64,000 nucleotides of DNA from Anaerolineae bacterium (GTDB lineage Bacteria > Chloroflexota > Anaerolineae > B4-G1 > DUEL01). A program made the position numbers and the translations under genes. The stretch covers positions 1 through 64,000 of the forward strand of contig JBDOIF010000014.1 in assembly GCA_041082215.1 (NCBI GenBank), given 5' to 3'. The notes under the pieces are model-generated. The model did no database searches. It saw only the letters and a program-made list of their open reading frames with translations, and was not told the origin of the DNA. Shown here one piece after another: positions 1 to 64,000 of this stretch; position 1 is the stretch's first letter; each line of letters starts with the position of its first letter.

Positions 1-690
1 CCGGTTCGTGGGACCCGGCATGCTCATGTGGGCGATCACGTTGCCTTCTATATCCCGAATAGGGACACCAACGGCACGGATTCCCGGCTCGAACTCCTCG
101 TTGTCAACTGCGTATCCTCGCCGTCGCACGGCTTCCAGCTCCTCTCGCAGCTGAGCGGGCGAAGTGATGGTATTCTCCGTATATGCTACAAGGGGAGCGT
201 TCAGCACAGGCTCTACAACCTCCGGCGGCAAGAACGCCAACAACACTTTGCCGCCAGACGTGCAATGGGCAGGCAGGTGACGCCCGACGCGGGCAGCAAT
301 GGTCAGCGCATGCTCACTCTGCACGACTTCTACATACAGCACCCGACCACGGTCAAAGACGCCGAGAGTGCACGTCTCCTGAAAGCGCTCCACCAGTCGC
401 TCCATATGAGGGAGAGCTTCTCGCCGGAAGTCCAGATGGTGCAGCACTCCCAGGCCCAGCCCGGCAATACGAAGTCCCAGGCGATACTTTTCGCCGTCTG
501 CTGTCCGTTCTACAAAACCGCAGTTCAGCAGCGTCATCAGGATACGATGGACAGTGGCTTTGTGCAGACCCGTCGCCTGGGCGATCTCGGACAGGCCTCG
601 CTCAGGGTGCTCATCATCGAGAGATAACAGAACCTGCACGGCTCGTTCTACAGCTTGCACGTTATAGATTTTGTGTCGCTTATCACTCAC
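1..690 (-). CDS. IclR-family transcriptional regulator (3' end outside window)
   Basis: Not in the ORF track. Manual translation from GTG 690 gives VSDKRHKIYNVQAVERAVQVLLSLDDEHPERGLSEIAQATGLHKATVHRIL...PAHCTSGGKVLLAF...DNEEFEPGIRAVGVPIRD; close paralog of 9420-10187. Confidence 0.92.
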   Translation of the reverse strand, partial: MSDKRHKIYNVQAVERAVQVLLSLDDEHPERGLSEIAQATGLHKATVHRILMTLLNCGFVERTADGEKYRLGLRIAGLGLGVLHHLDFRREALPHMERLVERFQETCTLGVFDRGRVLYVEVVQSEHALTIAARVGRHLPAHCTSGGKVLLAFLPPEVVEPVLNAPLVAYTENTITSPAQLREELEAVRRRGYAVDNEEFEPGIRAVGVPIRDIEGNVIAHMSMPGPTNR

Positions 691-712
691 GAATCAACCC
701 GGATAATAGAGG

Positions 713-787
713 GTGTAGCGATGGCCAGCCTGACCTTGTTCTGTTCGGCCTGTCGCAGCCTTAAGGCTCGGCAGGCCATCGCTACAC
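713..787. repeat. GTAG-type REP-like inverted repeat
   Basis: GTGTAGCGATGGCC (713-726) and GGCCATCGCTACAC (774-787) are perfect 14-bp arms; inner AGCCTTAAGGCT palindrome. Confidence 0.7.
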
Positions 788-829
788 TGCAGCGCACTAA
801 CCCTGATACCCTGGTTGGGCGCCTACCAC

Positions 830-2134
830 CTATCTCTCATCAAATGGGGGCGCTGGGTAGAGCAGGTCAGCCGTAGCATACTCGAAGGGCCACACCAGCT
901 CCAGCTGGCCGTGCTGCCACTGAACAAGCGGATTCAAGACGTTGCCTGTGCCATCCTCGTTGAAGGTGACAGGGCCGACTACAGTCATCATGTCGGTTGC
1001 GGCAATGGCGTCCCGGATCGCATCCCGGTCCAGAGTGCCCGCGGCCTCGATAGCCGCAGCCGCGATCTGCACACAGGCATAGGCCGGTCCCGTCAGCAGA
1101 TCGGCAGGCCGTCCGAACGCGGCCTCGTACCGAGCGTTGAGCTCAGCCACCCCTGGGAAGGTCAAACCGTGGTGCCAGCCGGGGAATATGGTGATATAGT
1201 CACCGGCCGTCCCCATCGTCTCTGCCCAGGCGACGTTTTCTGGAGCTCTGATCATCAGAGTGAACTTGGGCGCCCATCCGAGCTCGCTCATCTGCCTGAC
1301 CATTGTGATGCCATCCGGGGGACTGGGCAGGGCGAGCAGCACCTCTGCGTCCGCCTCCATAGCCTTGAGGATCATCCCCGACATGTCCTCAGTCCTGGGG
1401 GCATACTCCTCGTGGACCACCACCTCATATCCGTACTCCGCAGCTTTCTCCGCCCACAGCCCTCCGAGCTCGATGCCCCAATCGGTGGTCTCCTGAAAGA
1501 TGGCTATCCTGGTCGGCCTCTGATCCTCAGGGATTGTGTTGAGGACCTCGAACACATCATTGGCCTGGTTGGGTGACTTGGGAAACGGCGAGAACAGGTA
1601 CCGGTAGCCCTGCTGGTGAATTGAGTAAAGGGCGAAGGCAATGCCAAGATAGGGGACCCCGTTCTTCTCGGCGATAGCCGCAGTGGCGGCATGCATGTCG
1701 CTACCGGCACCTCCCAGGTAGACGACCACGTTCTGCTCGGCGTAGAGCGTTTCAAGCTTGCTCACCGCCTTGGTGGGATCAGACTCGTCGTCGTAAATCG
1801 TGAGGCGGATGGGGATCCTGGTGTCGTACTCCGCGACATACACCCCTCCGGCTGCGTTGATATCTTCCACGGCGAATTCGTATCCCGGCCTCACCATAGC
1901 GCCAAGGGCACCGTACTTTCCCGTCATGGGGATCGACGCACCGAACTCTATATACTCCGGTGCTGGTGGTCGGGCTTCGGTGGGGGCTTCAGTGGGGGCT
2001 TCGGTAGGGGCCTCGGTCACCTCCTCCGTGGGTGGGGCTTCTGTAGTCGGCGTCACCGTAGCGGGTCCGCAGTTGGCCAACAGCATGCCCATCAAGAGCA
2101 CGGCCATGATCGCCATCACTCGTCTGGTTCTCAT
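830..2134 (-). CDS. Branched-chain amino acid-type ABC transporter substrate-binding lipoprotein
   Basis: Lipobox LANC, TEAP repeat linker, type I periplasmic-binding-protein motifs (YDDESDP, GPVTFNEDG); adjacent permeases and ATPases. Confidence 0.9.
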   Translation of the reverse strand: MRTRRVMAIMAVLLMGMLLANCGPATVTPTTEAPPTEEVTEAPTEAPTEAPTEARPPAPEYIEFGASIPMTGKYGALGAMVRPGYEFAVEDINAAGGVYVAEYDTRIPIRLTIYDDESDPTKAVSKLETLYAEQNVVVYLGGAGSDMHAATAAIAEKNGVPYLGIAFALYSIHQQGYRYLFSPFPKSPNQANDVFEVLNTIPEDQRPTRIAIFQETTDWGIELGGLWAEKAAEYGYEVVVHEEYAPRTEDMSGMILKAMEADAEVLLALPSPPDGITMVRQMSELGWAPKFTLMIRAPENVAWAETMGTAGDYITIFPGWHHGLTFPGVAELNARYEAAFGRPADLLTGPAYACVQIAAAAIEAAGTLDRDAIRDAIAATDMMTVVGPVTFNEDGTGNVLNPLVQWQHGQLELVWPFEYATADLLYPAPPFDER

Positions 2135-2273
2135 TGACTAATCCTCCTTATTTTACTGCCGAGAAACGTCTCCAAAACGCAAACCTCGCCCTGTATGCAC
2201 GTTCACATTATGTCACTTCATAGACAGCCCTCCTTTAAATGTGAGTATTTGCCAGTGGCCATTCACTGGCGAA

Positions 2274-3254
2274 TCAGTCCTTTCTCAGCTCCAAAGAAGG
2301 GACTGCGGTCTCCCTGTATTTCAGGCGGCGGGCAATTGCCTGGCGCACCCGCTCCCAGGCCTCGACTAGCCCGCCCGGCAGGAAGAGCACTACCAGGATG
2401 AACAGGATGCCGAACACGATCAGGTGGTATTCCCCCATCCTCAAGACCAGAAACTCTTTGACCAAGACAAAGAACACCGCGCCAATGACGGGGCCGATGA
2501 CGGTGCCCACACCACCGACGAAGGTGATCGTTACCGGGTCCAGGCTCCACAGAGGCGTGAATGTGTAGTTGAAATAATAGCTGGTCTGATAATACGCGTA
2601 AGCCCCCCCAGCCAGTCCACCCAGGAAAGCGCTAAGCGCCAGGGCCAGCAGTTTGTGGCTGAACGCGTTGACGCCCAGCGCTTCTGCGGCGTCCTCATTC
2701 TCGCGCACGGCCATCATACCCAGACCCAGCCTCGATTTAGCCAGCATATAGGCTACCCCTATCGTGAAGAGGGCCAGGGCCAGGATGAGGTAATAGCGAA
2801 GGTTGAGTTGATAGTTTTGGATGTCCTCAATGGGGAGGTAAGTGATCTTGGGGAGCACGTTCCCTACGGTAATGTAGAGAATTTGCGACAGCGCCAGCGT
2901 GCCGATCGTGAAATAGTCCCCTCTGAGTCTGAGCCTGAAGGCGGGAATTCCAATGAACATGGAAAAAACCACAGCCACAACGCCCGCGGCCAGAAGGCTG
3001 GGAAAAATGTGGAAACCGCTGGTGTACAGCAGGCGAGTTGCCAGGGTCCCCAGGCCAAAGAAAGCGGCATGGCCCAGGTTGACCTGCCCGGTGTAGCCTC
3101 CTAAGATGTTCCAGCTCACGGCCAGCATAACGTAGATGAAGGTCAGGATCAGCAGGTTGACCGCACTGTCCGACTTGATAAAGGTGGGGACCAGCCAAAG
3201 CACCATGACACCGACAACGAGAAGGGCGACAGGGATGATTTTCTTTACGGTCAT
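2274..3254 (-). CDS. livM: Branched-chain amino acid ABC permease (LivM-like)
   Basis: SWNILGGYTGQVNLGHAAFFG, AVRENEDAAEALGVN, GGVGTVIGPVIG. Confidence 0.88.
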   Translation of the reverse strand: MTVKKIIPVALLVVGVMVLWLVPTFIKSDSAVNLLILTFIYVMLAVSWNILGGYTGQVNLGHAAFFGLGTLATRLLYTSGFHIFPSLLAAGVVAVVFSMFIGIPAFRLRLRGDYFTIGTLALSQILYITVGNVLPKITYLPIEDIQNYQLNLRYYLILALALFTIGVAYMLAKSRLGLGMMAVRENEDAAEALGVNAFSHKLLALALSAFLGGLAGGAYAYYQTSYYFNYTFTPLWSLDPVTITFVGGVGTVIGPVIGAVFFVLVKEFLVLRMGEYHLIVFGILFILVVLFLPGGLVEAWERVRQAIARRLKYRETAVPSLELRKD

Positions 3255-3257
3255 TGA

Positions 3258-4139
3258 CTAACCCTCTTTTGTGCCGAACAGCCCCTGGGGTCTAATGAGG
3301 AGAACCAGGATGAAGATAACCAGGCCGACAACCTGCCGGTAGTTGCTGTTGATGAAGACAGCGGTGGCCGACTCGGCAACCCCCAGGATGAGGCCCCCGA
3401 CAAGGGTCCCCGTGATGCTCCCGATGCCCCCCATAACCAGCACGATCAGGCCCTTGAGCGTCCAGTGCATTCCCATAGTCGGCTCGACGGAATATCCTAC
3501 AGCTACCAGGGTCCCCGCCGCCCCAGCCAGAGCAGCGGCCAGCAAGAAAGAGAGAAGATAGACCCTGTGCACGTCAATCCCCATCAAAGTGGCCGCCTCC
3601 CAGTCTTCCACAGTGGCCCGGATGGCTTTGCCCGTATAGGTCCTTCGGAGGAACAGTTGAAGGGCAAAAAGAAAAACAAAAGCAAGAATCAGGCTCGCCA
3701 CCCGTACGTAGGGCAGACGCACCCCAAGGATCGTTAACGCCTCCCTAGCATATGAGGGGGTAATGCCCCGGTTGTCAGCGGTCCATAGACGCAGAGCCAC
3801 GTTTTGCAGGATCAGGCCCAGGCCGAACCCGACCAAGAGGGTATTCCTGATCTTTTCCTGCGTGGGAAGCTTCGCCATGCGGGAAAAGAGCAATCTGTAT
3901 ACGAGCAACCCGATTAAGACCAAGAAGAGCATGGATAGGGGAATACTCGCAAAAGGGTCCACGCCCAGCAGAGTAAAGAGCCAGAAGCTCGCGTAACCGC
4001 CAAACATCAGGAATTCCCCATGGGCCACGTTGAGGAACTTGGTCACTCCAAAGACCAGGGACAGCCCTACCGCCGCCAATGCATATAAGGCACCTACCAG
4101 AATTCCAAAGGCCAAGCTCTGAGCCACAGTCGCAGGCAT
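3258..4139 (-). CDS. livH: Branched-chain amino acid ABC permease (LivH-like)
   Basis: GLSLVFGV..LNVAHGEF, GKAIRAT, RPQGLFG. Confidence 0.88.
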   Translation of the reverse strand: MPATVAQSLAFGILVGALYALAAVGLSLVFGVTKFLNVAHGEFLMFGGYASFWLFTLLGVDPFASIPLSMLFLVLIGLLVYRLLFSRMAKLPTQEKIRNTLLVGFGLGLILQNVALRLWTADNRGITPSYAREALTILGVRLPYVRVASLILAFVFLFALQLFLRRTYTGKAIRATVEDWEAATLMGIDVHRVYLLSFLLAAALAGAAGTLVAVGYSVEPTMGMHWTLKGLIVLVMGGIGSITGTLVGGLILGVAESATAVFINSNYRQVVGLVIFILVLLIRPQGLFGTKEG

Positions 4140-4174
4140 AGGAACCTCACTTTATGTATGGCATCTTATGTGTT

Positions 4175-4876
4175 CTATCCCAGGTAGGCGCTTCGCACAG
4201 ACTCGAAGGACAAGAGATCCTCGTGAGCCCCCTGTCCCACAACCCGGCCGTTCTCGATCACATACGCTCTGCTAGCCAGTTCCAGAGCCGCCCGAATGTT
4301 TTGCTCCACCAGCAGGATCGTCACCCCCTGCTTGTTGATCTCGGTGATCGTCTCAAAAATGTGTTCCACCAATAAGGGGGCTAGACCAAAAGAGGGCTCG
4401 TCTAGCAACAGAAGCTTGGGTTTCGACATCAGGGCCCGGCCAATCGCCAGCATCTGCCGCTCGCCGCCGCTCAACGTTCCCGCCCGCTGATGCTTGCGTT
4501 CCTCGAGGCGCGGAAAGATTCCAAAGACCCATTGCAGGCTCTGCACCCTGTCTTTCCTGGCCTGGGCGACAAAAGCCCCTAACTCCAGGTTTTCCAGCAC
4601 CGTCATCCCTGTAAAGACCCGGCCGCCCTCCGGAACCTGGGAGATGCCGAGCTCGACGATCCTGTTGGCCGGTTCCCTGACCAGGTCTCGACCGCAGAAG
4701 CGAACGGTTCCGGCGGCGGGTTTGAGCAGCCCGGTGATGACCTTCAGAGTGGTCGTTTTCCCCGCGCCGTTGGGGCCAATGAGCGCGACGAATTCCCCCT
4801 CATTTACCTCCAGGCTGACGTCCCACAGGGCCTGGAGTTGTCCATAGTAGGCATTGACTCCTTTTAGCTCAAGCAT
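4175..4876 (-). CDS. livF: ABC ATP-binding protein (LivF-like)
   Basis: Walker A GPNGAGKT, LSGGERQMLAIGRAL, LLLDEPSFGLAP. Confidence 0.92.
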   Translation of the reverse strand: MLELKGVNAYYGQLQALWDVSLEVNEGEFVALIGPNGAGKTTTLKVITGLLKPAAGTVRFCGRDLVREPANRIVELGISQVPEGGRVFTGMTVLENLELGAFVAQARKDRVQSLQWVFGIFPRLEERKHQRAGTLSGGERQMLAIGRALMSKPKLLLLDEPSFGLAPLLVEHIFETITEINKQGVTILLVEQNIRAALELASRAYVIENGRVVGQGAHEDLLSFESVRSAYLG

Positions 4877-5600
4877 ATTGGGCCTTACCCAGATATACCC
4901 CTATGACGTGAGGATCGCGAACGACCTCCTGGGGGGAACCCTCCGCTATCTTCTCCCCCATATTCAGGACGACGATGCGGTCGGAGAGCCCCAGTATGGC
5001 CTTGACAATGTGCTCCACCACCACAATCGTGATGCCCGAATCCCTGATCTGCCTGATCAGATGCATGGCCTGCTCGGCCTCCGCATGGTTCAGGCCAGCC
5101 ATAAGCTCGTCCAGGAGAAGCAATTGTGGCTTTGCAGCCAAAGCCCTGGCCAGCTCAAGTCTTTTGCGTTCCATAAGAGTGAGATTCCTGGCCAGGACGT
5201 TGGCTTTGCCCAGGAGGCCCACGCGCTCGAGCATCTTTTCCGATTCCTCCCTGGCTGCCCTGAGGTTCCTGGCCGAATCCCGGCCATATACACTGCCCAC
5301 CATCACGTTCTCCAGCGCGGTGAACCCGAGAAAGGGCTTGATCAACTGAAAGGTCCGCGCTACACCTCGTCGACACATCAGGCAGGGAGGGAGGCCGGTA
5401 ACGTCCTCGCCCTTAAATGTAATAGTGCCAGAATCTGGCTTCAGAAACCCGCTGATCAGGTTCAGGACAGTGGTCTTCCCCGAGCCATTGGGGCCAATCA
5501 TTCCAACGATCTCGCCCTGCTCGACCCCGAACCCCAGATTATTGATTGCCCTCAAACCCCCGAAGGATTTGCAGACCCCTTCAACCCTCAAGAAACTCAT
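4869..5600 (-). CDS. livG: ABC ATP-binding protein (LivG-like)
   Basis: GPNGSGKT, ARTFQ, LLLDELMAGLN, C-terminal VYLG. Confidence 0.92.
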   Translation of the reverse strand: MSFLRVEGVCKSFGGLRAINNLGFGVEQGEIVGMIGPNGSGKTTVLNLISGFLKPDSGTITFKGEDVTGLPPCLMCRRGVARTFQLIKPFLGFTALENVMVGSVYGRDSARNLRAAREESEKMLERVGLLGKANVLARNLTLMERKRLELARALAAKPQLLLLDELMAGLNHAEAEQAMHLIRQIRDSGITIVVVEHIVKAILGLSDRIVVLNMGEKIAEGSPQEVVRDPHVIGVYLGKAQYA

Positions 5601-5618
5601 ATCTCTTCTCCGCTGTCT

Positions 5619-5804
5619 TCACATTTCGTCCTCTTCGACGAAAACGATAGCGCCGGACGGGCAGTTCTGCTCGCACGTCCCGCACTCGATGCAGATGTTG
5701 ACGTCTATCTCGCACTGGGTCTCACCCTCCTGGGCAGCACCGGTCGGACACCCGGCGACGCAGGCGCCGCACAGAATACACGCATCGGTGACTCGATAAG
5801 GCAT
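5619..5804 (-). CDS. 2[4Fe-4S] ferredoxin
   Basis: 61 aa with two CxxCxxCxxxCP motifs. Confidence 0.92.
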   Translation of the reverse strand: MPYRVTDACILCGACVAGCPTGAAQEGETQCEIDVNICIECGTCEQNCPSGAIVFVEEDEM

Positions 5805-5859
5805 CTTTACCTTCCCTCACCTAACTAGCCGACACTTCTGTCGACGTCCACGAGCCCTA

Positions 5860-5973
5860 CCACGAATGGCACGAATGAACCGAATCTTATGAATGTTCCT
5901 GGGCAGCTCTAAACTCGTGAGGCCTGGCCCACGGAATTTGTGCCATTCGCCGGATTCGTGGAATTCGTGATCC
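5860..5973. repeat. CACGAAT/ATTCGTG periodic inverted-repeat element
   Basis: About 4 degenerate (CA)CGAAT units facing about 4 ATTCG(TG) units; same style as the interior of 58159-58249. Confidence 0.65.
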
Positions 5974-5999
5974 ATAAAACTATCTGATGGCTGGTCGCC

Positions 6000-6770
6000 C
6001 TATCTGGAATACATGCCCTCTGGATCGATCTCCTCGCGGATCAGGCGAACCTGCTCCGCCGTCGGCGCTTCCGTGACCGGTAGATCGTCGGGCACGATCG
6101 GCTCAAAGGACATGTTGGCCAGCACATCCTCGAGCGTGATGCCGGGATGGATGGACTCCAGCCGCACCCGTTTGCTCACCGGGTCGAAGCCAAAGACCGC
6201 CTTGTCTGTGATCAGGCGGCTGGGCCCGCCCCGCAGCCTCGCTGCCTCACGCTCCCCGCCTCCCCGCAGATACCCCGGGCTCGTGATGAAGGAGACTGCC
6301 TGGTTGAGTTTGCGCGCTTCGTGGCGAATGATGATGATCGTGCGGCGGGCAGACGACGCAATGTCGTTGGCACCCCCGCTGCCCACGAAATGGCGGAACT
6401 TGCCCCTGGGATCGCCGAGCAGCGTCGTGTTCAGGTTGCCGTACATATCGGTCTCAAGGCCGCCCAGAAACCCCACGTCCACCAGCCCCCTGTGCAGCAC
6501 CGTGCCCAGCATGTCCACAAAACTGCTCAGAACCTTGGCCCGATACCAGACTCGAGGATCGGCCAGGCCTACCCCTGTGTGCACAGGCTCTGGGTCTACC
6601 ACACCCAGCTCGAAAAGTATCGTGATGTTCGGGGCGTGGGTGCGCTTGGCAAGGAAGGACGCCACCACCGGCAGGCCGATCCCCACCGCCACCACCTCGC
6701 CGTCCTTCAACTCACGCGCGCCCGCCGCCGCCATCAGCTCAAGGGGGGTATACTCAAGATATGCGGTCAT
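6000..6770 (-). CDS. Family I CoA-transferase beta subunit (GctB-like)
   Basis: VGIGLP, FELG (catalytic Glu position), DMYGNLNTT, GSGGANDIAS, ITSPGY. Confidence 0.88.
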   Translation of the reverse strand: MTAYLEYTPLELMAAAGARELKDGEVVAVGIGLPVVASFLAKRTHAPNITILFELGVVDPEPVHTGVGLADPRVWYRAKVLSSFVDMLGTVLHRGLVDVGFLGGLETDMYGNLNTTLLGDPRGKFRHFVGSGGANDIASSARRTIIIIRHEARKLNQAVSFITSPGYLRGGGEREAARLRGGPSRLITDKAVFGFDPVSKRVRLESIHPGITLEDVLANMSFEPIVPDDLPVTEAPTAEQVRLIREEIDPEGMYSR

Positions 6771-6788
6771 ACTTGCTCTCCTCGTGCC

Positions 6789-7688
6789 TCAATACCCCAG
6801 AATCGGATCAGCAACCAGGTCGTTCAGACGTTTCATGCCGCCAACCCGCTCCAGGTAATCCCAGTGGTCTTTGACCCCGTACACATACTCATCCAGGTAC
6901 TTTCGGACCCCTTCTGGCGTCTTGGTAGCCTCCGCGTACCGAACGATGTGCTCTGCATCGTAGTCATAGATGCGGTATACAGACGTGGGATGGGCGGAAA
7001 AGGGCAGATGGACCACGTGGGAGACCTTGAACCCCGGGATCACCGTCCGCTCTGCATCGCGGCGGATCACCTCGGTGGGCACAAGACGCTCGGTGATGAC
7101 GATGGCCCGCTGGCTTGCCTTCACCTGCTCCTCGTTATCCCAGCGCGGGCCGTAAATCCAGGCATTCCCTTCCTCGTCGGCCACCTGCACCTGCACCACC
7201 GCCACGTCCGGCACAAGCGGCTTGAGCACCAGCCAGTTCTCTCCGGTAAAGGGGTCATCCACCGTACTGACTTCCGATGGCGCGATCTCCTGCAACCGCC
7301 TGAGGATGTCGGAGCCGCGCAGGGAGCGGATCGGGATGAAGGGCAGGCCGAGGGAGCCGGCCAGGTAGCGGAAGGCCATCGAGAGGCTGCTGTATTCCTC
7401 CGCAACCAGCGTACCCTCTTCAATGCCCCGATTCACGCAGTTGAGCCGGCCGAAGCGGTCGAGCGAGCCGCCGCCGTAGATGATCCGCTCCACCGCCCCC
7501 GCTCCGACCAGCAGGTCCGCATCCATCGCCCCGACGCACTGCGAGACCGTCAGCCCGCGGATGCCCTGGCGGATCACCTCGCGTGCGAAGGCCATATTGC
7601 AGCGGGTGATGGCAAACCCTGAGAGGGCGACGTGCGCCCCTGAGGGGATGGTCGCAACTGCCTCCGCCAGTGTCGCTAACTTGCTCAT
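6789..7688 (-). CDS. Family I CoA-transferase alpha subunit (GctA-like)
   Basis: AGSLGLPFIP, GSDI, PDVAVVQVQVADEEGN, AHPTS; ATG 7688 follows GGAGG. Confidence 0.88.
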   Translation of the reverse strand: MSKLATLAEAVATIPSGAHVALSGFAITRCNMAFAREVIRQGIRGLTVSQCVGAMDADLLVGAGAVERIIYGGGSLDRFGRLNCVNRGIEEGTLVAEEYSSLSMAFRYLAGSLGLPFIPIRSLRGSDILRRLQEIAPSEVSTVDDPFTGENWLVLKPLVPDVAVVQVQVADEEGNAWIYGPRWDNEEQVKASQRAIVITERLVPTEVIRRDAERTVIPGFKVSHVVHLPFSAHPTSVYRIYDYDAEHIVRYAEATKTPEGVRKYLDEYVYGVKDHWDYLERVGGMKRLNDLVADPILGY

Positions 7689-7704
7689 CGGCACCTCCAC
7701 TCAG

Positions 7705-8166
7705 TCAAACGGTCGGCCGTGAATCGAAGAGGACGAGCAGGATCTGGCACCCCCCATCCTCCACCTTGATCTCCGCCAGTTCGACCGGACGATCCAGCAC
7801 CTCTTCGATCGCCAGCACCACCAGGTTGGCCGGCACACAGGTGAAGGGCTCTACCCCCCTGGCGGCCAGCCTCTGCTCCACCGGCACGTGCAGGCAACCG
7901 CGCACCTGAACCCGCAGCAGCTTGTCCTCGATCTGATGGGAGACCTCGGCGACCAGCCCCTCCTCCCTCAGCACCTGCTTGATGACCTCAATAATCGGCT
8001 CTACTTCTTTCGTCTGAATTCTGGGCAGGCACTTGCTCAGGAAATAATCCCGGCCGACCGTCGTCACGCGAAAGCGAGCCCCCTTGCCCCTTTCGTCCCA
8101 GAACGCTTTTTGCAGATCGTGGACGATGCTGTTGATGTAATCCAGAGAGACCTGGCGCTCGCTCAT
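7705..8166 (-). CDS. Hypothetical protein, probable V4R-like Cys-ligated metal/ligand-binding domain
   Basis: VRGCLH...FTCVPAN...GGCQI Cys spacing; ATGA overlap with nitroreductase. Confidence 0.55.
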   Translation of the reverse strand: MSERQVSLDYINSIVHDLQKAFWDERGKGARFRVTTVGRDYFLSKCLPRIQTKEVEPIIEVIKQVLREEGLVAEVSHQIEDKLLRVQVRGCLHVPVEQRLAARGVEPFTCVPANLVVLAIEEVLDRPVELAEIKVEDGGCQILLVLFDSRPTV

Positions 8167-8843
8167 GACTCCTCCTTGTTCTCATAGTAGGGAACGCCCC
8201 ACTTCTCGCGGTAGACCAGTTCGTGCAAGGGGATGCGCGGACGGGGCCGGGGGTAGCGCGCGGCATGGCCCACGGCGACAATGCTGACGATTTTCAGCCC
8301 CTCGGGCACCCCCAGCAGGTCCTTCAGGCGCTCTTCGTCGCGGATGTCAATGCAGGGCGCGATCACCCAGCAGGCCCCCAGCCCCAGCGCCGTCACCATC
8401 AGCAGCATGTTCTCGATCGCCGCAGACGTGTCGTAGGGCAGGTCCCAGACGTCTTTGCGGCCGCAGACAACGATGTCGACCGGCGCCTCGGCGAGGAAGG
8501 CGGATACCTGTCCGGAGGTCAGTTTCTCAAAGGCCGCCTTCCTCTTCGCCTCATCCTCCAGACTGGCGAAGCGCTCCTGCATCTTCTGTGTGACGAACTC
8601 CGCCGTAAACCGGCGCCCACTGCCGCCGCTGGCGATCGCGCCGAGCCGCCTGCGCGTCGCCGGGTCGGTGACAATAATAAAGCGCCAGGGCTGGGCGTTT
8701 TCACCCGAAGGCGCCTGGCGCGCGGCCTCCAGAATCATCCGCAGGTCCTGCTCCGACACCGGTTCGTCGGTGTACTGACGGATGCTCCGGCGGTCCTCGA
8801 TGATCTTGACCGCCGCCTGGATCAGATCGTACTGCTCTGGCAT
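8163..8843 (-). CDS. Nitroreductase family flavoprotein
   Basis: RRSIRQY, APSGENAQPWRF, AAIENMLL..TALGLGACW; ATG 8843 follows GGAGG. Confidence 0.92.
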   Translation of the reverse strand: MPEQYDLIQAAVKIIEDRRSIRQYTDEPVSEQDLRMILEAARQAPSGENAQPWRFIIVTDPATRRRLGAIASGGSGRRFTAEFVTQKMQERFASLEDEAKRKAAFEKLTSGQVSAFLAEAPVDIVVCGRKDVWDLPYDTSAAIENMLLMVTALGLGACWVIAPCIDIRDEERLKDLLGVPEGLKIVSIVAVGHAARYPRPRPRIPLHELVYREKWGVPYYENKEES

Positions 8844-8890
8844 TGTGACCCTCCCTCCAAAATTCAGGCATTGTCGGGGCAACGATGAGC

Positions 8891-9069
8891 GTCTTGCGAA
8901 ATGAGGCCTGGTGTCAGACCAGGCAGCCGGAGGAGACTTACAGCAGGATTGTTGGAAATCTTATCCATCAGAGCGACAGGTAAATTCCCAACTTGAATCG
9001 CGGAGCTACACGTGTAGAAGATGGGTCGTCTTATGTAATAAGACTAAGTCCCATTCTGCGATATAGAAT
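8891..9069. promoter_or_regulatory. Three related 17-bp palindromic boxes, putative IclR operators
   Basis: GTCTTGCGAAATGAGGC (8891-8907), GTCTTATGTAATAAGAC (9028-9044), ATTCTGCGATATAGAAT (9053-9069). Confidence 0.55.
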
Positions 9070-9093
9070 ACCACATTTGCGAGAAGTTGTCAA
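9065..9093 (-). promoter_or_regulatory. Sigma70-type promoter for the nitroreductase operon
   Basis: Minus strand TTGACA-17 nt-TATTCT with extended -10 TG. Confidence 0.75.
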
Positions 9094-9109
9094 CACGAAA
9101 GTTGTGGGG

Positions 9110-9330
9110 TTCGGACAAGAGTTCGGACAGGGTGGGAGAGCGACCCTCACCCCTCCCCCTATCCCCTCCCGGTGAGGGGAATGGGGTGGGGTCAGAAGCG
9201 GCCGATGAGCGCCTGTGTCCGAACTCACGTCAGAACTTCAGGAAAGTCGGGCGTCGGGCTTTCGGACAAGGGCTCACAGGGTGAGAGAGCCAACCTCACC
9301 CCTACCCCCCTGCCCGGAAAGGGGTGAAGG
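9110..9330. repeat. Composite repeat: two imperfect ~50-bp direct copies with CCCTCACCCC hairpins
   Basis: TTCGGACAAG...CAGGGTG(G/A)GAGAGC...CCTCACCCCT at 9110 and 9261; inverted TGTCCGAAC at 9216. Confidence 0.6.
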
Positions 9331-9419
9331 ACAGTAGGCAGGGATTCAGGCAGGATTTAGGGGAGAACGCACGTGAGCAAAAGCGGAATACAGGCACATT
9401 CTGCCCGCAAAAACCTCGC

Positions 9420-10187
9420 CTATCCGACCCGCGTCGAGATGGCGCTGGCGGCTTCCATCAACGCCTGCGCGATCGCCGGAACGCGCTCCGGCGTGAACCG
9501 GGTGGTGGGACCGAGCATGCTCATCTGGGCGACCACATTGCCCGCGATATCTCGAATGGGAACAGCGATGGCACGGATCCCCACCTCGAATTCCTCGTTG
9601 TCAATTCCGTATCCTCGCTGCCGCACCCTCTCCAGCTCCTCCCGAAGCTGAGAGGGCGAGATGATGGTGTTCTTCGTGTACGCTGCCAGGGGCGCATTCA
9701 GCACAGGCTCCACAATCTCCAGGGGCAGAAACGCCAATAACACTTTGCCCCCAGCCGTACAATGAGCAGGCAGATGGCGTCCAGGGCGGGCGGCAACGGT
9801 CAGTGCATGCTGGCTCTGCACCACTTCCAGCTCAAGTACTCGGCCACCCTCAAAGACGCCAAGATCACAGGTCTCCTGGAACTGCTCCACCAGTTGCTCC
9901 ATATACGGGAGGGCCTCGCGGCGAAAGTCAAGGTGGTGCAACATTGCCAGCCCCAACCCAGCCAGACGAAACCCCAGGCGATACCCCCGCCCGTCCGCCG
10001 CCTGCTCGACGAAGCCGCAGTTGAGCAACGTCATGAGAATGCGATGCGCCGTCGCTTTGTGCAATCCTGTGGCTTCCACGATCTCCGAGAGAGTTCGCTC
10101 GGGGTGTTCATCGTCGAACGATGACAGGATCCGCACTGCGCGTTCGATAGCTCGCACGCTGTAATCTTTCGGTGCCCGGCTATTCAC
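9420..10187 (-). CDS. IclR-family transcriptional regulator
   Basis: HTH GLHKATAHRILMTL; PAHCTAGGKVLLA; DNEEFEVGIRAIAVPI. Confidence 0.95.
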   Translation of the reverse strand: MNSRAPKDYSVRAIERAVRILSSFDDEHPERTLSEIVEATGLHKATAHRILMTLLNCGFVEQAADGRGYRLGFRLAGLGLAMLHHLDFRREALPYMEQLVEQFQETCDLGVFEGGRVLELEVVQSQHALTVAARPGRHLPAHCTAGGKVLLAFLPLEIVEPVLNAPLAAYTKNTIISPSQLREELERVRQRGYGIDNEEFEVGIRAIAVPIRDIAGNVVAQMSMLGPTTRFTPERVPAIAQALMEAASAISTRVG

Positions 10188-10317
10188 AATACTCCTCCCT
10201 ATTTAATTCTATCACAGTGGCACTATGTAGACAAGCAGGCTTCTTGCCCACACCGCCCACTTGATGGTATACTGACCGTGCCCGGTAAAGAGCCCTTACA
10301 CGCCATCGGGAGAGCAT

Positions 10318-11799
10318 ATGTTTCGACGACGCGGGTACGCCTGGGAGGGGATGGGCATCGTCCTGCTGGGGGCGGCTTTGCGGCTGTGTCGCCTCGGCGC
10401 CCGCAGCCTCTGGTTCGACGAGGCGCTCAGCGGCTGCATCGCGCGGCTGGATGGGGTCAGTGTGCTCACAAACGTCGCAGGCTCCTCCCACCCCCCCGGC
10501 TACTACTTCCTGCTCCACCTGTGGCTGCCCGTCTGCGGCAGCAGCGAGCTGGCCCTTCGCTTCCCCTCGGCGGCGTTCAGCCTGCTGGCCGTCGCGCTAA
10601 CCTACCGCCTGGCCCGGATGGTCCTGGGAAAACAGGCGGGCTGGATGGCGGCGCTGGGGATGGCGTTCTCCCCCTTCCAGCTCTACTACGCCCAGGAGGC
10701 CCGGATGTACGGGCTGGCCATCGCCCTGAGCGCCGGGATCGTCTGGGCGTTCCTGCAAGGAGTGAGGGGCAGGCAATGGGCCTTGTGGGCCTATGGCCTG
10801 CTTGTCGCCCTGGGCCTCTACGTCCATTACTACATCGGGCTGGTTGTGCTCTCCCTGCACCTGTGGCTGGTGGTGCGCTGGCGATGGGATCGGGCCTGGC
10901 TGAGGGGGCTCCTGGTTGCCGACGGGCTGGCGGTGCTGGCCTTCCTGCCGCAAGCAGCCCAATTCCTGCGGGAGGCCAGCGAGTTTCTGAGCGGCGCGGG
11001 CTGGCGATACCGTCCGAACCCGCTTTCCCCCCTCACCACCCTCTACTACCTGATCTTCGGCCACGTGCTGCCGCTGGAGCTGGTCGGTGCGGGCCTCTTC
11101 CTGGTGCTGGCGGTGCTGACCTTCGCCGGGCTGGCTCTGGCACACTGCGGGCGGGAAGAGGAGGTGTGGGCACTGGCCCTCACTGTGATCGCTCCACCGC
11201 TGGTCGTGCTGGCCCTCTCCCTCCTGGCAGGGCCAGCCTACCTGGAACGTTCCTTTGCCGTGGTGACGCCAGCGCTGCTCCCCCTGATGGCCTGGACCGT
11301 GAGCAGGGCCCCCCGCCGCTCGCCGGTTCCCTATCTGGGGATGGCGCTGGGAGCGTTGATGATCGCAGGGGGGTGGTTCTACTTCTGCCGACCGGACCCG
11401 GTCAAACCGCCTATCCGGGAGGCGGCGGAGACCGTCGCCGGGCGCTGGGCGGCGGGGGATGTGAGCCTCCACCTCCAGGATAGCTCCTACCTGCCGGCGC
11501 TGCTCTACACGCCGGAGACGGCTGGCGTGCTGGTGGATGCAGGCCAGCGGACCTGGCTGCGGCAGGAGGTATACGCCCTCTTCGGCGGCGAGGTACGGCC
11601 GGTCGAAGTGCTGCCACAGGGGAACCGGACCTGGCTCACGGTCATGCCCGGATACAACGACGATGCCCAGAGGGCATTCCTGGCCCGGGTGGCGCCGTAC
11701 TGCTCAGCCGTTCAGGATTGGGAAGCCGTACAGGTCTACCTTTGCACCTCACCAGGGCTGCTTGCGTCCAGCCCCCTGCCGGAGGGAACAGCGCCCTGA
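10318..11799 (+). CDS. GT-C membrane glycosyltransferase (GT39/PMT_2-like)
   Basis: SLWFDEA, HPPGYY, ELALRFPSA, AQEARMY; multiple TM helices. Confidence 0.82.
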   Translation: MFRRRGYAWEGMGIVLLGAALRLCRLGARSLWFDEALSGCIARLDGVSVLTNVAGSSHPPGYYFLLHLWLPVCGSSELALRFPSAAFSLLAVALTYRLARMVLGKQAGWMAALGMAFSPFQLYYAQEARMYGLAIALSAGIVWAFLQGVRGRQWALWAYGLLVALGLYVHYYIGLVVLSLHLWLVVRWRWDRAWLRGLLVADGLAVLAFLPQAAQFLREASEFLSGAGWRYRPNPLSPLTTLYYLIFGHVLPLELVGAGLFLVLAVLTFAGLALAHCGREEEVWALALTVIAPPLVVLALSLLAGPAYLERSFAVVTPALLPLMAWTVSRAPRRSPVPYLGMALGALMIAGGWFYFCRPDPVKPPIREAAETVAGRWAAGDVSLHLQDSSYLPALLYTPETAGVLVDAGQRTWLRQEVYALFGGEVRPVEVLPQGNRTWLTVMPGYNDDAQRAFLARVAPYCSAVQDWEAVQVYLCTSPGLLASSPLPEGTAP

Positions 11800-11820
11800 C
11801 GGGATCGTGGGAGGCCGGTC

Positions 11821-12990
11821 TTGCACGAGCGGGAACCGTACCTGTACCTGGTGATCCTCTTCATCGCTCTCCGGCTGATGATGATGTTCACCGTCCCACC
11901 CAACCATCTGACCCTGTACGGCGACTATCCCTACTACTATGAGCTGGCCGCCTGTTCCGACCGGGGACTGCTACCGTTCCTCCATTACTGGTCGGAATAC
12001 CCGCCCCTCTTCCCCTTCCTCTCCGTAGCCGTATACCAGCTCTCCCATCTTTTCGGAGGGACTTATCACGCCTTCGTCTATCTGATGGGGCTGCTGATGC
12101 TGGGGTTCGACACCGGCAGCCTCCTGCTGTTGCTCCGCCTGGGACGGCAGCTCCACGGCGAACCGGCCGCAGCGCGGCTGGGATGGGTCTACTCCATTCT
12201 GTTCGTGCCGCTGGTCTACACCTGGTGGGGGTTTGACGCCACCGCCGTCTTCTTCCTCCTCCTCGCGCTGGAGCGGCTGCTGGCCGGGCAGGAACGGCCA
12301 TCGGCGGTGGCGACGGCGATGGGGACGCTGGTCAAGCTGGTGCCGCTCCTGATCTTCCCGCTGGTGGTGCGGACCCGGCCCTGGCGGCGGTGGCTGGCCT
12401 ACGCGCTGATCGTCGCGGCGGTGGTGGGGGCTGTGGCCCTGCCACTGGGGGCAATGGGGGGACCGATGGCCCTGGCCTCCTTCCGCTTCCCCCTCGCCCG
12501 CCCCTCCTGGGAGACGGTCTGGGCGTTGCTGGACGGCAATCTAAACACCGGCCTCCTCGGTCCGCCGGCGGACCACTTCGACCTGGAGAAGGCGTTCAAT
12601 CCGGCCGGCAACCCGCCCCGGGTGCCGGATTGGCTCCGGTTGGGGGCTTTCGGGCTGCTATACCTCCTTCTCTTTCTGAAAGCAGACCTGAAAGAACGGC
12701 CCCGCAGCCAGGTGGCCTTCCTGGCGCTGACCCTCGTCGTCTTCTTTCTCTGGTCGAAGGGATGGAGTCCCCAGTGGCAGCTCCTCCTCTTCCCCCTCCT
12801 GCTGCTGGCGCTCCCGCTGCGCCGCGGCATCCTCTTCATCCTGGCGTTGAGCTTTGTCAACCTGGCGGAGTGGCCGGTGCTGCTCTCACGCGGGTTGAAC
12901 CAGGCCCTCTATCTGACAGTGCTGCTCCGCACGGCGCTCTTCCTCCTGCTGCTACTGGAACTGGCGGGGCGGACAGGGAGGCAGAAGTGA
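11821..12990 (+). CDS. GT-C membrane glycosyltransferase (GT87-like)
   Basis: WSEYPPL, KLVP, SPQW; polytopic. Confidence 0.7.
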   Translation: MHEREPYLYLVILFIALRLMMMFTVPPNHLTLYGDYPYYYELAACSDRGLLPFLHYWSEYPPLFPFLSVAVYQLSHLFGGTYHAFVYLMGLLMLGFDTGSLLLLLRLGRQLHGEPAAARLGWVYSILFVPLVYTWWGFDATAVFFLLLALERLLAGQERPSAVATAMGTLVKLVPLLIFPLVVRTRPWRRWLAYALIVAAVVGAVALPLGAMGGPMALASFRFPLARPSWETVWALLDGNLNTGLLGPPADHFDLEKAFNPAGNPPRVPDWLRLGAFGLLYLLLFLKADLKERPRSQVAFLALTLVVFFLWSKGWSPQWQLLLFPLLLLALPLRRGILFILALSFVNLAEWPVLLSRGLNQALYLTVLLRTALFLLLLLELAGRTGRQK

Positions 12991-14534
12991 GGGGCCGTCG
13001 CTGGGCCGGGGATGTCGGCCTGCTCCTGCTGGCAACGCTGACCCGCATGTGGGGGCTGGGCCGGCCATCGCTATGGCTGGACGAGGCCTTCTCCCACCTT
13101 TTCGCCGTGTTGCCCCTGCAGATGGCCTGGCAGGCGATCATCGTGGACGCGGTCCACCCCCCGCTGTACTACCTGCTGCTGCGGCCCTGGCTGACGCTGG
13201 CGGGGGGGAGCGAGTTTGCCCTCCGCCTCCCTTCCGCCCTGGCGGGTGTGCTGACGGTAGCCCTCCTCCTGCGGGCCGGGCGACGGTGGCTTGGGCGGCG
13301 AGCTACTGGATGGAGCGGCCTGCTGCTGGCGGTCAACCCCTTCCACATCTGGTACAGCCAGGAGGCGCGGATGTACGCCCTCCTGGGGCTGCTCTGGCTG
13401 GGTTCGCTCTGGGCTTTCTGGCAGGCAGTGCACCGGCAGAGGCCGGGGGCCTGGACCCTCCTCGGCGTTCTCAGCGCGCTGGCCTACCTGACCCATTACT
13501 TCGCCCTCTACCTGCCGCTGGTCCAGTTTGCCTTCCTCGTCGCGACCCTCCGCCGCCACCACCGGGCGCTGGCCCGCTGGACCCTGACGCAGGCGGTGGC
13601 GGCGCTGCCGTTCGCTGGCTGGCTGACCGCCCTTTACTCCGTCGGCGGCGGCACCTTCGGCATCGGCTGGATCCGCCAGCCAGGGTTGAGCGACCTCCTG
13701 CGGACCCTCTGGTCGTTCGGGATGGCCTATGACGGCCGGATAACCCCCATCGTCGCAGTGGGTTTGCTGGTCTGGGTCGGGCTGGCCGGTTGGGGAATGG
13801 GGTACGGAGGTAGAGCGGCAGGGGCGCAGCGCGTCGCGCTCCCGCTGCTGGGGTTGGGGCTGGCGTTGCCGCTGCTGGCTACCTTTCTGCTTTCGCTCCG
13901 GCGTCCGGCCTATGTGGATCGGTTCTTTATCGGCAGCCTCTTTTCCTTCCTGCTGCTGGCAGGGGGTGGGCTGGCCCGCATCCCCCGATGGCCTCGCTGG
14001 GCGGCGGGGCTGGCGCTGGCCGGGCTGGGGATATGGGGGACCGCCCGCTTCCACTTCGACCCCCTGTTTGCAAAAGAGGACTGGCGGGGGGCGGCTGCCT
14101 ACGTGCGCACCCGCGAGCGGACAGACGACGGGCTGGCCTTGCGTCATTTCCAGTATGTGGTACCCTTTCTTTACTACTATCAGGGCGCACTGGAGCCGGA
14201 AGCGGTGACGGTGAACCGGGATACCGCCTCCCTGGACGAGCTGGCCGCGGGCCACCGGAGGCTGTGGCTGCTCTTCCGCGGCCGCCACGACGACCTGCAC
14301 CACCTGGCCTGGAACGAACCCTTTGACCTGGAACGGGATGAAGGCCATCCGGAGGTGCGCGCCTGGCTCGAACGCCATCCCCCGGCGGAGGTGGTGGCCT
14401 TTCCGGGAGTGACGCTGATGCGCTTCGACCTGGTTGTTTCTGCTTTCACCAAAGAGACACAGAGGGTACGGAGCTTTGCCTTTCCTTACCATCCCTCTGT
14501 GGGGTGCATTTCAGCTTTTTGGAAGATGTGGTAA
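12987..14534 (+). CDS. GT-C membrane glycosyltransferase (GT39/PMT_2-like)
   Basis: GTGA-coupled start 12987; SLWLDEA, HPPLYY, SQEARMY, KEDWR; last ~29 codons read through repeat DNA. Confidence 0.82.
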   Translation: MRGRRWAGDVGLLLLATLTRMWGLGRPSLWLDEAFSHLFAVLPLQMAWQAIIVDAVHPPLYYLLLRPWLTLAGGSEFALRLPSALAGVLTVALLLRAGRRWLGRRATGWSGLLLAVNPFHIWYSQEARMYALLGLLWLGSLWAFWQAVHRQRPGAWTLLGVLSALAYLTHYFALYLPLVQFAFLVATLRRHHRALARWTLTQAVAALPFAGWLTALYSVGGGTFGIGWIRQPGLSDLLRTLWSFGMAYDGRITPIVAVGLLVWVGLAGWGMGYGGRAAGAQRVALPLLGLGLALPLLATFLLSLRRPAYVDRFFIGSLFSFLLLAGGGLARIPRWPRWAAGLALAGLGIWGTARFHFDPLFAKEDWRGAAAYVRTRERTDDGLALRHFQYVVPFLYYYQGALEPEAVTVNRDTASLDELAAGHRRLWLLFRGRHDDLHHLAWNEPFDLERDEGHPEVRAWLERHPPAEVVAFPGVTLMRFDLVVSAFTKETQRVRSFAFPYHPSVGCISAFWKMW

Positions 14535-14725
14535 CTGCCTGCGCTGGAGGCTAATTGCTCTGCCTGGCCCTCACCCCACCCCCCGGCCCCCTCCCCTCTT
14601 CCGGGCGGCGGGAGAGGGGAGGGGGTAGGGGGAGGGGTGAGAGATCAAACCACCATCAGGTGGGCGAAATTAAGGTGTAACTCGCCACCAAACTGAAATG
14701 CACCCTCCTCTGTGCCTTTGTGGTG
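14447..14725. repeat. ACCACAGAG-type inverted repeat interrupted by a MITE
   Basis: Left arm CACCAAAGAGACACAGAGG; right arm CCTCTGTG[insert]TCCTCTGTGCCTTTGTGGTG. Confidence 0.65.
14502..14705. mobile_element. MITE-like element (204 bp)
   Basis: Perfect 13-bp TIR GGGTGCATTTCAG / CTGAAATGCACCC; internal CCCTCACCCC...GGGGTGAG hairpin at 14568-14641. Confidence 0.7.
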
Positions 14726-14748
14726 ATCCCTTATCCGGGAAGGGGAAG

Positions 14749-16770
14749 ATGCGCAGAGTTGAGAGGTGGCTGGGGATCGGGGTCCTCCTGTGGGTCTTTC
14801 TCGTCGTGGCTTTCTACTATGTGGCCCACAAGCCGTTCACCGCGGCCAATCTCCTGGCCCTGGCGCAGGGACTGGCCGGGCTGGTCGGCGGGGGACTGGT
14901 AGCGGCGCTGGGAGCCGGCGTGGGACTTCGGCTGCTGGCCCGACTCGATCTCCGGCCGGGCGAGCGGTTGATCTGGTCGGCAGCGGTGGGGATGGGGGCG
15001 ATCTCGCTGGCAGGGCTGGGGCTGGGAGCGTTGGGGGCCCTGCGCCCCTGGCTCCTCTGGCCGCTGACGGTCGCCGGGCTGGCGGCCACCGGCAGGCCCC
15101 TCTGGCGGGCGCTTCGGTCGGCCTGGACGGAGGGCTTCTGGCGGCGCCGGGGCCGGCTCGACCGGCTGCTCTCCCTCTACTGGGGGCTGATGCTGACGAT
15201 CGCCCTCCTCTGGGCGCTAACCCCGCCCACCGCCTGGGACGGCCTGGTCTATCACCTCACCGCCCCCAAACTGTACCTGGCGACGGGGCGTATCTCCCAC
15301 CCTCTCGACCTGCCCTACCTGGGCTTTCCGGAGCTGATGGAGATGCTCTTTGCCTGGGGAATGGGGCTTGGGGGCGAACGGGCGGCGGCGGCGGTCCACT
15401 GGTTCTACGGGCTGTTGATGGTGGGGGCGCTCCTTACAGAGGGCCGACACAGGGTCGGCCCCTGGGCAGCGGCGGTGCTCCTCTCCGCCCCTACGGTGGT
15501 CCTCCTGGCCGGATGGCCTTACGTGGACCTGGCGCTGATGCTTTATTCGACCCTGGCCTTCCTGGCGCTGCTCCGCTCCCAGAGCGACGATCCCCACAGG
15601 CGGGCGTGGCTGGCCCTGAGCGGCGTCGGTGCCGGGCTGGCCCTATCCACCAAGTACACCGCGCTGGCCCTCCTGCCGGCCCTGGCTCTGACGCTGCTGG
15701 CCATTCGAAGCGCAGGGACCAACACAAGGTTAGCCCCTATGCTGGGACGTGCGGCCTGTGACCTTTTGCTCCTTGGGGGCGTTGCCCTGGCCCTCTGGTT
15801 CCCCTGGCTGCTCAAGAACCTCCTCCTCACCGGCAACCCCACCTACCCCTTCTTCTTCGGCGGCCTCTACTGGGACGACTGGCGGGCCTGGTGGTACGAC
15901 CGGCCGGGCACGGGGCTGGCCTACACCGCGCCGTGGAAGTTGCTCACCGCGCCGTGGGATGCGACGATCTGGGGTATAGAGGGGACAGAAGGGTATTCCG
16001 CCACTATCGGCCCCCTCTTTCTGGCCCTACTACCCCTGCTCCCGCTGATCTGGCAGAAGCTGTCTGCCGCTCAGCGGCAATGGCTCCGGGGTGGGCTGGC
16101 CTTCTGCCTCGTCCTCTACCTCTTCTGGCTGTGGGGCGTGGCCCGCACCGGCCTGCTGATCCAGACCCGGCTCCTCTTCCCCGCCTTCGGGGTGCTGGCT
16201 TTGATGGGGGGAATGGCTCTGGAGGGCGCCGAAGCCCTGCCCCGCCGTCCTCTCGACCTGGGGTGGCTGGTGCGGGCGGTTGTGGTGGGGGTGCTGGCGC
16301 TCACGCTGACCGGCGCGCTCCTCGAAGCCGCGCAGGGTCAGCCGCTGGGAGTGCTCCTGGGCTTCGAACGCCGGGAGGATTTCCTCGCCCGTCGCCTGGG
16401 GTGGTATTATGTCGCGGTAGAGACCATCAACCAGCAGCTACCGGCAGACGCCGTCGTCCTTTTCCTCTGGGAGCCCCGCAGCTACCACTGCCGGGTCGAA
16501 TGCCGGCCCGACGCCCTGCTCGACCGCTGGCTCCACACCATCCACCTCCACGGCCACAACGCCGACCGAATCGCCGCCCTCTGGCGGGCGGAGGGGGTCA
16601 CCCACGTGCTGCTCCACCGGGCCGGCCTGGATTTTGTCCTGGAGGACCGGTTCGACCCGATCACTCTGACGGACGTGGCGACACTGGAAACGGTGCTGAG
16701 CCGCCATCTGACGCTGGTGGAGCGCTTTGGCTCCGCCTACGAACTCTACCGGCTGGAGGGAACACCGTGA
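14749..16770 (+). CDS. GT-C membrane glycosyltransferase (GT39-like)
   Basis: PPTAWDGLVYHL, TKYT, GNPTYPFF; ATG 14749 after GGGGAAG. Confidence 0.75.
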   Translation: MRRVERWLGIGVLLWVFLVVAFYYVAHKPFTAANLLALAQGLAGLVGGGLVAALGAGVGLRLLARLDLRPGERLIWSAAVGMGAISLAGLGLGALGALRPWLLWPLTVAGLAATGRPLWRALRSAWTEGFWRRRGRLDRLLSLYWGLMLTIALLWALTPPTAWDGLVYHLTAPKLYLATGRISHPLDLPYLGFPELMEMLFAWGMGLGGERAAAAVHWFYGLLMVGALLTEGRHRVGPWAAAVLLSAPTVVLLAGWPYVDLALMLYSTLAFLALLRSQSDDPHRRAWLALSGVGAGLALSTKYTALALLPALALTLLAIRSAGTNTRLAPMLGRAACDLLLLGGVALALWFPWLLKNLLLTGNPTYPFFFGGLYWDDWRAWWYDRPGTGLAYTAPWKLLTAPWDATIWGIEGTEGYSATIGPLFLALLPLLPLIWQKLSAAQRQWLRGGLAFCLVLYLFWLWGVARTGLLIQTRLLFPAFGVLALMGGMALEGAEALPRRPLDLGWLVRAVVVGVLALTLTGALLEAAQGQPLGVLLGFERREDFLARRLGWYYVAVETINQQLPADAVVLFLWEPRSYHCRVECRPDALLDRWLHTIHLHGHNADRIAALWRAEGVTHVLLHRAGLDFVLEDRFDPITLTDVATLETVLSRHLTLVERFGSAYELYRLEGTP

Positions 16771-17984
16771 GGCTACCGCGCTGGCTCCGATGGGCCCTGA
16801 TAGGTCTCCTCTTCCTGGCCCTGATCGCAGGCCAGAGCTGGGCCACCTACCGGCTCTTTACCTCCCGCTTCCCCGGCGGCAACGACTTCCTCTCCCGCTG
16901 GTCCAACGGCTGCGCCCTCATCTGGACCGGAGAGAACCCCTATTCGGAGGCGGTCACGCTGCGGACCCAGATCAGGATGTACGGCCGGCCGGCCCGGCCC
17001 GGCGAGGACATGGCGGCCTACTCCTACCCGCTCTACGCCCTTTTCTTCTTCTGGCCCCTCTGCTTCATCCGCACCTATCCCCTGGTCCAGGCGATCTGGA
17101 TGACCCTGATGCTCTACACACTCCTGGCGGGAGTGGTGGTGACGGCCCGGGTGGCCCGCTGGCGACCCCCGGTCTGGCTATGGGGGATCACGCTGGTCTG
17201 GGCGGTCTTCAATTACCCCCACGCCCGCGCGCTGATCCTGGGCCAGATGGCGACACTGGTCTTCCTGATGATAGCCGTGGCCCTCTGGGCGCTGGAGCGG
17301 GGGCGGGACGACCTGGCAGGGGCGCTGCTGGCAGCGACCACCGTCAAGCCGCAGATGAGCTTCCTGCTGGTGCCCTGGGTGTTATGGTGGGCTGCCTGGC
17401 AGAAGCGGTGGGGGGTGTGGAGGGGATTTGGCCTGGCGATGGCAGGGCTGGCGGGACTATCCTTCTTGCTCGTCCCAACCTGGCTTGGGGACTTCCTGGA
17501 AGGGGTGCGCAACTACGACATCGTGGCAGGGGCTTCGTACTACCACTCCCTGACCTGGATGGTGACCTCCCTCTTTCTGGGGCTTGGTCCCTGGGCCGAG
17601 GCGATCGGCACCGGCGCGTTCGCCCTCTGGGCGCTGGTGGAGGTATGGCGGAGCCGGCGGGCCGGATGGGAGGGCTTCCTCTGGACGACGGGCCTGATCC
17701 TGGCCCTCACCCACTTCATCGTCCCCCGAACGGCCACGACCCACTACTCGATGCTCCTGCTTCCCCTCTTCGTCTGGTTTGCCCATTTGGAAGAACGGCT
17801 CGGCCCGTTAGGTGGCTGGGCGGCGGTGGGGGTTGAGCTGGGGCTGCTGGCAGGCCAGTGGGCTATCTTCCTGGCGACCGTCGAGGGAAGCTACGAGACC
17901 GCCCCCGTCTACTTCCCCCTGCCGGTGATGGTGCTGCTCGTCCAGGGGCTGACGCGCCGGTGGTACACGGAGGGGGCAGCGTGA
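16767..17984 (+). CDS. GT-C membrane glycosyltransferase (GT87/DUF2029-like)
   Basis: GTGA-coupled; GNDFLSRW, YSYPLY, LGQ, VKPQ. Confidence 0.78.
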   Translation: MRLPRWLRWALIGLLFLALIAGQSWATYRLFTSRFPGGNDFLSRWSNGCALIWTGENPYSEAVTLRTQIRMYGRPARPGEDMAAYSYPLYALFFFWPLCFIRTYPLVQAIWMTLMLYTLLAGVVVTARVARWRPPVWLWGITLVWAVFNYPHARALILGQMATLVFLMIAVALWALERGRDDLAGALLAATTVKPQMSFLLVPWVLWWAAWQKRWGVWRGFGLAMAGLAGLSFLLVPTWLGDFLEGVRNYDIVAGASYYHSLTWMVTSLFLGLGPWAEAIGTGAFALWALVEVWRSRRAGWEGFLWTTGLILALTHFIVPRTATTHYSMLLLPLFVWFAHLEERLGPLGGWAAVGVELGLLAGQWAIFLATVEGSYETAPVYFPLPVMVLLVQGLTRRWYTEGAA

Positions 17985-19528
17985 GAAAGGCAGCAGGTGC
18001 AGTAGCGGTCCTGCTCCTGGCCTTTGGCCTGCGGACGATCCACCTGGCCGATCGTCCCCTCTGGTACGACGAAGCGTTCGCCATCCTCTACGCCTCCCTG
18101 AGCCCGGCCCGGATGGTCTACGGGACGGTGACGCCGGTAGCAGGGGCGGGGGCGGCGGACGTGCATCCTCTGCTCTACTACTTCCTCCTCCACGGCTGGA
18201 TGGGGCTGGCGGGCCAGTCCCCCCTCGCGGCCCGCTTCCTTTCCGTGTTCCTGGGGATGCTCACAGTGGCGCTTCTGTGGCGGCTGGCGGCCTGGTGCTT
18301 CGACCGACGCACCGGCCTGGCGGTGGGGTTTCTGGCGGCGATCCACCCTTTCCACGTCGCCTATTCCCAGGAGGCGCGGATGTATGCCCTGCTCGGGCTG
18401 GCGGCGGTCCTGGCGACGTGGGGCCTCCTGCGGGCGCTGCTCCACACCTCACGTTTGACGCCTGACGCTTCACGCCTGACGCCTGACGCTTCACGTTTGA
18501 CGTCCCACGCTTCACGTTCCAACTGGCTATTGTTCGCCTCCGGATCGGCCCTCACCCTCTACGCCCACAACCTGGGCAGCTTCTTCCTGCTGGCGCTGCA
18601 CCTCCTGGCGGTCAGCCGTCGCCGGTGGTGGCGGCGCCTGCCGGCACTGCTCCTGGCTGACCTGGTCGCGCTGGCCCTCTTCGCCCCCTGGCTGGTGGGG
18701 GTGCTGCCGGGGCAGGTAGGCTTCGTGGGGCGCGGGTACTGGCTCTCCCCACCTGAGGCGGAGGAGCTGGTCCGCGCCCTGATGTTCCCGGTCCTCACCT
18801 TCTACGAACCGCCCCCCGGCTGGGTGCTTGGAGCGGGACTCTTCACCGGCGTGCTGCTGGCAGCGCTGCTGGCCCTGCGGGTCTGGCGGACCCGCTCGCG
18901 GGCCGGCTGGTTCCTCCTCCTCTGCTGGTCGCCGGTCCTGCTGCTCTTTCTCCTTTCCCGATGGCGACCGGTCTACCTGGAGCGGGCGCTGTTGCCCTCT
19001 GCCCTGGTCTACCAGGCCGCCACCGGCTGGCTCCTGGTCCGGGGCGGGCTGCCCCGTCTCCTCCGGCTCGGGCTGGCGGCGCTCTTGCTGACGGCCACCG
19101 CCGGTTCGCTGGCCGGCCACTACACCTACGTCGGCTTCCCCCGCCCATCCTTCCAGGAGGCGACCATCTACCTTCAGGAGCACGTCCGGCCAGCCGATGC
19201 GGTGGTCCACACCAACAAGCTCACCTGCTTTCCGATGCGCGTCTACGCCCCTGACCTCCCCGCCGTCTTCCTGGCCGACCCGCCCGGCTCCCCCCAGGAC
19301 ACCCTCGCCTACCCCACCCAGGAGGCGCTGGGCATCTTCGCCACCCCCACCATCACCGAGGCGGTGGGGGCCGCGGAGCGGGTCTGGCTGATCTACTTCC
19401 CCCGCGAGGTGGAGGAGATGGGAGGCGAGCACCCGGTCCTGACCTGGCTGGAGGGGAGGTTTGCAGAATCGGAACGAAGAGAGTTCGCTGATCTGACGGT
19501 GACGCTCTACCAGAGGGAGGGGCCGTGA
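17981..19528 (+). CDS. GT-C membrane glycosyltransferase (GT39/PMT_2-like)
   Basis: GTGA-coupled; PLWYDEA, VHPLLYY, SQEARMY. Confidence 0.82.
   Translation: MRKAAGAVAVLLLAFGLRTIHLADRPLWYDEAFAILYASLSPARMVYGTVTPVAGAGAADVHPLLYYFLLHGWMGLAGQSPLAARFLSVFLGMLTVALLWRLAAWCFDRRTGLAVGFLAAIHPFHVAYSQEARMYALLGLAAVLATWGLLRALLHTSRLTPDASRLTPDASRLTSHASRSNWLLFASGSALTLYAHNLGSFFLLALHLLAVSRRRWWRRLPALLLADLVALALFAPWLVGVLPGQVGFVGRGYWLSPPEAEELVRALMFPVLTFYEPPPGWVLGAGLFTGVLLAALLALRVWRTRSRAGWFLLLCWSPVLLLFLLSRWRPVYLERALLPSALVYQAATGWLLVRGGLPRLLRLGLAALLLTATAGSLAGHYTYVGFPRPSFQEATIYLQEHVRPADAVVHTNKLTCFPMRVYAPDLPAVFLADPPGSPQDTLAYPTQEALGIFATPTITEAVGAAERVWLIYFPREVEEMGGEHPVLTWLEGRFAESERREFADLTVTLYQREGP
18442..18518 (+). repeat. 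Intragenic heptamer tandem repeat (11 x 7 nt)
   Basis: ccacacc tcacgtt tgacgcc tgacgct tcacgcc tgacgcc tgacgct tcacgtt tgacgtc ccacgct tcacgtt; encodes SRLTPDA repeats. Confidence 0.9.
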
Positions 19529-21123
19529 GCGTGGAGCGAAAGGAATGGGGCTGGGCGGCAGCCGTGGCCGGGCTGGTGGTGCTGGCCTCCACCATCCCCT
19601 ACCTGGCAGGCTACCTGGCCCAGACCCCGCAGGCCCGCTTCGGAGGCGTCCTGCTGGACCGGATGGACTACCACAGCCACCTGGCGAAGATGTGGCAGGG
19701 GTATCGGGGCCAGTGGCGGTACCGGCTGCTCTTCACGCCGGAGGAGCACCAGGGGGCTTACCTCCAGACCTTCTACGTTGCCCTGGGCCATCTGGCCCGG
19801 CTGACCGGGCTGGGCCTGCCTGCGACCTATCAGCTCGGTCGGGTGGCTTTCGGCTTCCTGATGCTGCTGACCGTTTACCGGTTCATCGCCTTGTTCACCC
19901 CGACGGAGCGGGTCCGGCGGGTGGCCTTTCTGCTGGCGACGACCGCCTCCGGCCTGGGCTGGCTCACCGAGGTGGTCGCCCCCACGCCACCGGGCGGGGT
20001 CTCCCCGATGGATTTCTGGCTGCTGGATGGCTTCACCTACCTGGCGGTGCTGACATCCCCCCATTTCTGTGCTGCGACCGGCCTGCTGCTTCTGGTCTTC
20101 CTGCTCCTCCTGCGCCGCCCTGAAGGGCCTTCCTGGGGGGAGACCGCGCTGGCGGCTCTGGCCTCGCTGGCCCTGGGGATCATCCACCCCTACCTCCTCC
20201 TCCTGGCCGACCTCCTGCCGGTCCTCTACTGGACCTTCGAGGGGCTGCGGACGCGACAGGCGGCCTGGCGGGGGCTGGCGGCGGTGGCGGCGATGGGCAC
20301 ACTTCAACTTCCCCTCCTGGCCTACGACCTGTGGGTCTTCCGCACCCAACCGGTCTTCGCTGGCTGGTCGGCCCAGAACGTGACCCTCTCCCCGCCCCCC
20401 CGCATCTACCTCTGTGGGTACGGGCTGCTCCTGTTGCTGGGAGGCGTGGGGGCACTGGCCTGGGCCCGCCGGGGAGGGGAGGGGCTGGCCTTCCCCCTCC
20501 TGTGGATCGGGACGGTGGCCGTGCTGGCCTACCTGCCGTGGAACCTGCAGCGCCGGTTCCTGGAGGGAGTGCAGGTCCCGCTGGGGTTGCTGGCCGGGGT
20601 GGGACTGGTGGAGATTGCAGATACCAGATTGCAGAGTGGAAGGGGCAGGTGGCTGGCGCTGGCGGGGATGATGGCGCTGGCGATGATGAGCAACCTCTAC
20701 CTGACGGCGGGGTTGACCCTGGCGGCGGCGACCCGCTCTCCGGCCCTCTTCTGGTCGGCCGACCTGGTAGCGGCGGTGGACTGGTTGGGGGAGAACTCCC
20801 TGCCACAGGAGACGGTGCTCTCCGGAGTTGAAGCTGGAGGGCTGATCCCCGCCCGCATCGGCCACCGGGTGGTCGTGGGGCACGGGATGGAGACGGTGGA
20901 TTATCAGGGAAAGCGGGAGGCAGTGGAACGGTTCTTCAGCGTCCGAACTCCCGACGCGGAGCGGCTCGCCCTCCTCGAGAAATGGGGAGTGGCCTGGGTG
21001 TTCTACGGGCCGGAGGAGAGGGGGATGGGGGGATTCAACCCTGCGACGGCCCCCTGGCTGGAACCGGCTTTTCGATCGGGGGAGGTCGCTGTCTACCGGG
21101 TGGCGACGGGAGGGGGGCCGTGA
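19525..21123 (+). CDS. Polytopic membrane protein, probable GT-C glycosyltransferase
   Basis: GTGA-coupled; Asp motif DYHSHLAKM in first loop, FTPEEH, many TMs, C-terminal extracytoplasmic domain. Confidence 0.65.
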   Translation: MSVERKEWGWAAAVAGLVVLASTIPYLAGYLAQTPQARFGGVLLDRMDYHSHLAKMWQGYRGQWRYRLLFTPEEHQGAYLQTFYVALGHLARLTGLGLPATYQLGRVAFGFLMLLTVYRFIALFTPTERVRRVAFLLATTASGLGWLTEVVAPTPPGGVSPMDFWLLDGFTYLAVLTSPHFCAATGLLLLVFLLLLRRPEGPSWGETALAALASLALGIIHPYLLLLADLLPVLYWTFEGLRTRQAAWRGLAAVAAMGTLQLPLLAYDLWVFRTQPVFAGWSAQNVTLSPPPRIYLCGYGLLLLLGGVGALAWARRGGEGLAFPLLWIGTVAVLAYLPWNLQRRFLEGVQVPLGLLAGVGLVEIADTRLQSGRGRWLALAGMMALAMMSNLYLTAGLTLAAATRSPALFWSADLVAAVDWLGENSLPQETVLSGVEAGGLIPARIGHRVVVGHGMETVDYQGKREAVERFFSVRTPDAERLALLEKWGVAWVFYGPEERGMGGFNPATAPWLEPAFRSGEVAVYRVATGGGP

Positions 21124-22694
21124 GCGGGGCCAGGAGGGACCTGCTTGCGCTTTTCCTCCTTTCTCTCGCCGTGCGGCTCGCCACGGCCGCCCTCATCCCC
21201 CGCCCCGGCTATATGGACACGGCCTACTATGCCGCCGGGGCGGTGTGGCTGGCCCGGGGCGGCGGATTGACCGAGCCGTTCATCTGGAACTACCTGGACA
21301 GCCCGGCCGGGCTTCCCCATTCAGGGTTCCTCTACTGGATGCCGCTCCCCTCCCTCCTGGCGGCTCCCTCCGCTATCTTCTTTCCTGGATCTTTCTTCGC
21401 TCTCCAGGTCCCCTTTGCCCTCTTCTCCGCTTTGCTCCCCCCTGTCGCTTTCGCACTGGCCTGGGAGATCACGGGCCGTCGCCGCACCGCCTGGGTAGCC
21501 GGGCTTCTTGTCCTCTTCAGCGGCTTCTTCTTCCCCTACTGGCCCCTTCCCGAGACCTTTGCCCCCTTCGCCCTTTTCGGCAGCCTGGCGCTGTGGCTGG
21601 CAGGGCGGTGGAGACGGGGGAACAATGACTGGTTACTGGTTGCCGGTTGCTCGTTGCTGGTTGGACTGGCCCACCTCACCCGCGCCGACGGCATCCTGCT
21701 CCTCCCCATCGTCGCTCTGGCTCCGCTGATGTCATCTCAGCGACACAGCATGCAACACGGAATACGGAATACGGAATACGTATTCCGTATTGCGTGCTGC
21801 GTATTCGGCTACCTGCTTGTGATGGTCCCCTGGTTCATCCGCAACCTGATCCTGGTCGGCGCGCCGCTTTCCCCCGCCGGGGCGAAGACCCTCTGGCTCA
21901 CCACCTACGACGACCTGTTCTGCTACGGCTGCGACCTCTCCCCCAGCTCCTATCTGGCCTGGGGCTGGCCTAACATCCTGCATTCCAAACTCTGGGCGCT
22001 GGGGTTGAACCTGGAGCGGTTCCTGGCAGAGGACTGTCTGATCTTCCTGTGCCCTTTCGTCCTTATCGGCCTCTATCGCCTGCGCCGCCACCCCGCCATC
22101 TCCCTCCCCTGCATATACTTATTGCTTGCCTACTTGCTTCACTCCCTGGCCTTCACCTTCCCTGGCCCCCGGGGGGGGGTCTTTCACGCCAGTGCAGCGG
22201 CGTTGCCCGCGCTGATGGCCGCCGGGGCGGAGGGGCTGGAGGCGGCGGTGGGATGGGCGGGCCGTCGGCGACGGTGGAACCTGCGGCAGGCCCGGGGCGT
22301 CTTCTCAGCGGCGGCGGTGGGGCTGGCGGTGGCCCTCAGCCTCTACATAGCGGCAGGGAAGCTGCCCGACTGGCGGGAGGCCGACCAGGCCTATCAGGAG
22401 ATCGGCCGCTGGATGGCAGGGCACGGGGCACAGGACGCAAGGGTGATGGTCGCCAACCCCCCGGCCTTCTGGTACCACACCGGCCTGCCAGCCGTCGTGG
22501 TGCCCAACGGGGATGTGGAAACGGCGCTGGCGGCGGCGGACCGGTATGGCGTGGGCTATTGTGTCCTGGACCGGAACCGGCCTGCGCCGCTGGCAGAGCT
22601 CTATGCGGGGACGACGACCCATCCCCGGCTGCGGCCGCTTGCGGAATGGGGAGAGGAGGAAGAGCGTGTGGTCCTTTTCCAGGTGGAGCGGTGA
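21120..22694 (+). CDS. GT-C membrane glycosyltransferase (GT39-like)
   Basis: GTGA-coupled; GYMDTAYY, YWMPL, HLTRADG. Confidence 0.72.
   Translation: MSGARRDLLALFLLSLAVRLATAALIPRPGYMDTAYYAAGAVWLARGGGLTEPFIWNYLDSPAGLPHSGFLYWMPLPSLLAAPSAIFFPGSFFALQVPFALFSALLPPVAFALAWEITGRRRTAWVAGLLVLFSGFFFPYWPLPETFAPFALFGSLALWLAGRWRRGNNDWLLVAGCSLLVGLAHLTRADGILLLPIVALAPLMSSQRHSMQHGIRNTEYVFRIACCVFGYLLVMVPWFIRNLILVGAPLSPAGAKTLWLTTYDDLFCYGCDLSPSSYLAWGWPNILHSKLWALGLNLERFLAEDCLIFLCPFVLIGLYRLRRHPAISLPCIYLLLAYLLHSLAFTFPGPRGGVFHASAAALPALMAAGAEGLEAAVGWAGRRRRWNLRQARGVFSAAAVGLAVALSLYIAAGKLPDWREADQAYQEIGRWMAGHGAQDARVMVANPPAFWYHTGLPAVVVPNGDVETALAAADRYGVGYCVLDRNRPAPLAELYAGTTTHPRLRPLAEWGEEEERVVLFQVER
21757..21806. repeat. Intragenic ACGGAAT heptamer inverted-tandem repeat
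   Basis: cacggaatacggaatacggaatacg tattccgtattgcgtg; same family as 50984-51025. Confidence 0.8.
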
Positions 22695-24192
22695 ACCGGC
22701 CCGCCGATCTTTCCTGATAGCCCTGGCCGTCGCCCTCTCCGTGGGCCTCTATTTGGGCTGGTCGGGACTCCGGGGAGCCATCGGCTTTCCCCTGGACGAC
22801 GCCTGGATCCATCAAACCTACGCCCGCAACCTGGTCGAATACGGCCAGTGGGCCTTTCTGCCCGGCCGGCCCAGCGCCGGCTCCACCTCCCCCCTGTGGA
22901 CCCTCCTCCTGGCGGTCGGGTACGGGCTGGGGCTTCCCTTCCGCCTGTGGACCTATGGGCTGGGCGGGCTCTGCCTGGTGGGGACGGCACTCCTGTCCGC
23001 CCGTCTGGCCGGGCGGCTCTTCCCCAACCACCCCTCGATCCCCCTGCTGGCGGGGCTTGCCGCAGCGCTGGAGTGGCATCTGGTGTGGGCCGCCGTTTCC
23101 GGGATGGAGACGCTGCTCTTCGTATGGCTGGCGCTGGCCCTCTGGGATCGGGTGATCGCCGGGCCTTCGCGTCGCCCCTTCCTCACCGGCCTCCTGGGTG
23201 GCGCGCTGGTCCTCACCCGACCGGAAGGGGCGGTGGCGGTAGGGCTGGCGGCGGTCGGCGCGGCCTGGGCTGAGGCCACAGATGGGCGCTGGCGGCAGGG
23301 GCTGACGGCAGCAGGGTGGATGGCAGCGGGGACCGGTGTGGTGGTCGCTCCCTACCTGGCCCTCAACTTCCACCTGAGCGGGACCCTCTGGCCCAACACC
23401 TTCTATGCCAAGCAGGCGGAGTACGCCGCCCTCCTGGCCCAGCCGCTGACGGTGCGGCTGTGGCGGGTGGGGACCGCGCCGCTGGTCGGCGCGCAGGCGC
23501 TTCTGCTGCCGGGACTGATCGGGGGTATGGCACGGGCTGCCCGTCGGGGCCTGAGAGGTTCGGCGGCGGCCTGGTGGCTTCCCCTGATCTGGGCTGCAGC
23601 GACGGCGGCCATCTACGCCCTCCGGCTCCCTGTCACCTACCAGCACGGCCGATACCTCATCCCCGTGGTCCCCGTGATCCTCACTTATGGCACGGGCGGC
23701 ACCCTGGCCCTCCTGGCCCGCATCGGGCGATGGGGGCGCACACATGGTGCGCCCCTTCTCCGCGCCTGGGCCCTCTCCATCGCCGTCCTCTTCCTGGCCT
23801 TTCTGCTCCTGGGAGCCCGGGCCTACGCGACCGACGTGGCGATCATCGAGGGGGAGATGGTCGCTGTGGCCCGCTGGATCAACGAACACACCGGGCCGGA
23901 TGCCCTCATCGCCGTCCACGACATCGGCGCAGTGGGGTACTTCGCCCGGCGGCCCCTGCTCGACCTGGCGGGGCTGGTCAACCCGGAGGTGGTCCCCTTC
24001 ATCCGGGACGAGGCCCGGCTGATGGCCTGGCTGGAGGCGCAGGGGGCCGACTACCTGGTCACCTTCCCCTCCTGGTACCCCACCCTCACCGCCGACCCCC
24101 GCCTGGAAGAGGTCTACCGCACCGGCGCGGCGGTGACGGTGGAGCAGGGGGGGGAGAACATGGCCGTCTACGCCATCCGCTGGGGGCGCTGA
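22666..24192 (+). CDS. GT-C membrane glycosyltransferase (AftB-like motif set)
   Basis: DDAWIHQTYARNL, GSTSPLW, SGMET, RPEG, HDIGA, DLAGLV; GTG 22666 after GGAGG. Confidence 0.7.
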   Translation: MWSFSRWSGEPARRSFLIALAVALSVGLYLGWSGLRGAIGFPLDDAWIHQTYARNLVEYGQWAFLPGRPSAGSTSPLWTLLLAVGYGLGLPFRLWTYGLGGLCLVGTALLSARLAGRLFPNHPSIPLLAGLAAALEWHLVWAAVSGMETLLFVWLALALWDRVIAGPSRRPFLTGLLGGALVLTRPEGAVAVGLAAVGAAWAEATDGRWRQGLTAAGWMAAGTGVVVAPYLALNFHLSGTLWPNTFYAKQAEYAALLAQPLTVRLWRVGTAPLVGAQALLLPGLIGGMARAARRGLRGSAAAWWLPLIWAAATAAIYALRLPVTYQHGRYLIPVVPVILTYGTGGTLALLARIGRWGRTHGAPLLRAWALSIAVLFLAFLLLGARAYATDVAIIEGEMVAVARWINEHTGPDALIAVHDIGAVGYFARRPLLDLAGLVNPEVVPFIRDEARLMAWLEAQGADYLVTFPSWYPTLTADPRLEEVYRTGAAVTVEQGGENMAVYAIRWGR

Positions 24193-24317
24193 ACCCCGCA
24201 GGACAGGCCTTCAGCCTGTTCAGTACCAGTAAGGGAGCCTCACAGGATAAGCCAGGCAGTTCATCGTCGGACGAGCCGCTAAGGGTCTATCCAGAAATAT
24301 GCTGGGCGTTTCCACGC

Positions 24318-24359
24318 TTGACAGAATGCGCGAAGACTCGTATACTCATAGTAGATACA
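24318..24359 (+). promoter_or_regulatory. mazEF promoter with overlapping imperfect palindrome
   Basis: TTGACA(24318)-17 nt-TATACT(24341); GTATACTCATAGTAGATAC overlaps -10/+1. Confidence 0.75.
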
Positions 24360-24375
24360 ATACGGAGGTGTGGAG

Positions 24376-24618
24376 ATGGAGACCTGTGTCAAGAAGTGGG
24401 GAAATAGTCTGGCTTTACGCATTCCCAGACCGCTGGCTGGAGAGGTTGGCCTGGAAGAGGATTCCCCAGTACGAATCTCAGTGGAGGAGGGGAAGCTGGT
24501 TATCGTCCCGATCCTGAGAGCTCGCTATACCCTGGAGGCCCTGCTGGCTCAAGTGACAGCCCAGAATCTGCACAGTGAAGTAGATACTGGTGAGGCTGTG
24601 GGGGGTGAAGTGTGGTGA
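24376..24618 (+). CDS. mazE: AbrB/MazE-type antitoxin
   Basis: KKWGNSLALRIP...YTLEALLAQVT...G.EVW. Confidence 0.92.
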   Translation: METCVKKWGNSLALRIPRPLAGEVGLEEDSPVRISVEEGKLVIVPILRARYTLEALLAQVTAQNLHSEVDTGEAVGGEVW

Positions 24619-24959
24619 GGGGGCAGGGGTATGTGCCGGAGCGGGGGGAAGTGGTTTGGATCACGCTGAACCCTCAGGCAGGGCACGAGCAGGCAGGACG
24701 TCGGCCAGCGGTGGTGTTATCACCGTCAGCGTACAATGGCAAGGTGGGGTTGGCAATTTTGTGTCCAATCACTAACCAAGAGAAGGGGTACCCTTTTGAG
24801 GTCAAGGTGCCGGCAGGGCTTGGGGTAACAGGGGTGATTCTGGCCGACCAAGTCAAGAGTTTGGATTGGCGAGCAAGAGAGGCAGAGAGGATATGCACCC
24901 TGCCGCGTGAGGTGATGGCTGAGGTGCTGGGAAAGCTGAGCACATTGTTGTCAGACTAG
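24612..24959 (+). CDS. mazF: MazF/PemK endoribonuclease toxin
   Basis: PQAGHEQAGRRPAVVLS, CPIT, GYPFEV, DQVKSLDWRAR. Confidence 0.95.
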   Translation: MVRGQGYVPERGEVVWITLNPQAGHEQAGRRPAVVLSPSAYNGKVGLAILCPITNQEKGYPFEVKVPAGLGVTGVILADQVKSLDWRAREAERICTLPREVMAEVLGKLSTLLSD

Positions 24960-24973
24960 AGAACTGTTAGATT

Positions 24974-25690
24974 CTAAGAGCCGATCCCCTCCACCGCCAG
25001 CTCCCGCGCGCCGGTATCCACGAACCCCAACGACTCCGCCAGGCGGATGGAGGCCTCGTTCTCCTCGTCGGCGATGTAGAGGGGCTGGATGCCGGAGCGG
25101 AGCACCCAGGCCACGCAGGCATCCACCACCGCCTTTCCCCACCCCCGCCTTTGCGCCTGGGGCGCTGTCCACACATAGATCTCGGCGAAGTGAGGGGAGT
25201 ACCAGTTCAACCCCGATTCGGCCGCCACTTCTCCCCCTGAGTGGATGACGAAGCGGGGGGAGCCATCGGCGGCGCGGGCAGGCACCACCAGGACGTTGAT
25301 GGAAGGGGCATACCGCCGCAGGTCGAGCCGGTACACCCGGTTAAGCCCGGACCGTTCCACCTCCAGCGCGCCGGCCACTGCCGCCTGCAGCTCCGGGGTG
25401 GTGACCAGGTAGTAGGGCCGCCGGGGCAGCAGGCCCCGCTTCAAAAGCTCCGCCGCCACGCCCTCCCCCCGCGCGCGCAGCACCGCCGTCTGCCGGAAGA
25501 GGTCCCGTCCCGTCTGGCAGACAGCGAGGAAGCCCTCGGCCCGTCCCTCCCGCTCCTCCACCACCAGCCGGGTCCGCGCCGGGTCGTGGTAGAGGGCGTA
25601 GTAGGCCGCCATCCCGTCGCGGGGTGCGGAGAGATCGAGCAGGGGGCGCACCTTTCGACGCAGCTCTTCGATCCGTTCAGCCTCCGCCAT
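24974..25690 (-). CDS. GNAT-family N-acetyltransferase (C-terminal GNAT domain)
   Basis: VWTAPQAQRRGWGK, NEASIRLAESLGF. Confidence 0.85.
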   Translation of the reverse strand: MAEAERIEELRRKVRPLLDLSAPRDGMAAYYALYHDPARTRLVVEEREGRAEGFLAVCQTGRDLFRQTAVLRARGEGVAAELLKRGLLPRRPYYLVTTPELQAAVAGALEVERSGLNRVYRLDLRRYAPSINVLVVPARAADGSPRFVIHSGGEVAAESGLNWYSPHFAEIYVWTAPQAQRRGWGKAVVDACVAWVLRSGIQPLYIADEENEASIRLAESLGFVDTGARELAVEGIGS

Positions 25691-26159
25691 ATCCCCGTAG
25701 CTCCACCGCCCGAACGATCATCTCCCGATCGAGCCAGTACAGCCCCTCGGGGAGCGCGTCGGGAGCCACCCAGCGGGCATCCAGAATCTCCCCGCTGAAG
25801 CGATCCACCTTACCCTCCACCTCGCAAAGAAAGCCCGTCTCCAGATGGCCGGGCAGATAGCCCAGGTCAACCAGCACCGGCGGGCCGACCCTCACCGCCA
25901 GCCCCAACTCCTCCATCAGCTCCCGCCGCAGCGCATCCTGCGGCCGCTCCCGTCGCCGCACCCAGCCCCCCGGCAGCCCCCAGGGATACGCCCCCCGGAA
26001 GACATGCTCCAAGAGCAGGACCTCCCCTCTGGAATTGAACACCACGCCGCTGACGCCGACGGTGAAGCGGGCGGCGACCAGATGGATCAGGCGGACGAGG
26101 AGCGGGTAAAGGAGGGGGACCCGGCGCATCAGGCCGGCGATGGACCGTTTCAACCGCAC
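25677..26159 (-). CDS. NUDIX hydrolase
   Basis: Nudix box GGWVRRRERPQDALRRELMEELGL. Confidence 0.9.
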   Translation of the reverse strand: MRLKRSIAGLMRRVPLLYPLLVRLIHLVAARFTVGVSGVVFNSRGEVLLLEHVFRGAYPWGLPGGWVRRRERPQDALRRELMEELGLAVRVGPPVLVDLGYLPGHLETGFLCEVEGKVDRFSGEILDARWVAPDALPEGLYWLDREMIVRAVELRGYGGG

Positions 26160-27226
26160 GGATCACCTCCCCTTCCCGCCAGCGCAGGAGGCCAGGCTTC
26201 GACCAGCGGGCGCGCCAGCTCCCGGTTCAGGTGCAGGAACGGCTCCTCGGCGTGCAGGTCGCCGTAGCAGACCTGCGCCGCGGCCTTGCATCCGCCCTGG
26301 CACTCGTCGTGGCGAGCGCAGGGGGCGCAGAATGCCGGCACAGCGGCGACGAAGTCCGCCAGCCGCTCCGGGGCAATGATGTCGGCGAACGGCTCCTCCC
26401 ACACATTGCCCAGGACCGTGGGGGTGTGGTTGCAGGGGCGGACGTTGCCGGCCGTGTCCAGGGTGTAATAGGCGCGGCCGGAGCCGGCAGCGCAGAAGCC
26501 GTGCCCCAGGTGGGGGTAAGCAGAAAGGTCAATCAGACAGGGCTGGATGGGGATGGAGCAAGAGATGGGGAGATGGAACTCCTGCGTGGCAGCCTCGGCG
26601 ACCTCCAGCGCCCGGCGCATCTCTTCCACCGTGGGCAGCAGGTCCAGATGCGCCGCGCCCCGTCCGCCAGGGTTGAACCGGTTGAGCATCAGCCCGCGGG
26701 CGCCGAAGGCAAAGGCCAGCCGGACCGTATCCCAGAGGTCGCCAATGTTGACAGAGGTGGCGACGAAGACGACCACCGCCTGCCCCCGGTGGGCGCGGAT
26801 GTGGGCCAGCGCCGCCAGCACCGCGTCGAAGGCCCCTTCTACCCCGACGAGACCATCGTGGACGGAGCGGCGGTAGCTTAGAAGCGGCAGCTCGAACAGC
26901 GTCACGCCGGCGCGGATCAGCTCGGCCGCAAGCCCGTCGGTGAGGCGATGGCCGTTGGTGATCAGGTTGATGCGGACGTCACGGGCGGCCAGGAAGCCGA
27001 CGATCTGGAGCAGGTCGGGCCGCAGCAGAGGTTCGCCCCCGGTCAGCGTGACGTGGGTGCAGTCCACCTGATCCAAGACATGGGCCAGCAGGGGGCGGAT
27101 GTCCGCTTCGGGGAGGCCCTCGCGCGGCGCATCCGGGTGGTTCCAGATGTTGTAACAGTAGCAACAGGCGTGGTCGCAGGCGCGGGTCACCTCGACGATC
27201 AGCGTCGGCAGCCGGGGACGGGCCAT
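26150..27226 (-). CDS. Radical SAM/SPASM-domain protein
   Basis: CDHACCYC, TGGEP, ITNG; SPASM cysteines FCAAG...RPC...CAPCARHDECQGGC. Confidence 0.92.
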   Translation of the reverse strand: MARPRLPTLIVEVTRACDHACCYCYNIWNHPDAPREGLPEADIRPLLAHVLDQVDCTHVTLTGGEPLLRPDLLQIVGFLAARDVRINLITNGHRLTDGLAAELIRAGVTLFELPLLSYRRSVHDGLVGVEGAFDAVLAALAHIRAHRGQAVVVFVATSVNIGDLWDTVRLAFAFGARGLMLNRFNPGGRGAAHLDLLPTVEEMRRALEVAEAATQEFHLPISCSIPIQPCLIDLSAYPHLGHGFCAAGSGRAYYTLDTAGNVRPCNHTPTVLGNVWEEPFADIIAPERLADFVAAVPAFCAPCARHDECQGGCKAAAQVCYGDLHAEEPFLHLNRELARPLVEAWPPALAGRGGDPCG

Positions 27227-27236
27227 AACGGTCGGC

Positions 27237-27911
27237 CTACCTCTCCTCCAGCAATAGCTGCACCAGAATCCGCGCCGCCTCCACCGACTCCGGCGGGATC
27301 TCCAGGTCCAGTTCGGCCAGGGTCGGCCAGTCCATTCCTTCGCCTGCGGCCTCGACCACAGCGTTGATGAGCGCCTGCTGCTCCTCGGCGGGCATAGTGA
27401 GGAAAGCGATATCCCGCTCGATGGAGGCCTGCGCCTGGGCGACGGTCTCGGGGTTCAGGTCGCCCTGGGCGGCCATTTCAGCCAGGATCTCGGCCTGGCG
27501 AGCCAGGTCGCTGGCGCCCTGGACCCCGTACTCGGGGTAAAGCGCAGGCGTGTAGCAGGTGATGGGCGCGTTGGCCCGCCAGACGTGGCGGGCGGCCGCC
27601 TCGAAGGCGGTCTGCAGGTCATCCGCGATGGCGGAGTCCAGTTCGCCCGACTCGACCAGCGCGTCGAGCGCGGAGCGGTGCCCGGCGATGAGCCGGTCCA
27701 GGGTCTGCTGGCCCTTTTCCACATCCTTGGCGTCGCGGGCCAGGAGGTCCAGGTCCTCCCATGGCGCGCGCAGGTCGTCCCACAGATCGCCCGTCCCGCC
27801 GGATGGCGGTGTGACGGCTGGCACGTAGCAGGCCGGCCTGCACCGGGAAAGCAGGAGCGAGGCCAGCGTCACCCCCAGGGCCTGCATAAACTCACGTCGC
27901 GTCGCTTTCAT
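27237..27911 (-). CDS. Twin-arginine-signal (probable lipo)protein of unknown function with two Cys-Tyr-x-Pro motifs
   Basis: MKATRREFM, hydrophobic stretch, LSRC; PACYVPA and ITCYTPA; acidic helical body. Confidence 0.75.
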   Translation of the reverse strand: MKATRREFMQALGVTLASLLLSRCRPACYVPAVTPPSGGTGDLWDDLRAPWEDLDLLARDAKDVEKGQQTLDRLIAGHRSALDALVESGELDSAIADDLQTAFEAAARHVWRANAPITCYTPALYPEYGVQGASDLARQAEILAEMAAQGDLNPETVAQAQASIERDIAFLTMPAEEQQALINAVVEAAGEGMDWPTLAELDLEIPPESVEAARILVQLLLEER

Positions 27912-28001
27912 TCATCACCTCATTTCCCCCCGTCGTTTAGGCGTACTGATTCAGGAAGGCTCCGACCTCTGCCTTCAGCTCATCCCAGCCCGCTGGTTGG
28001 A

Positions 28002-28031
28002 GTAGGACAACTCCGCAGAAGTTGTCCCTGC
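28002..28031. repeat. GTAG-type REP-like hairpin after asnS
   Basis: GTAGGACAACTCCGCAGAAGTTGTCCCTGC; stem GGACAACT/AGTTGTCC. Confidence 0.6.
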
Positions 28032-28042
28032 AGCCGCTGCAA

Positions 28043-29380
28043 TTAAGGATACACCCGTTTCAACGTCCTGGGGAACGGGATTGTCTCCCGCAGGTGGTCA
28101 ATGCCGCAGATCCAGGTCACCGTCCGTTCCACCCCCAGCCCGAAGCCGGAATGGGGGACCGAGCCGTACTTGCGCAGGTCGAGGTACCACTCGAACGCCT
28201 CCCGGGGCAGGTTCCATTCCTCCAGCCGCCTGAGCAGGAGGTCGGGGTCGGAGATGCGCTCCGAGCCGCCGATGATCTCCCCGTACCCTTCAGGAGCCAG
28301 CAGGTCGGCGCTCTTGGTGATCTCCGGTCGCCCGGGCCACGGCTCCATATAGAACGCCTTGGCGACCGTAGGGTAACCGTAGACAAAGACCGGTTTCTCG
28401 AACCGTTTGGTCAGTTCCGTCTCGTGGGGGGAGCCGAAGTCCTCCCCCCACTCGATCCTGAGGAGTTCCTTCAGCTCCAGGTCGTCCGTCTCCCGGCGGA
28501 TTTCGGCCAGCATCTGGATCGCCTCGTCGTAGGAGACGCGGGGGAAGGGAGGTTCCACCTTCTCCAGCAGCCGGGTATCCCGCTCCAGAAACGCCAGCTC
28601 TGCCGCCCGCTCCCGCAGGCAGGTCTGGACGATGTAGGAGACGAACTGCTCCTCGATCTCCATCAGTTGGTCCAGGTCGCAGAAGGCGATCTCCGGCTCG
28701 ACCATCCAGAACTCGGTCAGGTGGCGGCGGGTTTTGGACTTCTCGGCGCGGAAGGTGGGGCCGAAGCAGTAGACGCGGCCGAAGGCGTAGATGTTGGCCT
28801 CGTTGTAGAGTTGTCCCGACTGGGCCAGGTAGGCCGGCTCGCCGAAGTAATCGGTCTCGAAAAGGGTCGTCGTCCCCTCGCAGGCGGCGGGGGTGAGGAT
28901 GGGGGTATCCAGGTTGGTGAACCCGTGGCTATCCAGCCAGTCCCGGATTGCCCGGACGACGGTGGCCCGCACCCGCAGGATCGCCCACTGGCGTCGGGAG
29001 CGGATCCACAGGTGGCGGTGGTCCAGCAGGAAATCCACCCCGTGCTCCTTGGGCTGGATCGGGTACTCCTCGGCGAACTGGAGCACCTGGAGGTCGGTGA
29101 CCCCCAGCTCGAAGCCGCCGGGGATGCCAGGGGCGCGGGGGTCCTCCCGGACCACGCCGGTGAGGATGAGGGAGGACTCCTGGGTGAGCCGGCGGGCTGC
29201 GTCGAAGGCGTCGGGGGGGACCTCCTTCTGGAAGACGACGCACTGGACGAAGCCGGTCCCGTCGCGGACCTGGAGGAACTGGAGCCGGCCCTTGTCGGTG
29301 CGGCTGTAGAGCCACCCCTGGAGGCGGACCTCCTGGCCGACATAGCGGGCGATATCCTGGATACGGATTGTCTCTACCAT
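28043..29380 (-). CDS. asnS: Asparagine--tRNA ligase
   Basis: OB-fold N-terminus, [62 protein letters not shown] 29380 after GGAGG. Confidence 0.93.
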
Positions 29381-29463
29381 AGGGCGACCTCCCAGGTACA
29401 ATTTTACCACGATGGGGCGCTGGGGGGAATTGCTGACCAGGGCGGGGCGGCTGGCAGAGCCTG

Positions 29464-29536
29464 CCCTCACCTCTCCCCTTGGCCCCCTCCCGGAGAGGGG
29501 AGGGGGTGGCCCGAAGGGCCGGGGGTGGGGTGAGGG
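29464..29536. repeat. CCCTCACCC...GGGTGAGGG palindromic repeat
   Basis: Terminal CCCTCACC / GGTGAGGG arms; family also at 9144, 14568 and 41050. Confidence 0.7.
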
Positions 29537-29615
29537 CTGATCGAGTCTGTATCAGTTTAGCAGGTGATAGGGGTGGACCTGGTGGCGAAGGGATCGCACC
29601 CAGGGTTTGGAGGGG

Positions 29616-29831
29616 GTGGAAGCCGTCCAGGTGCCGAACCGCACCGCCCAACAGCTCCGCCCCCTCATCAATCCACCTCGCCCCGTCCCCATTCACCACC
29701 ACCCACCCTATCCGACTCCAGTCCCACAGCCGCCCAAAGGCCACCGAAACCCCCTCCCGGAAGTCGAACCCCTCGTCCGCCTGAGCGCACACCCGCTTGC
29801 CCACCAGTCGGTACCGAAACTCGCCTCCCTG
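29616..29831 (-). pseudogene. ISLre2/UPF0236-family transposase fragment
   Basis: RYRLVGKRV...VVVNGDGARWIDEG...HLDGFH matches the family GDGAxWI and LDxFH motifs; no intact gene. Confidence 0.75.
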
Positions 29832-29967
29832 GATGGTCTGATCAACCAGAGGAACAGGGCTGATGGCTCTTTTGCAACTCCACCTGCTAATCTGTTACAA
29901 ACTCATATACCTGTGCAACATTGCCGCCATACATCGTCCAACAGAATAGAATCCCGATGGGGGGACG

Positions 29968-30054
29968 GAGCATAAGAAGGCTGTTCTGGCCTTTGCGCTG
30001 GTGGAGAGCGTCTCGTTCACCAACAACCAGGCCGAACAGGACCTGCACCCGGCC
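29968..30054 (+). pseudogene. IS66-family transposase fragment
   Basis: Manual translation EHKKAVLAFALVESVSFTNNQAEQDLHPA resembles the IS66 (P)FTNNQAERDLR motif. Confidence 0.72.
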
Positions 30055-30108
30055 GGAGAAGGTGGAGTTAAAGCAGCACTCCCGGCCTGACACGGAGATC
30101 ACGATTTT

Positions 30109-31107
30109 TTATAGATTTTTCTCGCTATCCAGTCCGGCGTAGAGGATCCGCCGGTCTATCCGTTCGGTCATCGGACCGACGGTGAACAGTTTTCGCTCCG
30201 CAATCCGCTGGGCAAAGCGGGCGCAGTCGGGAAGGGGAAGGCCGTCCAGCAGAGCAACCAGGAAACCGCCCCAGAAGGCGTCCCCCGCGCCAGTGACATC
30301 AGCGACAGGGACGGGAAACGCCGGAATGTGCAGGATGCGCCCCTCCTCGGAAACCAGTACCCCCTCTGCACCCATGGTCAGCACAACAACGGGCGGACCC
30401 AGTTCGTGGAACCTCCGGACACAGGCCTCGGGGGAAAGGCCGGGGCCGAAGAGACGCAGCGCGTCGTCCAGCGAGGGCTTGGTCAGGGTCGCCAGAGCCA
30501 GGGCCCGCTCCAGGACCCTCATCGCTTCCGCCCGGTCGGGCCAGAGACGGGGACTGTAGTTGGGGTCCACAGAGACAACGCACCCCCGCGTCCGCCCCAG
30601 GCGGAGCGCCCGTTCGGCGGCCCGGCGGGCCGGGAGACGGGAGAGGGCAAAGGCGGAAACGTGGACCGCCCGCGCCCGACCGACAGCTTCCTCAGTGACC
30701 TGCTCCGGCGCCAGCCGGGTATCCGCGTCCCGATAGGCCAGAAAGTCCGGCGTCCCCCGGGTGTGGGAAACGAAAATGACGGTGGTCCGGGCCTCCGGGT
30801 CCAGAACCAGATGGTCACAGAGAACACCGGCCCCCTCCAGTTCGGCCCGCAGGAAGTGGCCGAAAGGGTCATCGCCGACACGGGCAACCAGCGCCGCAGA
30901 CCCACCCAGGCAGGCAACGGTCCGGGCGATGTTGGCCGGAGAGCCGCCCGCGTGGGCCTGGAAAGTGCGGGCCTCCCGAAGGGAATCCGTCTCCTCCCCC
31001 GAGATGAGGTCCACCACCGCCTCACCAACGGCCAAAAGGTCCAGATCGCCGGAGGGAAGCGGACGCGGAGAGACACGGCTGAACGCAGATGGTCCTTCCA
31101 GGGTCAC
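30109..31107 (-). CDS. PfkB-family sugar kinase (probable fructokinase)
   Basis: GGSPANIA, VGDDPFG, DPNY, DVTGAGDAF. Confidence 0.88.
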   Translation of the reverse strand: MTLEGPSAFSRVSPRPLPSGDLDLLAVGEAVVDLISGEETDSLREARTFQAHAGGSPANIARTVACLGGSAALVARVGDDPFGHFLRAELEGAGVLCDHLVLDPEARTTVIFVSHTRGTPDFLAYRDADTRLAPEQVTEEAVGRARAVHVSAFALSRLPARRAAERALRLGRTRGCVVSVDPNYSPRLWPDRAEAMRVLERALALATLTKPSLDDALRLFGPGLSPEACVRRFHELGPPVVVLTMGAEGVLVSEEGRILHIPAFPVPVADVTGAGDAFWGGFLVALLDGLPLPDCARFAQRIAERKLFTVGPMTERIDRRILYAGLDSEKNL

Positions 31108-31124
31108 GTTTCACTCCTCACATT

Positions 31125-32624
31125 TCACGGCCCAAAATACCAATGCTGGAGTTCTTCCAGCGGGATGTCGTCCTCCGGTCGGGGGTCGCGGAAGTACGGG
31201 GGAATGGGAAGGAGCGGCTCTGAAGGCCGGAAGGGGTCACCCTTCAGCACCTGCCGGACGACGGCCAGGTACCCTTCGGCGGTCCGCTCCCAGGTGTAGC
31301 GGGCCAGGACCCGCCCCCGTCCCCGGCGGGCGAACTCCTCCCAGGCCCGGTGGCTCTCCAACAACCGCAGCAGGCCCCGGGCGATGTCAGCGGGATCGGC
31401 GGGGTCCACCAGGATGCCGTACTCCTCCCCGCCCTCCTGCCAGATTTCGGCAGGCCCGCCCCTCCGGGTGACGACGACCGGCAGACCCGACGCGGCGGCC
31501 TCCAGCGGGGCCAGGCCGAAGGGCTCGTACACGGCCGTCAGCGCGAAGACGGAGCGGCGCCGGGCCAGCAGCCGGTAGGCCGCCGCCAGAGCTGGCTGCC
31601 CCGCCAGGGCCACGGCGGCGACCTCACCCCAGAGGTCGTGGTCCCGGACGACCTGCCGGATGCGCGCCAGAACTTCCCGTTCCGCCGGGCTTCCCTCTTC
31701 CTCCCGGCGCAAGGGGTCCTCCAGGTGGGCGGTGACCAGCAGGAGGTTGGCGCGCTCCCGCAGGGTCGGATTTCCGGCAAAGGCGACCACCAGGCCCAGG
31801 TGGTTCTTCTTCGGCTCCAGCCGGCTGGAGGCGACGATGCAGGGAAGATGACGGCGGTCCTCCCGGATGTCCCGTTCCAGCGCAGCCAGGACCCGCCGGT
31901 GGACGGCCTCCTCGTCCGGCGCCCGGGCCCCGGGGTCAAAGACGGCGGTGTCCACCCCGGGCGGAACCAGAGCGAACCGGCGGTCGTCGCCGACGTCCAC
32001 GGCGCCCCGGTAAGCCCGATGGCCGTACTGCCGGGTCCGCTCCTGGCGGGTGCTGGTGATGTTGACGGCGGACCGGTTCATACTGAGCCGCTCTGCCGCC
32101 AGGCGGCGGGCGAAGTGGTAGCGGGCATCCAGCGCGGGGAGGTTCTCCGGCGTCGCGCCCAGTCCGTCCATCTTCTGAGCGCCCAGGGAGTGGGCGGTGA
32201 AGGTGAAGGGAATGCCCGTCTCGGCGGCGATGAGAACGCCCGCCAGGCCGCCATCGCCGTAGTGGGCCGTGAACACGTCGGGGAAACGGCCCTCCCGACG
32301 GTAGAAATCCAGGATGCCCCGCACCCAGTCCGGTCCAATGTGGGGCCAGAGCTCCTCTTTGGGGAGAAAGGTGTCCGGCCCGGCGGGGATGCGGACGATA
32401 CGGACATCCGGCGCGCCTGGGTACCCGTCCACCGGCCCGTCCAGCCCGGGCCACCGGGGGTCCCGGATGCGGCGGGTGAGGATGTCCACCCGGTGCCCCA
32501 TCCGGCCCAGCGCCAGCGCGACCTGCTTGACGTAGATCAGTTGTCCTCCGAAATCCGGATGTTGAGTCCAGTACCGGTCCTGCGGGTCGAAGTTCCCCTG
32601 GGGGTTCAGGAAAGCCAGGTGCAT
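31125..32624 (-). CDS. Sucrose-phosphate synthase-like GT4 glycosyltransferase (GT domain only)
   Basis: AFLNPQGNFD...HPDFGGQL.YVK, LPKEELWP, HYGDGG, HSLGAQK, SSRL..KKNH, EPFGLAPLEA, as I recall from Halothermothrix orenii SPS. Confidence 0.85.
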   Translation of the reverse strand: MHLAFLNPQGNFDPQDRYWTQHPDFGGQLIYVKQVALALGRMGHRVDILTRRIRDPRWPGLDGPVDGYPGAPDVRIVRIPAGPDTFLPKEELWPHIGPDWVRGILDFYRREGRFPDVFTAHYGDGGLAGVLIAAETGIPFTFTAHSLGAQKMDGLGATPENLPALDARYHFARRLAAERLSMNRSAVNITSTRQERTRQYGHRAYRGAVDVGDDRRFALVPPGVDTAVFDPGARAPDEEAVHRRVLAALERDIREDRRHLPCIVASSRLEPKKNHLGLVVAFAGNPTLRERANLLLVTAHLEDPLRREEEGSPAEREVLARIRQVVRDHDLWGEVAAVALAGQPALAAAYRLLARRRSVFALTAVYEPFGLAPLEAAASGLPVVVTRRGGPAEIWQEGGEEYGILVDPADPADIARGLLRLLESHRAWEEFARRGRGRVLARYTWERTAEGYLAVVRQVLKGDPFRPSEPLLPIPPYFRDPRPEDDIPLEELQHWYFGP

Positions 32625-32634
32625 ATAACGCCAC

Positions 32635-33627
32635 TTATCCTTTGATGCCGGTTGCCGCCACGCTGCGGATGAACCACCGCTGGAAGGCCAGAAACAGGAC
32701 CAGCACCGGCAATGTGGTCATTGTCGCAAAGGCGAGGGTATCTCCCCACAGGCGCGGATATTGCCCAAAGAACTCCTGCATTGCCACTGTCAGCGGTCGG
32801 TATTCCGGCAGACGGATGACCATCAGCGGCCACAGGTACGATCCCCAGGTCCACATAAACTTCAGGATGGCAACTGTTGCGAGGACGGGCCTGGAATTGG
32901 GCAGGATAATGTCCCAATAGATACGCAGACGGCTGGCCCCATCTATGATGGCCGCCTCGTCCAGGTCCTTGGGGATATTGATAAAGAACTGATAGAACAG
33001 ATAGATCGAAAAGGCATCGGCGACAAAGGGGATAATCTGCACAATGTACGTATCGTGCCAGCCAATGCCGCCGCCCGGGCGCGGCAATCGGGTGGTCAGC
33101 AGCATCAGAGGGACCGCAACCGCCTCGAAGGGAATAATGATCAGCGCCACGATAACGGCCAGTACGATGCCCCGCCCCCTCCACCTGAGCCGTGCCAGGG
33201 GGTAGGCGGCCATGCTATTGACCAGCAGCCCCAACCCCACGGTGGCCGTCGTTATGAGGATCGAGTTCCACAGGAATCTGCCGAACGGCATGCGACGAAA
33301 CACGTCGAAAAAGTTCTGCGGTCCCAGTCCAGCGTATGCATTTCTTATCTCGGCCGGGGCCTCATCCAGGCGATTCACAGGCGGCACGAGCCTTAAAGGA
33401 TAGGGCATAAAAGCCCGCAGCCCGGCCACGTCCGATGTGATCTGCGTTTCGTTTGTCTTGATGGCCGACACCATCATGAAGACGAGGGGGAACGCGAAAA
33501 AGCACGCCAGGAGTATCATCACCGCGTAGTTGATGATGGCCTTCACGGTTTTGCGAAAGCGGTAAGGAAGACCGGGCCGCATCTTTCCCCCCGCAGAGTG
33601 CACCTGGATGGATGTCTGAACGCTCAT
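32635..33627 (-). CDS. Carbohydrate ABC permease (MalG-like)
   Basis: EAA motif IPKDLDEAAIIDGAS; YLWPL. Confidence 0.92.
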   Translation of the reverse strand: MSVQTSIQVHSAGGKMRPGLPYRFRKTVKAIINYAVMILLACFFAFPLVFMMVSAIKTNETQITSDVAGLRAFMPYPLRLVPPVNRLDEAPAEIRNAYAGLGPQNFFDVFRRMPFGRFLWNSILITTATVGLGLLVNSMAAYPLARLRWRGRGIVLAVIVALIIIPFEAVAVPLMLLTTRLPRPGGGIGWHDTYIVQIIPFVADAFSIYLFYQFFINIPKDLDEAAIIDGASRLRIYWDIILPNSRPVLATVAILKFMWTWGSYLWPLMVIRLPEYRPLTVAMQEFFGQYPRLWGDTLAFATMTTLPVLVLFLAFQRWFIRSVAATGIKG

Positions 33628-34754
33628 TCCACGGCCCTCTCTTCACGCATCACAGCACGCTGAATTATGGAGACCACCAGCACGATCAGGAAGAACATCA
33701 CGGTGATAGCCGAGGCATATCCTGCCCGCAACTGGTAGCGCCCTTCCCGAACGGCGTGCAGAATGGTCGTCATCGTCGCCTCCCCCGGCCCTCCGCCCGT
33801 CATCACGTGCACCTGGGTGAACAACTGGAAAGCCAGGATGGTCGTGGCCACGACCACAAAGATGGTGGTGTTGCGCAACTGCGGCCATGTGACGAAAAGG
33901 AATTTCTGGATCTCATTACATCCATCCACCTCTGCTGCTTCGTATAACTCACCCGGTATCTCCTGCAGGCCTGCAAGAAAGATGACCATCTGGAATCCCA
34001 CGCCCTGCCAGATCGATAGCAGCATGATGGAGGGGAACGCCAGTTTGGGATCGGCCAGCCATTCAAAGGGGCCCAATCGCCCGAACGAGATGGCCTTCAG
34101 GAAGGCATTGATCGTTCCCACGCCCGGGTTGTAGAGGAAGAACCAGACCACCGCCACCACCACCATCGGCACGACCACCGGCATGAAATAGAGGGTCCGG
34201 AAGAGATTTACCCCCCTGATCTTCTGGTTGACCAGTACCGCCAGCAACAGGGCGAAGGCCGACTGCAGCGGCACGACGACCAGGGCGAAGTAGAAGTTGT
34301 TGAGCAACCCTCTCCAAAATGTCGGGTCGCCCGCTGCCACCAGATAGCGTCTTCCAAGAAGATCAAACTGGGCAAGCTCTCTCAGCCCCTCGTACCGGGC
34401 ATCGCTGCGCAGAATGGTACGGGACCGCGGGTAGAGCAAGCGGCCCTGCTCATCCCGCTGCACTTCCCCGGTGGCCGCGTCTCTCAGGGGCTCCATCAGG
34501 ATCAGGTTGACCCGCAGCAACTGGCGATAGTTCTCCAGGCCAACGAATTGGGGCGGATTGGGCGATAGCAGCCGCGTGTCGGTCAGACTGAGCTGAAAGG
34601 CCATGAGGAATGGAATGGCCAGGAAAACCAGCAGCCCCAGAGCGGCTGGGGCGATCATCAACCAGGCTACAGCATTCTCTTTTATCCTCTCAATGGGAAG
34701 CCTGGCCCGCCGCTCAACAGCGGTCCCTCTCCCTGTTTCCCATCGGCTGTCCAT
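33624..34754 (-). CDS. Carbohydrate ABC permease (MalF-like)
   Basis: FVGLENY, AGLQEIPGELYEAAEVDG. Confidence 0.92.
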   Translation of the reverse strand: MDSRWETGRGTAVERRARLPIERIKENAVAWLMIAPAALGLLVFLAIPFLMAFQLSLTDTRLLSPNPPQFVGLENYRQLLRVNLILMEPLRDAATGEVQRDEQGRLLYPRSRTILRSDARYEGLRELAQFDLLGRRYLVAAGDPTFWRGLLNNFYFALVVVPLQSAFALLLAVLVNQKIRGVNLFRTLYFMPVVVPMVVVAVVWFFLYNPGVGTINAFLKAISFGRLGPFEWLADPKLAFPSIMLLSIWQGVGFQMVIFLAGLQEIPGELYEAAEVDGCNEIQKFLFVTWPQLRNTTIFVVVATTILAFQLFTQVHVMTGGGPGEATMTTILHAVREGRYQLRAGYASAITVMFFLIVLVVSIIQRAVMREERAVE

Positions 34755-34866
34755 TTCACTCCCCCGTCTGTCAGCAGGTCGCCGGAGAATCCACCTGCGG
34801 CATAACGGCTTGCTCTGATTCGTGGCCGACTACGGGCGAAACACCACCCCGCTGCGGCTTGTGAAT

Positions 34867-34898
34867 GGGGGCCAGGGGCTTGGCAGCTCCTGGCCCCC
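34867..34898. other. GC-rich intercistronic stem-loop after the binding-protein gene
   Basis: GGGGGCCAGGGGCT TGGC AGCTCCTGGCCCCC; position typical of mRNA-stabilising hairpins. Confidence 0.55.
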
Positions 34899-34924
34899 TG
34901 CCCTGGTCGCACCGTCCCCCTCTC

Positions 34925-36298
34925 CTACCGGTAAAAGTTGTTCGCCTTCAGATCGGCGTCAATTGTGTCCACGGCATTGTCCAGCTCAGTCTGTACATCA
35001 GCGCCGTTGGCGATGTTCCTGAACGCCGTCGAAAAGGCCACCGTGATGGTAGGATAGGCGGCAGTGATGGGACGGGGCACCCCCCAGCCTGCCCTGAGCT
35101 GTGCCACGAACGTGTACAGCAGGCCATCCGGAGCATACCGCTCGTCCGCCTCGAACACCGAGATGCGCGCTGGAATCGCTCCGTTTGCGCTGGTCATGAT
35201 CTGGATGTTCTCCGGCTCAAGCAGGAACTTGAGCACCCTGGCCGCCGCATCGGGATGCTCACAGGCGCTGGTGATGCCCCAGTTCCAGGAACCCATTCCG
35301 GTCTTGGGGCCGGTGCCGAAGTCGGGCATCGGCAGGAGAAGCAGATCGTCACCCACTGCCTGGATGTGGTCGTTGGCTGTCCAGTGCCCGACCCATGCCA
35401 TAGCGCATGCACCGCTGGTGAAACAGTCGTCGGAGGCCGCAGTGGCGTTGGCATAGCCGTTCTGGAACCATCCCTGGATCATCTCCATAGCGGCGACAGC
35501 CTCAGGCCCGTTGAGCACGCCTTCAGCCGACTCATAGGTCTGGCGATCAATGAGGTCGGCACCGAAGCTCTGGAGCACCGGCGAGAAGCCATAGGTCAGC
35601 CATTCGCTCGGCGCCGATGGCGCGTAGTTCATCTTCAGGTCTATGGCGTACTCGGTTTCGGGGAGAGCCGCCAGGGCTGCCAGGGCCGCGTTGAACTCGT
35701 CGCCTGTCCAGGGGTCTTCTATTGTAGGAATACGTACGCCCGCGGCCTCCAGGTACGACCTGCGCGCCCAGATGGCCAGCCCGGAGTCAAACTGCCCCAG
35801 GCTGTACAGTTTGCCGTCCTGATAAGTGCCCTGGGCGATGATGGAGGGCAGGAAGTCAGAAAGCTCGTCCTGGGTGAAGTAGTCGTCCAGCGGGATCAGG
35901 TAGCCGCCCCAGACATAGTTGTAGACGAAGGGGCCATCAAAGTCAAGCAGACAGGGCAACTGACCGGCGACGGCGGCCGCCTGAACCTGCTGGTTGTAGT
36001 CACCCTCGGGCAGCTCCACGAGGTCCAGCTTGATGTTCGGGTCGTCCCACCCGCTGAAAATCTCCGCCAGCGCATCCCGCTCGCCACCCCGGCCGGAGTG
36101 GAACCACACGTCTATGGTGACCGGTTCCCTGGCAGGAGGGGCAGTGGTGGGCTGGGGAGGAGCGGTTGTGGGCTGGGGAGGGGCAGTTGTGGGAGCGGCT
36201 GTCGCGGGAGCGGTAGCGGGGGTCCCGGCACCACAAGCGCTGACCACGACGGTCAGCACAATGAGCAGAGCCACGGCGATCCATTTTTTGCTTTGCAT
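34925..36298 (-). CDS. Sugar ABC substrate-binding lipoprotein
   Basis: Lipobox VSAC, Pro/Thr linker, DGP...GSWNWGI motifs. Confidence 0.9.
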   Translation of the reverse strand: MQSKKWIAVALLIVLTVVVSACGAGTPATAPATAAPTTAPPQPTTAPPQPTTAPPAREPVTIDVWFHSGRGGERDALAEIFSGWDDPNIKLDLVELPEGDYNQQVQAAAVAGQLPCLLDFDGPFVYNYVWGGYLIPLDDYFTQDELSDFLPSIIAQGTYQDGKLYSLGQFDSGLAIWARRSYLEAAGVRIPTIEDPWTGDEFNAALAALAALPETEYAIDLKMNYAPSAPSEWLTYGFSPVLQSFGADLIDRQTYESAEGVLNGPEAVAAMEMIQGWFQNGYANATAASDDCFTSGACAMAWVGHWTANDHIQAVGDDLLLLPMPDFGTGPKTGMGSWNWGITSACEHPDAAARVLKFLLEPENIQIMTSANGAIPARISVFEADERYAPDGLLYTFVAQLRAGWGVPRPITAAYPTITVAFSTAFRNIANGADVQTELDNAVDTIDADLKANNFYR

Positions 36299-36439
36299 TT
36301 TTCACCTCCCTGGTTGCACGGCTTTTTGGAATCATCCCTCGGCCCTGATAGAGGCCATCGCGTACCCGGAGAGGGAGCGATGGCTTTCATAAGTTGATCA
36401 CCTCGATGGTCATCACCTCCTCTCTACGGTTCGAGCGAT

Positions 36440-36505
36440 TGAAACCGGTTGCAGCCACTGGCAAAGTTACGGAACGGGCAGTTCGATGGGATGAAACCGG
36501 TTGCA
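36440..36505. promoter_or_regulatory. Two LacI-type operators
   Basis: TGAAACCGGTTGCA at 36440-36453 and 36492-36505. Confidence 0.8.
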
Positions 36506-36552
36506 ACCAATGGCAAAAACAAAAGGAATCCGGCCGATGTGTCTGCTGCCGT

Positions 36553-37575
36553 TCAGGGTGGGGGGCTGGTCGTATCCCGGATCACGAGTTCGGTGGGCAG
36601 CACCTCGTACTCCGGTTCCGTCTCAGGGTTTTCCAGCGTCTTCAGCAGCAGCTCCACGCCGCGCTGGCCCGAGTGGAAAAGCATCTGGCGCATGGTCGTC
36701 AACCCCAGGATCTCGGCGATCTCCACGTCGTCGTATCCAACCACAGAGAGGTCCTGGGGCACGCGCACTCCCAACTCCCGCGCTGCCTCCAGCACACCCA
36801 CAGCCTGGACATCGCTGGCCGCAAAGATCGCCGTCGGACGGTCGGGGAGGGCAAGCATTCTCTTTGCGGACTCCCGCGCTGGCTGGCGGCCATGCGGAGT
36901 CTCCACATAATACTCAGGGCGGTAGGGGATCCCCGCGGCCTCTAACGCCTGACGATACCCACACGCGCGATCGCGGCTGGAGGTAAAGTTAAAGGGGTTG
37001 TCGGCCGGATCGCCAACGAAGCCGATCCGGGTGTGGCCCAGCCCGATCAGATACTCGGTAACCGCCCTCCCTCCGGCGACATCATCCACGGTAATCTGAT
37101 GCAGCATCGTCAGCGCCGGATGATGGGCGTCAATCAACACGATCGGCACACTCGCTTCCGCCAGTAACGGCACCTCTTCATCGGTAGGGGATATGGAAAT
37201 CACCAGGACACCGTCCACCCGGTCCCGGCGGGGGATGGTGCGAAAGCAATCGGCGCGCTGCTGCGGGTCCTCTATATTGTGGATGATCAAATCATACCGG
37301 CTCCTGGCCAGCGTGCTCACAACGCCTTTCAGGCGTTCCGTGACGGATGGGGCGGTGAAGAAAGGGACGATCACGGCGAGGGTCAGCGTCTTCCCCGTAG
37401 CGAGACGTTGCGCCACGCGGTTGGGGACATAATTGAGGGCTTTGACAACCTGCATGACCTTCTGGCGCGTCTCCAGACTGACCAGGGGGCTGCTGTTGAT
37501 CGCCCGGGAGACTGTCCCCGGCGAGACGCCAGCCATTCGTGCGATGTCCCGGATCGTGATGGCTTTCTTCACCAT
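36553..37575 (-). CDS. LacI-family transcriptional regulator
   Basis: TIRDIARMAGVSPGTVSRAIN; VPQDLSVVGYDD. Confidence 0.95.
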   Translation of the reverse strand: MVKKAITIRDIARMAGVSPGTVSRAINSSPLVSLETRQKVMQVVKALNYVPNRVAQRLATGKTLTLAVIVPFFTAPSVTERLKGVVSTLARSRYDLIIHNIEDPQQRADCFRTIPRRDRVDGVLVISISPTDEEVPLLAEASVPIVLIDAHHPALTMLHQITVDDVAGGRAVTEYLIGLGHTRIGFVGDPADNPFNFTSSRDRACGYRQALEAAGIPYRPEYYVETPHGRQPARESAKRMLALPDRPTAIFAASDVQAVGVLEAARELGVRVPQDLSVVGYDDVEIAEILGLTTMRQMLFHSGQRGVELLLKTLENPETEPEYEVLPTELVIRDTTSPPP

Positions 37576-37591
37576 CTTCTCATAAGAGGGG

Positions 37592-37647
37592 TGAAACCGG
37601 TTTAATTAAACCGGTTTCATTATACACCGCTGGGCACAAATTGTCAA
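37592..37647 (-). promoter_or_regulatory. Consensus sigma70 promoter with tandem LacI operators
   Basis: Minus strand TTGACA-17 nt-TATAAT (37647-37619); perfect 28-bp palindrome TGAAACCGGTTTAATTAAACCGGTTTCA (37592-37619). Confidence 0.88.
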
Positions 37648-37663
37648 GGCCGGTTGTGTGTGG

Positions 37664-37750
37664 AGGTGTATTCCAGTTTGAGGGCGAGATGCCCCTGGCC
37701 CGGGCCGGACCTGGGGAAACACGAATGGCGCGAATGGAAACGAACGCCGC
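37664..37750. mobile_element. Truncated copy of the MITE at 58103-58294
   Basis: 37682-37750 matches 58121-58189 at 64/69 nt by manual count; left end AGGTGTATTCCAGTTTGAGGGCGAG. Confidence 0.75.
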
Positions 37751-37770
37751 TACAGGGGTGCATCAGTTAG

Positions 37771-37799
37771 TTGCGCAGAATCGGGAAGTAAGGTATAAT
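37771..37799 (+). promoter_or_regulatory. Sigma70-like promoter inside repeat debris
   Basis: TTGCGC-17 nt-TATAAT. Confidence 0.5.
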
Positions 37800-37895
37800 A
37801 TTTTATGAAAACGTTACTCAGGCAAGTTCAGTCTTTTTTTTGTCGGTGTGCTGGCGCTAGGCCAGACGCCGGGCAGTTTTGTGTTCGAACAACTG

Positions 37896-38019
37896 CAGGA
37901 GTTACGCACTTACGAAAGGTGGAAAATCACAGAGATACGGAGAAAAGCCTGGAAACCTCAGAATCCTCTGGGGAACTCCGCGTCTCCATGGGGGGAAAGA
38001 TCCAACTGCGCAAGTCCTG
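37896..38019. mobile_element. MITE-like element with CAGGA(C/G)TT(A/G)CGCA ends
   Basis: CAGGAGTTACGCACT and ACTGCGCAAGTCCTG are imperfect TIRs; internal CACAGAG...CTCC hairpin. Confidence 0.6.
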
Positions 38020-38036
38020 AATTTAGGGAGGAAACC

Positions 38037-38771
38037 ATGAGCCCTTCTCTTGATCTGAGCAGCCTCTTTGCCGCTGCGCTGCAGGCGCTGAAGGCCAACC
38101 GCCAGCAGATTAACGCGCTGGACGGCCACAACGGCAATCACGGTGACAACATGGTAGAGAACCTGCGCCTCATTACTTCCGCACTGCGCGCCCAACGTTC
38201 GCAGCCCCCGTCTCAGGCTCTGGAATATGCCAGTCGCCAACTTGAAACCCGGGGCCGGGGCGGTAGCCGGCAGTATTATGCACAGGGTCTCCGGCAAGCG
38301 GCCCAACAACTGGAGGGACGTTCTGAACTGAGCCCGGAGGACACCGTGGCGCTGGTACAGGCGTTGCTTGCTTCTCTGCCGCAGGAGGGATACCCGCAGC
38401 AAACCCAGACCGGCGGCAGTGTTCTCGACCAGTTGCTTGGCCAGCTCGGCCAGCAGCCAGCGCAGCCACAGCAGCAGGAACTCGGCATCCTGGAGCAGCT
38501 CCTTGGCGCAGGTGCCCAGCAGCCGACTCAACCCGAGGCAAAGGGTGGCGGCATCGATGCGGCCGACGTACTGGGCATCCTCCTGCCAGCGGGTATGGCT
38601 TTCCTGCAGGCCAAGCAGGCCGGCGCGGACACAACCGCTGCTGCAGGTCAGGCGCTGATGAGCGTGCTGCTGGGCGGGCAGATTAACCCACTCCAGGCAG
38701 GCAGTGCGCGTGCCGCCTCTGGCAGTCTGATCGCCCAGAGCATCCTTCAGGCGGTGATGGGCCAAAGGTAA
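38037..38771 (+). CDS. Hypothetical protein with degenerate DAK2/DhaL-like N-domain and Gln-rich C-terminus
   Basis: INALDGHNGNHGDNM resembles the DhaL LD...DGDHG.NM motif; ATG after GGAGG. Confidence 0.6.
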   Translation: MSPSLDLSSLFAAALQALKANRQQINALDGHNGNHGDNMVENLRLITSALRAQRSQPPSQALEYASRQLETRGRGGSRQYYAQGLRQAAQQLEGRSELSPEDTVALVQALLASLPQEGYPQQTQTGGSVLDQLLGQLGQQPAQPQQQELGILEQLLGAGAQQPTQPEAKGGGIDAADVLGILLPAGMAFLQAKQAGADTTAAAGQALMSVLLGGQINPLQAGSARAASGSLIAQSILQAVMGQR

Positions 38772-38801
38772 GGATATCCCACAAGTGAAAGGAGAGTAAC
38801 T

Positions 38802-39287
38802 ATGACCAAGAAAAAGTCCATAATACAAAAGGCGATCGATGCTGTGACCACGCGTGACGAGAAGGAAGAAGCCGAGGAGGCCAGGCAGGCTGCTGAGGCC
38901 GCCCGCGCCCAGGCAGCGCGGGAGAGTCAGGAAAAGGCGGCCGCTGAGGCAAGGGCGCGCGCCGCTGAGGCACGAGCCAAGGCCGCCGAAGAGCGCGCTC
39001 AAGCGGCTCAGAAGGCTGCTGCTGAAGCCAAAGCTCAGGCGGCCCGTATCGAGGCGGAGAAACGGAGACAACAGATGCTCGAGGAGATGGAACTCCGTAA
39101 GGCCCAGGCCGCCGCAGCCGCTGAACCGACCTACTATGTGGTCCAGCCAGGCGACAGCCTGAGCAAGATCGCACGAGATAAACTGGGGGACGCGAGTCGC
39201 TGGCCGGAGATCTTCGAGCTGAACAAAGATCAGATCAAGGATCCCAACCTCATTTACCCCGGGCAGAAGTTGCGCCTGCCCAAGTAG
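38802..39287 (+). CDS. LysM-domain protein with Ala/Glu-rich coiled coil
   Basis: YVVQPGDSLSKIA...WPEIFELN...DPNLIYPGQKLRLP; no signal peptide. Confidence 0.9.
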   Translation: MTKKKSIIQKAIDAVTTRDEKEEAEEARQAAEAARAQAARESQEKAAAEARARAAEARAKAAEERAQAAQKAAAEAKAQAARIEAEKRRQQMLEEMELRKAQAAAAAEPTYYVVQPGDSLSKIARDKLGDASRWPEIFELNKDQIKDPNLIYPGQKLRLPK

Positions 39288-39436
39288 TGTGGCGCTGAGA
39301 AGGAACTAAGGCCCCATCCCCAGCGGTTGCTTTGTGACGGCTTAGACTTCGTCGTCATCTTCGCGTAGTTTAGTCCAATACCATCTGCAGCTCTATGAGG
39401 ACCGACCCTGGCTCAGCAAGCAGGCTGTAGAGCCAA

Positions 39437-39492
39437 ACCTCGAAGGACACAAAGGGCACGAAGGGAAATTTCTCCTTCGTGTCCTTTGTGGT
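39437..39492. repeat. ACCACGAAG-type inverted repeat between convergent genes
   Basis: CGAAGGACACAAAGGGCACGAAGG...CCTTCGTGTCCTTTGTGGT. Confidence 0.65.
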
Positions 39493-41037
39493 TTAAAACC
39501 TCGCCACCAGCGGCAGGTACAGCCACACCGTCGGTTGCCAGTACTCGTATGCGCCGAGGTCCGGTTGAGCATCGCGGGGACGGTTCTCCAGGTCCACCGC
39601 CGGCACGCCGTCGGTTGTGCCTGCATTGATCGCTGGGCTGCCTGCCTGCAAGTGATAGTCTCCCACCTCACCCCACGCCGGACGGACGAAGAGCGGGTCG
39701 CCGCACAGGTTTCCCTCGCCCAGAGAAGCCAGTTCGGCGCAGGTGCAGGTTGTGTCGCCATAGGTCAGGATCACCTCGTTCTGCGGCAGGTAGAAGAGGT
39801 TGTGGTCGGCCACAAGGGTGCTGGCCGCGCCGATGTAGATGGGGCACTCCGGCCCCCGACCGCTGAAAACCGTGTTGCGCACCCTCACCTGCACCGGCAC
39901 GGGGCTGTCGTACTGGACATACATCAGGTAGTTCCGCCCCACATAGTCGTCAACGGTGACATTGACAATCTCGAAGCTGGCATCGGCCTGCTCCACCTGG
40001 TCAATGACGATGGCCGCCCAGGGGGTCGGCTCGGCGCTGCCATCCCCACGACCGTAGATGAGGGTGTTCTCTATGCGGCTGCCGGCACCCCAGAGTTTGA
40101 CCCCATCGCAGGAGTTGTTGGCGATAATGGACCGACGAATGGTCGTGCTGGCCGCTTTGGAGTCCAGCCCGTCGCCGTAGTTGTGCTCCGCTACTGTCTC
40201 CTCAATAAGGATGGGGCCCTGCGAAGGCTCGACGCCGAAACCGTCGGGGCGGTCGTAGGGGCGAGCTGAGCCGTCGCCGCCCTGGTAGTAGTGGCCGCTC
40301 CAGGAGAGGGAGCAGCCGCGGATGGTGACGTTCCGCCAGCCGCCGTGCTCCCCGGCCGGGCCGCCCAGTGCGCCGAAGCCGCAGTATTCGATGCGGCAAT
40401 TCAGGATTTGCAGGTCCTCCACATCCTGGATGTCCATCCCGAACTCGTCTATGTGGTGGATATACAGGTCTTGCAGGACGATGTGGGCCGAGGGAGCGCC
40501 GAGAATCTCCACCCCTTCGCGGAACCAGGCCGCCTCGCCGGTCGCGGCATCGTCGTGGGTGATCTCCAGGTTCTCCACACGCACGTACTGGACGCCGGAG
40601 AGGTTAATGGCGGTGATGAGATTATCCCGCCCGACCAGGATGGGGCGGTTTCCCTCCTCGCCTTTGATGGTGATCCAGGCGGAGGGGGTGCCGGAGGGCG
40701 GGGTGATGATGTCGGTGTCGTACTCGTGCAGGGTATAGCGGCCGCCCATGATGATGAGGGTGTCGCCGGGGGCCAGTTGCCGCGAGCCGTAACCGGGCGT
40801 AGCCCAGGGCTGCTCGCGGGTGCCGGGGTTGGCGTTGTCGCCATTGGGAGCGACGTAGAAGGTGCGGCCCGAGACGGTGGTCGCCCCACCCGGGGCCGGC
40901 GGGGAGGTCGCCGCGGGGCTGGGCGCGGGCGTCTCGCCGGCGACAGGCATAGCCGGGGTTGCCGGAGCCATCAGGTTGCAGGCGAGGGTCAGAGAGAGGA
41001 CGAGCATCAGAGTGCCGAGAAAGCGACAGGCTTGCAT
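39493..41037 (-). CDS. Right-handed beta-helix lipoprotein with C-terminal YLPL tag
   Basis: Lipobox TLAC, FYVAPNGDNANPGT..QPWAT, DYHLQAGSPAINAG...DLGAYEY (choice-of-anchor Q-like), ends LYLPLVARF. Confidence 0.8.
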   Translation of the reverse strand: MQACRFLGTLMLVLSLTLACNLMAPATPAMPVAGETPAPSPAATSPPAPGGATTVSGRTFYVAPNGDNANPGTREQPWATPGYGSRQLAPGDTLIIMGGRYTLHEYDTDIITPPSGTPSAWITIKGEEGNRPILVGRDNLITAINLSGVQYVRVENLEITHDDAATGEAAWFREGVEILGAPSAHIVLQDLYIHHIDEFGMDIQDVEDLQILNCRIEYCGFGALGGPAGEHGGWRNVTIRGCSLSWSGHYYQGGDGSARPYDRPDGFGVEPSQGPILIEETVAEHNYGDGLDSKAASTTIRRSIIANNSCDGVKLWGAGSRIENTLIYGRGDGSAEPTPWAAIVIDQVEQADASFEIVNVTVDDYVGRNYLMYVQYDSPVPVQVRVRNTVFSGRGPECPIYIGAASTLVADHNLFYLPQNEVILTYGDTTCTCAELASLGEGNLCGDPLFVRPAWGEVGDYHLQAGSPAINAGTTDGVPAVDLENRPRDAQPDLGAYEYWQPTVWLYLPLVARF

Positions 41038-41082
41038 AGGGACCTCCTGGCCCTCACCCACCGGCCAGGGGAAGGGTGAGGG

Positions 41083-43476
41083 CTAGAAATTCCTCAATAT
41101 CAGGGGCAGGTAAACCTCCCACGAACACGATTGGGTCTCGCAGGCGCCCATATCCACAATGGGCGGCGTGCCGTTGCCGGTGTCGGGGACGCAGGGAACA
41201 TCTGTGAAGCGGGGGTTGCCGTCCAGATCGGTGGTGACGCCGGAGGGCACGGCGGTGTTATCGCCTGCGTCAATGGCCGGGGAATCACAGCCCAGATGCA
41301 GGTCGCCGATAGCTGGATCCACGAAACGGGGGTTGGCGTCAATATTTCCGCCGCCGTCGGTGCCACAGGCAGAGTTCCAGCCGCTGCCGGAGCTGCCGCA
41401 TCCCTGAATGTCGCTGTAGACAACGAGAGGAGCGCTACCGACATTGTAGATCTCTGAGCCATCCGGAGCGGTATCGCCCCACAGGATGAGGTTCGTCAGG
41501 GTCACGGCGCTGGTGTGATTGTACATGCCACCGCCCTCCGTGGCGGCCACATTTCCGCTGAAGGTGACATTGGTAAACTCCAGACTGCCAGCATTGTTGT
41601 ATACTCCCCCACCCTGCGATTGGGTAGCCGTGTTGTTTTCAAACATCCCATTCACCAGTGCTGGATGGCTGGAGGAGTTGTACATCCCGCCACCCCTCGC
41701 AGCCGTGTTTTCGCGGAAGGTCACCCCGGTCAGCACAGGCGCGCTGTTGGATAGATTGACCATGCCGCCGCCGCCCGAATTGGCGGCGGTGGCGCTGTTT
41801 TGGGCAAAGGTAACGTGGGTTAATCTGGGACTACCCCCAGTATTATGTAACCCACCGCCGAAATATGTGGCGGTGTTGTTATTGAAGGCTGCATCCGTGA
41901 TGACCGGAGCGCCATAGGAGTTGAACATTCCGCCGCCCCATTTTGCAGTGTTGCTGTAGAAGGTCACAAATGACAGACCGGCCGAACTGCTCGCGCTGCT
42001 CAGATATAGCCCCCCACCGCTATCGGCCCCATTTCCGTGAAAGGTCACCTGATACAGGCCCGGACCTCCTCCTTCAATGAAACTTCCCCCGCCGTTGACC
42101 GTCGCCGTATTGGTCATGAAATCAACGTGTGTTAAATAGGGGCCATTATCGTTGACGCTGTACAGGCCGCCGCCTGACGCTGTAGCCGTGTTGCTGTAGA
42201 AGACGACATCAGTCAGTGCAGGCACGCTGTACTCACTATACAGGCCGCCGCCGTTTTCGGCCGAGTTGTCTTCAAAGGTGACATAGTCGAGCCTCGGGGT
42301 GCTTCCGGTGCTGTACATTCCACCGCCGTCGCCCCAGGGGGCCGAATTGCTGCTGAAAGTGACCTCAATGAGACGGGGGTTGCTTTCCTGTTCGCTGTAC
42401 ATCCCGCCGCCGTGACCCATCGCCGTATTCCCGCTAAAGGCGACATCGGTAAGCGTGGGGCTGCTCTGGTAGTTGTACATCCCGCCGCCATGGCTTATGC
42501 TCGCTCTGTTCCCAACAAAGGTGACGTGGGTGAGGGTGGGCTTGCTCTGGTTGTATTGGTTGAACCCGAAGTTATACATCCCACCGCCGTTGGTGGCCGA
42601 ATTGCCGCTGAAGGTGACGCTGTTCAGTACAGGGTTGCTGGTATAATTGTACATCCCTCCACCGGCATGTGCCGCTGAATTCTCGCTGAACGTCACGTCC
42701 TCCAGCGTTGGGCTGCTCCCATTGTTATACATCCCACCGCCGGCAGGGGACCCCGCGCCGCCCTCGGAGTTGGCCGCGTTGCCGCGAAAGATGACGTGCG
42801 CCAGTGCCGCGTTGCTCCCCTCTTCGTTGTACATCCCTCCGCCGTATTGGGCCAGATTCCCGCTGAAGGTGAGGTTCCTCACCGTCGGGCTGCTTTCAAA
42901 GTTATACATCCCACCGCCGCGCTGGTTCCAGAAGAACGAGCCATCAGCCTTGCCAGCGGTGATGACAAAGCCGTCCAGGGTGGCGCTCATCACACTGCTG
43001 GCCTTCACCACGTGGTAACTGTTCGTGCCGGTGATGTGGGCCGTGGTGGTCACCACGCCGTTGGGGTCGGTGATGTCGTTACCGTCAATATCCCCGCTCA
43101 GGACGGTGATGTTGGCTTCCCAGTTCCGTTCATCCCGGTTGTTCTCGTTTCCGGCAAAGCCGCCGTAGAGGGCCACGCCGTCCTTCAGATTGAAAGAGGC
43201 CTCCCGCGGGTCCACAAGGCCGGTGGGATCGGGAATGTGCACGCCTGCTTTGACCCAGATTTCATCGCCGCTGATGGCGTTGGCCAGGGCTGTTTGCAGG
43301 GTGCAGGCGTTGGCCCAGTCGGAGCAATCGCCATTGCCCTGGGCCATCGGCGCGGCGTACAGGACGCCGGGGTCGGCGCACGCCGTGTGGTGGGCGGTCA
43401 GCGTTCCCACCCCTGCAAACAGAAGCCCTACGAACAGAACTGTGAACCCCACTTGAAGATGCTTGTTCCTTGCCAT
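41083..43476 (-). CDS. Secreted beta-helix repeat protein (GGGMYN/FxxN repeats) with C-terminal YLPL tag
   Basis: Signal peptide; many GGG(M/L)Y...TFxxN repeats; DLHL...SPAIDAG...VDMGA; ends VYLPLILRNF. Confidence 0.85.
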   Translation of the reverse strand: MARNKHLQVGFTVLFVGLLFAGVGTLTAHHTACADPGVLYAAPMAQGNGDCSDWANACTLQTALANAISGDEIWVKAGVHIPDPTGLVDPREASFNLKDGVALYGGFAGNENNRDERNWEANITVLSGDIDGNDITDPNGVVTTTAHITGTNSYHVVKASSVMSATLDGFVITAGKADGSFFWNQRGGGMYNFESSPTVRNLTFSGNLAQYGGGMYNEEGSNAALAHVIFRGNAANSEGGAGSPAGGGMYNNGSSPTLEDVTFSENSAAHAGGGMYNYTSNPVLNSVTFSGNSATNGGGMYNFGFNQYNQSKPTLTHVTFVGNRASISHGGGMYNYQSSPTLTDVAFSGNTAMGHGGGMYSEQESNPRLIEVTFSSNSAPWGDGGGMYSTGSTPRLDYVTFEDNSAENGGGLYSEYSVPALTDVVFYSNTATASGGGLYSVNDNGPYLTHVDFMTNTATVNGGGSFIEGGGPGLYQVTFHGNGADSGGGLYLSSASSSAGLSFVTFYSNTAKWGGGMFNSYGAPVITDAAFNNNTATYFGGGLHNTGGSPRLTHVTFAQNSATAANSGGGGMVNLSNSAPVLTGVTFRENTAARGGGMYNSSSHPALVNGMFENNTATQSQGGGVYNNAGSLEFTNVTFSGNVAATEGGGMYNHTSAVTLTNLILWGDTAPDGSEIYNVGSAPLVVYSDIQGCGSSGSGWNSACGTDGGGNIDANPRFVDPAIGDLHLGCDSPAIDAGDNTAVPSGVTTDLDGNPRFTDVPCVPDTGNGTPPIVDMGACETQSCSWEVYLPLILRNF

Positions 43477-43575
43477 TCTCAACCTCCTGCATCAAAGCAG
43501 ACGCTCGCCTGGGTGTTCGAAAGCGCCCATGTGAGTACAATAGGGGAAATCGTTGAGTCACAGGGGCGAGATTCC

Positions 43576-44640
43576 ATGAGCGGATCGCGCATACGCTCCA
43601 TAGACCTGGCTCGCGGGCTGGCTCTGCTATCCATGGTGATGGTGCACGTGCTGGGGCTGTACGGCACGCCTGCTCTGAACCGCTCGCTGCTGGCCGCGGC
43701 TATCAAGTTCCTGGGAGGGCCTCCATCCGCGCCGGTCCTGATGTTCCTGATGGGGACATCGCTCATGTTCTCGAGGCGCTCCACCCTGAGGGATGGCCTG
43801 CGTCGAGGGGGCATGCTGCTCTTCCTGGCTTATCTTCTGAATTTCCTGCGCGGCACTTTGCCCGCCCTTGTAGGCCTGAGATTCGGCGTCATCGCCCCGG
43901 ACGATATCCCCGCCTCGCCCGCCTCCCTCTTCTGGGCAGGAGACATCCTGCACTTTGCCGGCCTGGCGCTGATCCTGCTGGCACTGGCGCGATGGCTTTT
44001 TCCCCGACCGGCAGTCTGGCTTACCCTGGCAGGAGCCGTAGCGATCGGGTCGCCGTGGCTCTGGGGCCGCATGAGCGGCTGGTCTCCTCTGGACCGGCTG
44101 CTCACCCTGCTATGGGGCGCAACCGACAGCGTCTCCTTCCCGGTCTTCCCCTGGCTCTGCTATCCGCTGACCGGCATGGCCTTCGGCTACTGGCTCGCCA
44201 CCTCTGCCGATCGCGACAGGCCGTTTCGGCGCGCTGCATGGACCGGACTGACGCTTCTCCTCGTGGGCGCGGGGGTCACGTGGACCCATCCGGCATTTCA
44301 CATCGGCGACTACTGGCGCAGCGGCCCCGGCGCAGTGATATGGATCACCGGCTTCGTGCTCCTCTGGTTATCCTTGTGCCACTGGCTCGTCAAACGGGTG
44401 CCGGCAAACCCGCTCCTTCACCTGTTCTACTATTGGAGCGAACACGTCACCGCATTTTTCTGTCTTCACTGGATGGTCATTGTATGGGGCATGGGACTCG
44501 TTGGCTATCAGCAACAGCGACTGCCGGTTGTGGTCCTCCTCATGATCGCGGTAGCTGCGGCAACCGACCGGCTCACTCGCATCTGGGTACGCTGGCGGAC
44601 GCACTGGCCCTCTTTCCGGCGGCCCGTCGGGAGTCTATGA
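43576..44640 (+). CDS. DUF1624 / heparan-alpha-glucosaminide N-acetyltransferase-like membrane protein
   Basis: RIRSIDLARGLALLSMVMVH, DILH, FPVFPW. Confidence 0.78.
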   Translation: MSGSRIRSIDLARGLALLSMVMVHVLGLYGTPALNRSLLAAAIKFLGGPPSAPVLMFLMGTSLMFSRRSTLRDGLRRGGMLLFLAYLLNFLRGTLPALVGLRFGVIAPDDIPASPASLFWAGDILHFAGLALILLALARWLFPRPAVWLTLAGAVAIGSPWLWGRMSGWSPLDRLLTLLWGATDSVSFPVFPWLCYPLTGMAFGYWLATSADRDRPFRRAAWTGLTLLLVGAGVTWTHPAFHIGDYWRSGPGAVIWITGFVLLWLSLCHWLVKRVPANPLLHLFYYWSEHVTAFFCLHWMVIVWGMGLVGYQQQRLPVVVLLMIAVAAATDRLTRIWVRWRTHWPSFRRPVGSL

Positions 44641-44696
44641 CCCCCGACGGGCCTGGCCGGAGCCAGCAGGGCGATGAAGCGTACCCGGTCCCTCGC

Positions 44697-45881
44697 TCAT
44701 TCTATAACACACTCAAAGTACAGCCACGGTGATTGAGGGCCGTGGTTCCCCGCATTGTCAATGGCCCAGACCGCCCAGCGCAGTGGGTTGTCAACGTACT
44801 CATGCGGCTCAGTCCACTCGGTGACATCCACCGAGGTGTCGTAGACGATGAAATACGGCGGACTACTCTGCCATTGAGCGCCATCGTACCATTGCAGGTT
44901 GACCCGGTAACCCTGAATGCCGCTGGGGTCCGAGACCGCATTCCAGCGCAAGACGACGGGGTGGCAGGCTTGCTGGGGATCATTGGGATTGTTGCTGCCC
45001 GGCCCGATGGGGACGGGGGCGGGCGGTGGGGTCCTGTCCTGCGGCGGAGTGGGGGTGACGCAGTAGCCCGTCACGTTGATCGTCAGGGTGCGGATGTCGT
45101 GGGAGCCGTTCCGCAGCAGCACATCCAGCGTATGCGTCTCGGCACTGCAGGGACAGGTCTGATGGCTGCCCCAACCGGCAACCCCCTGCCCGTCGAAGAA
45201 GACCGCCTGGACGTTGGATGTCTCCCAGTGGACGGTGGTGCAGGAGCCAGCCTGGATGGTGGTGGCGTCCGCCCAGAAGTTGACGGTGGCCTGCGGCGTG
45301 GGGGTGGGCGTGGGCGTGTCGGTGGGCCGGGGCGTGGGCGTATCGGTGGGCCGGGACGTGGGGGAGGGAGTGGGCGTGTTGGTGGGCAGAATAACCGCTG
45401 TCGGGACAACGGGGGTCACCGCCAGAGGGGGCGTTGAGGTGAGGCCAGGCTCGATCGGCTGAGGGGTCGGCTGGGCAAAGATGTGCACAGTGATGGAGTC
45501 GGATGTGGCCTCCTGGCCGTCCTGGGTCACAGCGCGGATACGGAGCTTGTGGTCTCCAGGCACACCGGCGGACCAGTTCGCCACGCCCACCCACACGCCC
45601 CCATCGGCGCTGCTGCTTTCTATCCTGACCGTCAGCGGAAGGGTGTCGAGTTCATCCACCTGCAACCACATCTGCGAAAGCATAACCCCCGGCCCGGTCG
45701 TGGCGCGTGCCGTCACCTCCACCGGCTGGTTGATAGCATAATGGGCATCGTTGGCCGGGACCTCAAGATACAGCCCCGTGATCGGGCCTGCCTCTTCACT
45801 ACTTTTATAATACACGCTGCAACCAGAGAACACAATTACTAACAGCAGGGCAAGAGCCAAGCGAATCCATTGCATACGCAT
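44697..45881 (-). CDS. Lipoprotein with Ig-like domain, PT linker and FN3-like C-domain
   Basis: Lipobox FSGC; TPTPRPTDTPTP linker; LRWNAVSDPSGIQGYRV...WAIDNAGN. Confidence 0.75.
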   Translation of the reverse strand: MRMQWIRLALALLLVIVFSGCSVYYKSSEEAGPITGLYLEVPANDAHYAINQPVEVTARATTGPGVMLSQMWLQVDELDTLPLTVRIESSSADGGVWVGVANWSAGVPGDHKLRIRAVTQDGQEATSDSITVHIFAQPTPQPIEPGLTSTPPLAVTPVVPTAVILPTNTPTPSPTSRPTDTPTPRPTDTPTPTPTPQATVNFWADATTIQAGSCTTVHWETSNVQAVFFDGQGVAGWGSHQTCPCSAETHTLDVLLRNGSHDIRTLTINVTGYCVTPTPPQDRTPPPAPVPIGPGSNNPNDPQQACHPVVLRWNAVSDPSGIQGYRVNLQWYDGAQWQSSPPYFIVYDTSVDVTEWTEPHEYVDNPLRWAVWAIDNAGNHGPQSPWLYFECVIE

Positions 45882-45908
45882 GCTCTCCTCCTTTCCGGTT
45901 CGCGCGCG

Positions 45909-47621
45909 CTAATCGCAGTTGCCTTCACAGATGCGGTAGTATATGGTGAAAGTGTCGGCGCCCCCCTCGCTGACCGCCTCCCTGGTGCTGCCGTCCCAGT
46001 CCTCGCGGGGGTGGTCACGCACGACACGTCCCAGATACACTTCAGGGCCCTCCGGGGCCGGCATCCCGAAACAGCGCATCGAAAGCCTCAGCACAACCCG
46101 GTCCGTTGTCAGGTCCACGCTGCGCTGGTCGCCGAGATTCCAGACGAAGGGCTCCTCTCGTTCAAGCGAGTGATGATCCCAGGGCAGCCGCAGCGGGGAT
46201 AAGCCTCCGACCTCCACGTAGCAGTAGACGGACTTCCAGTCCTGACGGGTGTACAGCCGCTCGCCCAGGCGGATCTGCACTTCCACCTGCGGGCCTGTGA
46301 CCTCTCCTTCGTACTCTCCGAAGCCAGGGCAGCCCAGGATATCGCCGGGGTTATCAGGACATCCATCGTCAGCGTCCACAACCCCATCCCCGTCGGAGTC
46401 GGTGCAGCGGGAGGGGAAAAGCTGACACTGGAGGAACGTCGGACCGCCGTGGACGACCTGGCCTCCCCGCGAGGACAGCGGGCACCCCCCCCTGCCCGCC
46501 AGCCCTGCCTCCTGTGGACAACGGTCGTCGGCATCCGTCAGGCCATCCCCGTCGGAATCGGTGCAGGTGGGCGATGAGATGCCGCCGGCCAGGCGAAGCA
46601 GGCTGCAGAGCAACTCCTGCTGACGCCGCGCCTGCTCCACGATGTCCTCTACAGGGGGGCAACCGTTGCCCTGAGCCGACCCGGAAATGGTCGGGCATTC
46701 GTCCCCATCGTCAGGGGTGCCGTCTCCGTCCTGATCGTTGGCGGCCACCTGCGGACAGCCGCCGTTCTCCTGCACGCCAGCCACGTCGGGGCACTGGTCC
46801 TGATCGTCAGCCACTCCATCGCCGTCCCGGTCGCCGCTCGGGCCGGAGCAGCCCAGGCCGCCGGCGGGGCCGGGCTGGCCGTCGCACGGGTCCTGGCTGT
46901 CGGTCACGCCGTCGCCGTCCTGATCGCTCCTTCCCGGATCAGGGCAGCCCTGCCCATCGGGCGGGCCGGCCTGGTCAGGACATCCGTCCACCCCATCGGC
47001 GAAGCCGTCCCCATCCCGGTCGGGTGGCTGCGGACACCCGCCGTTGGCAGCCAGGCCGAAGCCGTCCGGGCACTGGTCCTGGGAATCCGGCACGCCGTCC
47101 CCGTCCCGGTCGCTCTCGGTGACGGTTGTGCAACCCTGGGCCTGGAGGATGCCCTCCTGGTCAGGGCAGGCGTCCGCATCGTCCGGCACGCCGTCGCTGT
47201 CCTGGTCAGAGGCTTCCACCGCCTGGACGCGCACGGAGGCGCTGGCCGTCCCCCCCCATTGCGTGTAGGCTTGGGCCATCAGCGTGTGGTCGCCCGCCGT
47301 ATGAGGCGTCCAGGTCAGGACGGTCTGCACGGTGGAACCTGTGGCCGGCAGATCGCCTGCCAGCTGCCCGTCGGCCCACAGTTGCAGCCGGACCAGGGGG
47401 TCGCCGGGAGCCACCGCCTGCACGTGCACCGCCGTCGCCGCACCGACCCCGACCCGGGCGCCGTATGGAGGGGTGATGATGGAGACGACGGGAGGGGTGG
47501 CTTCCCTTCGTCCCAGCCTGCTCACGAACGCCAGTCCCACGGCTACCAGGGACAGCAGAAGACAGCCCACCATCACCCAGACCATGACCGTGAGCAGCCG
47601 AAGGCGTCGTTCATTTCCCAT
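45909..47621 (-). CDS. Membrane-anchored thrombospondin type 3 repeat protein with Ig-like domain
   Basis: N-terminal TM; eight DxDxDGxxDxxDxC repeats. Confidence 0.85.
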   Translation of the reverse strand: MGNERRLRLLTVMVWVMVGCLLLSLVAVGLAFVSRLGRREATPPVVSIITPPYGARVGVGAATAVHVQAVAPGDPLVRLQLWADGQLAGDLPATGSTVQTVLTWTPHTAGDHTLMAQAYTQWGGTASASVRVQAVEASDQDSDGVPDDADACPDQEGILQAQGCTTVTESDRDGDGVPDSQDQCPDGFGLAANGGCPQPPDRDGDGFADGVDGCPDQAGPPDGQGCPDPGRSDQDGDGVTDSQDPCDGQPGPAGGLGCSGPSGDRDGDGVADDQDQCPDVAGVQENGGCPQVAANDQDGDGTPDDGDECPTISGSAQGNGCPPVEDIVEQARRQQELLCSLLRLAGGISSPTCTDSDGDGLTDADDRCPQEAGLAGRGGCPLSSRGGQVVHGGPTFLQCQLFPSRCTDSDGDGVVDADDGCPDNPGDILGCPGFGEYEGEVTGPQVEVQIRLGERLYTRQDWKSVYCYVEVGGLSPLRLPWDHHSLEREEPFVWNLGDQRSVDLTTDRVVLRLSMRCFGMPAPEGPEVYLGRVVRDHPREDWDGSTREAVSEGGADTFTIYYRICEGNCD

Positions 47622-47622
47622 T

Positions 47623-48096
47623 TCATGCCTCCTCTTGTTTCGGGTCATTTCCGACGTTACCCTCCCGCAGAGTGTGCGCTACTTTTTCCACGATCCGTCC
47701 GGCGACGTTGGGGCTCAGATAGGCCTCGCCCCGCGCCACGGCCCGGATGGCCTCTACAACCGCCTCGGGCCGCAAGGCCCCCTTCGCCAGATGCCCCCGT
47801 GCTCCCTGCTGGAGCGCTTCCAGCAACCGGGGCCCTTCCGCCTCGTCGTGCAGGATGATGAGCCGGGTCCCCGGGAAGCGGGCGATCACTCGGGCGACCC
47901 CCGCGGCTTCCCCCACAGCGCCCAGGTCTGCCAGAAGCACCTGGGGAGGCCGCGAGAGTGTCTGCCCCAGTACCTCCTGCTCATCCTTCCCCTCACCCAC
48001 GATGGCGATGCCACCGGTAGCTTCCAGCCAGACCCGCAAACGCTGCCGAATGGTAACGTCCGCATCCAGAATGGCGACGGTGATTGGACCGACCAT
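47623..48096 (-). CDS. Stand-alone atypical receiver-domain protein (NarL-type REC, no HTH)
   Basis: VAILDAD, LLADL, GARGHLAK, AIRAVARGEAYLSP, then ends. Confidence 0.78.
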   Translation of the reverse strand: MVGPITVAILDADVTIRQRLRVWLEATGGIAIVGEGKDEQEVLGQTLSRPPQVLLADLGAVGEAAGVARVIARFPGTRLIILHDEAEGPRLLEALQQGARGHLAKGALRPEAVVEAIRAVARGEAYLSPNVAGRIVEKVAHTLREGNVGNDPKQEEA

Positions 48097-48165
48097 GGTT
48101 ACCCCCTCGGCCCCATGATGCCACATCGCGATCCCTGCCCGCAAGAGTAGAAGTTCCCCATTGGG

Positions 48166-48199
48166 GAAAGAAAAAGGTACCCTCGTCGAGGGTACCTTT
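48166..48199 (-). terminator. Intrinsic terminator after the small YLPL protein gene
   Basis: Minus strand GGTACCCTC-GAC-GAGGGTACC followed by TTTTTCTTT. Confidence 0.7.
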
Positions 48200-48227
48200 C
48201 CACCACGAAGGGCGTGCTCTAGCAGAC

Positions 48228-48521
48228 TCAGTAGCCGCGCAGCACCAGCGGCAGGTAGACGCAGTACTGCACCTCCGCCCCACCCCAAAAACCGCCGAGC
48301 AGCGTATAGCCGCCGCCCTCGAGCGCGCCTGCGTCTGCCTGGCCGACCGTGCCGCCCAGGCTGTAGCCGCCGCCCTCGCTCCAGGTGGCGCCCCCGCCGT
48401 CTACCGTCCACCAGCTCAGGTCGTAGCCGCCGCCGGATTGGGCAGCAACGCCGACGGCGACGGTCAGCAAGATAAGGACCGCCAGAAGCAAAGCGCAAAA
48501 GGTAAAACGTGAAGCATTCAT
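48228..48521 (-). CDS. Small secreted Gly-rich protein with C-terminal YLPL tag
   Basis: Signal peptide VAA-QS; GGYDLSWWTVDGGG...LGGTVGQADAG...GGFW; ends VYLPLVLRGY. Confidence 0.82.
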   Translation of the reverse strand: MNASRFTFCALLLAVLILLTVAVGVAAQSGGGYDLSWWTVDGGGATWSEGGGYSLGGTVGQADAGALEGGGYTLLGGFWGGAEVQYCVYLPLVLRGY

Positions 48522-48532
48522 GGCGCCCCTCC

Positions 48533-50266
48533 CTACCAGGCCACCTCCACCGTGCGCACAGTGGCAACCCAGCGGATGGTCTCTCCGTTACCCCTGACCT
48601 GGACGAGAAGCGCACCCCAGAAAGTATCGAGGGATACCTGCACGTCCCAGGCAAGATCATCTTCCCCCAGCGTTGTCACCGTTGGGGTTCCGACAAAAGC
48701 CACTGTTCCACCTACATTCTCGATGACGCCTTCAACGCGGTATCCGGCCGACTCGCCAGCATCGCTGCGCCCCACCACCAGAATGTCAAAGGTCATGGTG
48801 CGGCCCGCCGCGACGGCGAGAGGAGTGGAGATACCATCCAAGTAGAGTGTAGTCCACGAAGAACCAGTGCTGGTGTTGCGCATCACGTAGAGCGAGGTCT
48901 GGGCATCGCCATTGCTAGAGAACCTTCCACTGGCATAGGCCATCTGGCCGTAGTGGTCAGCCAGTGCTCTATATCCGCCGGGGACGGTGGCGTTGGAGCC
49001 ACTGGCAGTATTCTCATGGCCGCCAGCAATAGTGGCGTCGCCACCGCTGGCGACGTTCCCGTAGCCTCCGCCCACGGCTGCATTTGTGCCGCTGGCGGTA
49101 TTGCCTCCGCCTCCGCCGACGGTGGCGTTCCAGCCGCTGGCCTTGTTGTTACCGCCGCCACCGACAGCAGCGCCCGTGCCGCTGGCGGTGTTGCCATCGC
49201 CCCCGCCGACGGTGGCCCCGTCGCCGCTGGCGGTGTTGTTCCGGCCTCCGCCGACCGCCGCGTACTGACTGGTGACGGTAATGTTGTAGCCACCGGCAAT
49301 GGCTGCGTAGTAGGCAGTGCCGGTGATCAGGTTGCTCCAGCCCCCACCGATAGCGGCCAGAGTACTGCTGATCGTGTTGTACGCGCCGCCGCCGATGACA
49401 GAGTTGCCCCCGGTGGCGCTGTTGTTCATCCCCCCGCCGACGGCCGCGCCGTCGCTCAGAGCCTCGTTGTTCCCGCCCCCACTGACGGTGGTCGCGTAGC
49501 CGCTGGCGGTGTTCTGATTGCCGCCGGCGATTGTTGCCGCCTGGCCGGAGGCGTTGTTGGCCGCTCCGCCGCCAATTGCGGTGTCCTGGTCAGCCGCGTT
49601 GTTCAGCCGCCCCCCGCCGACGGTAGCAGCAAAGCCGCCGACGGTGTTGGCAAGCCCTCCGCTGATGGTGCCATAGTTGGCGTCGGCAGTAATGGTGTTG
49701 GGGGACGTGTTGGACCCGCCGCCGCCGATGGTGGCGCCGACCGTACTGGCGTCTACGCTGTTGTACCTGTAGCCGCCGATGAGGTTGTTGGCATTCGGCT
49801 GGGTCCACAGGCCCGGCAGCGCCAGCGCGTAGGGAACGGCGGTCAGCGGCTGGCGCGGGGAGAGGGTGGTGTAACCTGTATCCCCCGTGCACTGGACCGC
49901 GATCTGCAGCCAGCGAGCATCGCCCTGAAAAGCGCCCGCGCCAAAGTCCAGGTCGGGGATGGTGAACAGGCCATTGGTCACCTGAACGCCCGTCCTGGTC
50001 TGGGTCGAGCCGACCTGACCGGTGGAGTTGCTGAGGGAATCCCACAGGCTGAACTGAAAGTCGCAGGTATCGTTGACGGGATTGCCGTCCCTTTTGAGTT
50101 GACCCTGGTAGGTGAAGGCAGTGCCCACGAGCGCCAGCGCCCCCCTTCCCCCTTGCGGCTGCGCACCCTCTGGCGGCTCTGGCCCCTGGGCGTGGGTCAG
50201 CCCAGCGGCCAGAGCCAGAACGAGTGCCGTGACCAGCGTGCTCAGAAGGATCCACCTGGTTTTCAT
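48533..50266 (-). CDS. Secreted fibre/adhesin-like protein with AFTYQG N-domain and 14-aa Gly repeats
   Basis: TAFTYQGQL...NGLFT...LSPRQPLTAVPYA; many (A)TVGGGxxNxASG repeats. Confidence 0.78.
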   Translation of the reverse strand: MKTRWILLSTLVTALVLALAAGLTHAQGPEPPEGAQPQGGRGALALVGTAFTYQGQLKRDGNPVNDTCDFQFSLWDSLSNSTGQVGSTQTRTGVQVTNGLFTIPDLDFGAGAFQGDARWLQIAVQCTGDTGYTTLSPRQPLTAVPYALALPGLWTQPNANNLIGGYRYNSVDASTVGATIGGGGSNTSPNTITADANYGTISGGLANTVGGFAATVGGGRLNNAADQDTAIGGGAANNASGQAATIAGGNQNTASGYATTVSGGGNNEALSDGAAVGGGMNNSATGGNSVIGGGAYNTISSTLAAIGGGWSNLITGTAYYAAIAGGYNITVTSQYAAVGGGRNNTASGDGATVGGGDGNTASGTGAAVGGGGNNKASGWNATVGGGGGNTASGTNAAVGGGYGNVASGGDATIAGGHENTASGSNATVPGGYRALADHYGQMAYASGRFSSNGDAQTSLYVMRNTSTGSSWTTLYLDGISTPLAVAAGRTMTFDILVVGRSDAGESAGYRVEGVIENVGGTVAFVGTPTVTTLGEDDLAWDVQVSLDTFWGALLVQVRGNGETIRWVATVRTVEVAW

Positions 50267-50290
50267 CTTGCACCTCCCTGAAAAGTATGT

Positions 50291-50971
50291 CTAATCTTCC
50301 TCCTTTTGCCCTTCGTGGCCGCTCTCCAGCGTCGCCCAGCCCCGACGCAGCGCCTCCAGCGCGGCCTGGGTGCGGCTGTTGACGTGGAGTTTGCGGTAGA
50401 TCTCGCTCAGACGGTTGGCCACCGTCCGTTCCGAGAGGGCCAACCGCTCCGCCACCGTCTTGTTGTCGGCCCCCTGGGCCACCAGACGCAGCACCTGCAT
50501 CTCCCCCTCGGTCAGTTCCTCCGTCTCCCCGACGGCTTCTCCCCGGCTGAGGCGGCGGAATTCATCCAGGAGCCGCGCTGCCAGGCTGGGGTTGATCAGG
50601 GCGTCGCCCCGGCAGACGGCGCGAATGGCCTCCACCAGTTCCTTCTCGTCTATATCTTTCAACAGGTAGCCCCGCGCGCCCGCCCTGATAGCCTCAAAGA
50701 CGTACTGGTCCTGCCGGTACATGGTGAGGATGATCACCCGTACGCTGGGATCGTTGGCTACGATCAGCCGGGTCGCCTCCACGCCATCCTGACCGGGCAT
50801 CCGGATATCCATCAGGATGACGTCGGGCTTCAACTCGCGGGCCAGCCGAACCACCTCCTGACCATCCTCCGCCTCGCCCACTACTTCTATCCCCGCCGCC
50901 TGACATACGTGGCGCAACCCCTGACGGAAGAGGCGGTGGTCGTCGGCAATCAACACTCGGACAGGTGACAT
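50291..50971 (-). CDS. NarL/LuxR-family response regulator
   Basis: ADDH, DVILMDIRMP, GYLLK; C-terminal LuxR HTH. Confidence 0.95.
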   Translation of the reverse strand: MSPVRVLIADDHRLFRQGLRHVCQAAGIEVVGEAEDGQEVVRLARELKPDVILMDIRMPGQDGVEATRLIVANDPSVRVIILTMYRQDQYVFEAIRAGARGYLLKDIDEKELVEAIRAVCRGDALINPSLAARLLDEFRRLSRGEAVGETEELTEGEMQVLRLVAQGADNKTVAERLALSERTVANRLSEIYRKLHVNSRTQAALEALRRGWATLESGHEGQKEED

Positions 50972-50983
50972 GAGCGCCTCCTA

Positions 50984-51025
50984 TTGCGTATTCCTTACTA
51001 CGTATACGCTATACGGAATACGCAA
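50984..51025. repeat. Heptamer-type inverted repeat between kinase and regulator
   Basis: TTGCGTATTCC / GGAATACGCAA perfect 11-bp arms. Confidence 0.7.
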
Positions 51026-51031
51026 CACATC

Positions 51032-54000
51032 TCACCCCCTCAGCACAGCGCGTATCTCCGTTCCCTCTCCCGGCTGTGAGTGCACCTCCAGTGTCCCACC
51101 CAGGGCCTCCACCCGCTCCCGCATCTGCTGCAGGCCCAGATGTCCCCGGTGGGCCAGCTCCGGCAACCTGGTCGGGTCAAAGCCTACGCCGTCGTCCCGC
51201 ACCTGCAGGACGATTCCCCCGGCCAGGTCCAGGTCCACCCAGACCATATATGCCCGGGCATGTCGGGCGATGTTGTTCAGCGCTTCCTGGATGATGCGGA
51301 AGAGCACTGGCTCCAGGTGGGCGGGCAACTGCTCCTCGGCTCCCCTGACCTGAAGGCTCACGTGCAACTGGTTCTGTTCCCCGAACTCCTCCAGGAAGCG
51401 GCGCAGGGCGGGCCAGAAGCCCAGTTCGTCCAGCGCCACCGGGCGCAGGGCGAAGATCGCGCGGCGCACCTCGCGGATTTGCTCGCCCAGGAGGCGGTGG
51501 AGTTCCTCCAGTTCGGCTTTGGCCTGGGCCGGGTCGCTCTCCACCAGGGCCTGCCAGCGACGCACCTGCAGGCGCAACCCGGCCAGGTCCTGTGCCAGAC
51601 CGTCGTGGATCTCACGGGCGATGCGGCGGCGCTCCTCGGCGATGGCCTCCTCCTCGGAACGGCGTGCTTTCTCGGCGGTGAGGTCCTCTATGGCCAGGAT
51701 GCAGCGTTTCAAGTTGCCCCCCGGCCCCGCCGCTGCGCAGATACGCAGGGGGAAAGGTTGGCCATCTTCACGCTGGCCGGTAGCCTCCAGTGTGACCTGC
51801 TCCCCATTTTCCAGCGCACGGGCCATGTGCCCCGGGACGGCCCACGAATCGGGGGAGAACAGCGTGGTCAGCGACGCATCCCTCAGCGCCTCCAGTGGTC
51901 GGCCGAACAACCGCTCAAAGCCGGGGTTGGCGTGCAAAAGGCGTGGAGGCTGTTGTGTCAGGTCCGCCTCGCAGACACCCAGCGGGGCGTTTTCAAAAAG
52001 GGTGCGGAAGCGTTCCTCGCTCTGGCGTAACGTGGCGACATAGCGCATCCGGGCCCTGGTGACAACCAGAACGATGCTCAGGGCAACGAGCGCTGCCAGA
52101 GCACGGAACCACCAGGTCTGCCAAAACGGCGGAGTGATGACCACCCGCACGGCCAGCTCTTCCTCACTCCAGATGCCGTCGTTGTTGCTCCCTCTGACGC
52201 GGAAGGTGTAGGTCCCCGGCGGCACGTTGGTGTAGGCGGCATACCGCCGCGTGCCGCAATAGACCCAGTCCCGGTCGAAGCCCTCCAGGATGTAGGCGTA
52301 GCGGTTCTTCGCAGGGTCGGCATAATCCAGCGCCGCAAACTCAAAGGAGAAGAAATTGTCCCTGTAGGACAGGGTGATCTCGTGGATGTCGGTCAGCGCA
52401 CGGCCAAAATCCACCACCTGGTCGAACTTGCGGAAGGCAGTGAGGACGACCGGGGGTACGTGAGGGTTATCCCGAACATCGGCTGGATAGAAACTGTTGA
52501 GGCCATTGGCGCCGCCGAAGAAGAGTTCGCCGTCGGGGCTGCGGTAAGCCGCACCGATGATGAAATGCATCCCCTGTAGCCCATCGCTCACATCATAGTT
52601 GCGGAACGTTTCTGTGCGCGGGTCGAAGCGGGAAAGCCCACCGCCCATCGTCGCCAGCCACAGGTAGGGGCGCCCCTGGCGGTCGCCCAGGATGGCGGCG
52701 ATGCCGTCATTGGGCAGGCCGTCCTCCACGGTGAATACGGTGAACCGCCCCGCATCCCGGTCATCCAGGCGGCTCAGCCCGCCGTGCGTTCCCACCCAGA
52801 GCGTCCCGTCCGGCGCCTCGTAGAGCGACCAGACAAAGTCGTCGCTCAGGCTGTGGGGGTCGGACGGGTTGTGGCGATATTGGGTGAAAGGGCGAGGCGG
52901 CGCCTCGCCCCCACCCGGGTCAAAACGTACCAGGCCGTTGTAGGTGCCCAGCCAGAGGATGCCGTCCCGGTCCTCCAGGATGGCGCGGACACCGTAGGTG
53001 TTGGGGAAGCCGTCAGGGTGGTCCGGGTCGTACCGGTAGACGATAAAGTAGGGGCGAGGCGATACCTCGCTCCCATCCAGGTCCAGGCGGGAGAGAGCGC
53101 CCGGATCCTCCGTTCCGATCCAGAGAGCGCCGGAGCGGTCCTCGTAGATAACCTTGACCGCGCCTGGGCCGAGGGAATGCGGGTCAGCGGGGTCGTGGAC
53201 GTAATGGGTGAAGCAGGGGCGAGGCTCGCCCCCGCCCTTAACCGGGTCCAGCCGGTCCAACCCCGCGCTCGTCCCCACCCAGATGGCGCCGGTGGAATCC
53301 TGATACAGGGCGGTAACGTGGTCATGGCTCAGACTGTGAGGGTCGGCCGGATCGTGACGGTAGTGGGTGACCTGGCCCGTGGCGGGGTCTATGCGATCCA
53401 GCCCTCCGTTGTGAAGCCCGACCCACAGGATGCCTCCGCGGTCTTTGAGGACCGCCCCGACGACGGGCGCGCCCAGGCTATCCGGGTTCAGGGGGTCGTG
53501 GCGGTAGAGGACAAACCGATTCTTCTGGGGGACATAACGGCTGACGCCGCCGTCGGTGGCGATCCAGAGGATACCCGATCGGTCCTCGTAAAGGGCGTAG
53601 ATGCGGTCGTTGACCAGGCTGTAGGGGTCCAGCGGGTCGTGGTGGTAGCAGGGGCAAAGCGACGCTTCGCCCCTACCCGCGCGCTCCAGCACGGCCAGGC
53701 CATCCTCGGTGCCGACCCAGAGGGTGCCAGTGCGATCCTCCAGCAGGGCGGTGACGTGGGCATGGTCCAGGCCCCGGCGGTGAGGCGTAAACCGATCGGC
53801 GACAGGGTCCAGAGAGGCCAGCCCGCCCACGGCTGGCTCGTGGGGAGCGCCCATGCCCACCCAGAGCGTGCCCGTGCGGTCCTGAACGATGGCCGTCACC
53901 CGGTTGTAGGGCAAACTGTGCGGATCGGCCGGATCGTGCTGATAGATGCGCCCGTCCAGGGCGTAGACACCGCCGTACTCCGTCCCCACCCAAATGGTCC

Positions 54001-54571
54001 CGGCCTGGTCCTGGTAGATGGACAGAATATGGCTGCCGTTTTCGGGCAGGGGGTGATGTAGGAAGCGGTCGGCCTGGGGATCGTAGCGGAAGAGGCCCGC
54101 CCCGGCCGTGCCGACCCAGAGGGTGCCTTCTGGAGCCGAATAGATCGCCGTGACGGACTCAGAGACCTCGGGGTAGTGGACGAATCGAGAGGCACCGGGG
54201 TCAAAACGGTCTATCCCGCTCACCGTCCCCACCCACAGCCTGCCGCCGGAATCTACTGCCAGAGCCTGGACGGTGTTGTGGATCAGGGAATCGGGATCGG
54301 AGCGCAGGTGACGGAAGACGGTGAAGGTGTAGCCGTCGTACCGGTTCAGGCCGTCCTGGGTGCCGAACCAGAGGAAGCCCTGCTGGTCCTGAACGATGGC
54401 ATATACAATATCGTGGGAGAGTCCGTCGGCGGTGGTAAGATGGAAGAAACGCAGCGCAGGGGTCTGAGCCTGCGCGGGCAGCGGCAGGGCCAGATAGACC
54501 GTCAGGAGGAGAGCGGCGGTAAAGAGGGGGATGGTGAACGACTTTATCCCCAGGAGACCTGGGCTTTTCAT
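51032..54571 (-). CDS. Sensor histidine kinase: beta-propeller repeats, Y_Y_Y, TM, PAS, HisKA_3, HATPase
   Basis: Repeated D..G.LWVGT..GL blades; YTNVPPGTYTFRVRGSNNDGIW; ERRRIAREIHDGLAQ; DDGVGF. Confidence 0.93.
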   Translation of the reverse strand: MKSPGLLGIKSFTIPLFTAALLLTVYLALPLPAQAQTPALRFFHLTTADGLSHDIVYAIVQDQQGFLWFGTQDGLNRYDGYTFTVFRHLRSDPDSLIHNTVQALAVDSGGRLWVGTVSGIDRFDPGASRFVHYPEVSESVTAIYSAPEGTLWVGTAGAGLFRYDPQADRFLHHPLPENGSHILSIYQDQAGTIWVGTEYGGVYALDGRIYQHDPADPHSLPYNRVTAIVQDRTGTLWVGMGAPHEPAVGGLASLDPVADRFTPHRRGLDHAHVTALLEDRTGTLWVGTEDGLAVLERAGRGEASLCPCYHHDPLDPYSLVNDRIYALYEDRSGILWIATDGGVSRYVPQKNRFVLYRHDPLNPDSLGAPVVGAVLKDRGGILWVGLHNGGLDRIDPATGQVTHYRHDPADPHSLSHDHVTALYQDSTGAIWVGTSAGLDRLDPVKGGGEPRPCFTHYVHDPADPHSLGPGAVKVIYEDRSGALWIGTEDPGALSRLDLDGSEVSPRPYFIVYRYDPDHPDGFPNTYGVRAILEDRDGILWLGTYNGLVRFDPGGGEAPPRPFTQYRHNPSDPHSLSDDFVWSLYEAPDGTLWVGTHGGLSRLDDRDAGRFTVFTVEDGLPNDGIAAILGDRQGRPYLWLATMGGGLSRFDPRTETFRNYDVSDGLQGMHFIIGAAYRSPDGELFFGGANGLNSFYPADVRDNPHVPPVVLTAFRKFDQVVDFGRALTDIHEITLSYRDNFFSFEFAALDYADPAKNRYAYILEGFDRDWVYCGTRRYAAYTNVPPGTYTFRVRGSNNDGIWSEEELAVRVVITPPFWQTWWFRALAALVALSIVLVVTRARMRYVATLRQSEERFRTLFENAPLGVCEADLTQQPPRLLHANPGFERLFGRPLEALRDASLTTLFSPDSWAVPGHMARALENGEQVTLEATGQREDGQPFPLRICAAAGPGGNLKRCILAIEDLTAEKARRSEEEAIAEERRRIAREIHDGLAQDLAGLRLQVRRWQALVESDPAQAKAELEELHRLLGEQIREVRRAIFALRPVALDELGFWPALRRFLEEFGEQNQLHVSLQVRGAEEQLPAHLEPVLFRIIQEALNNIARHARAYMVWVDLDLAGGIVLQVRDDGVGFDPTRLPELAHRGHLGLQQMRERVEALGGTLEVHSQPGEGTEIRAVLRG
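52888..53676. repeat. Four GTAG-family REP palindromes inside the kinase gene
   Basis: 52888-52914, 53048-53076, 53213-53242, 53648-53676; e.g. GTAGGGGCGAGGCGATACCTCGCTCCCA and, on the minus strand, GTAGGGGCGAAGCGTCGCTTTGCCCCTGC. Confidence 0.8.
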
Positions 54572-54610
54572 ACCACCACCTGTGTGCTAAAATGGATAAG
54601 ACTTACGAAA

Positions 54611-55480
54611 ATGGATTCCGTTCAACCCTGCGACTTCGGCGGTTCCGGGCCGCTCCTTCACCTGGCTCACGCCAACGGCTTCCCGCCAGGGGCGTACCGT
54701 CTGCTGGCGGAGGCCCTCGCAGAATGGTCCCACGTGGTGGCGTTGCCCGCCCGCCCCCTCTGGCCCGGCAGCCGTCCCGAGAGCGCCCCCACCTGGCACT
54801 CCCTGGCCGATGACCTGATCCAGGCCTTCGACCGGCTGGGGTGGCGGGGGGTGATCGGTGTGGGCCATTCGATGGGTGGGGTGGTCACCCTCTGGGCTGC
54901 CGTCCGCCGCCCGGAGCTCTTCCGCGCCGTCGTGCTCGTTGATCCGGTCATCCTGCCGCCCACCTGGCTCTGGCTGGTCCGGCTGGCCTGGCTCCTGGGC
55001 CTCCAGCACCGGCTACCGCTGGTGCAGGAAGCACTCCGTCGGCGGCGGACCTGGCGCAGCCGTCAGGACTGCTACGAGCTGTACCGGCGACTCCCCTTCT
55101 TCGCCAACTGGCCGGACGAGAGCCTCCGGGCCTATGTGTGGGCAGGGACCCGGCAGCGGGAGGATGGGCTTATAGAGCTGGTCTATCCGCCGGAGTGGGA
55201 AGCCCACCTCTTTGCCACCGTCCCCACCGATGTCTGGCGCGCCGTCCCCCGCCTGCGTGTCCCGGCGCTGGTGATCCGCGGCGAACGCTCCAGCACCTTC
55301 CGGCCCGAAAGCCAGGCCCGGATGGAACGGCTGCTCCCTCACGCCCGGTTCGTCGTCATCCCCGGGGCGGGCCACCTGGTGCCGATGGAGCGGCCCGAAC
55401 TGGTGGCGGCGACGATCCGGGAGTGGATGGCCCCTGCGCCCGCCGTGGGCAAGCAGAGCCTGATACCGGCTACCGGATAG
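54611..55480 (+). CDS. Alpha/beta hydrolase
   Basis: HANGF, GHSMGG nucleophile elbow, GHLVPME. Confidence 0.9.
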   Translation: MDSVQPCDFGGSGPLLHLAHANGFPPGAYRLLAEALAEWSHVVALPARPLWPGSRPESAPTWHSLADDLIQAFDRLGWRGVIGVGHSMGGVVTLWAAVRRPELFRAVVLVDPVILPPTWLWLVRLAWLLGLQHRLPLVQEALRRRRTWRSRQDCYELYRRLPFFANWPDESLRAYVWAGTRQREDGLIELVYPPEWEAHLFATVPTDVWRAVPRLRVPALVIRGERSSTFRPESQARMERLLPHARFVVIPGAGHLVPMERPELVAATIREWMAPAPAVGKQSLIPATG

Positions 55481-55489
55481 GCACACCCT

Positions 55490-56068
55490 ATGGAAGATTG
55501 CCGTCGCTGCCCGGCGCTGGCGGCCAATCGGCGGCGGATCGTCCCCGGCTACGGCCCCACCCCGGCACGGGTGATGTTCGTGGGGGAAGCCCCCGGCTAC
55601 CGTGGAGCCGACATCACAGGCATCCCCTTCACCCGGGACCGGTCTGGCCGCCGTCTTCAGGCGCTTCTCATCCGGCTGGGGCTCTCGCTGGAGGAGGACC
55701 CCGCCGTTGAGCATCCCCGCCTGCGGGACTGTTATCTCACCAACCTGGTTCGTTGCAACCCCCCGGTCAACCGTCGCCCCACCTGGACGGAGACGGAGGC
55801 CTGCTTCCCCTATCTCCAGGCGGAGCTGGAACGGGTACGCCCCCAGGTTCTTGTGCCCGTGGGGCTTTTGCCCTCCCGTGTCCTACTGAACCATCTGCTG
55901 GGCCGGACTGCAGGCCGGATGCGAGAGCTTCACGCCTGCCCCATATGGATCGAGCCGGGAGTTTGCCCCGATCCGCTGAAGGTAATCCTCCCGCTGCGCC
56001 ACCCCTCCCGCGCCAGCAACCTGGAGCTGGAGACCTTCGTCCAGGCCCTGGCCGCCCTCCTGGAATAA
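55490..56068 (+). CDS. Uracil-DNA glycosylase family protein (Fe-S type, family 4/5-like)
   Basis: CRRC, GEAPG, TGIPFT, NLVRCNPP.NR.P....C, HPS. Confidence 0.88.
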   Translation: MEDCRRCPALAANRRRIVPGYGPTPARVMFVGEAPGYRGADITGIPFTRDRSGRRLQALLIRLGLSLEEDPAVEHPRLRDCYLTNLVRCNPPVNRRPTWTETEACFPYLQAELERVRPQVLVPVGLLPSRVLLNHLLGRTAGRMRELHACPIWIEPGVCPDPLKVILPLRHPSRASNLELETFVQALAALLE

Positions 56069-56144
56069 CCACGGAGGCCCAGAGAACACAGAGTCCCACA
56101 CGGCTACTCCAGATTCCCCTCCGTGTCCTCCGCGTCCCTGTGGT
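56068..56144. repeat. ACCACGGAG-type inverted repeat between convergent genes
   Basis: ACCACGGAGGCCCAGAGAACACAGAG...CTCCGTGTCCTCCGCGTCCCTGTGGT. Confidence 0.65.
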
Positions 56145-56145
56145 C

Positions 56146-58050
56146 CTATTGCCCCCCAGACCCCTCCAGCACCCCCTCGGGGATCGGGCCGAACGAGGCC
56201 TCGATCTCCTCCGGTTCATACAGCTCCAGCATGCACTCCCACCACGAGAGTCCATCCGTCTTCTGAAAATGCCACCACTCGATGTCCGGCCAGAAGTACC
56301 GCCATCGGTAGAGGGCGGCGACCCGCTCCCATCCGTAGTCGGCGGCCAGTGTAGTGAAGTCCACAAAATAGCCAGAAGGGACTCCGTCCAGCAGCCGCCC
56401 TCCCTGCACCGCTGCTGCCCCTCCCTCATCGCGGGCCTTCAGGTCCCATGGGGCCAGCCGGAGCGGTTCCCCCATACTCCCGTCCTGCCGGGCAGCCCGG
56501 ATGAAGACCCGCCAGTAGGTCTCATTCCCCACGTCCTCCCGCACCAATTGGACCTTCTGGTCCTCCTCGTCGTAGTACGCCTGATTGATGTCAAAGGCCC
56601 GCCCGCAGACGTGGTAACTCATCCGGGACTGGCCCGGACGGGGGGTATGGTCCATCGGTCGCCAGGCGGAGCCAAGCACCGCCAGGTAATCCCAGCCGGT
56701 CTCCTCCAGGACCCGCTGTCGGAGGGCCTTGAAGCTGTCATCTACCCGGTCGCTTAACCGGGCCTGTTCGTCCCCCCCGTTCACATCCGGTAGATAGACC
56801 AGGCGGTAAGGGGGGCCGGAGGGAGGGGGGGACTGAACCAGTTCGGTGTAGAGGGGAGGCTCGCCGACCAGCTCGGCGGCACGGGCGCGGGCAATGGCCC
56901 GGGAGGAGAGAGGGATGGGGCTCCACACCGGGGCGTCTATCGGCCCTTCGGCGCTGTAGACCTCCTGGGAAAGCCCCCATCCGAGGAGACTGGAGGCGAT
57001 CAGGTAGGAACGGTCTTCCCGCCGGTAGACGGTGATCAGGCTTCCCCCGTCGGGCGCCCAGGCAGGGGAGGCGCCGGAGCCGAAAAGGTCGGTGGAGGTG
57101 AGGTGAAGGGCCGGGTGGGTCCCTGTGATCTCCTCCGTCCGCCACTCCAGCCGGCTGACCTGGACTGTGGAGTAGCCAGCCCGGCCGATGGTGTAGGCCA
57201 ATCGCTCCCCTTCGGGCGACCAGGCGGGGTCCGACTCGTCGGCGCTGGGGCTCTGGGTCACATTGATCTCCGTGCCCCCCCCCTCCCCCTCCAGGAGGTA
57301 GAGGAACACGTCCTGATTTCCCCCTCGATAGGAGACAAAGGCGATCATCCGTCCGTCGGGCGACCAGGTGGGGCTGTAATCGGGGGCTGGGTCGGTGGTG
57401 AGCCGGCGGACGTTACGCCCGTCCGCGTCCATCAGATAGATATCCAGGTTGCCGCCCCGGTAAGATTCGAAGGCGATGGTGCGTCCGTCGGGCGACCAGG
57501 TGGGGTTTCCGTCGTAGGCGGGGTCGCGGGTGAGGCGGATCAGTGCGCCTCCCTCCAGATCAAGGAGGTACACGTCCCAGTTGCCCCCTCGTCGGGAGGC
57601 AAAGGCCAGCATCTGCCCGTCGGGCGACCAGGCAGGGTCCCGCTCCTCCGCCGGGTCGCTGGTCAGTCGGACCACCTGGCGGGTGGCCTGGTTAATGGCG
57701 TAGATGTCGGCGTTGCCGTTGTGGCGGAGGACGAAAGCCACCGCCCCGCCGCTGCCGAAGGGAGTGGGGCTGGGACCAGGGGTGGGGCTGGGGCCGGGGG
57801 TGGGAGAGACCACGACGGTGACGTAAGGGGGGCGGGCCAGGAGCGCGCTTCCGGTCCGGTAAAGGGCGAAGCCCAGCAGGAGAAGGACGATGAGGTTGGC
57901 GATGATCAGCAGGGCCAGCAGCCGCAGCGCGCGGGGAGTGAGAGTCACCGGGCCGGCGGCCTGGATCGGGCGTGCCAGCTTCCGGACAGCCTGGACTATC
58001 CGGCCTGCCAGTCGCTGCAGTACGCCGGGAGGGGGGTCAAGGGCAGCCAT
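56146..58050 (-). CDS. Membrane-anchored TolB-like (PD40) propeller fused to an M15-type metallopeptidase domain
   Basis: TM, PT linker, repeated P.WSPDG; SYHVCGRAFD and EWWH zinc motifs. Confidence 0.82.
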   Translation of the reverse strand: MAALDPPPGVLQRLAGRIVQAVRKLARPIQAAGPVTLTPRALRLLALLIIANLIVLLLLGFALYRTGSALLARPPYVTVVVSPTPGPSPTPGPSPTPFGSGGAVAFVLRHNGNADIYAINQATRQVVRLTSDPAEERDPAWSPDGQMLAFASRRGGNWDVYLLDLEGGALIRLTRDPAYDGNPTWSPDGRTIAFESYRGGNLDIYLMDADGRNVRRLTTDPAPDYSPTWSPDGRMIAFVSYRGGNQDVFLYLLEGEGGGTEINVTQSPSADESDPAWSPEGERLAYTIGRAGYSTVQVSRLEWRTEEITGTHPALHLTSTDLFGSGASPAWAPDGGSLITVYRREDRSYLIASSLLGWGLSQEVYSAEGPIDAPVWSPIPLSSRAIARARAAELVGEPPLYTELVQSPPPSGPPYRLVYLPDVNGGDEQARLSDRVDDSFKALRQRVLEETGWDYLAVLGSAWRPMDHTPRPGQSRMSYHVCGRAFDINQAYYDEEDQKVQLVREDVGNETYWRVFIRAARQDGSMGEPLRLAPWDLKARDEGGAAAVQGGRLLDGVPSGYFVDFTTLAADYGWERVAALYRWRYFWPDIEWWHFQKTDGLSWWECMLELYEPEEIEASFGPIPEGVLEGSGGQ

Positions 58051-58102
58051 CGAAAATAGTATACAACGGGGCCGCCAGAATGGGAAGCGGGGGCATCAGA
58101 AA

Positions 58103-58294
58103 AGCTGTAGTTCAGTCTGGGGGCGAGATGTCCCTGGCCCGGGCCGGACCTGGGGAAACGCGAATGGCGCGAAAGGAAACGAATACCGCGAACGGGGCAG
58201 GGATCCCTCCTGTTCGCGATATTCGGCCCATTTGTGGGATTCGCGATCCACCGGCGGGCAAGCGGACCACTCGCCCCGAAATTGAAACACGCCC
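58103..58294. mobile_element. MITE-like element (192 bp)
   Basis: Imperfect 25-bp TIRs AGCTGTAGTTCAGTCTGGGGGCGAG / CTCGCCCCGAAATTGAAACACGCCC; internal CGAAT/ATTCG repeats. Confidence 0.7.
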
Positions 58295-58308
58295 CATCAA
58301 AAAAGGGC

Positions 58309-58337
58309 TTGCGGGCGGGGGTGAAGGTGAGTATAAT
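58309..58337 (+). promoter_or_regulatory. Sigma70-like promoter
   Basis: TTGCGG-17 nt-TATAAT just upstream of the kinase RBS. Confidence 0.6.
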
Positions 58338-58348
58338 GAAAAACGGAG

Positions 58349-60589
58349 GTGAGGGTGAAGAGGGTTGAGGATTCCCTGGCGTTACGTCTCTTCGCCTGGG
58401 GTCTGCTGCTCGTAGGGGGAGGGCTGCTCATCCTTTTTTCATACAGATTTCCCCTCCACGTCTGGCTCCCCCTCCTCTTCCTCGTCCCCCTGGCTCTGCT
58501 GGTAGACTCCTTCACGTTTCAGTTAGCGGGAGGAGTTTATCTCTCCTTCGAAACGGTCGTCTGCCTTTTCTGCGCGCTGTTGCTGGGGCCGGTAATCGCA
58601 GCCTGGATGGCAAGCATCGGCGTGCTGCTGGATGAGCTTTTCCTCCTCCGGCGCGGCCCCCACGTTGCCGCCCGCTCCGCTGGTATGTATGCCCTGATGT
58701 GGCTGGTCGGCGGGCTGGCCTATCAGGCCGTCGGGGGCACCTTCCCTCTGATGCAACTGGAGTGGATAGACCTGCTCCGCGCGCTGTTCCTCTTCCTGGT
58801 CGCCGCGCTGGTCAACCGGACGGCGATGGGGATCGAACGGCTGCTCCGTGGCCTTTCCCTGCGCGAATATCTGGTTTATATAGCCCCGAGGACCCTGCTG
58901 ATCGAAATAGGGTTCGTGGTGATCGGCGCTGTGATGGCGGTTACCTATACCCGGATCGGGCCGATCGCGGTCACGCTGTTGATGGCGGTGATGCTGCTGG
59001 CCCTGGCGATGTTCCGTCAATTGAGGGAGGTCTCCCAAAAGCTGGAGCGGCGGCTGGCCCTGCTGGGAGGGCTGAACTACGTCGGGCGGCTCATCGGTGC
59101 GTCGCTGGAGCTGGATCGCCTGCTGGACCTGGTGTACGAGGGGGTCAGCAACCTCTTCGACGCTTCCCTTCTCTGCATCGCCCTCTACGACCCGGAACGG
59201 AAAGAGCTGTCCTGCCAGGTCCTCTACGACAAAAACGGGCGGCACATGGACCAGCCCCATGAATGGCTCTCAGAGCTGGCGGCCTACCTGGTCGAACGGC
59301 GGGAGCTGGTGCTGGCCCGCAACGCCGAAGAAGTCGGACGGCTGCCGGTTTCTCCAGAGGGCGCCGGGAGCAGTGAGGCCCCCCAGTCGGTCCTCGGCGT
59401 GCTGATGATGTCCAAAGGAAGGGCTGTTGGGGCGATCGTGGCCCAAAGCCCCCGGCCGGATGCCTTCGCGCAGGAGGATCAGGAGGCTATGATGACGCTG
59501 GCCAATCAGGCCGCGATCGCTCTGGAGAACGTCCGGCTTTTTCGGGAGGTGGAACAAAGCCGGGGGTATCTGCGGGCAGTGCTGGATGCGGTGGACAACG
59601 CCCTGGTGGTGACCGATATGAGTGGGCGGGTCCGGTTGATCAACCGGGCCGTAAAGGAGCTGTTCGGCCTTTCGGAGGAGCGGGCGCTGGGTTACCCCCT
59701 GCGGGAAGTGGTCCGCCATCCGGTGCTGGTCGGCCTGGCGGAGCGGATCGCCCGGGGCGAGGTGGTCGGATCCGAGGTCGTGCAGATGGAGCTGGACGAC
59801 GGCAGGGCCCTGATGGGTTATCTGGACCCGGTCATTGACCCCCAGAGAGAACGGATCGGCTATGTAATCGCTCTGGCCGATGTCACCGCGATCCACGAGC
59901 TGAGCGAGCTGAAGTCCACGATGATCCGCGTCGCCTCCCACGACCTGCGCAACCCTCTCCACCTGGCAGCGGGTTTTTTCCGCATCCTGCTGGACGACCT
60001 CCCCCAGCTTTCCGAGCTGCAGAAGGACCTGGCCCATCGGGTGCAGACCAATCTGGATACGATAGGGCGGCTGATTGACGAGTTGCTCAATCTGGAGCGG
60101 GTCGAGGAGGCCCAGTTTACCCGTCAGGAGCCGGTGGACATGGGGGCAGTGGCCCAGGAGGTGGTGCAGAGCCAGTTCCTTCGGGCAGAGCTGAAGCGGC
60201 AGCGGCTCTGGGTGGAGGTCGAAGGCGGCCCTCACAGGGTGAAGGGCAACCGCCGGATGCTTGCCCAGGCCCTGACCAACCTGGTGGATAACGCGATCAA
60301 GTACACGCCAGAGGGGGGAGAGATCGAGGTGCGGGTCCGTTCGGAAGGAAAACGGGTCTTCCTCTCCGTTCGGGATACGGGCGTTGGCATCCCCCCGGAG
60401 GTTCAGCCGCGCATCTTCGAGCAGTTCTTCCGCGCCAGACAGCCCGGCACAGAGGAGGTATCCGGCACAGGGGTCGGGCTGAGCCTGGTGCAGCAGATCG
60501 TCCAGCAGCACGGCGGGCAGGTTTGGGTGGAGAGCGAGGGGATCCCCGGCAAGGGCTCCACCTTTCATATCGCCCTGCCGGCCCTCTGA
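58349..60589 (+). CDS. Membrane sensor histidine kinase (multi-TM, GAF, PAS, HisKA, HATPase)
   Basis: LANQAAIALEN, ASHDLRNPL, NLVDNAIKYT, DTGVGI, GTGVGL. Confidence 0.93.
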   Translation: MRVKRVEDSLALRLFAWGLLLVGGGLLILFSYRFPLHVWLPLLFLVPLALLVDSFTFQLAGGVYLSFETVVCLFCALLLGPVIAAWMASIGVLLDELFLLRRGPHVAARSAGMYALMWLVGGLAYQAVGGTFPLMQLEWIDLLRALFLFLVAALVNRTAMGIERLLRGLSLREYLVYIAPRTLLIEIGFVVIGAVMAVTYTRIGPIAVTLLMAVMLLALAMFRQLREVSQKLERRLALLGGLNYVGRLIGASLELDRLLDLVYEGVSNLFDASLLCIALYDPERKELSCQVLYDKNGRHMDQPHEWLSELAAYLVERRELVLARNAEEVGRLPVSPEGAGSSEAPQSVLGVLMMSKGRAVGAIVAQSPRPDAFAQEDQEAMMTLANQAAIALENVRLFREVEQSRGYLRAVLDAVDNALVVTDMSGRVRLINRAVKELFGLSEERALGYPLREVVRHPVLVGLAERIARGEVVGSEVVQMELDDGRALMGYLDPVIDPQRERIGYVIALADVTAIHELSELKSTMIRVASHDLRNPLHLAAGFFRILLDDLPQLSELQKDLAHRVQTNLDTIGRLIDELLNLERVEEAQFTRQEPVDMGAVAQEVVQSQFLRAELKRQRLWVEVEGGPHRVKGNRRMLAQALTNLVDNAIKYTPEGGEIEVRVRSEGKRVFLSVRDTGVGIPPEVQPRIFEQFFRARQPGTEEVSGTGVGLSLVQQIVQQHGGQVWVESEGIPGKGSTFHIALPAL

Positions 60590-60599
60590 GTGGTCCTCC

Positions 60600-62000
60600 C
60601 TATCCCCTTTTCCTCCGCTGCCTCGGTTTTCCCCTGTAGGCCGGAGCGAGGATAGCGAACAGCGTACACCGGCTCACGTCCAGCATCCGGGTCGCCAGCC
60701 GGGGGTCCAGCTCCTCAATGGGCGTTGCTGTAGTGACCACGGTGGGCAGCCGGGCGTTGTAGCGGTAGTCGAAGATCTGGTAGAGCTTCTCCCGCGCCCA
60801 GGGGGTTGCGGACTCGGTTCCCAGGTCGTCCAGGACGAGGAAGGGAGCCCGCCGCACCTCTTCGAACCGCTTGTCGAAGGGAACCGTGCTCTGGGGGCTG
60901 AAGGTGGCCCGGAGGTGGTCCAGCAGGTCCGGCACGACCACGAAGAGGACGGGGTGGCCCTGTCGGGCGCGGTAGTTGGCGACGGCGGCGGCCAGGTGGG
61001 TCTTGCCGCAGCCAAAGGGGCCGGTGAAGGCCAGCCAGCCGGAGGGGTTTTCGGCGAAGGCGCGGGCGGTCTCGACCGCCCGCCGCAGGTTCTGGGCCTC
61101 CTCTCTGGGCAACTCCCCCTCCCGCAGCTCAAAGGTCTCAAAGGTCTGATGGCTGTGGAGGTGAAGGGTGCCCAGGTCGGAGTGTTCGGCGAAGACACCG
61201 GCCTGGCGGAAGTCGGGGGCCAGGATGGTGACCACCCGCGTCAGATCGGGGTCCACCAGCCGGGAGCGGACCCGCAGGGGGATCTCCTCCAGCTCGTGGT
61301 TGGTGGTGATGACGGTGGGGAGTCGGGCGTTGTAGCGGTAGTTGAGGATCTGGAAGAGCTTCTCCTGGGCCCAGAAGGTGGGGGCCTCGGTCCCCAGATC
61401 GTCCAGGATGAGGAGAGGGGCTGTACGGACCTCCTCGAACCGTTCGTCGTAGCGGGCGGGGCTGCTGGGGCTGAAGGCGGCCCGCAGGTGGTCAAGGAGG
61501 TCGGGTACGGTGACAAAGAGGACGGGTTGGCCTCGCTCGATGGCGCGGTTGGCGATGGCTGCGGCCAGATGGGTCTTGCCGCAGCCGTAGCCTCCTTTGA
61601 GCAGGAGCCAGCCGGAGGGGTTTTCGGCGAAGGCGCGGGCGGCCTCATAGGCGTGGCGGAGGTTTTCCCGCTTTTCGGGCGGCAGGCCCCGGCCTTCGGG
61701 CTCAAAGCTCTCGAAGGTCATATAGGCCAGCGCCTCCAGGTTGCTGAGGGCCCGCAGGTGGGCGATCCGCCGCTCCCGCATCTCCGCCAGCCGGCAGACG
61801 CAGGGGAGCAGCTTACCGAAATCCGGGTGGTCCACCGGCACGTCGGCGCGGACGTAGCCCAGCCCGCTGCAGTGGGGGCAGACCCCCTCTTCCTGCTTTC
61901 TGCTCCTTGCCCCCTGTCCCTCAACGCTCAATGTACTCGCCGTACTCTCCCTCGATGTAGCGTCGGCGATCTCCTTCACGATCTCGCCGAGACGTTTCAT
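60600..62000 (-). CDS. DnaC/DnaI-like helicase loader with two tandem IstB-type AAA+ domains
   Basis: CPHC...PCVC zinc motif; twice G.GKTHLAAA / LDDLGTE / RYNARLPT; ATG 62000 after GGAGGGAGG. Confidence 0.87.
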   Translation of the reverse strand: MKRLGEIVKEIADATSRESTASTLSVEGQGARSRKQEEGVCPHCSGLGYVRADVPVDHPDFGKLLPCVCRLAEMRERRIAHLRALSNLEALAYMTFESFEPEGRGLPPEKRENLRHAYEAARAFAENPSGWLLLKGGYGCGKTHLAAAIANRAIERGQPVLFVTVPDLLDHLRAAFSPSSPARYDERFEEVRTAPLLILDDLGTEAPTFWAQEKLFQILNYRYNARLPTVITTNHELEEIPLRVRSRLVDPDLTRVVTILAPDFRQAGVFAEHSDLGTLHLHSHQTFETFELREGELPREEAQNLRRAVETARAFAENPSGWLAFTGPFGCGKTHLAAAVANYRARQGHPVLFVVVPDLLDHLRATFSPQSTVPFDKRFEEVRRAPFLVLDDLGTESATPWAREKLYQIFDYRYNARLPTVVTTATPIEELDPRLATRMLDVSRCTLFAILAPAYRGKPRQRRKRG

Positions 62001-62598
62001 CCTCCCTCCCTTCGGCATGCCACCTTTCCAGGATGGCGCGGATATACCTCCAGCTCCGTTTGTTGAGGGCCACCGCTTCGCGGAAGGCGGCCTCGATCCA
62101 CTCGTCGGGGTAGAGCTCTTCGGCCTCTTTCAGCTCCTCGGCGATGAGGGGAGTGAGGGGGCCGATGTTTTCCTCGTAGAGGACGAAGATGTTGGTGCGC
62201 GGGGCGGGTATCGCCTCCGGCAGCCGCTCCCCCCGCCGGAGCGCTTCCAGCGCGGCCCGTCCGCGGGGGGAGTTGGCAAAGTAGATCATTTCCATCTGTC
62301 CGTCGAGTTCCGCCTCCATCCGCAGGAGCGTCCCCCGCTCCACAGCCCGGTCCAGCGCCCTCTCCAGGGTTGCCCCCGTCGCCTGGCTCAGCCCCTCCAG
62401 CAGGGGCCGGTCCTCCAGCAGCTCCCGGTGGCGCACGTACCGAACCTGCCCCTGCTGCCGGGCCAGCCGGTAGAGGACGTAAAGGGAAACCTTGAGCTCG
62501 TCCAGATCGTCGAGGAGCGGGAGGAGCTCGGTGAAGACGGCCTCGGGGAGGCCGACGGTGCGCACTTTGCCGGGAGGGAAACCGCTGAAGGCTTTCAT
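61921..62598 (-). CDS. DnaD-domain protein
   Basis: NIFVLYEENIGPLTP...WIEAAFREAV..NKRSWRYIRAILERW. Confidence 0.87.
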   Translation of the reverse strand: MKAFSGFPPGKVRTVGLPEAVFTELLPLLDDLDELKVSLYVLYRLARQQGQVRYVRHRELLEDRPLLEGLSQATGATLERALDRAVERGTLLRMEAELDGQMEMIYFANSPRGRAALEALRRGERLPEAIPAPRTNIFVLYEENIGPLTPLIAEELKEAEELYPDEWIEAAFREAVALNKRSWRYIRAILERWHAEGREDETSRRDREGDRRRYIEGEYGEYIER

Positions 62599-62605
62599 AC
62601 GGGAT

Positions 62606-63949
62606 TCAGGAGAACTCCACCGGCCGGATGCGCGTTTCCGCATCCAGGAACTGGGCCAGTTGCTGGCGGAAGAAGAGCTGCACCACGCCGGTGGGGCCGT
62701 TGCGGTGCTTGGCGACGATGACGTCAGCGATGTGCTGCCGCTCTGTCTCCGGCCTGTACAGCTCTTCCCGATAGATGAACATCACCACGTCCGCGTCCTG
62801 CTCAAGACTTCCGCTTTCCCTTAAATCCGACAGCACCGGCCGCTTATCCGTCCGCTGTTCCACGGCGCGGGAGAGCTGGGAAGCGGCCACCAGCGGCACG
62901 TCCAGCTCCCGGGCCAGTCCTTTGAGCATACGGGAGATGTAGGAGACCTCCTGCACACGGTTCTCCGCCCGCACGTCGCTGCTCATCAGTTGCAGATAAT
63001 CCACCACGATCAGGTCCAGCCCGTGCTCGGCGTGGATGCGCCGGGCCTTGGTGCGGAGCTGGAGGGCGGAGATGGACGGCGTGTCGTCAATGAAGATGGG
63101 CAGTTCGGACAGCACCCCCGTCGCCTGGACGAAGAGCGGCCACTCGTCTTCCTCCAGCTGGCCCAGCCGGAGCCGCTGGGCGTCAATGCCGGTCTCCGCG
63201 GAGACCAGCCGCTGCACCACCTGCTCGGCGGACATCTCCAGGCTGAAGATGGCAACGTGTTTGCCCAGCCGGGCGGCGTTGCGGGCAAAGGAGAGGCAGA
63301 GAGCGGTCTTCCCCACCCCGGGCCGGGCGGCCACGATGATCAGGTCCGACTTCTGCAACCCCCCCAGCAGCCGGTCCAGGTCTATAAATCCCGTGGGCAC
63401 CCCCAATGGCTCGCCCCGGTGGTCGTAGAGATACTCGATCCGGTCGTAGTAGGCCCGGATGACCTCCTGGATGGGGGCCAGGTCGCGGGTGATGCGGCGC
63501 TGAGAGATGCTGAAGAGGGCCTGCTCAGCCTGGTCTATCACCTCGTTGATGTCCTGCTGTTCTTTGTAAGCCAGTTGAGCGATGTCGCTGGCGGCGTTGA
63601 TGAGGCGGCGGCGGACGGCAGCTTCTTCTACGATGCGGCCGTAGGCCTCGACGTGGATGGCGGTGGGGACCGCGTCAATGAGCTGAGCGATGTAGGCTGC
63701 GCCGCCCACCTCTTCCAGGAGTCCCTGGGCCTCCAGCTCATTGCGCAGGGTCACGAAGTCCACCGGCTCCCGCCGCTCATGGAGGCCCAGGATAGCCTCG
63801 TAGATCCAGCCGTTCCTCTGGACGTAGAAGTCCTCCGGGCGGAGGAAGGGGGCGACGCGAAAGAGGGCCTCCGGATCGATCAGGAGGGCCCCCAGCACCG
63901 CCTCTTCGGCCTCTATGTTATGGGGGACTGTCTTCTCGGGGGCGGCCAT
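62606..63949 (-). CDS. dnaB: Replicative DNA helicase
   Basis: [52 protein letters not shown]; no intein. Confidence 0.97.
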
Positions 63950-63955
63950 TGTCCG

Positions 63956-64000
63956 TCAGTGGATGGGCAGGTCGTCTATGTCCAGGCTGGAGAGAAAATC
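63956..64000 (-). CDS. 3' end of an upstream gene (possibly DUF151 bifunctional nuclease)
   Basis: DFLSSLDIDDLPIH*, stop 6 nt before dnaB; family guess rests on the acidic tail only. Confidence 0.4.
   Translation of the reverse strand, partial: DFLSSLDIDDLPIH

Follow-up and report, generated by a model that had tools for sequence, protein, structure and literature searches.

In the window (the whole stretch of 64,000 nucleotides of DNA that we analyzed), a gene for an all-helical protein with a conserved Cys-Tyr motif precedes a gene for a radical SAM/SPASM enzyme (rSAM). Adjacency, co-occurrence across genomes, and a model of the complex support the view that the two genes are a conserved functional pair. 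The pair is a conserved unit of uncultured Chloroflexota, probably an undescribed protein-modification system. (The Chloroflexota are filamentous and largely uncultured.) The explanation that we favor, and that we consider reasonably likely, is a two-gene protein-maturation cassette in which the rSAM modifies the Cys-Tyr (CY) dipeptide of the helical protein before the Tat system exports it. We will call the helical protein the Cys-Tyr protein.

As the initial annotation had it, an acidic protein of 224 amino acids ends shortly before a complete rSAM/SPASM gene; we confirmed both open reading frames on the minus strand (Table 1). The Cys-Tyr protein gene comes first, and 10 nt (27227-27236) separate the two. 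By our reading of the sequence, a GGAGAGG lies inside the 3' end of the Cys-Tyr protein gene, ahead of the rSAM start. A scan of positions 24800-28200 found no promoter or terminator.

Table 1. The two-gene unit and its features, in window coordinates.
Feature	Position	Strand	Remarks
Cys-Tyr loop protein gene	27237..27911	-	ORF, 224 aa; putative rSAM substrate
Radical SAM/SPASM gene	26150..27226	-	Complete ORF, 358 aa; Pfam PF04055 and PF13186
GAGGTGA, Shine-Dalgarno / ribosome-binding site	27915..27921	-	Read from the sequence; 3 nt ahead of the ATG of the Cys-Tyr protein gene
Cys-Tyr protein residues 1-24: T-R-R-E-F-M-Q twin-arginine signal, hydrophobic core, Cys24 in LSRC	27840..27911	-	Lipobox-like, with R at -1
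Cys-Tyr protein residues 26-32, P-A-C-Y-V-P-A	27816..27836	-	Optional extra CY copy in Pro/Thr tether
Cys-Tyr protein residues 115-122, A-P-I-T-C-Y-T-P	27546..27569	-	Core motif; loop between helices 93-114 and 128-149
Cys-Tyr protein residues 131-163, two helices predicted to dock on rSAM	27423..27521	-	Complex model
rSAM residues 17-24, C-x3-C-x2-C, radical SAM cluster site	27155..27178	-	Cysteines invariant in 58 orthologues
rSAM residues 223-320, SPASM region with nine conserved cysteines	26267..26560	-	Orthologue alignment and PF13186 match

Two other data sets touch on these genes. Inside the two genes, 11 of the 15 differences between the window and a near-identical strain from another study are synonymous, a sign of selection that we count for the protein-modification reading. 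Also, low-depth contigs from a metatranscriptome library span portions of both genes. They hint only weakly that both may be expressed, because DNA carry-over into that library is possible.

The Cys-Tyr protein is acidic (pI 4.28, with 38 Asp and Glu residues versus 17 Lys and Arg) and has only three cysteines: C24 (in LSRC), C28 (in PACYVPA), and C119 (in ITCYTPA). Their wider contexts are LLSRC, RPACYVPA, and PITCYTPALYPEYG. The acidity, the TRREF twin-arginine N-terminus, and the cysteine contexts are as first described. The remark that this is not a characterized family also holds, as no curated Pfam or NCBIfam model covers either the Cys-Tyr protein or its rSAM subfamily. Profile searches of both databases placed the Cys-Tyr protein in no family. 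(We dismissed its sole Pfam match, FIMAH, which scored 17.8 bits, below the cut-off of 24.8.) A literature search found no paper on the family. A word-indexed search gave 204 matches, and the family has 562 representatives at 50% identity.

We examined which parts of the protein are conserved. Across 120 family sequences, T118, C119, and Y120 are invariant, and so are H78 and H109. Of 148 further representatives at 50% identity, 138 contain the CY dipeptide, and a divergent set (29-53% identity) still shows at least 90% conservation of C119 and Y120. Judging from these alignments, the CY motif is conserved beyond chance and its internal copy is the hallmark of the family. The initial annotation had stressed two near-identical CY motifs; the internal one stands and the N-terminal one is optional. 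Copies of T-C-Y in the N-terminal tether number none in 74 of the 120 sequences, one in 32, two in 13, and three in 1, and nearly all of those in the 46 sequences that have them read [PT]-T-C-Y-x-[PVA]. The motif is multiplied in other ways too: one member has its core CY loop in triplicate (P0364), and a multi-domain member of 1478 amino acids has nine CY. Five long representatives of 404-1478 amino acids (P0242, P0258, P0277, P0292, and P0379) contain no Pfam domain at all, and hence no Radical_SAM domain; the sequences of P0242 and P0379 show repeats of the Cys-Tyr domain itself. A search for longer forms of the Cys-Tyr protein found no match at E ≤ 1e-5; as evidence, this is weak.

In the AlphaFold2 (AF2) model, the Cys-Tyr protein is all-helical, with nine helices and a mean pLDDT of 78.4. 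Residues 118-122 form a loop between two helices with pLDDT below 50, so the model puts the CY motif in an exposed, accessible loop. We could not name a known fold: Foldseek against the PDB gave no match at E ≤ 1e-3, the wide VIA-align search matched residues ~38-120 to generic three-helix bundles and to nothing more specific (best Z 6.8), and the ESM Atlas recognized only Tat-signal clusters, with scores of at most 0.79.

The N-terminus suggests export by Tat. Substrates of Tat start with an S/T-R-R-x-F-L-K motif and a hydrophobic stretch, and the Cys-Tyr protein has T-R-R-E-F-M-Q. Across the family, R5, R6, F8, and C24 are conserved at 90% or above, and R5, R6, and F8 are also conserved in the set at 29-53% identity. 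No Tat-signal HMM matched the protein at E ≤ 0.01. The same genome encodes TatC (215 bits) and both Lgt and LspA. A lipobox at the end of a signal has the consensus [LVI][ASTVI][GAS]-C. The site at C24 had been described as lipobox-like: the cysteine itself is conserved, and the residue at -1 falls outside the textbook lipobox (R in 83 of 110 sequences, G in 19). A solute-binding protein (SBP_bac_1) with a Tat signal in the same genome, which carries 'LLISRCAPKPTPT', likewise has I-S-R-C. Going by the sequence, Cys24 would probably anchor the Cys-Tyr protein on the outside of the membrane.

We then turned to the enzyme. Members of the SPASM subgroup combine a CX3CX2C site with a C-terminal domain in which 7-8 cysteines bind two auxiliary clusters. 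Both its sequence and its structural model assign the 358-amino-acid enzyme to this subgroup of the radical SAM superfamily. Both Pfam domains score above their cut-offs: Radical_SAM (PF04055) with 70.9 bits versus 29.5, and SPASM (PF13186; residues 250-303) with 24.2 bits versus 21.5. C17, C21, and C24 (CX3CX2C) are invariant in 58 orthologues, as are C230, C245, C265, C300, C303, C309, and C313, and C223 and C320 are conserved at 90% or above. The AF2 model has a pLDDT of 92.8, and its nearest folds are SkfB, SuiB, PqqE, anSME, ChlB, and CteB, that is, by the model, peptide- or protein-modifying SPASM and twitch enzymes. By sequence, its matches among solved chains include PqqE (6c8v, E 2.8e-11) and SkfB (6efn, E 4.1e-8). 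The rSAM core begins at about residue 9, and a Pfam search found no RRE/PqqD domain. Among ORF clusters from 39 loci and the window, we found no small conserved gene beside the pair that could be a separate RRE.

Comparison with NCBIfam models assigns the enzyme to none of the subfamilies it most resembles. The best match is GeoRSP (TIGR04303; 102.1 bits versus a cut-off of 400), and MftC (TIGR03962; 92.0 versus 265), PqqE (TIGR02109; 86.6 versus 381.35), and the 'rSAM_w_lipo' family (TIGR04133; 51.4 versus 425) also match. Each of the best 25 of 63 matches is far below its own cut-off.

Are the two genes reliably together? In 37 of 39 species-representative loci, an orthologous rSAM (50-79% identity) lies directly downstream of the last copy of the Cys-Tyr protein. 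As to the two exceptions, one contig (L036) stops within the Cys-Tyr protein gene, and the other locus (L008) belongs to a MAG whose second locus (L014) does have the rSAM. One to three copies of the Cys-Tyr protein precede a single rSAM, with tandem paralogues at 9 of the 39 loci. We count the tandem paralogues ahead of one enzyme in favor of the Cys-Tyr protein being the substrate, as this is the usual layout of precursor and maturase. Also, 8 of 61 related genomes carry the Cys-Tyr protein; the same 8 carry the rSAM (E ≤ 1e-40), and the remaining 53 carry neither. The adjacency first noted in the window is thus general in the species-representative loci and looser in a divergent subgroup, in which the rSAM is adjacent at 3 of 8 testable loci. 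(These eight loci come from a metagenome scan.) At the other five (L056, L059, L060, L063, and L066), there is no rSAM on the contig and the proteins keep the CY. At one locus (L037), the two proteins form one ORF of 578 amino acids; the C-termini of both are out of register, so we took this to be an assembly error and not a genuine fusion.

Clustering the ORFs of the 39 loci and the window revealed no conserved neighbor beyond the pair. The clusters that come next, present in 33-37 loci, are made up of shadow ORFs that overlap the pair itself, and the largest others are in 13 and 7 loci. AsnRS upstream and Nudix and GNAT genes downstream are common only to the closest relatives (L001, L002, L003, and L008).

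A model of the complex of the two proteins scored highly, with ipSAE of 0.89, 0.90, and 0.88 in three runs and 0.00 for the best control. Of 157 solved complexes, 116 reach the ipSAE mark, as do 2 of 215 mismatched pairs, and these counts are only a rough calibration because the alignments were custom-made and small molecules were included. The three runs shared at least 40% of contacts, with pLDDT of 61-63 for the partner. Structure searches found no similar solved complex for the Cys-Tyr partner. The confident interface on the Cys-Tyr protein comprises residues 131, 135, 138-140, 142-143, 146, 151-153, 155-156, 159-160, and 162-163. Docking is thus predicted to go through the helices of residues 131-163, on the outer face of the rSAM barrel and away from the active site. 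Residues 118-122 are absent from the confident contacts, and the model places nothing of the CY motif in the active site. We had considered that docking might use the best-conserved surface in the family, and dropped this, as the interface residues are not significantly more conserved than the remainder of either protein (0.70 versus 0.65 for the Cys-Tyr protein, permutation p 0.21; 0.79 versus 0.74 for the rSAM, p 0.19).

Our proposal is as follows. The leaderless rSAM/SPASM enzyme would bind the ~200-amino-acid helical protein in the cytoplasm via the helices that follow the loop. It would use the 5'-deoxyadenosyl radical to modify the CY dipeptide of the exposed loop, and T-C-Y copies in the tether, where present, would be modified likewise. 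We infer that modification comes before export: the finished, folded protein would leave by Tat and would probably be held on the outside of the membrane by Cys24. By analogy with thioether-forming and Cys-oxidizing SPASM enzymes, a first guess at the chemistry is a thioether or other oxidative change centered on Cys119 and Tyr120.

A bolder version, which we put forward tentatively and rate as possible, is that the adjacent Cys and Tyr of a folded protein become a crosslink or cofactor not seen before (for instance, a small ring that joins Cys-S to Tyr). Built-in helical docking would take the place of leader and RRE, and Tat would deliver the finished lipoprotein to the surface. If so, these would be exported proteins of a new class, made on the ribosome and matured by a radical SAM enzyme. 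The family, large and with no Pfam or NCBIfam model, is tied to one dedicated enzyme and has a single invariant Cys-Tyr site. Its predicted docking needs neither leader peptide nor RRE, and the possible gain is new post-translational chemistry or a protein-derived cofactor on a Chloroflexota surface protein. Most rSAM/SPASM enzymes that are known produce short modified peptides, and to our knowledge few whole proteins serve as substrates (sulfatases, QhpC, and CrpA, on which see below).

Could the enzyme instead act on a small molecule? Like AhbD and NirJ, it might make or alter a tetrapyrrole or some other small cofactor; the helical protein would be the carrier that binds this via Cys119, Tyr120, His78, and His109 and is then exported by Tat. 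Proteins that receive a cofactor in the cytoplasm typically leave by Tat, the two histidines are as invariant as the CY, and the modelled docking goes through helices and not through the motif. Also, the scores for AhbD (TIGR04545; 95.6 bits), NirJ2 (85.4), and NirJ (82.7) are near that of the best match, GeoRSP. These scores are, however, far below cut-offs of 500 (that of AhbD) and above. The Pro/Thr tether that holds the extra T-C-Y copies is disordered and cannot form a binding pocket, there are several precursor-like paralogues per enzyme, the pair has no conserved biosynthetic gene next to it, and the nearest folds modify peptides and proteins. We consider this route unlikely.

Another role for the helical protein would be that of a signal-bearing subunit of a stable heterodimer, which would take the Fe-S enzyme along through Tat, so that the rSAM works outside the cytoplasm. 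A confident helix-on-helix interface away from the active site would suit this. But we know of no SAM or low-potential reductant outside the cytoplasm, there are up to three paralogues per enzyme as well as orphan copies without rSAM, and neither the invariance of the CY in its exposed loop nor the tether copies would be explained. We judge this quite improbable.

The initial annotation had also raised tyramine excision at an x-Y-G site by a PlpX-type splicease; modification of the Tyr into a three-residue cyclophane is a related idea. The window's protein does have P-E-Y-G after the CY motif, and Y128 is 97% conserved. But the family consensus there is P-D-Y-x: G129 is the majority residue in only 28% of 120 sequences and E127 in 61%, so the EYG is not conserved and only the Tyr is kept. 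Nor is there a splicease model among the best 25 of 63 NCBIfam matches. We give this very little credence. As little can be said for chance neighbors, or shared regulation only, with the rSAM acting on something else: the five loci of the divergent subgroup without an adjacent rSAM would fit, but adjacency at 37 of 39 loci, presence in the same 8 of 61 genomes, a context that is not conserved outside the pair, and a complex model that passes its own controls all argue against it.

If the rSAM does modify the Cys-Tyr protein, how would this compare with known systems? First, the best sequence matches of the rSAM are PqqE, MftC, SkfB, and GeoRSP-type maturases. Of these, PqqE and MftC target a Tyr in the peptide that they modify. 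These enzymes have short peptides and a PqqD/RRE partner, whereas the window's rSAM has neither. It does not belong with the RRE-type RiPP maturases (no Pfam match to PqqD), and its scores are far below the cut-offs for GeoRSP, MftC, PqqE, and AhbD.

Second, like anSME/AtsB, the window's rSAM is a leaderless, RRE-less rSAM/SPASM enzyme of about 360 amino acids, and we propose that it too acts in the cytoplasm on a whole export-bound protein with a short Cys-centered motif. The enzyme anSMEcpe is among its nearest folds (4k37_A, E 6e-13, TMq 0.68). The anSME motif in sulfatases is C/S-x-P/A-x-R, whereas the Cys-Tyr family has T-C-Y-x-P (T-C-Y-T-P-A in the window). The partner is not a sulfatase, because no Pfam family matches it, and the rSAM does not appear to be an anSME: no anSME model is among the best 25 of 63 NCBIfam matches.

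Third, QhpD, an rSAM/SPASM enzyme of the quinohemoprotein amine dehydrogenase system, reportedly forms Cys thioethers in the QhpC subunit while this is still in the cytoplasm, a step in making a protein-derived cofactor. The proposed action on a protein before export is similar. QhpC is said to be small, with several cysteines, and to be encoded within a larger operon; by that description the window pair differs, as its protein has a single CY site plus a Tat signal and no further gene is conserved beside the two.

Finally, CrpC from Methanococcus voltae is described as a SPASM rSAM with a predicted RRE that modifies a co-encoded full-size protein, CrpA, which is another whole-protein SPASM substrate and is cysteine-rich with several ranthionine crosslinks (PMC13692751). 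Going by that description, the window's pair differs in the three cysteines of its protein and in an enzyme without an RRE, and it resembles CrpC/CrpA in that the putative substrate is a co-encoded full-size protein and not a short peptide.

The helical protein, a putative substrate, is encoded 10 nt ahead of a gene for a radical SAM/SPASM enzyme (the rSAM). The initial annotation had described the two open reading frames, the 10-nt gap, the contexts of the cysteines, and the completeness of the rSAM/SPASM gene, and it was correct throughout. With a pI of 4.28 and 38 Asp and Glu versus 17 Lys and Arg, the helical protein is acidic; it has three cysteines: Cys24 (LLSRC), Cys28 (RPACYVPA), and Cys119 (PITCYTPA). 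The best-supported explanation is that the two proteins are a dedicated substrate and its maturase. The rSAM would dock on the helices adjoining the Cys-Tyr loop and would modify the core Cys-Tyr site (Cys119-Tyr120), plus any copies in the Pro/Thr-rich tether downstream of the signal; this would precede Tat export. Candidate chemistries are a thioether from Cys119, oxidation of the cysteine, or a crosslink centered on the tyrosine.

Features of the gene pair and its surroundings in the window
Feature	Position	Strand	Remarks
Helical protein gene	27237-27911	-	ORF, 224 aa
Radical SAM/SPASM gene	26150-27226	-	ORF, 358 aa
Ribosome-binding site GAGGTGA	3 nt 5' of helical protein ATG	-	read from sequence
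GGAGAGG	within 3' end of helical protein gene, preceding rSAM start	-	read from sequence
Nudix hydrolase gene, then GNAT acetyltransferase gene	24974-26159	-	160 aa, overlaps rSAM stop by 10 nt; 238 aa
MazE-like antitoxin overlapping PemK/MazF-like toxin (type II toxin-antitoxin pair)	24370-24959	+	82 aa, PF04014; 115 aa, PF02452, 105.5 bits; convergent with end of GNAT gene
Two overlapping long ORFs, multi-pass membrane proteins	20982-24192	+	570 and 559 aa; no Pfam match at E<=1e-4
Candidate 8-bp hairpin, GGACAACT - 7-nt loop - AGTTGTCC	28005-28027	-	16 nt past stop of AsnRS-like gene; without T-run; not called by terminator scan

The hairpin may set the AsnRS-like gene apart from the cassette.

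The helical protein belongs to a large family that has no model in NCBIfam or Pfam. (Its sole Pfam match, to FIMAH, was rejected because it scores 17.8 bits, below the cut-off of 24.8.) With a word-indexed search, 204 relatives were detected at E<=1e-3; the top-scoring 120 of these have no Pfam domain, are named only "hypothetical protein", and come from MAGs of Anaerolineae or Chloroflexi. Profile searching across 1.84 billion representatives gave 562 matches at E<=1e-3, of which 131 reach E<=1e-30. Across 120 aligned sequences, Trp51, His78, Leu82, Ala106, His109, Thr118, Cys119, Tyr120, Leu136, Gln139, Leu143, Asp167, Ala212, Leu216, and Leu220 are invariant, and conservation of Arg5, Arg6, Phe8, and Cys24 is 90% or higher. 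In a set chosen to be divergent (29-53% identity), ten positions reach that level: Arg5, Arg6, and Phe8 of the Tat motif along with Arg48, Trp51, His78, Cys119, Tyr120, Gln139, and Asp167. The AlphaFold2 model is all-helical (mean pLDDT 78.4). Foldseek found no match to it at E<=1e-3, and VIA-align found only generic three-helix bundles (top Z 6.8), so no known fold could be assigned.

As the initial annotation had anticipated, the Cys-Tyr motif is conserved in homologs: besides the invariant Thr118-Cys119-Tyr120, at least one Cys-Tyr is present in 138 of 148 further representatives, and many of the other 10 are fragments. In these representatives the residue before the cysteine is mostly Thr, but Ser, Met, Val, Ile, Glu, and Gly also occur. 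Of the two motifs that were originally pointed out, only the core copy is invariant; the N-terminal PACYVPA is optional, as extra tether copies are found in just 46 of the 120 sequences (one copy in 32, two in 13, and three in 1). Almost all of the extra copies match [PT]-T-C-Y-x-[PVA]. Another representative, P0364, has three Cys-Tyr within its core loop, and in the 1478-residue P0379 the domain is repeated about seven times, with nine Cys-Tyr in domains and linkers. (P0379 has an N-terminal hydrophobic segment ending in AQAQQ, preceded by S-R-R-R-K-I, and lacks the family's canonical T-R-R-x-F start.) In the AlphaFold2 model, residues 118-122 lie between helices 93-114 and 128-149, in a loop whose pLDDT is below 50. 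The motif behaves as a short linear site. Elsewhere in the window's genome, a lipoprotein-like ORF (G000:C78:82233-82961, minus strand) has its signal cysteine directly before a tyrosine (LLAGCYMPAAPDVTPTP), followed by a Pro/Thr-rich region and two LysM-looking repeats; this Cys-Tyr after the lipobox resembles the family's tether copies, possibly by chance.

The rSAM has the CX3CX2C motif (Cys17, Cys21, and Cys24) and matches Radical_SAM (70.9 bits) and SPASM (24.2 bits) in Pfam, where no PqqD/RRE domain was found. Its 63 matches in NCBIfam are all weak, the best being GeoRSP (102.1 bits, cut-off 400), AhbD (95.6 bits, cut-off 500), MftC (92.0 bits, cut-off 265), and PqqE (86.6 bits, cut-off 381). 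Among solved chains, its sequence matches PqqE (2.8e-11), SkfB (4.1e-8), and 8wm2, an Fe-S radical SAM chain (3.9e-5), and the folds closest to its AlphaFold2 model (pLDDT 92.8) are SkfB, SuiB, PqqE, BlsE, anSME, ChlB, and CteB (TMq 0.58-0.68). These matches point to a fold typical of peptide- or protein-modifying SPASM or twitch enzymes and to no specific subfamily. Across 58 orthologs, seven C-terminal cysteines never vary and a further two are conserved in 90% or more, a pattern consistent with two auxiliary clusters.

We co-folded the rSAM and residues 25-224 of the helical protein, each with its alignment, together with SAM and three 4Fe-4S clusters. Three runs gave ipSAE values of 0.89, 0.90, and 0.88, versus 0.00 for the best control. 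Solved complexes reach this mark in 116 of 157 cases and mismatched pairs in 2 of 215, counts that are only a rough guide here because we used our own alignments and included ligands. No solved complex is like this one, which makes memorization of a known structure an unlikely reason for the high score. The runs share at least 40% of contacts, with a pLDDT of 61-63 for the helical protein. The confident interface joins rSAM residues 97, 118-120, 134-145, 169-175, and 217-218, which lie on outer helices (132-145 and 161-173 in the AlphaFold2 model) and nearby loops, to residues 131-163 of the helical protein, which are the two helices after the Cys-Tyr loop. Conservation at the interface does not exceed that of the remaining residues (p = 0.21 for the helical protein and 0.19 for the rSAM). 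Because the confident contacts leave out the Cys-Tyr motif, binding is supported by the model but the site of chemistry is not. A route for cofactor loading is the likeliest of four less probable alternatives; the next is that the rSAM is itself carried by Tat, hitch-hiking on the helical protein.

In the best-supported explanation the helical protein is a putative Tat substrate. Its N-terminal T-R-R-E-F-M-Q, which agrees with the twin-arginine consensus, is conserved even in the divergent set, and the window's genome encodes TatC, Lgt, and LspA. The proposed lipobox-like LSRC holds up in its cysteine, but the residue before Cys24 is Arg in 83 of 110 sequences (Gly in 19), a departure from the textbook lipobox. 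In the same genome, a Tat-signal SBP_bac_1 solute-binding protein has a signal ending with LLISRCAPKPTPT, so this lineage may accept Arg-Cys as a variant of the Tat lipobox.

A splicease is an unlikely alternative. The initial annotation had offered EYG as a modification site, but EYG is not conserved: among the 120 sequences, the majority residue is found at 61% for Glu127, 97% for Tyr128, and 28% for Gly129.

The last alternative, chance adjacency of two genes, has to contend with an rSAM ortholog (50-79% identity) right after the last helical protein copy in 37 of 39 loci, in a scan that took a single genome for each GTDB species. In one exception (L036) the contig stops within the helical protein gene; in the other (L008) Nudix and GNAT genes follow with no rSAM between, and the same MAG has a complete pair at a second locus (L014). 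The 39 record titles are mostly of Chloroflexota lineages, with Rickettsiales in two and Halioglobus in one. Two or three tandem paralogs precede a single rSAM in 9 loci, and the rSAM is better conserved than the helical protein (34-63% identity). (An apparent fusion of the two in L037, a 578-aa ORF at 5962-7698, was set aside: both C-termini are out of register, and an indel error in this long-read MAG is the probable cause.) No other neighbors are conserved across the 39 loci. AsnRS upstream and Nudix and GNAT downstream are common to the nearest relatives only, with Nudix and GNAT accompanying the cassette just in L001, L003, and L008.

The predicted adjacency of rSAM genes thus held for the species representatives, but it is not universal. 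Among 11 metagenome loci from a divergent subgroup (core loop R-Q-x-A-T-C-Y-I-A-L-P), only 3 of the 8 that could be judged have an rSAM directly downstream (L058, L061, and L062). The other five (L056, L059, L060, L063, and L066) have none in 1.5-4 kb of downstream contig, and L057, L064, and L065 could not be judged. The orphan copies whose core region is on the contig (all but L066) keep the Cys-Tyr, and the tandem copy L057a has lost its core Cys-Tyr and kept a tether copy. An rSAM acting in trans may serve such orphans; the MAG with both L008 and L014 is an example of this arrangement.

Among 61 relatives, counting the window's genome, the helical protein is present in 8, and the rSAM (E<=1e-40) is in exactly the same 8 (G000, G402, G403, G405, G409, G410, G447, and G455). 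These are kin and not independent, yet they are spread over 8 genera. Occurrence of the cassette is rare and patchy: a phylum-wide sample of 401 genomes has it in 3, and the family to which the window's genome belongs has it in 5 of 25 other genomes. The window's genome itself has one copy.

A separate study yielded a 13.9-kb DNA contig that spans 24900-28567 with 23 differences. Fifteen are within the two genes, where all 3 in the helical protein gene and 8 of the 12 in the rSAM gene are synonymous, 11 in total. Metatranscriptome contigs cover parts of both genes (26323-26504, 26478-26939, and 27636-27878, at depths of 3.7-5), which is a weak hint that the pair is transcribed, as DNA carry-over is possible. 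The runs containing the stretch are labeled as hot-springs metagenomes.

A full-text literature search found no publication on the helical protein family. The pair appears to belong to none of the anSME, QhpD, or CrpC families: the HMM scores are far under the cut-offs and the substrate and motif differ. In function, the pair would be like anSME acting on sulfatases and QhpD acting on QhpC. It would also be functionally like CrpC with CrpA (PMC13692751).
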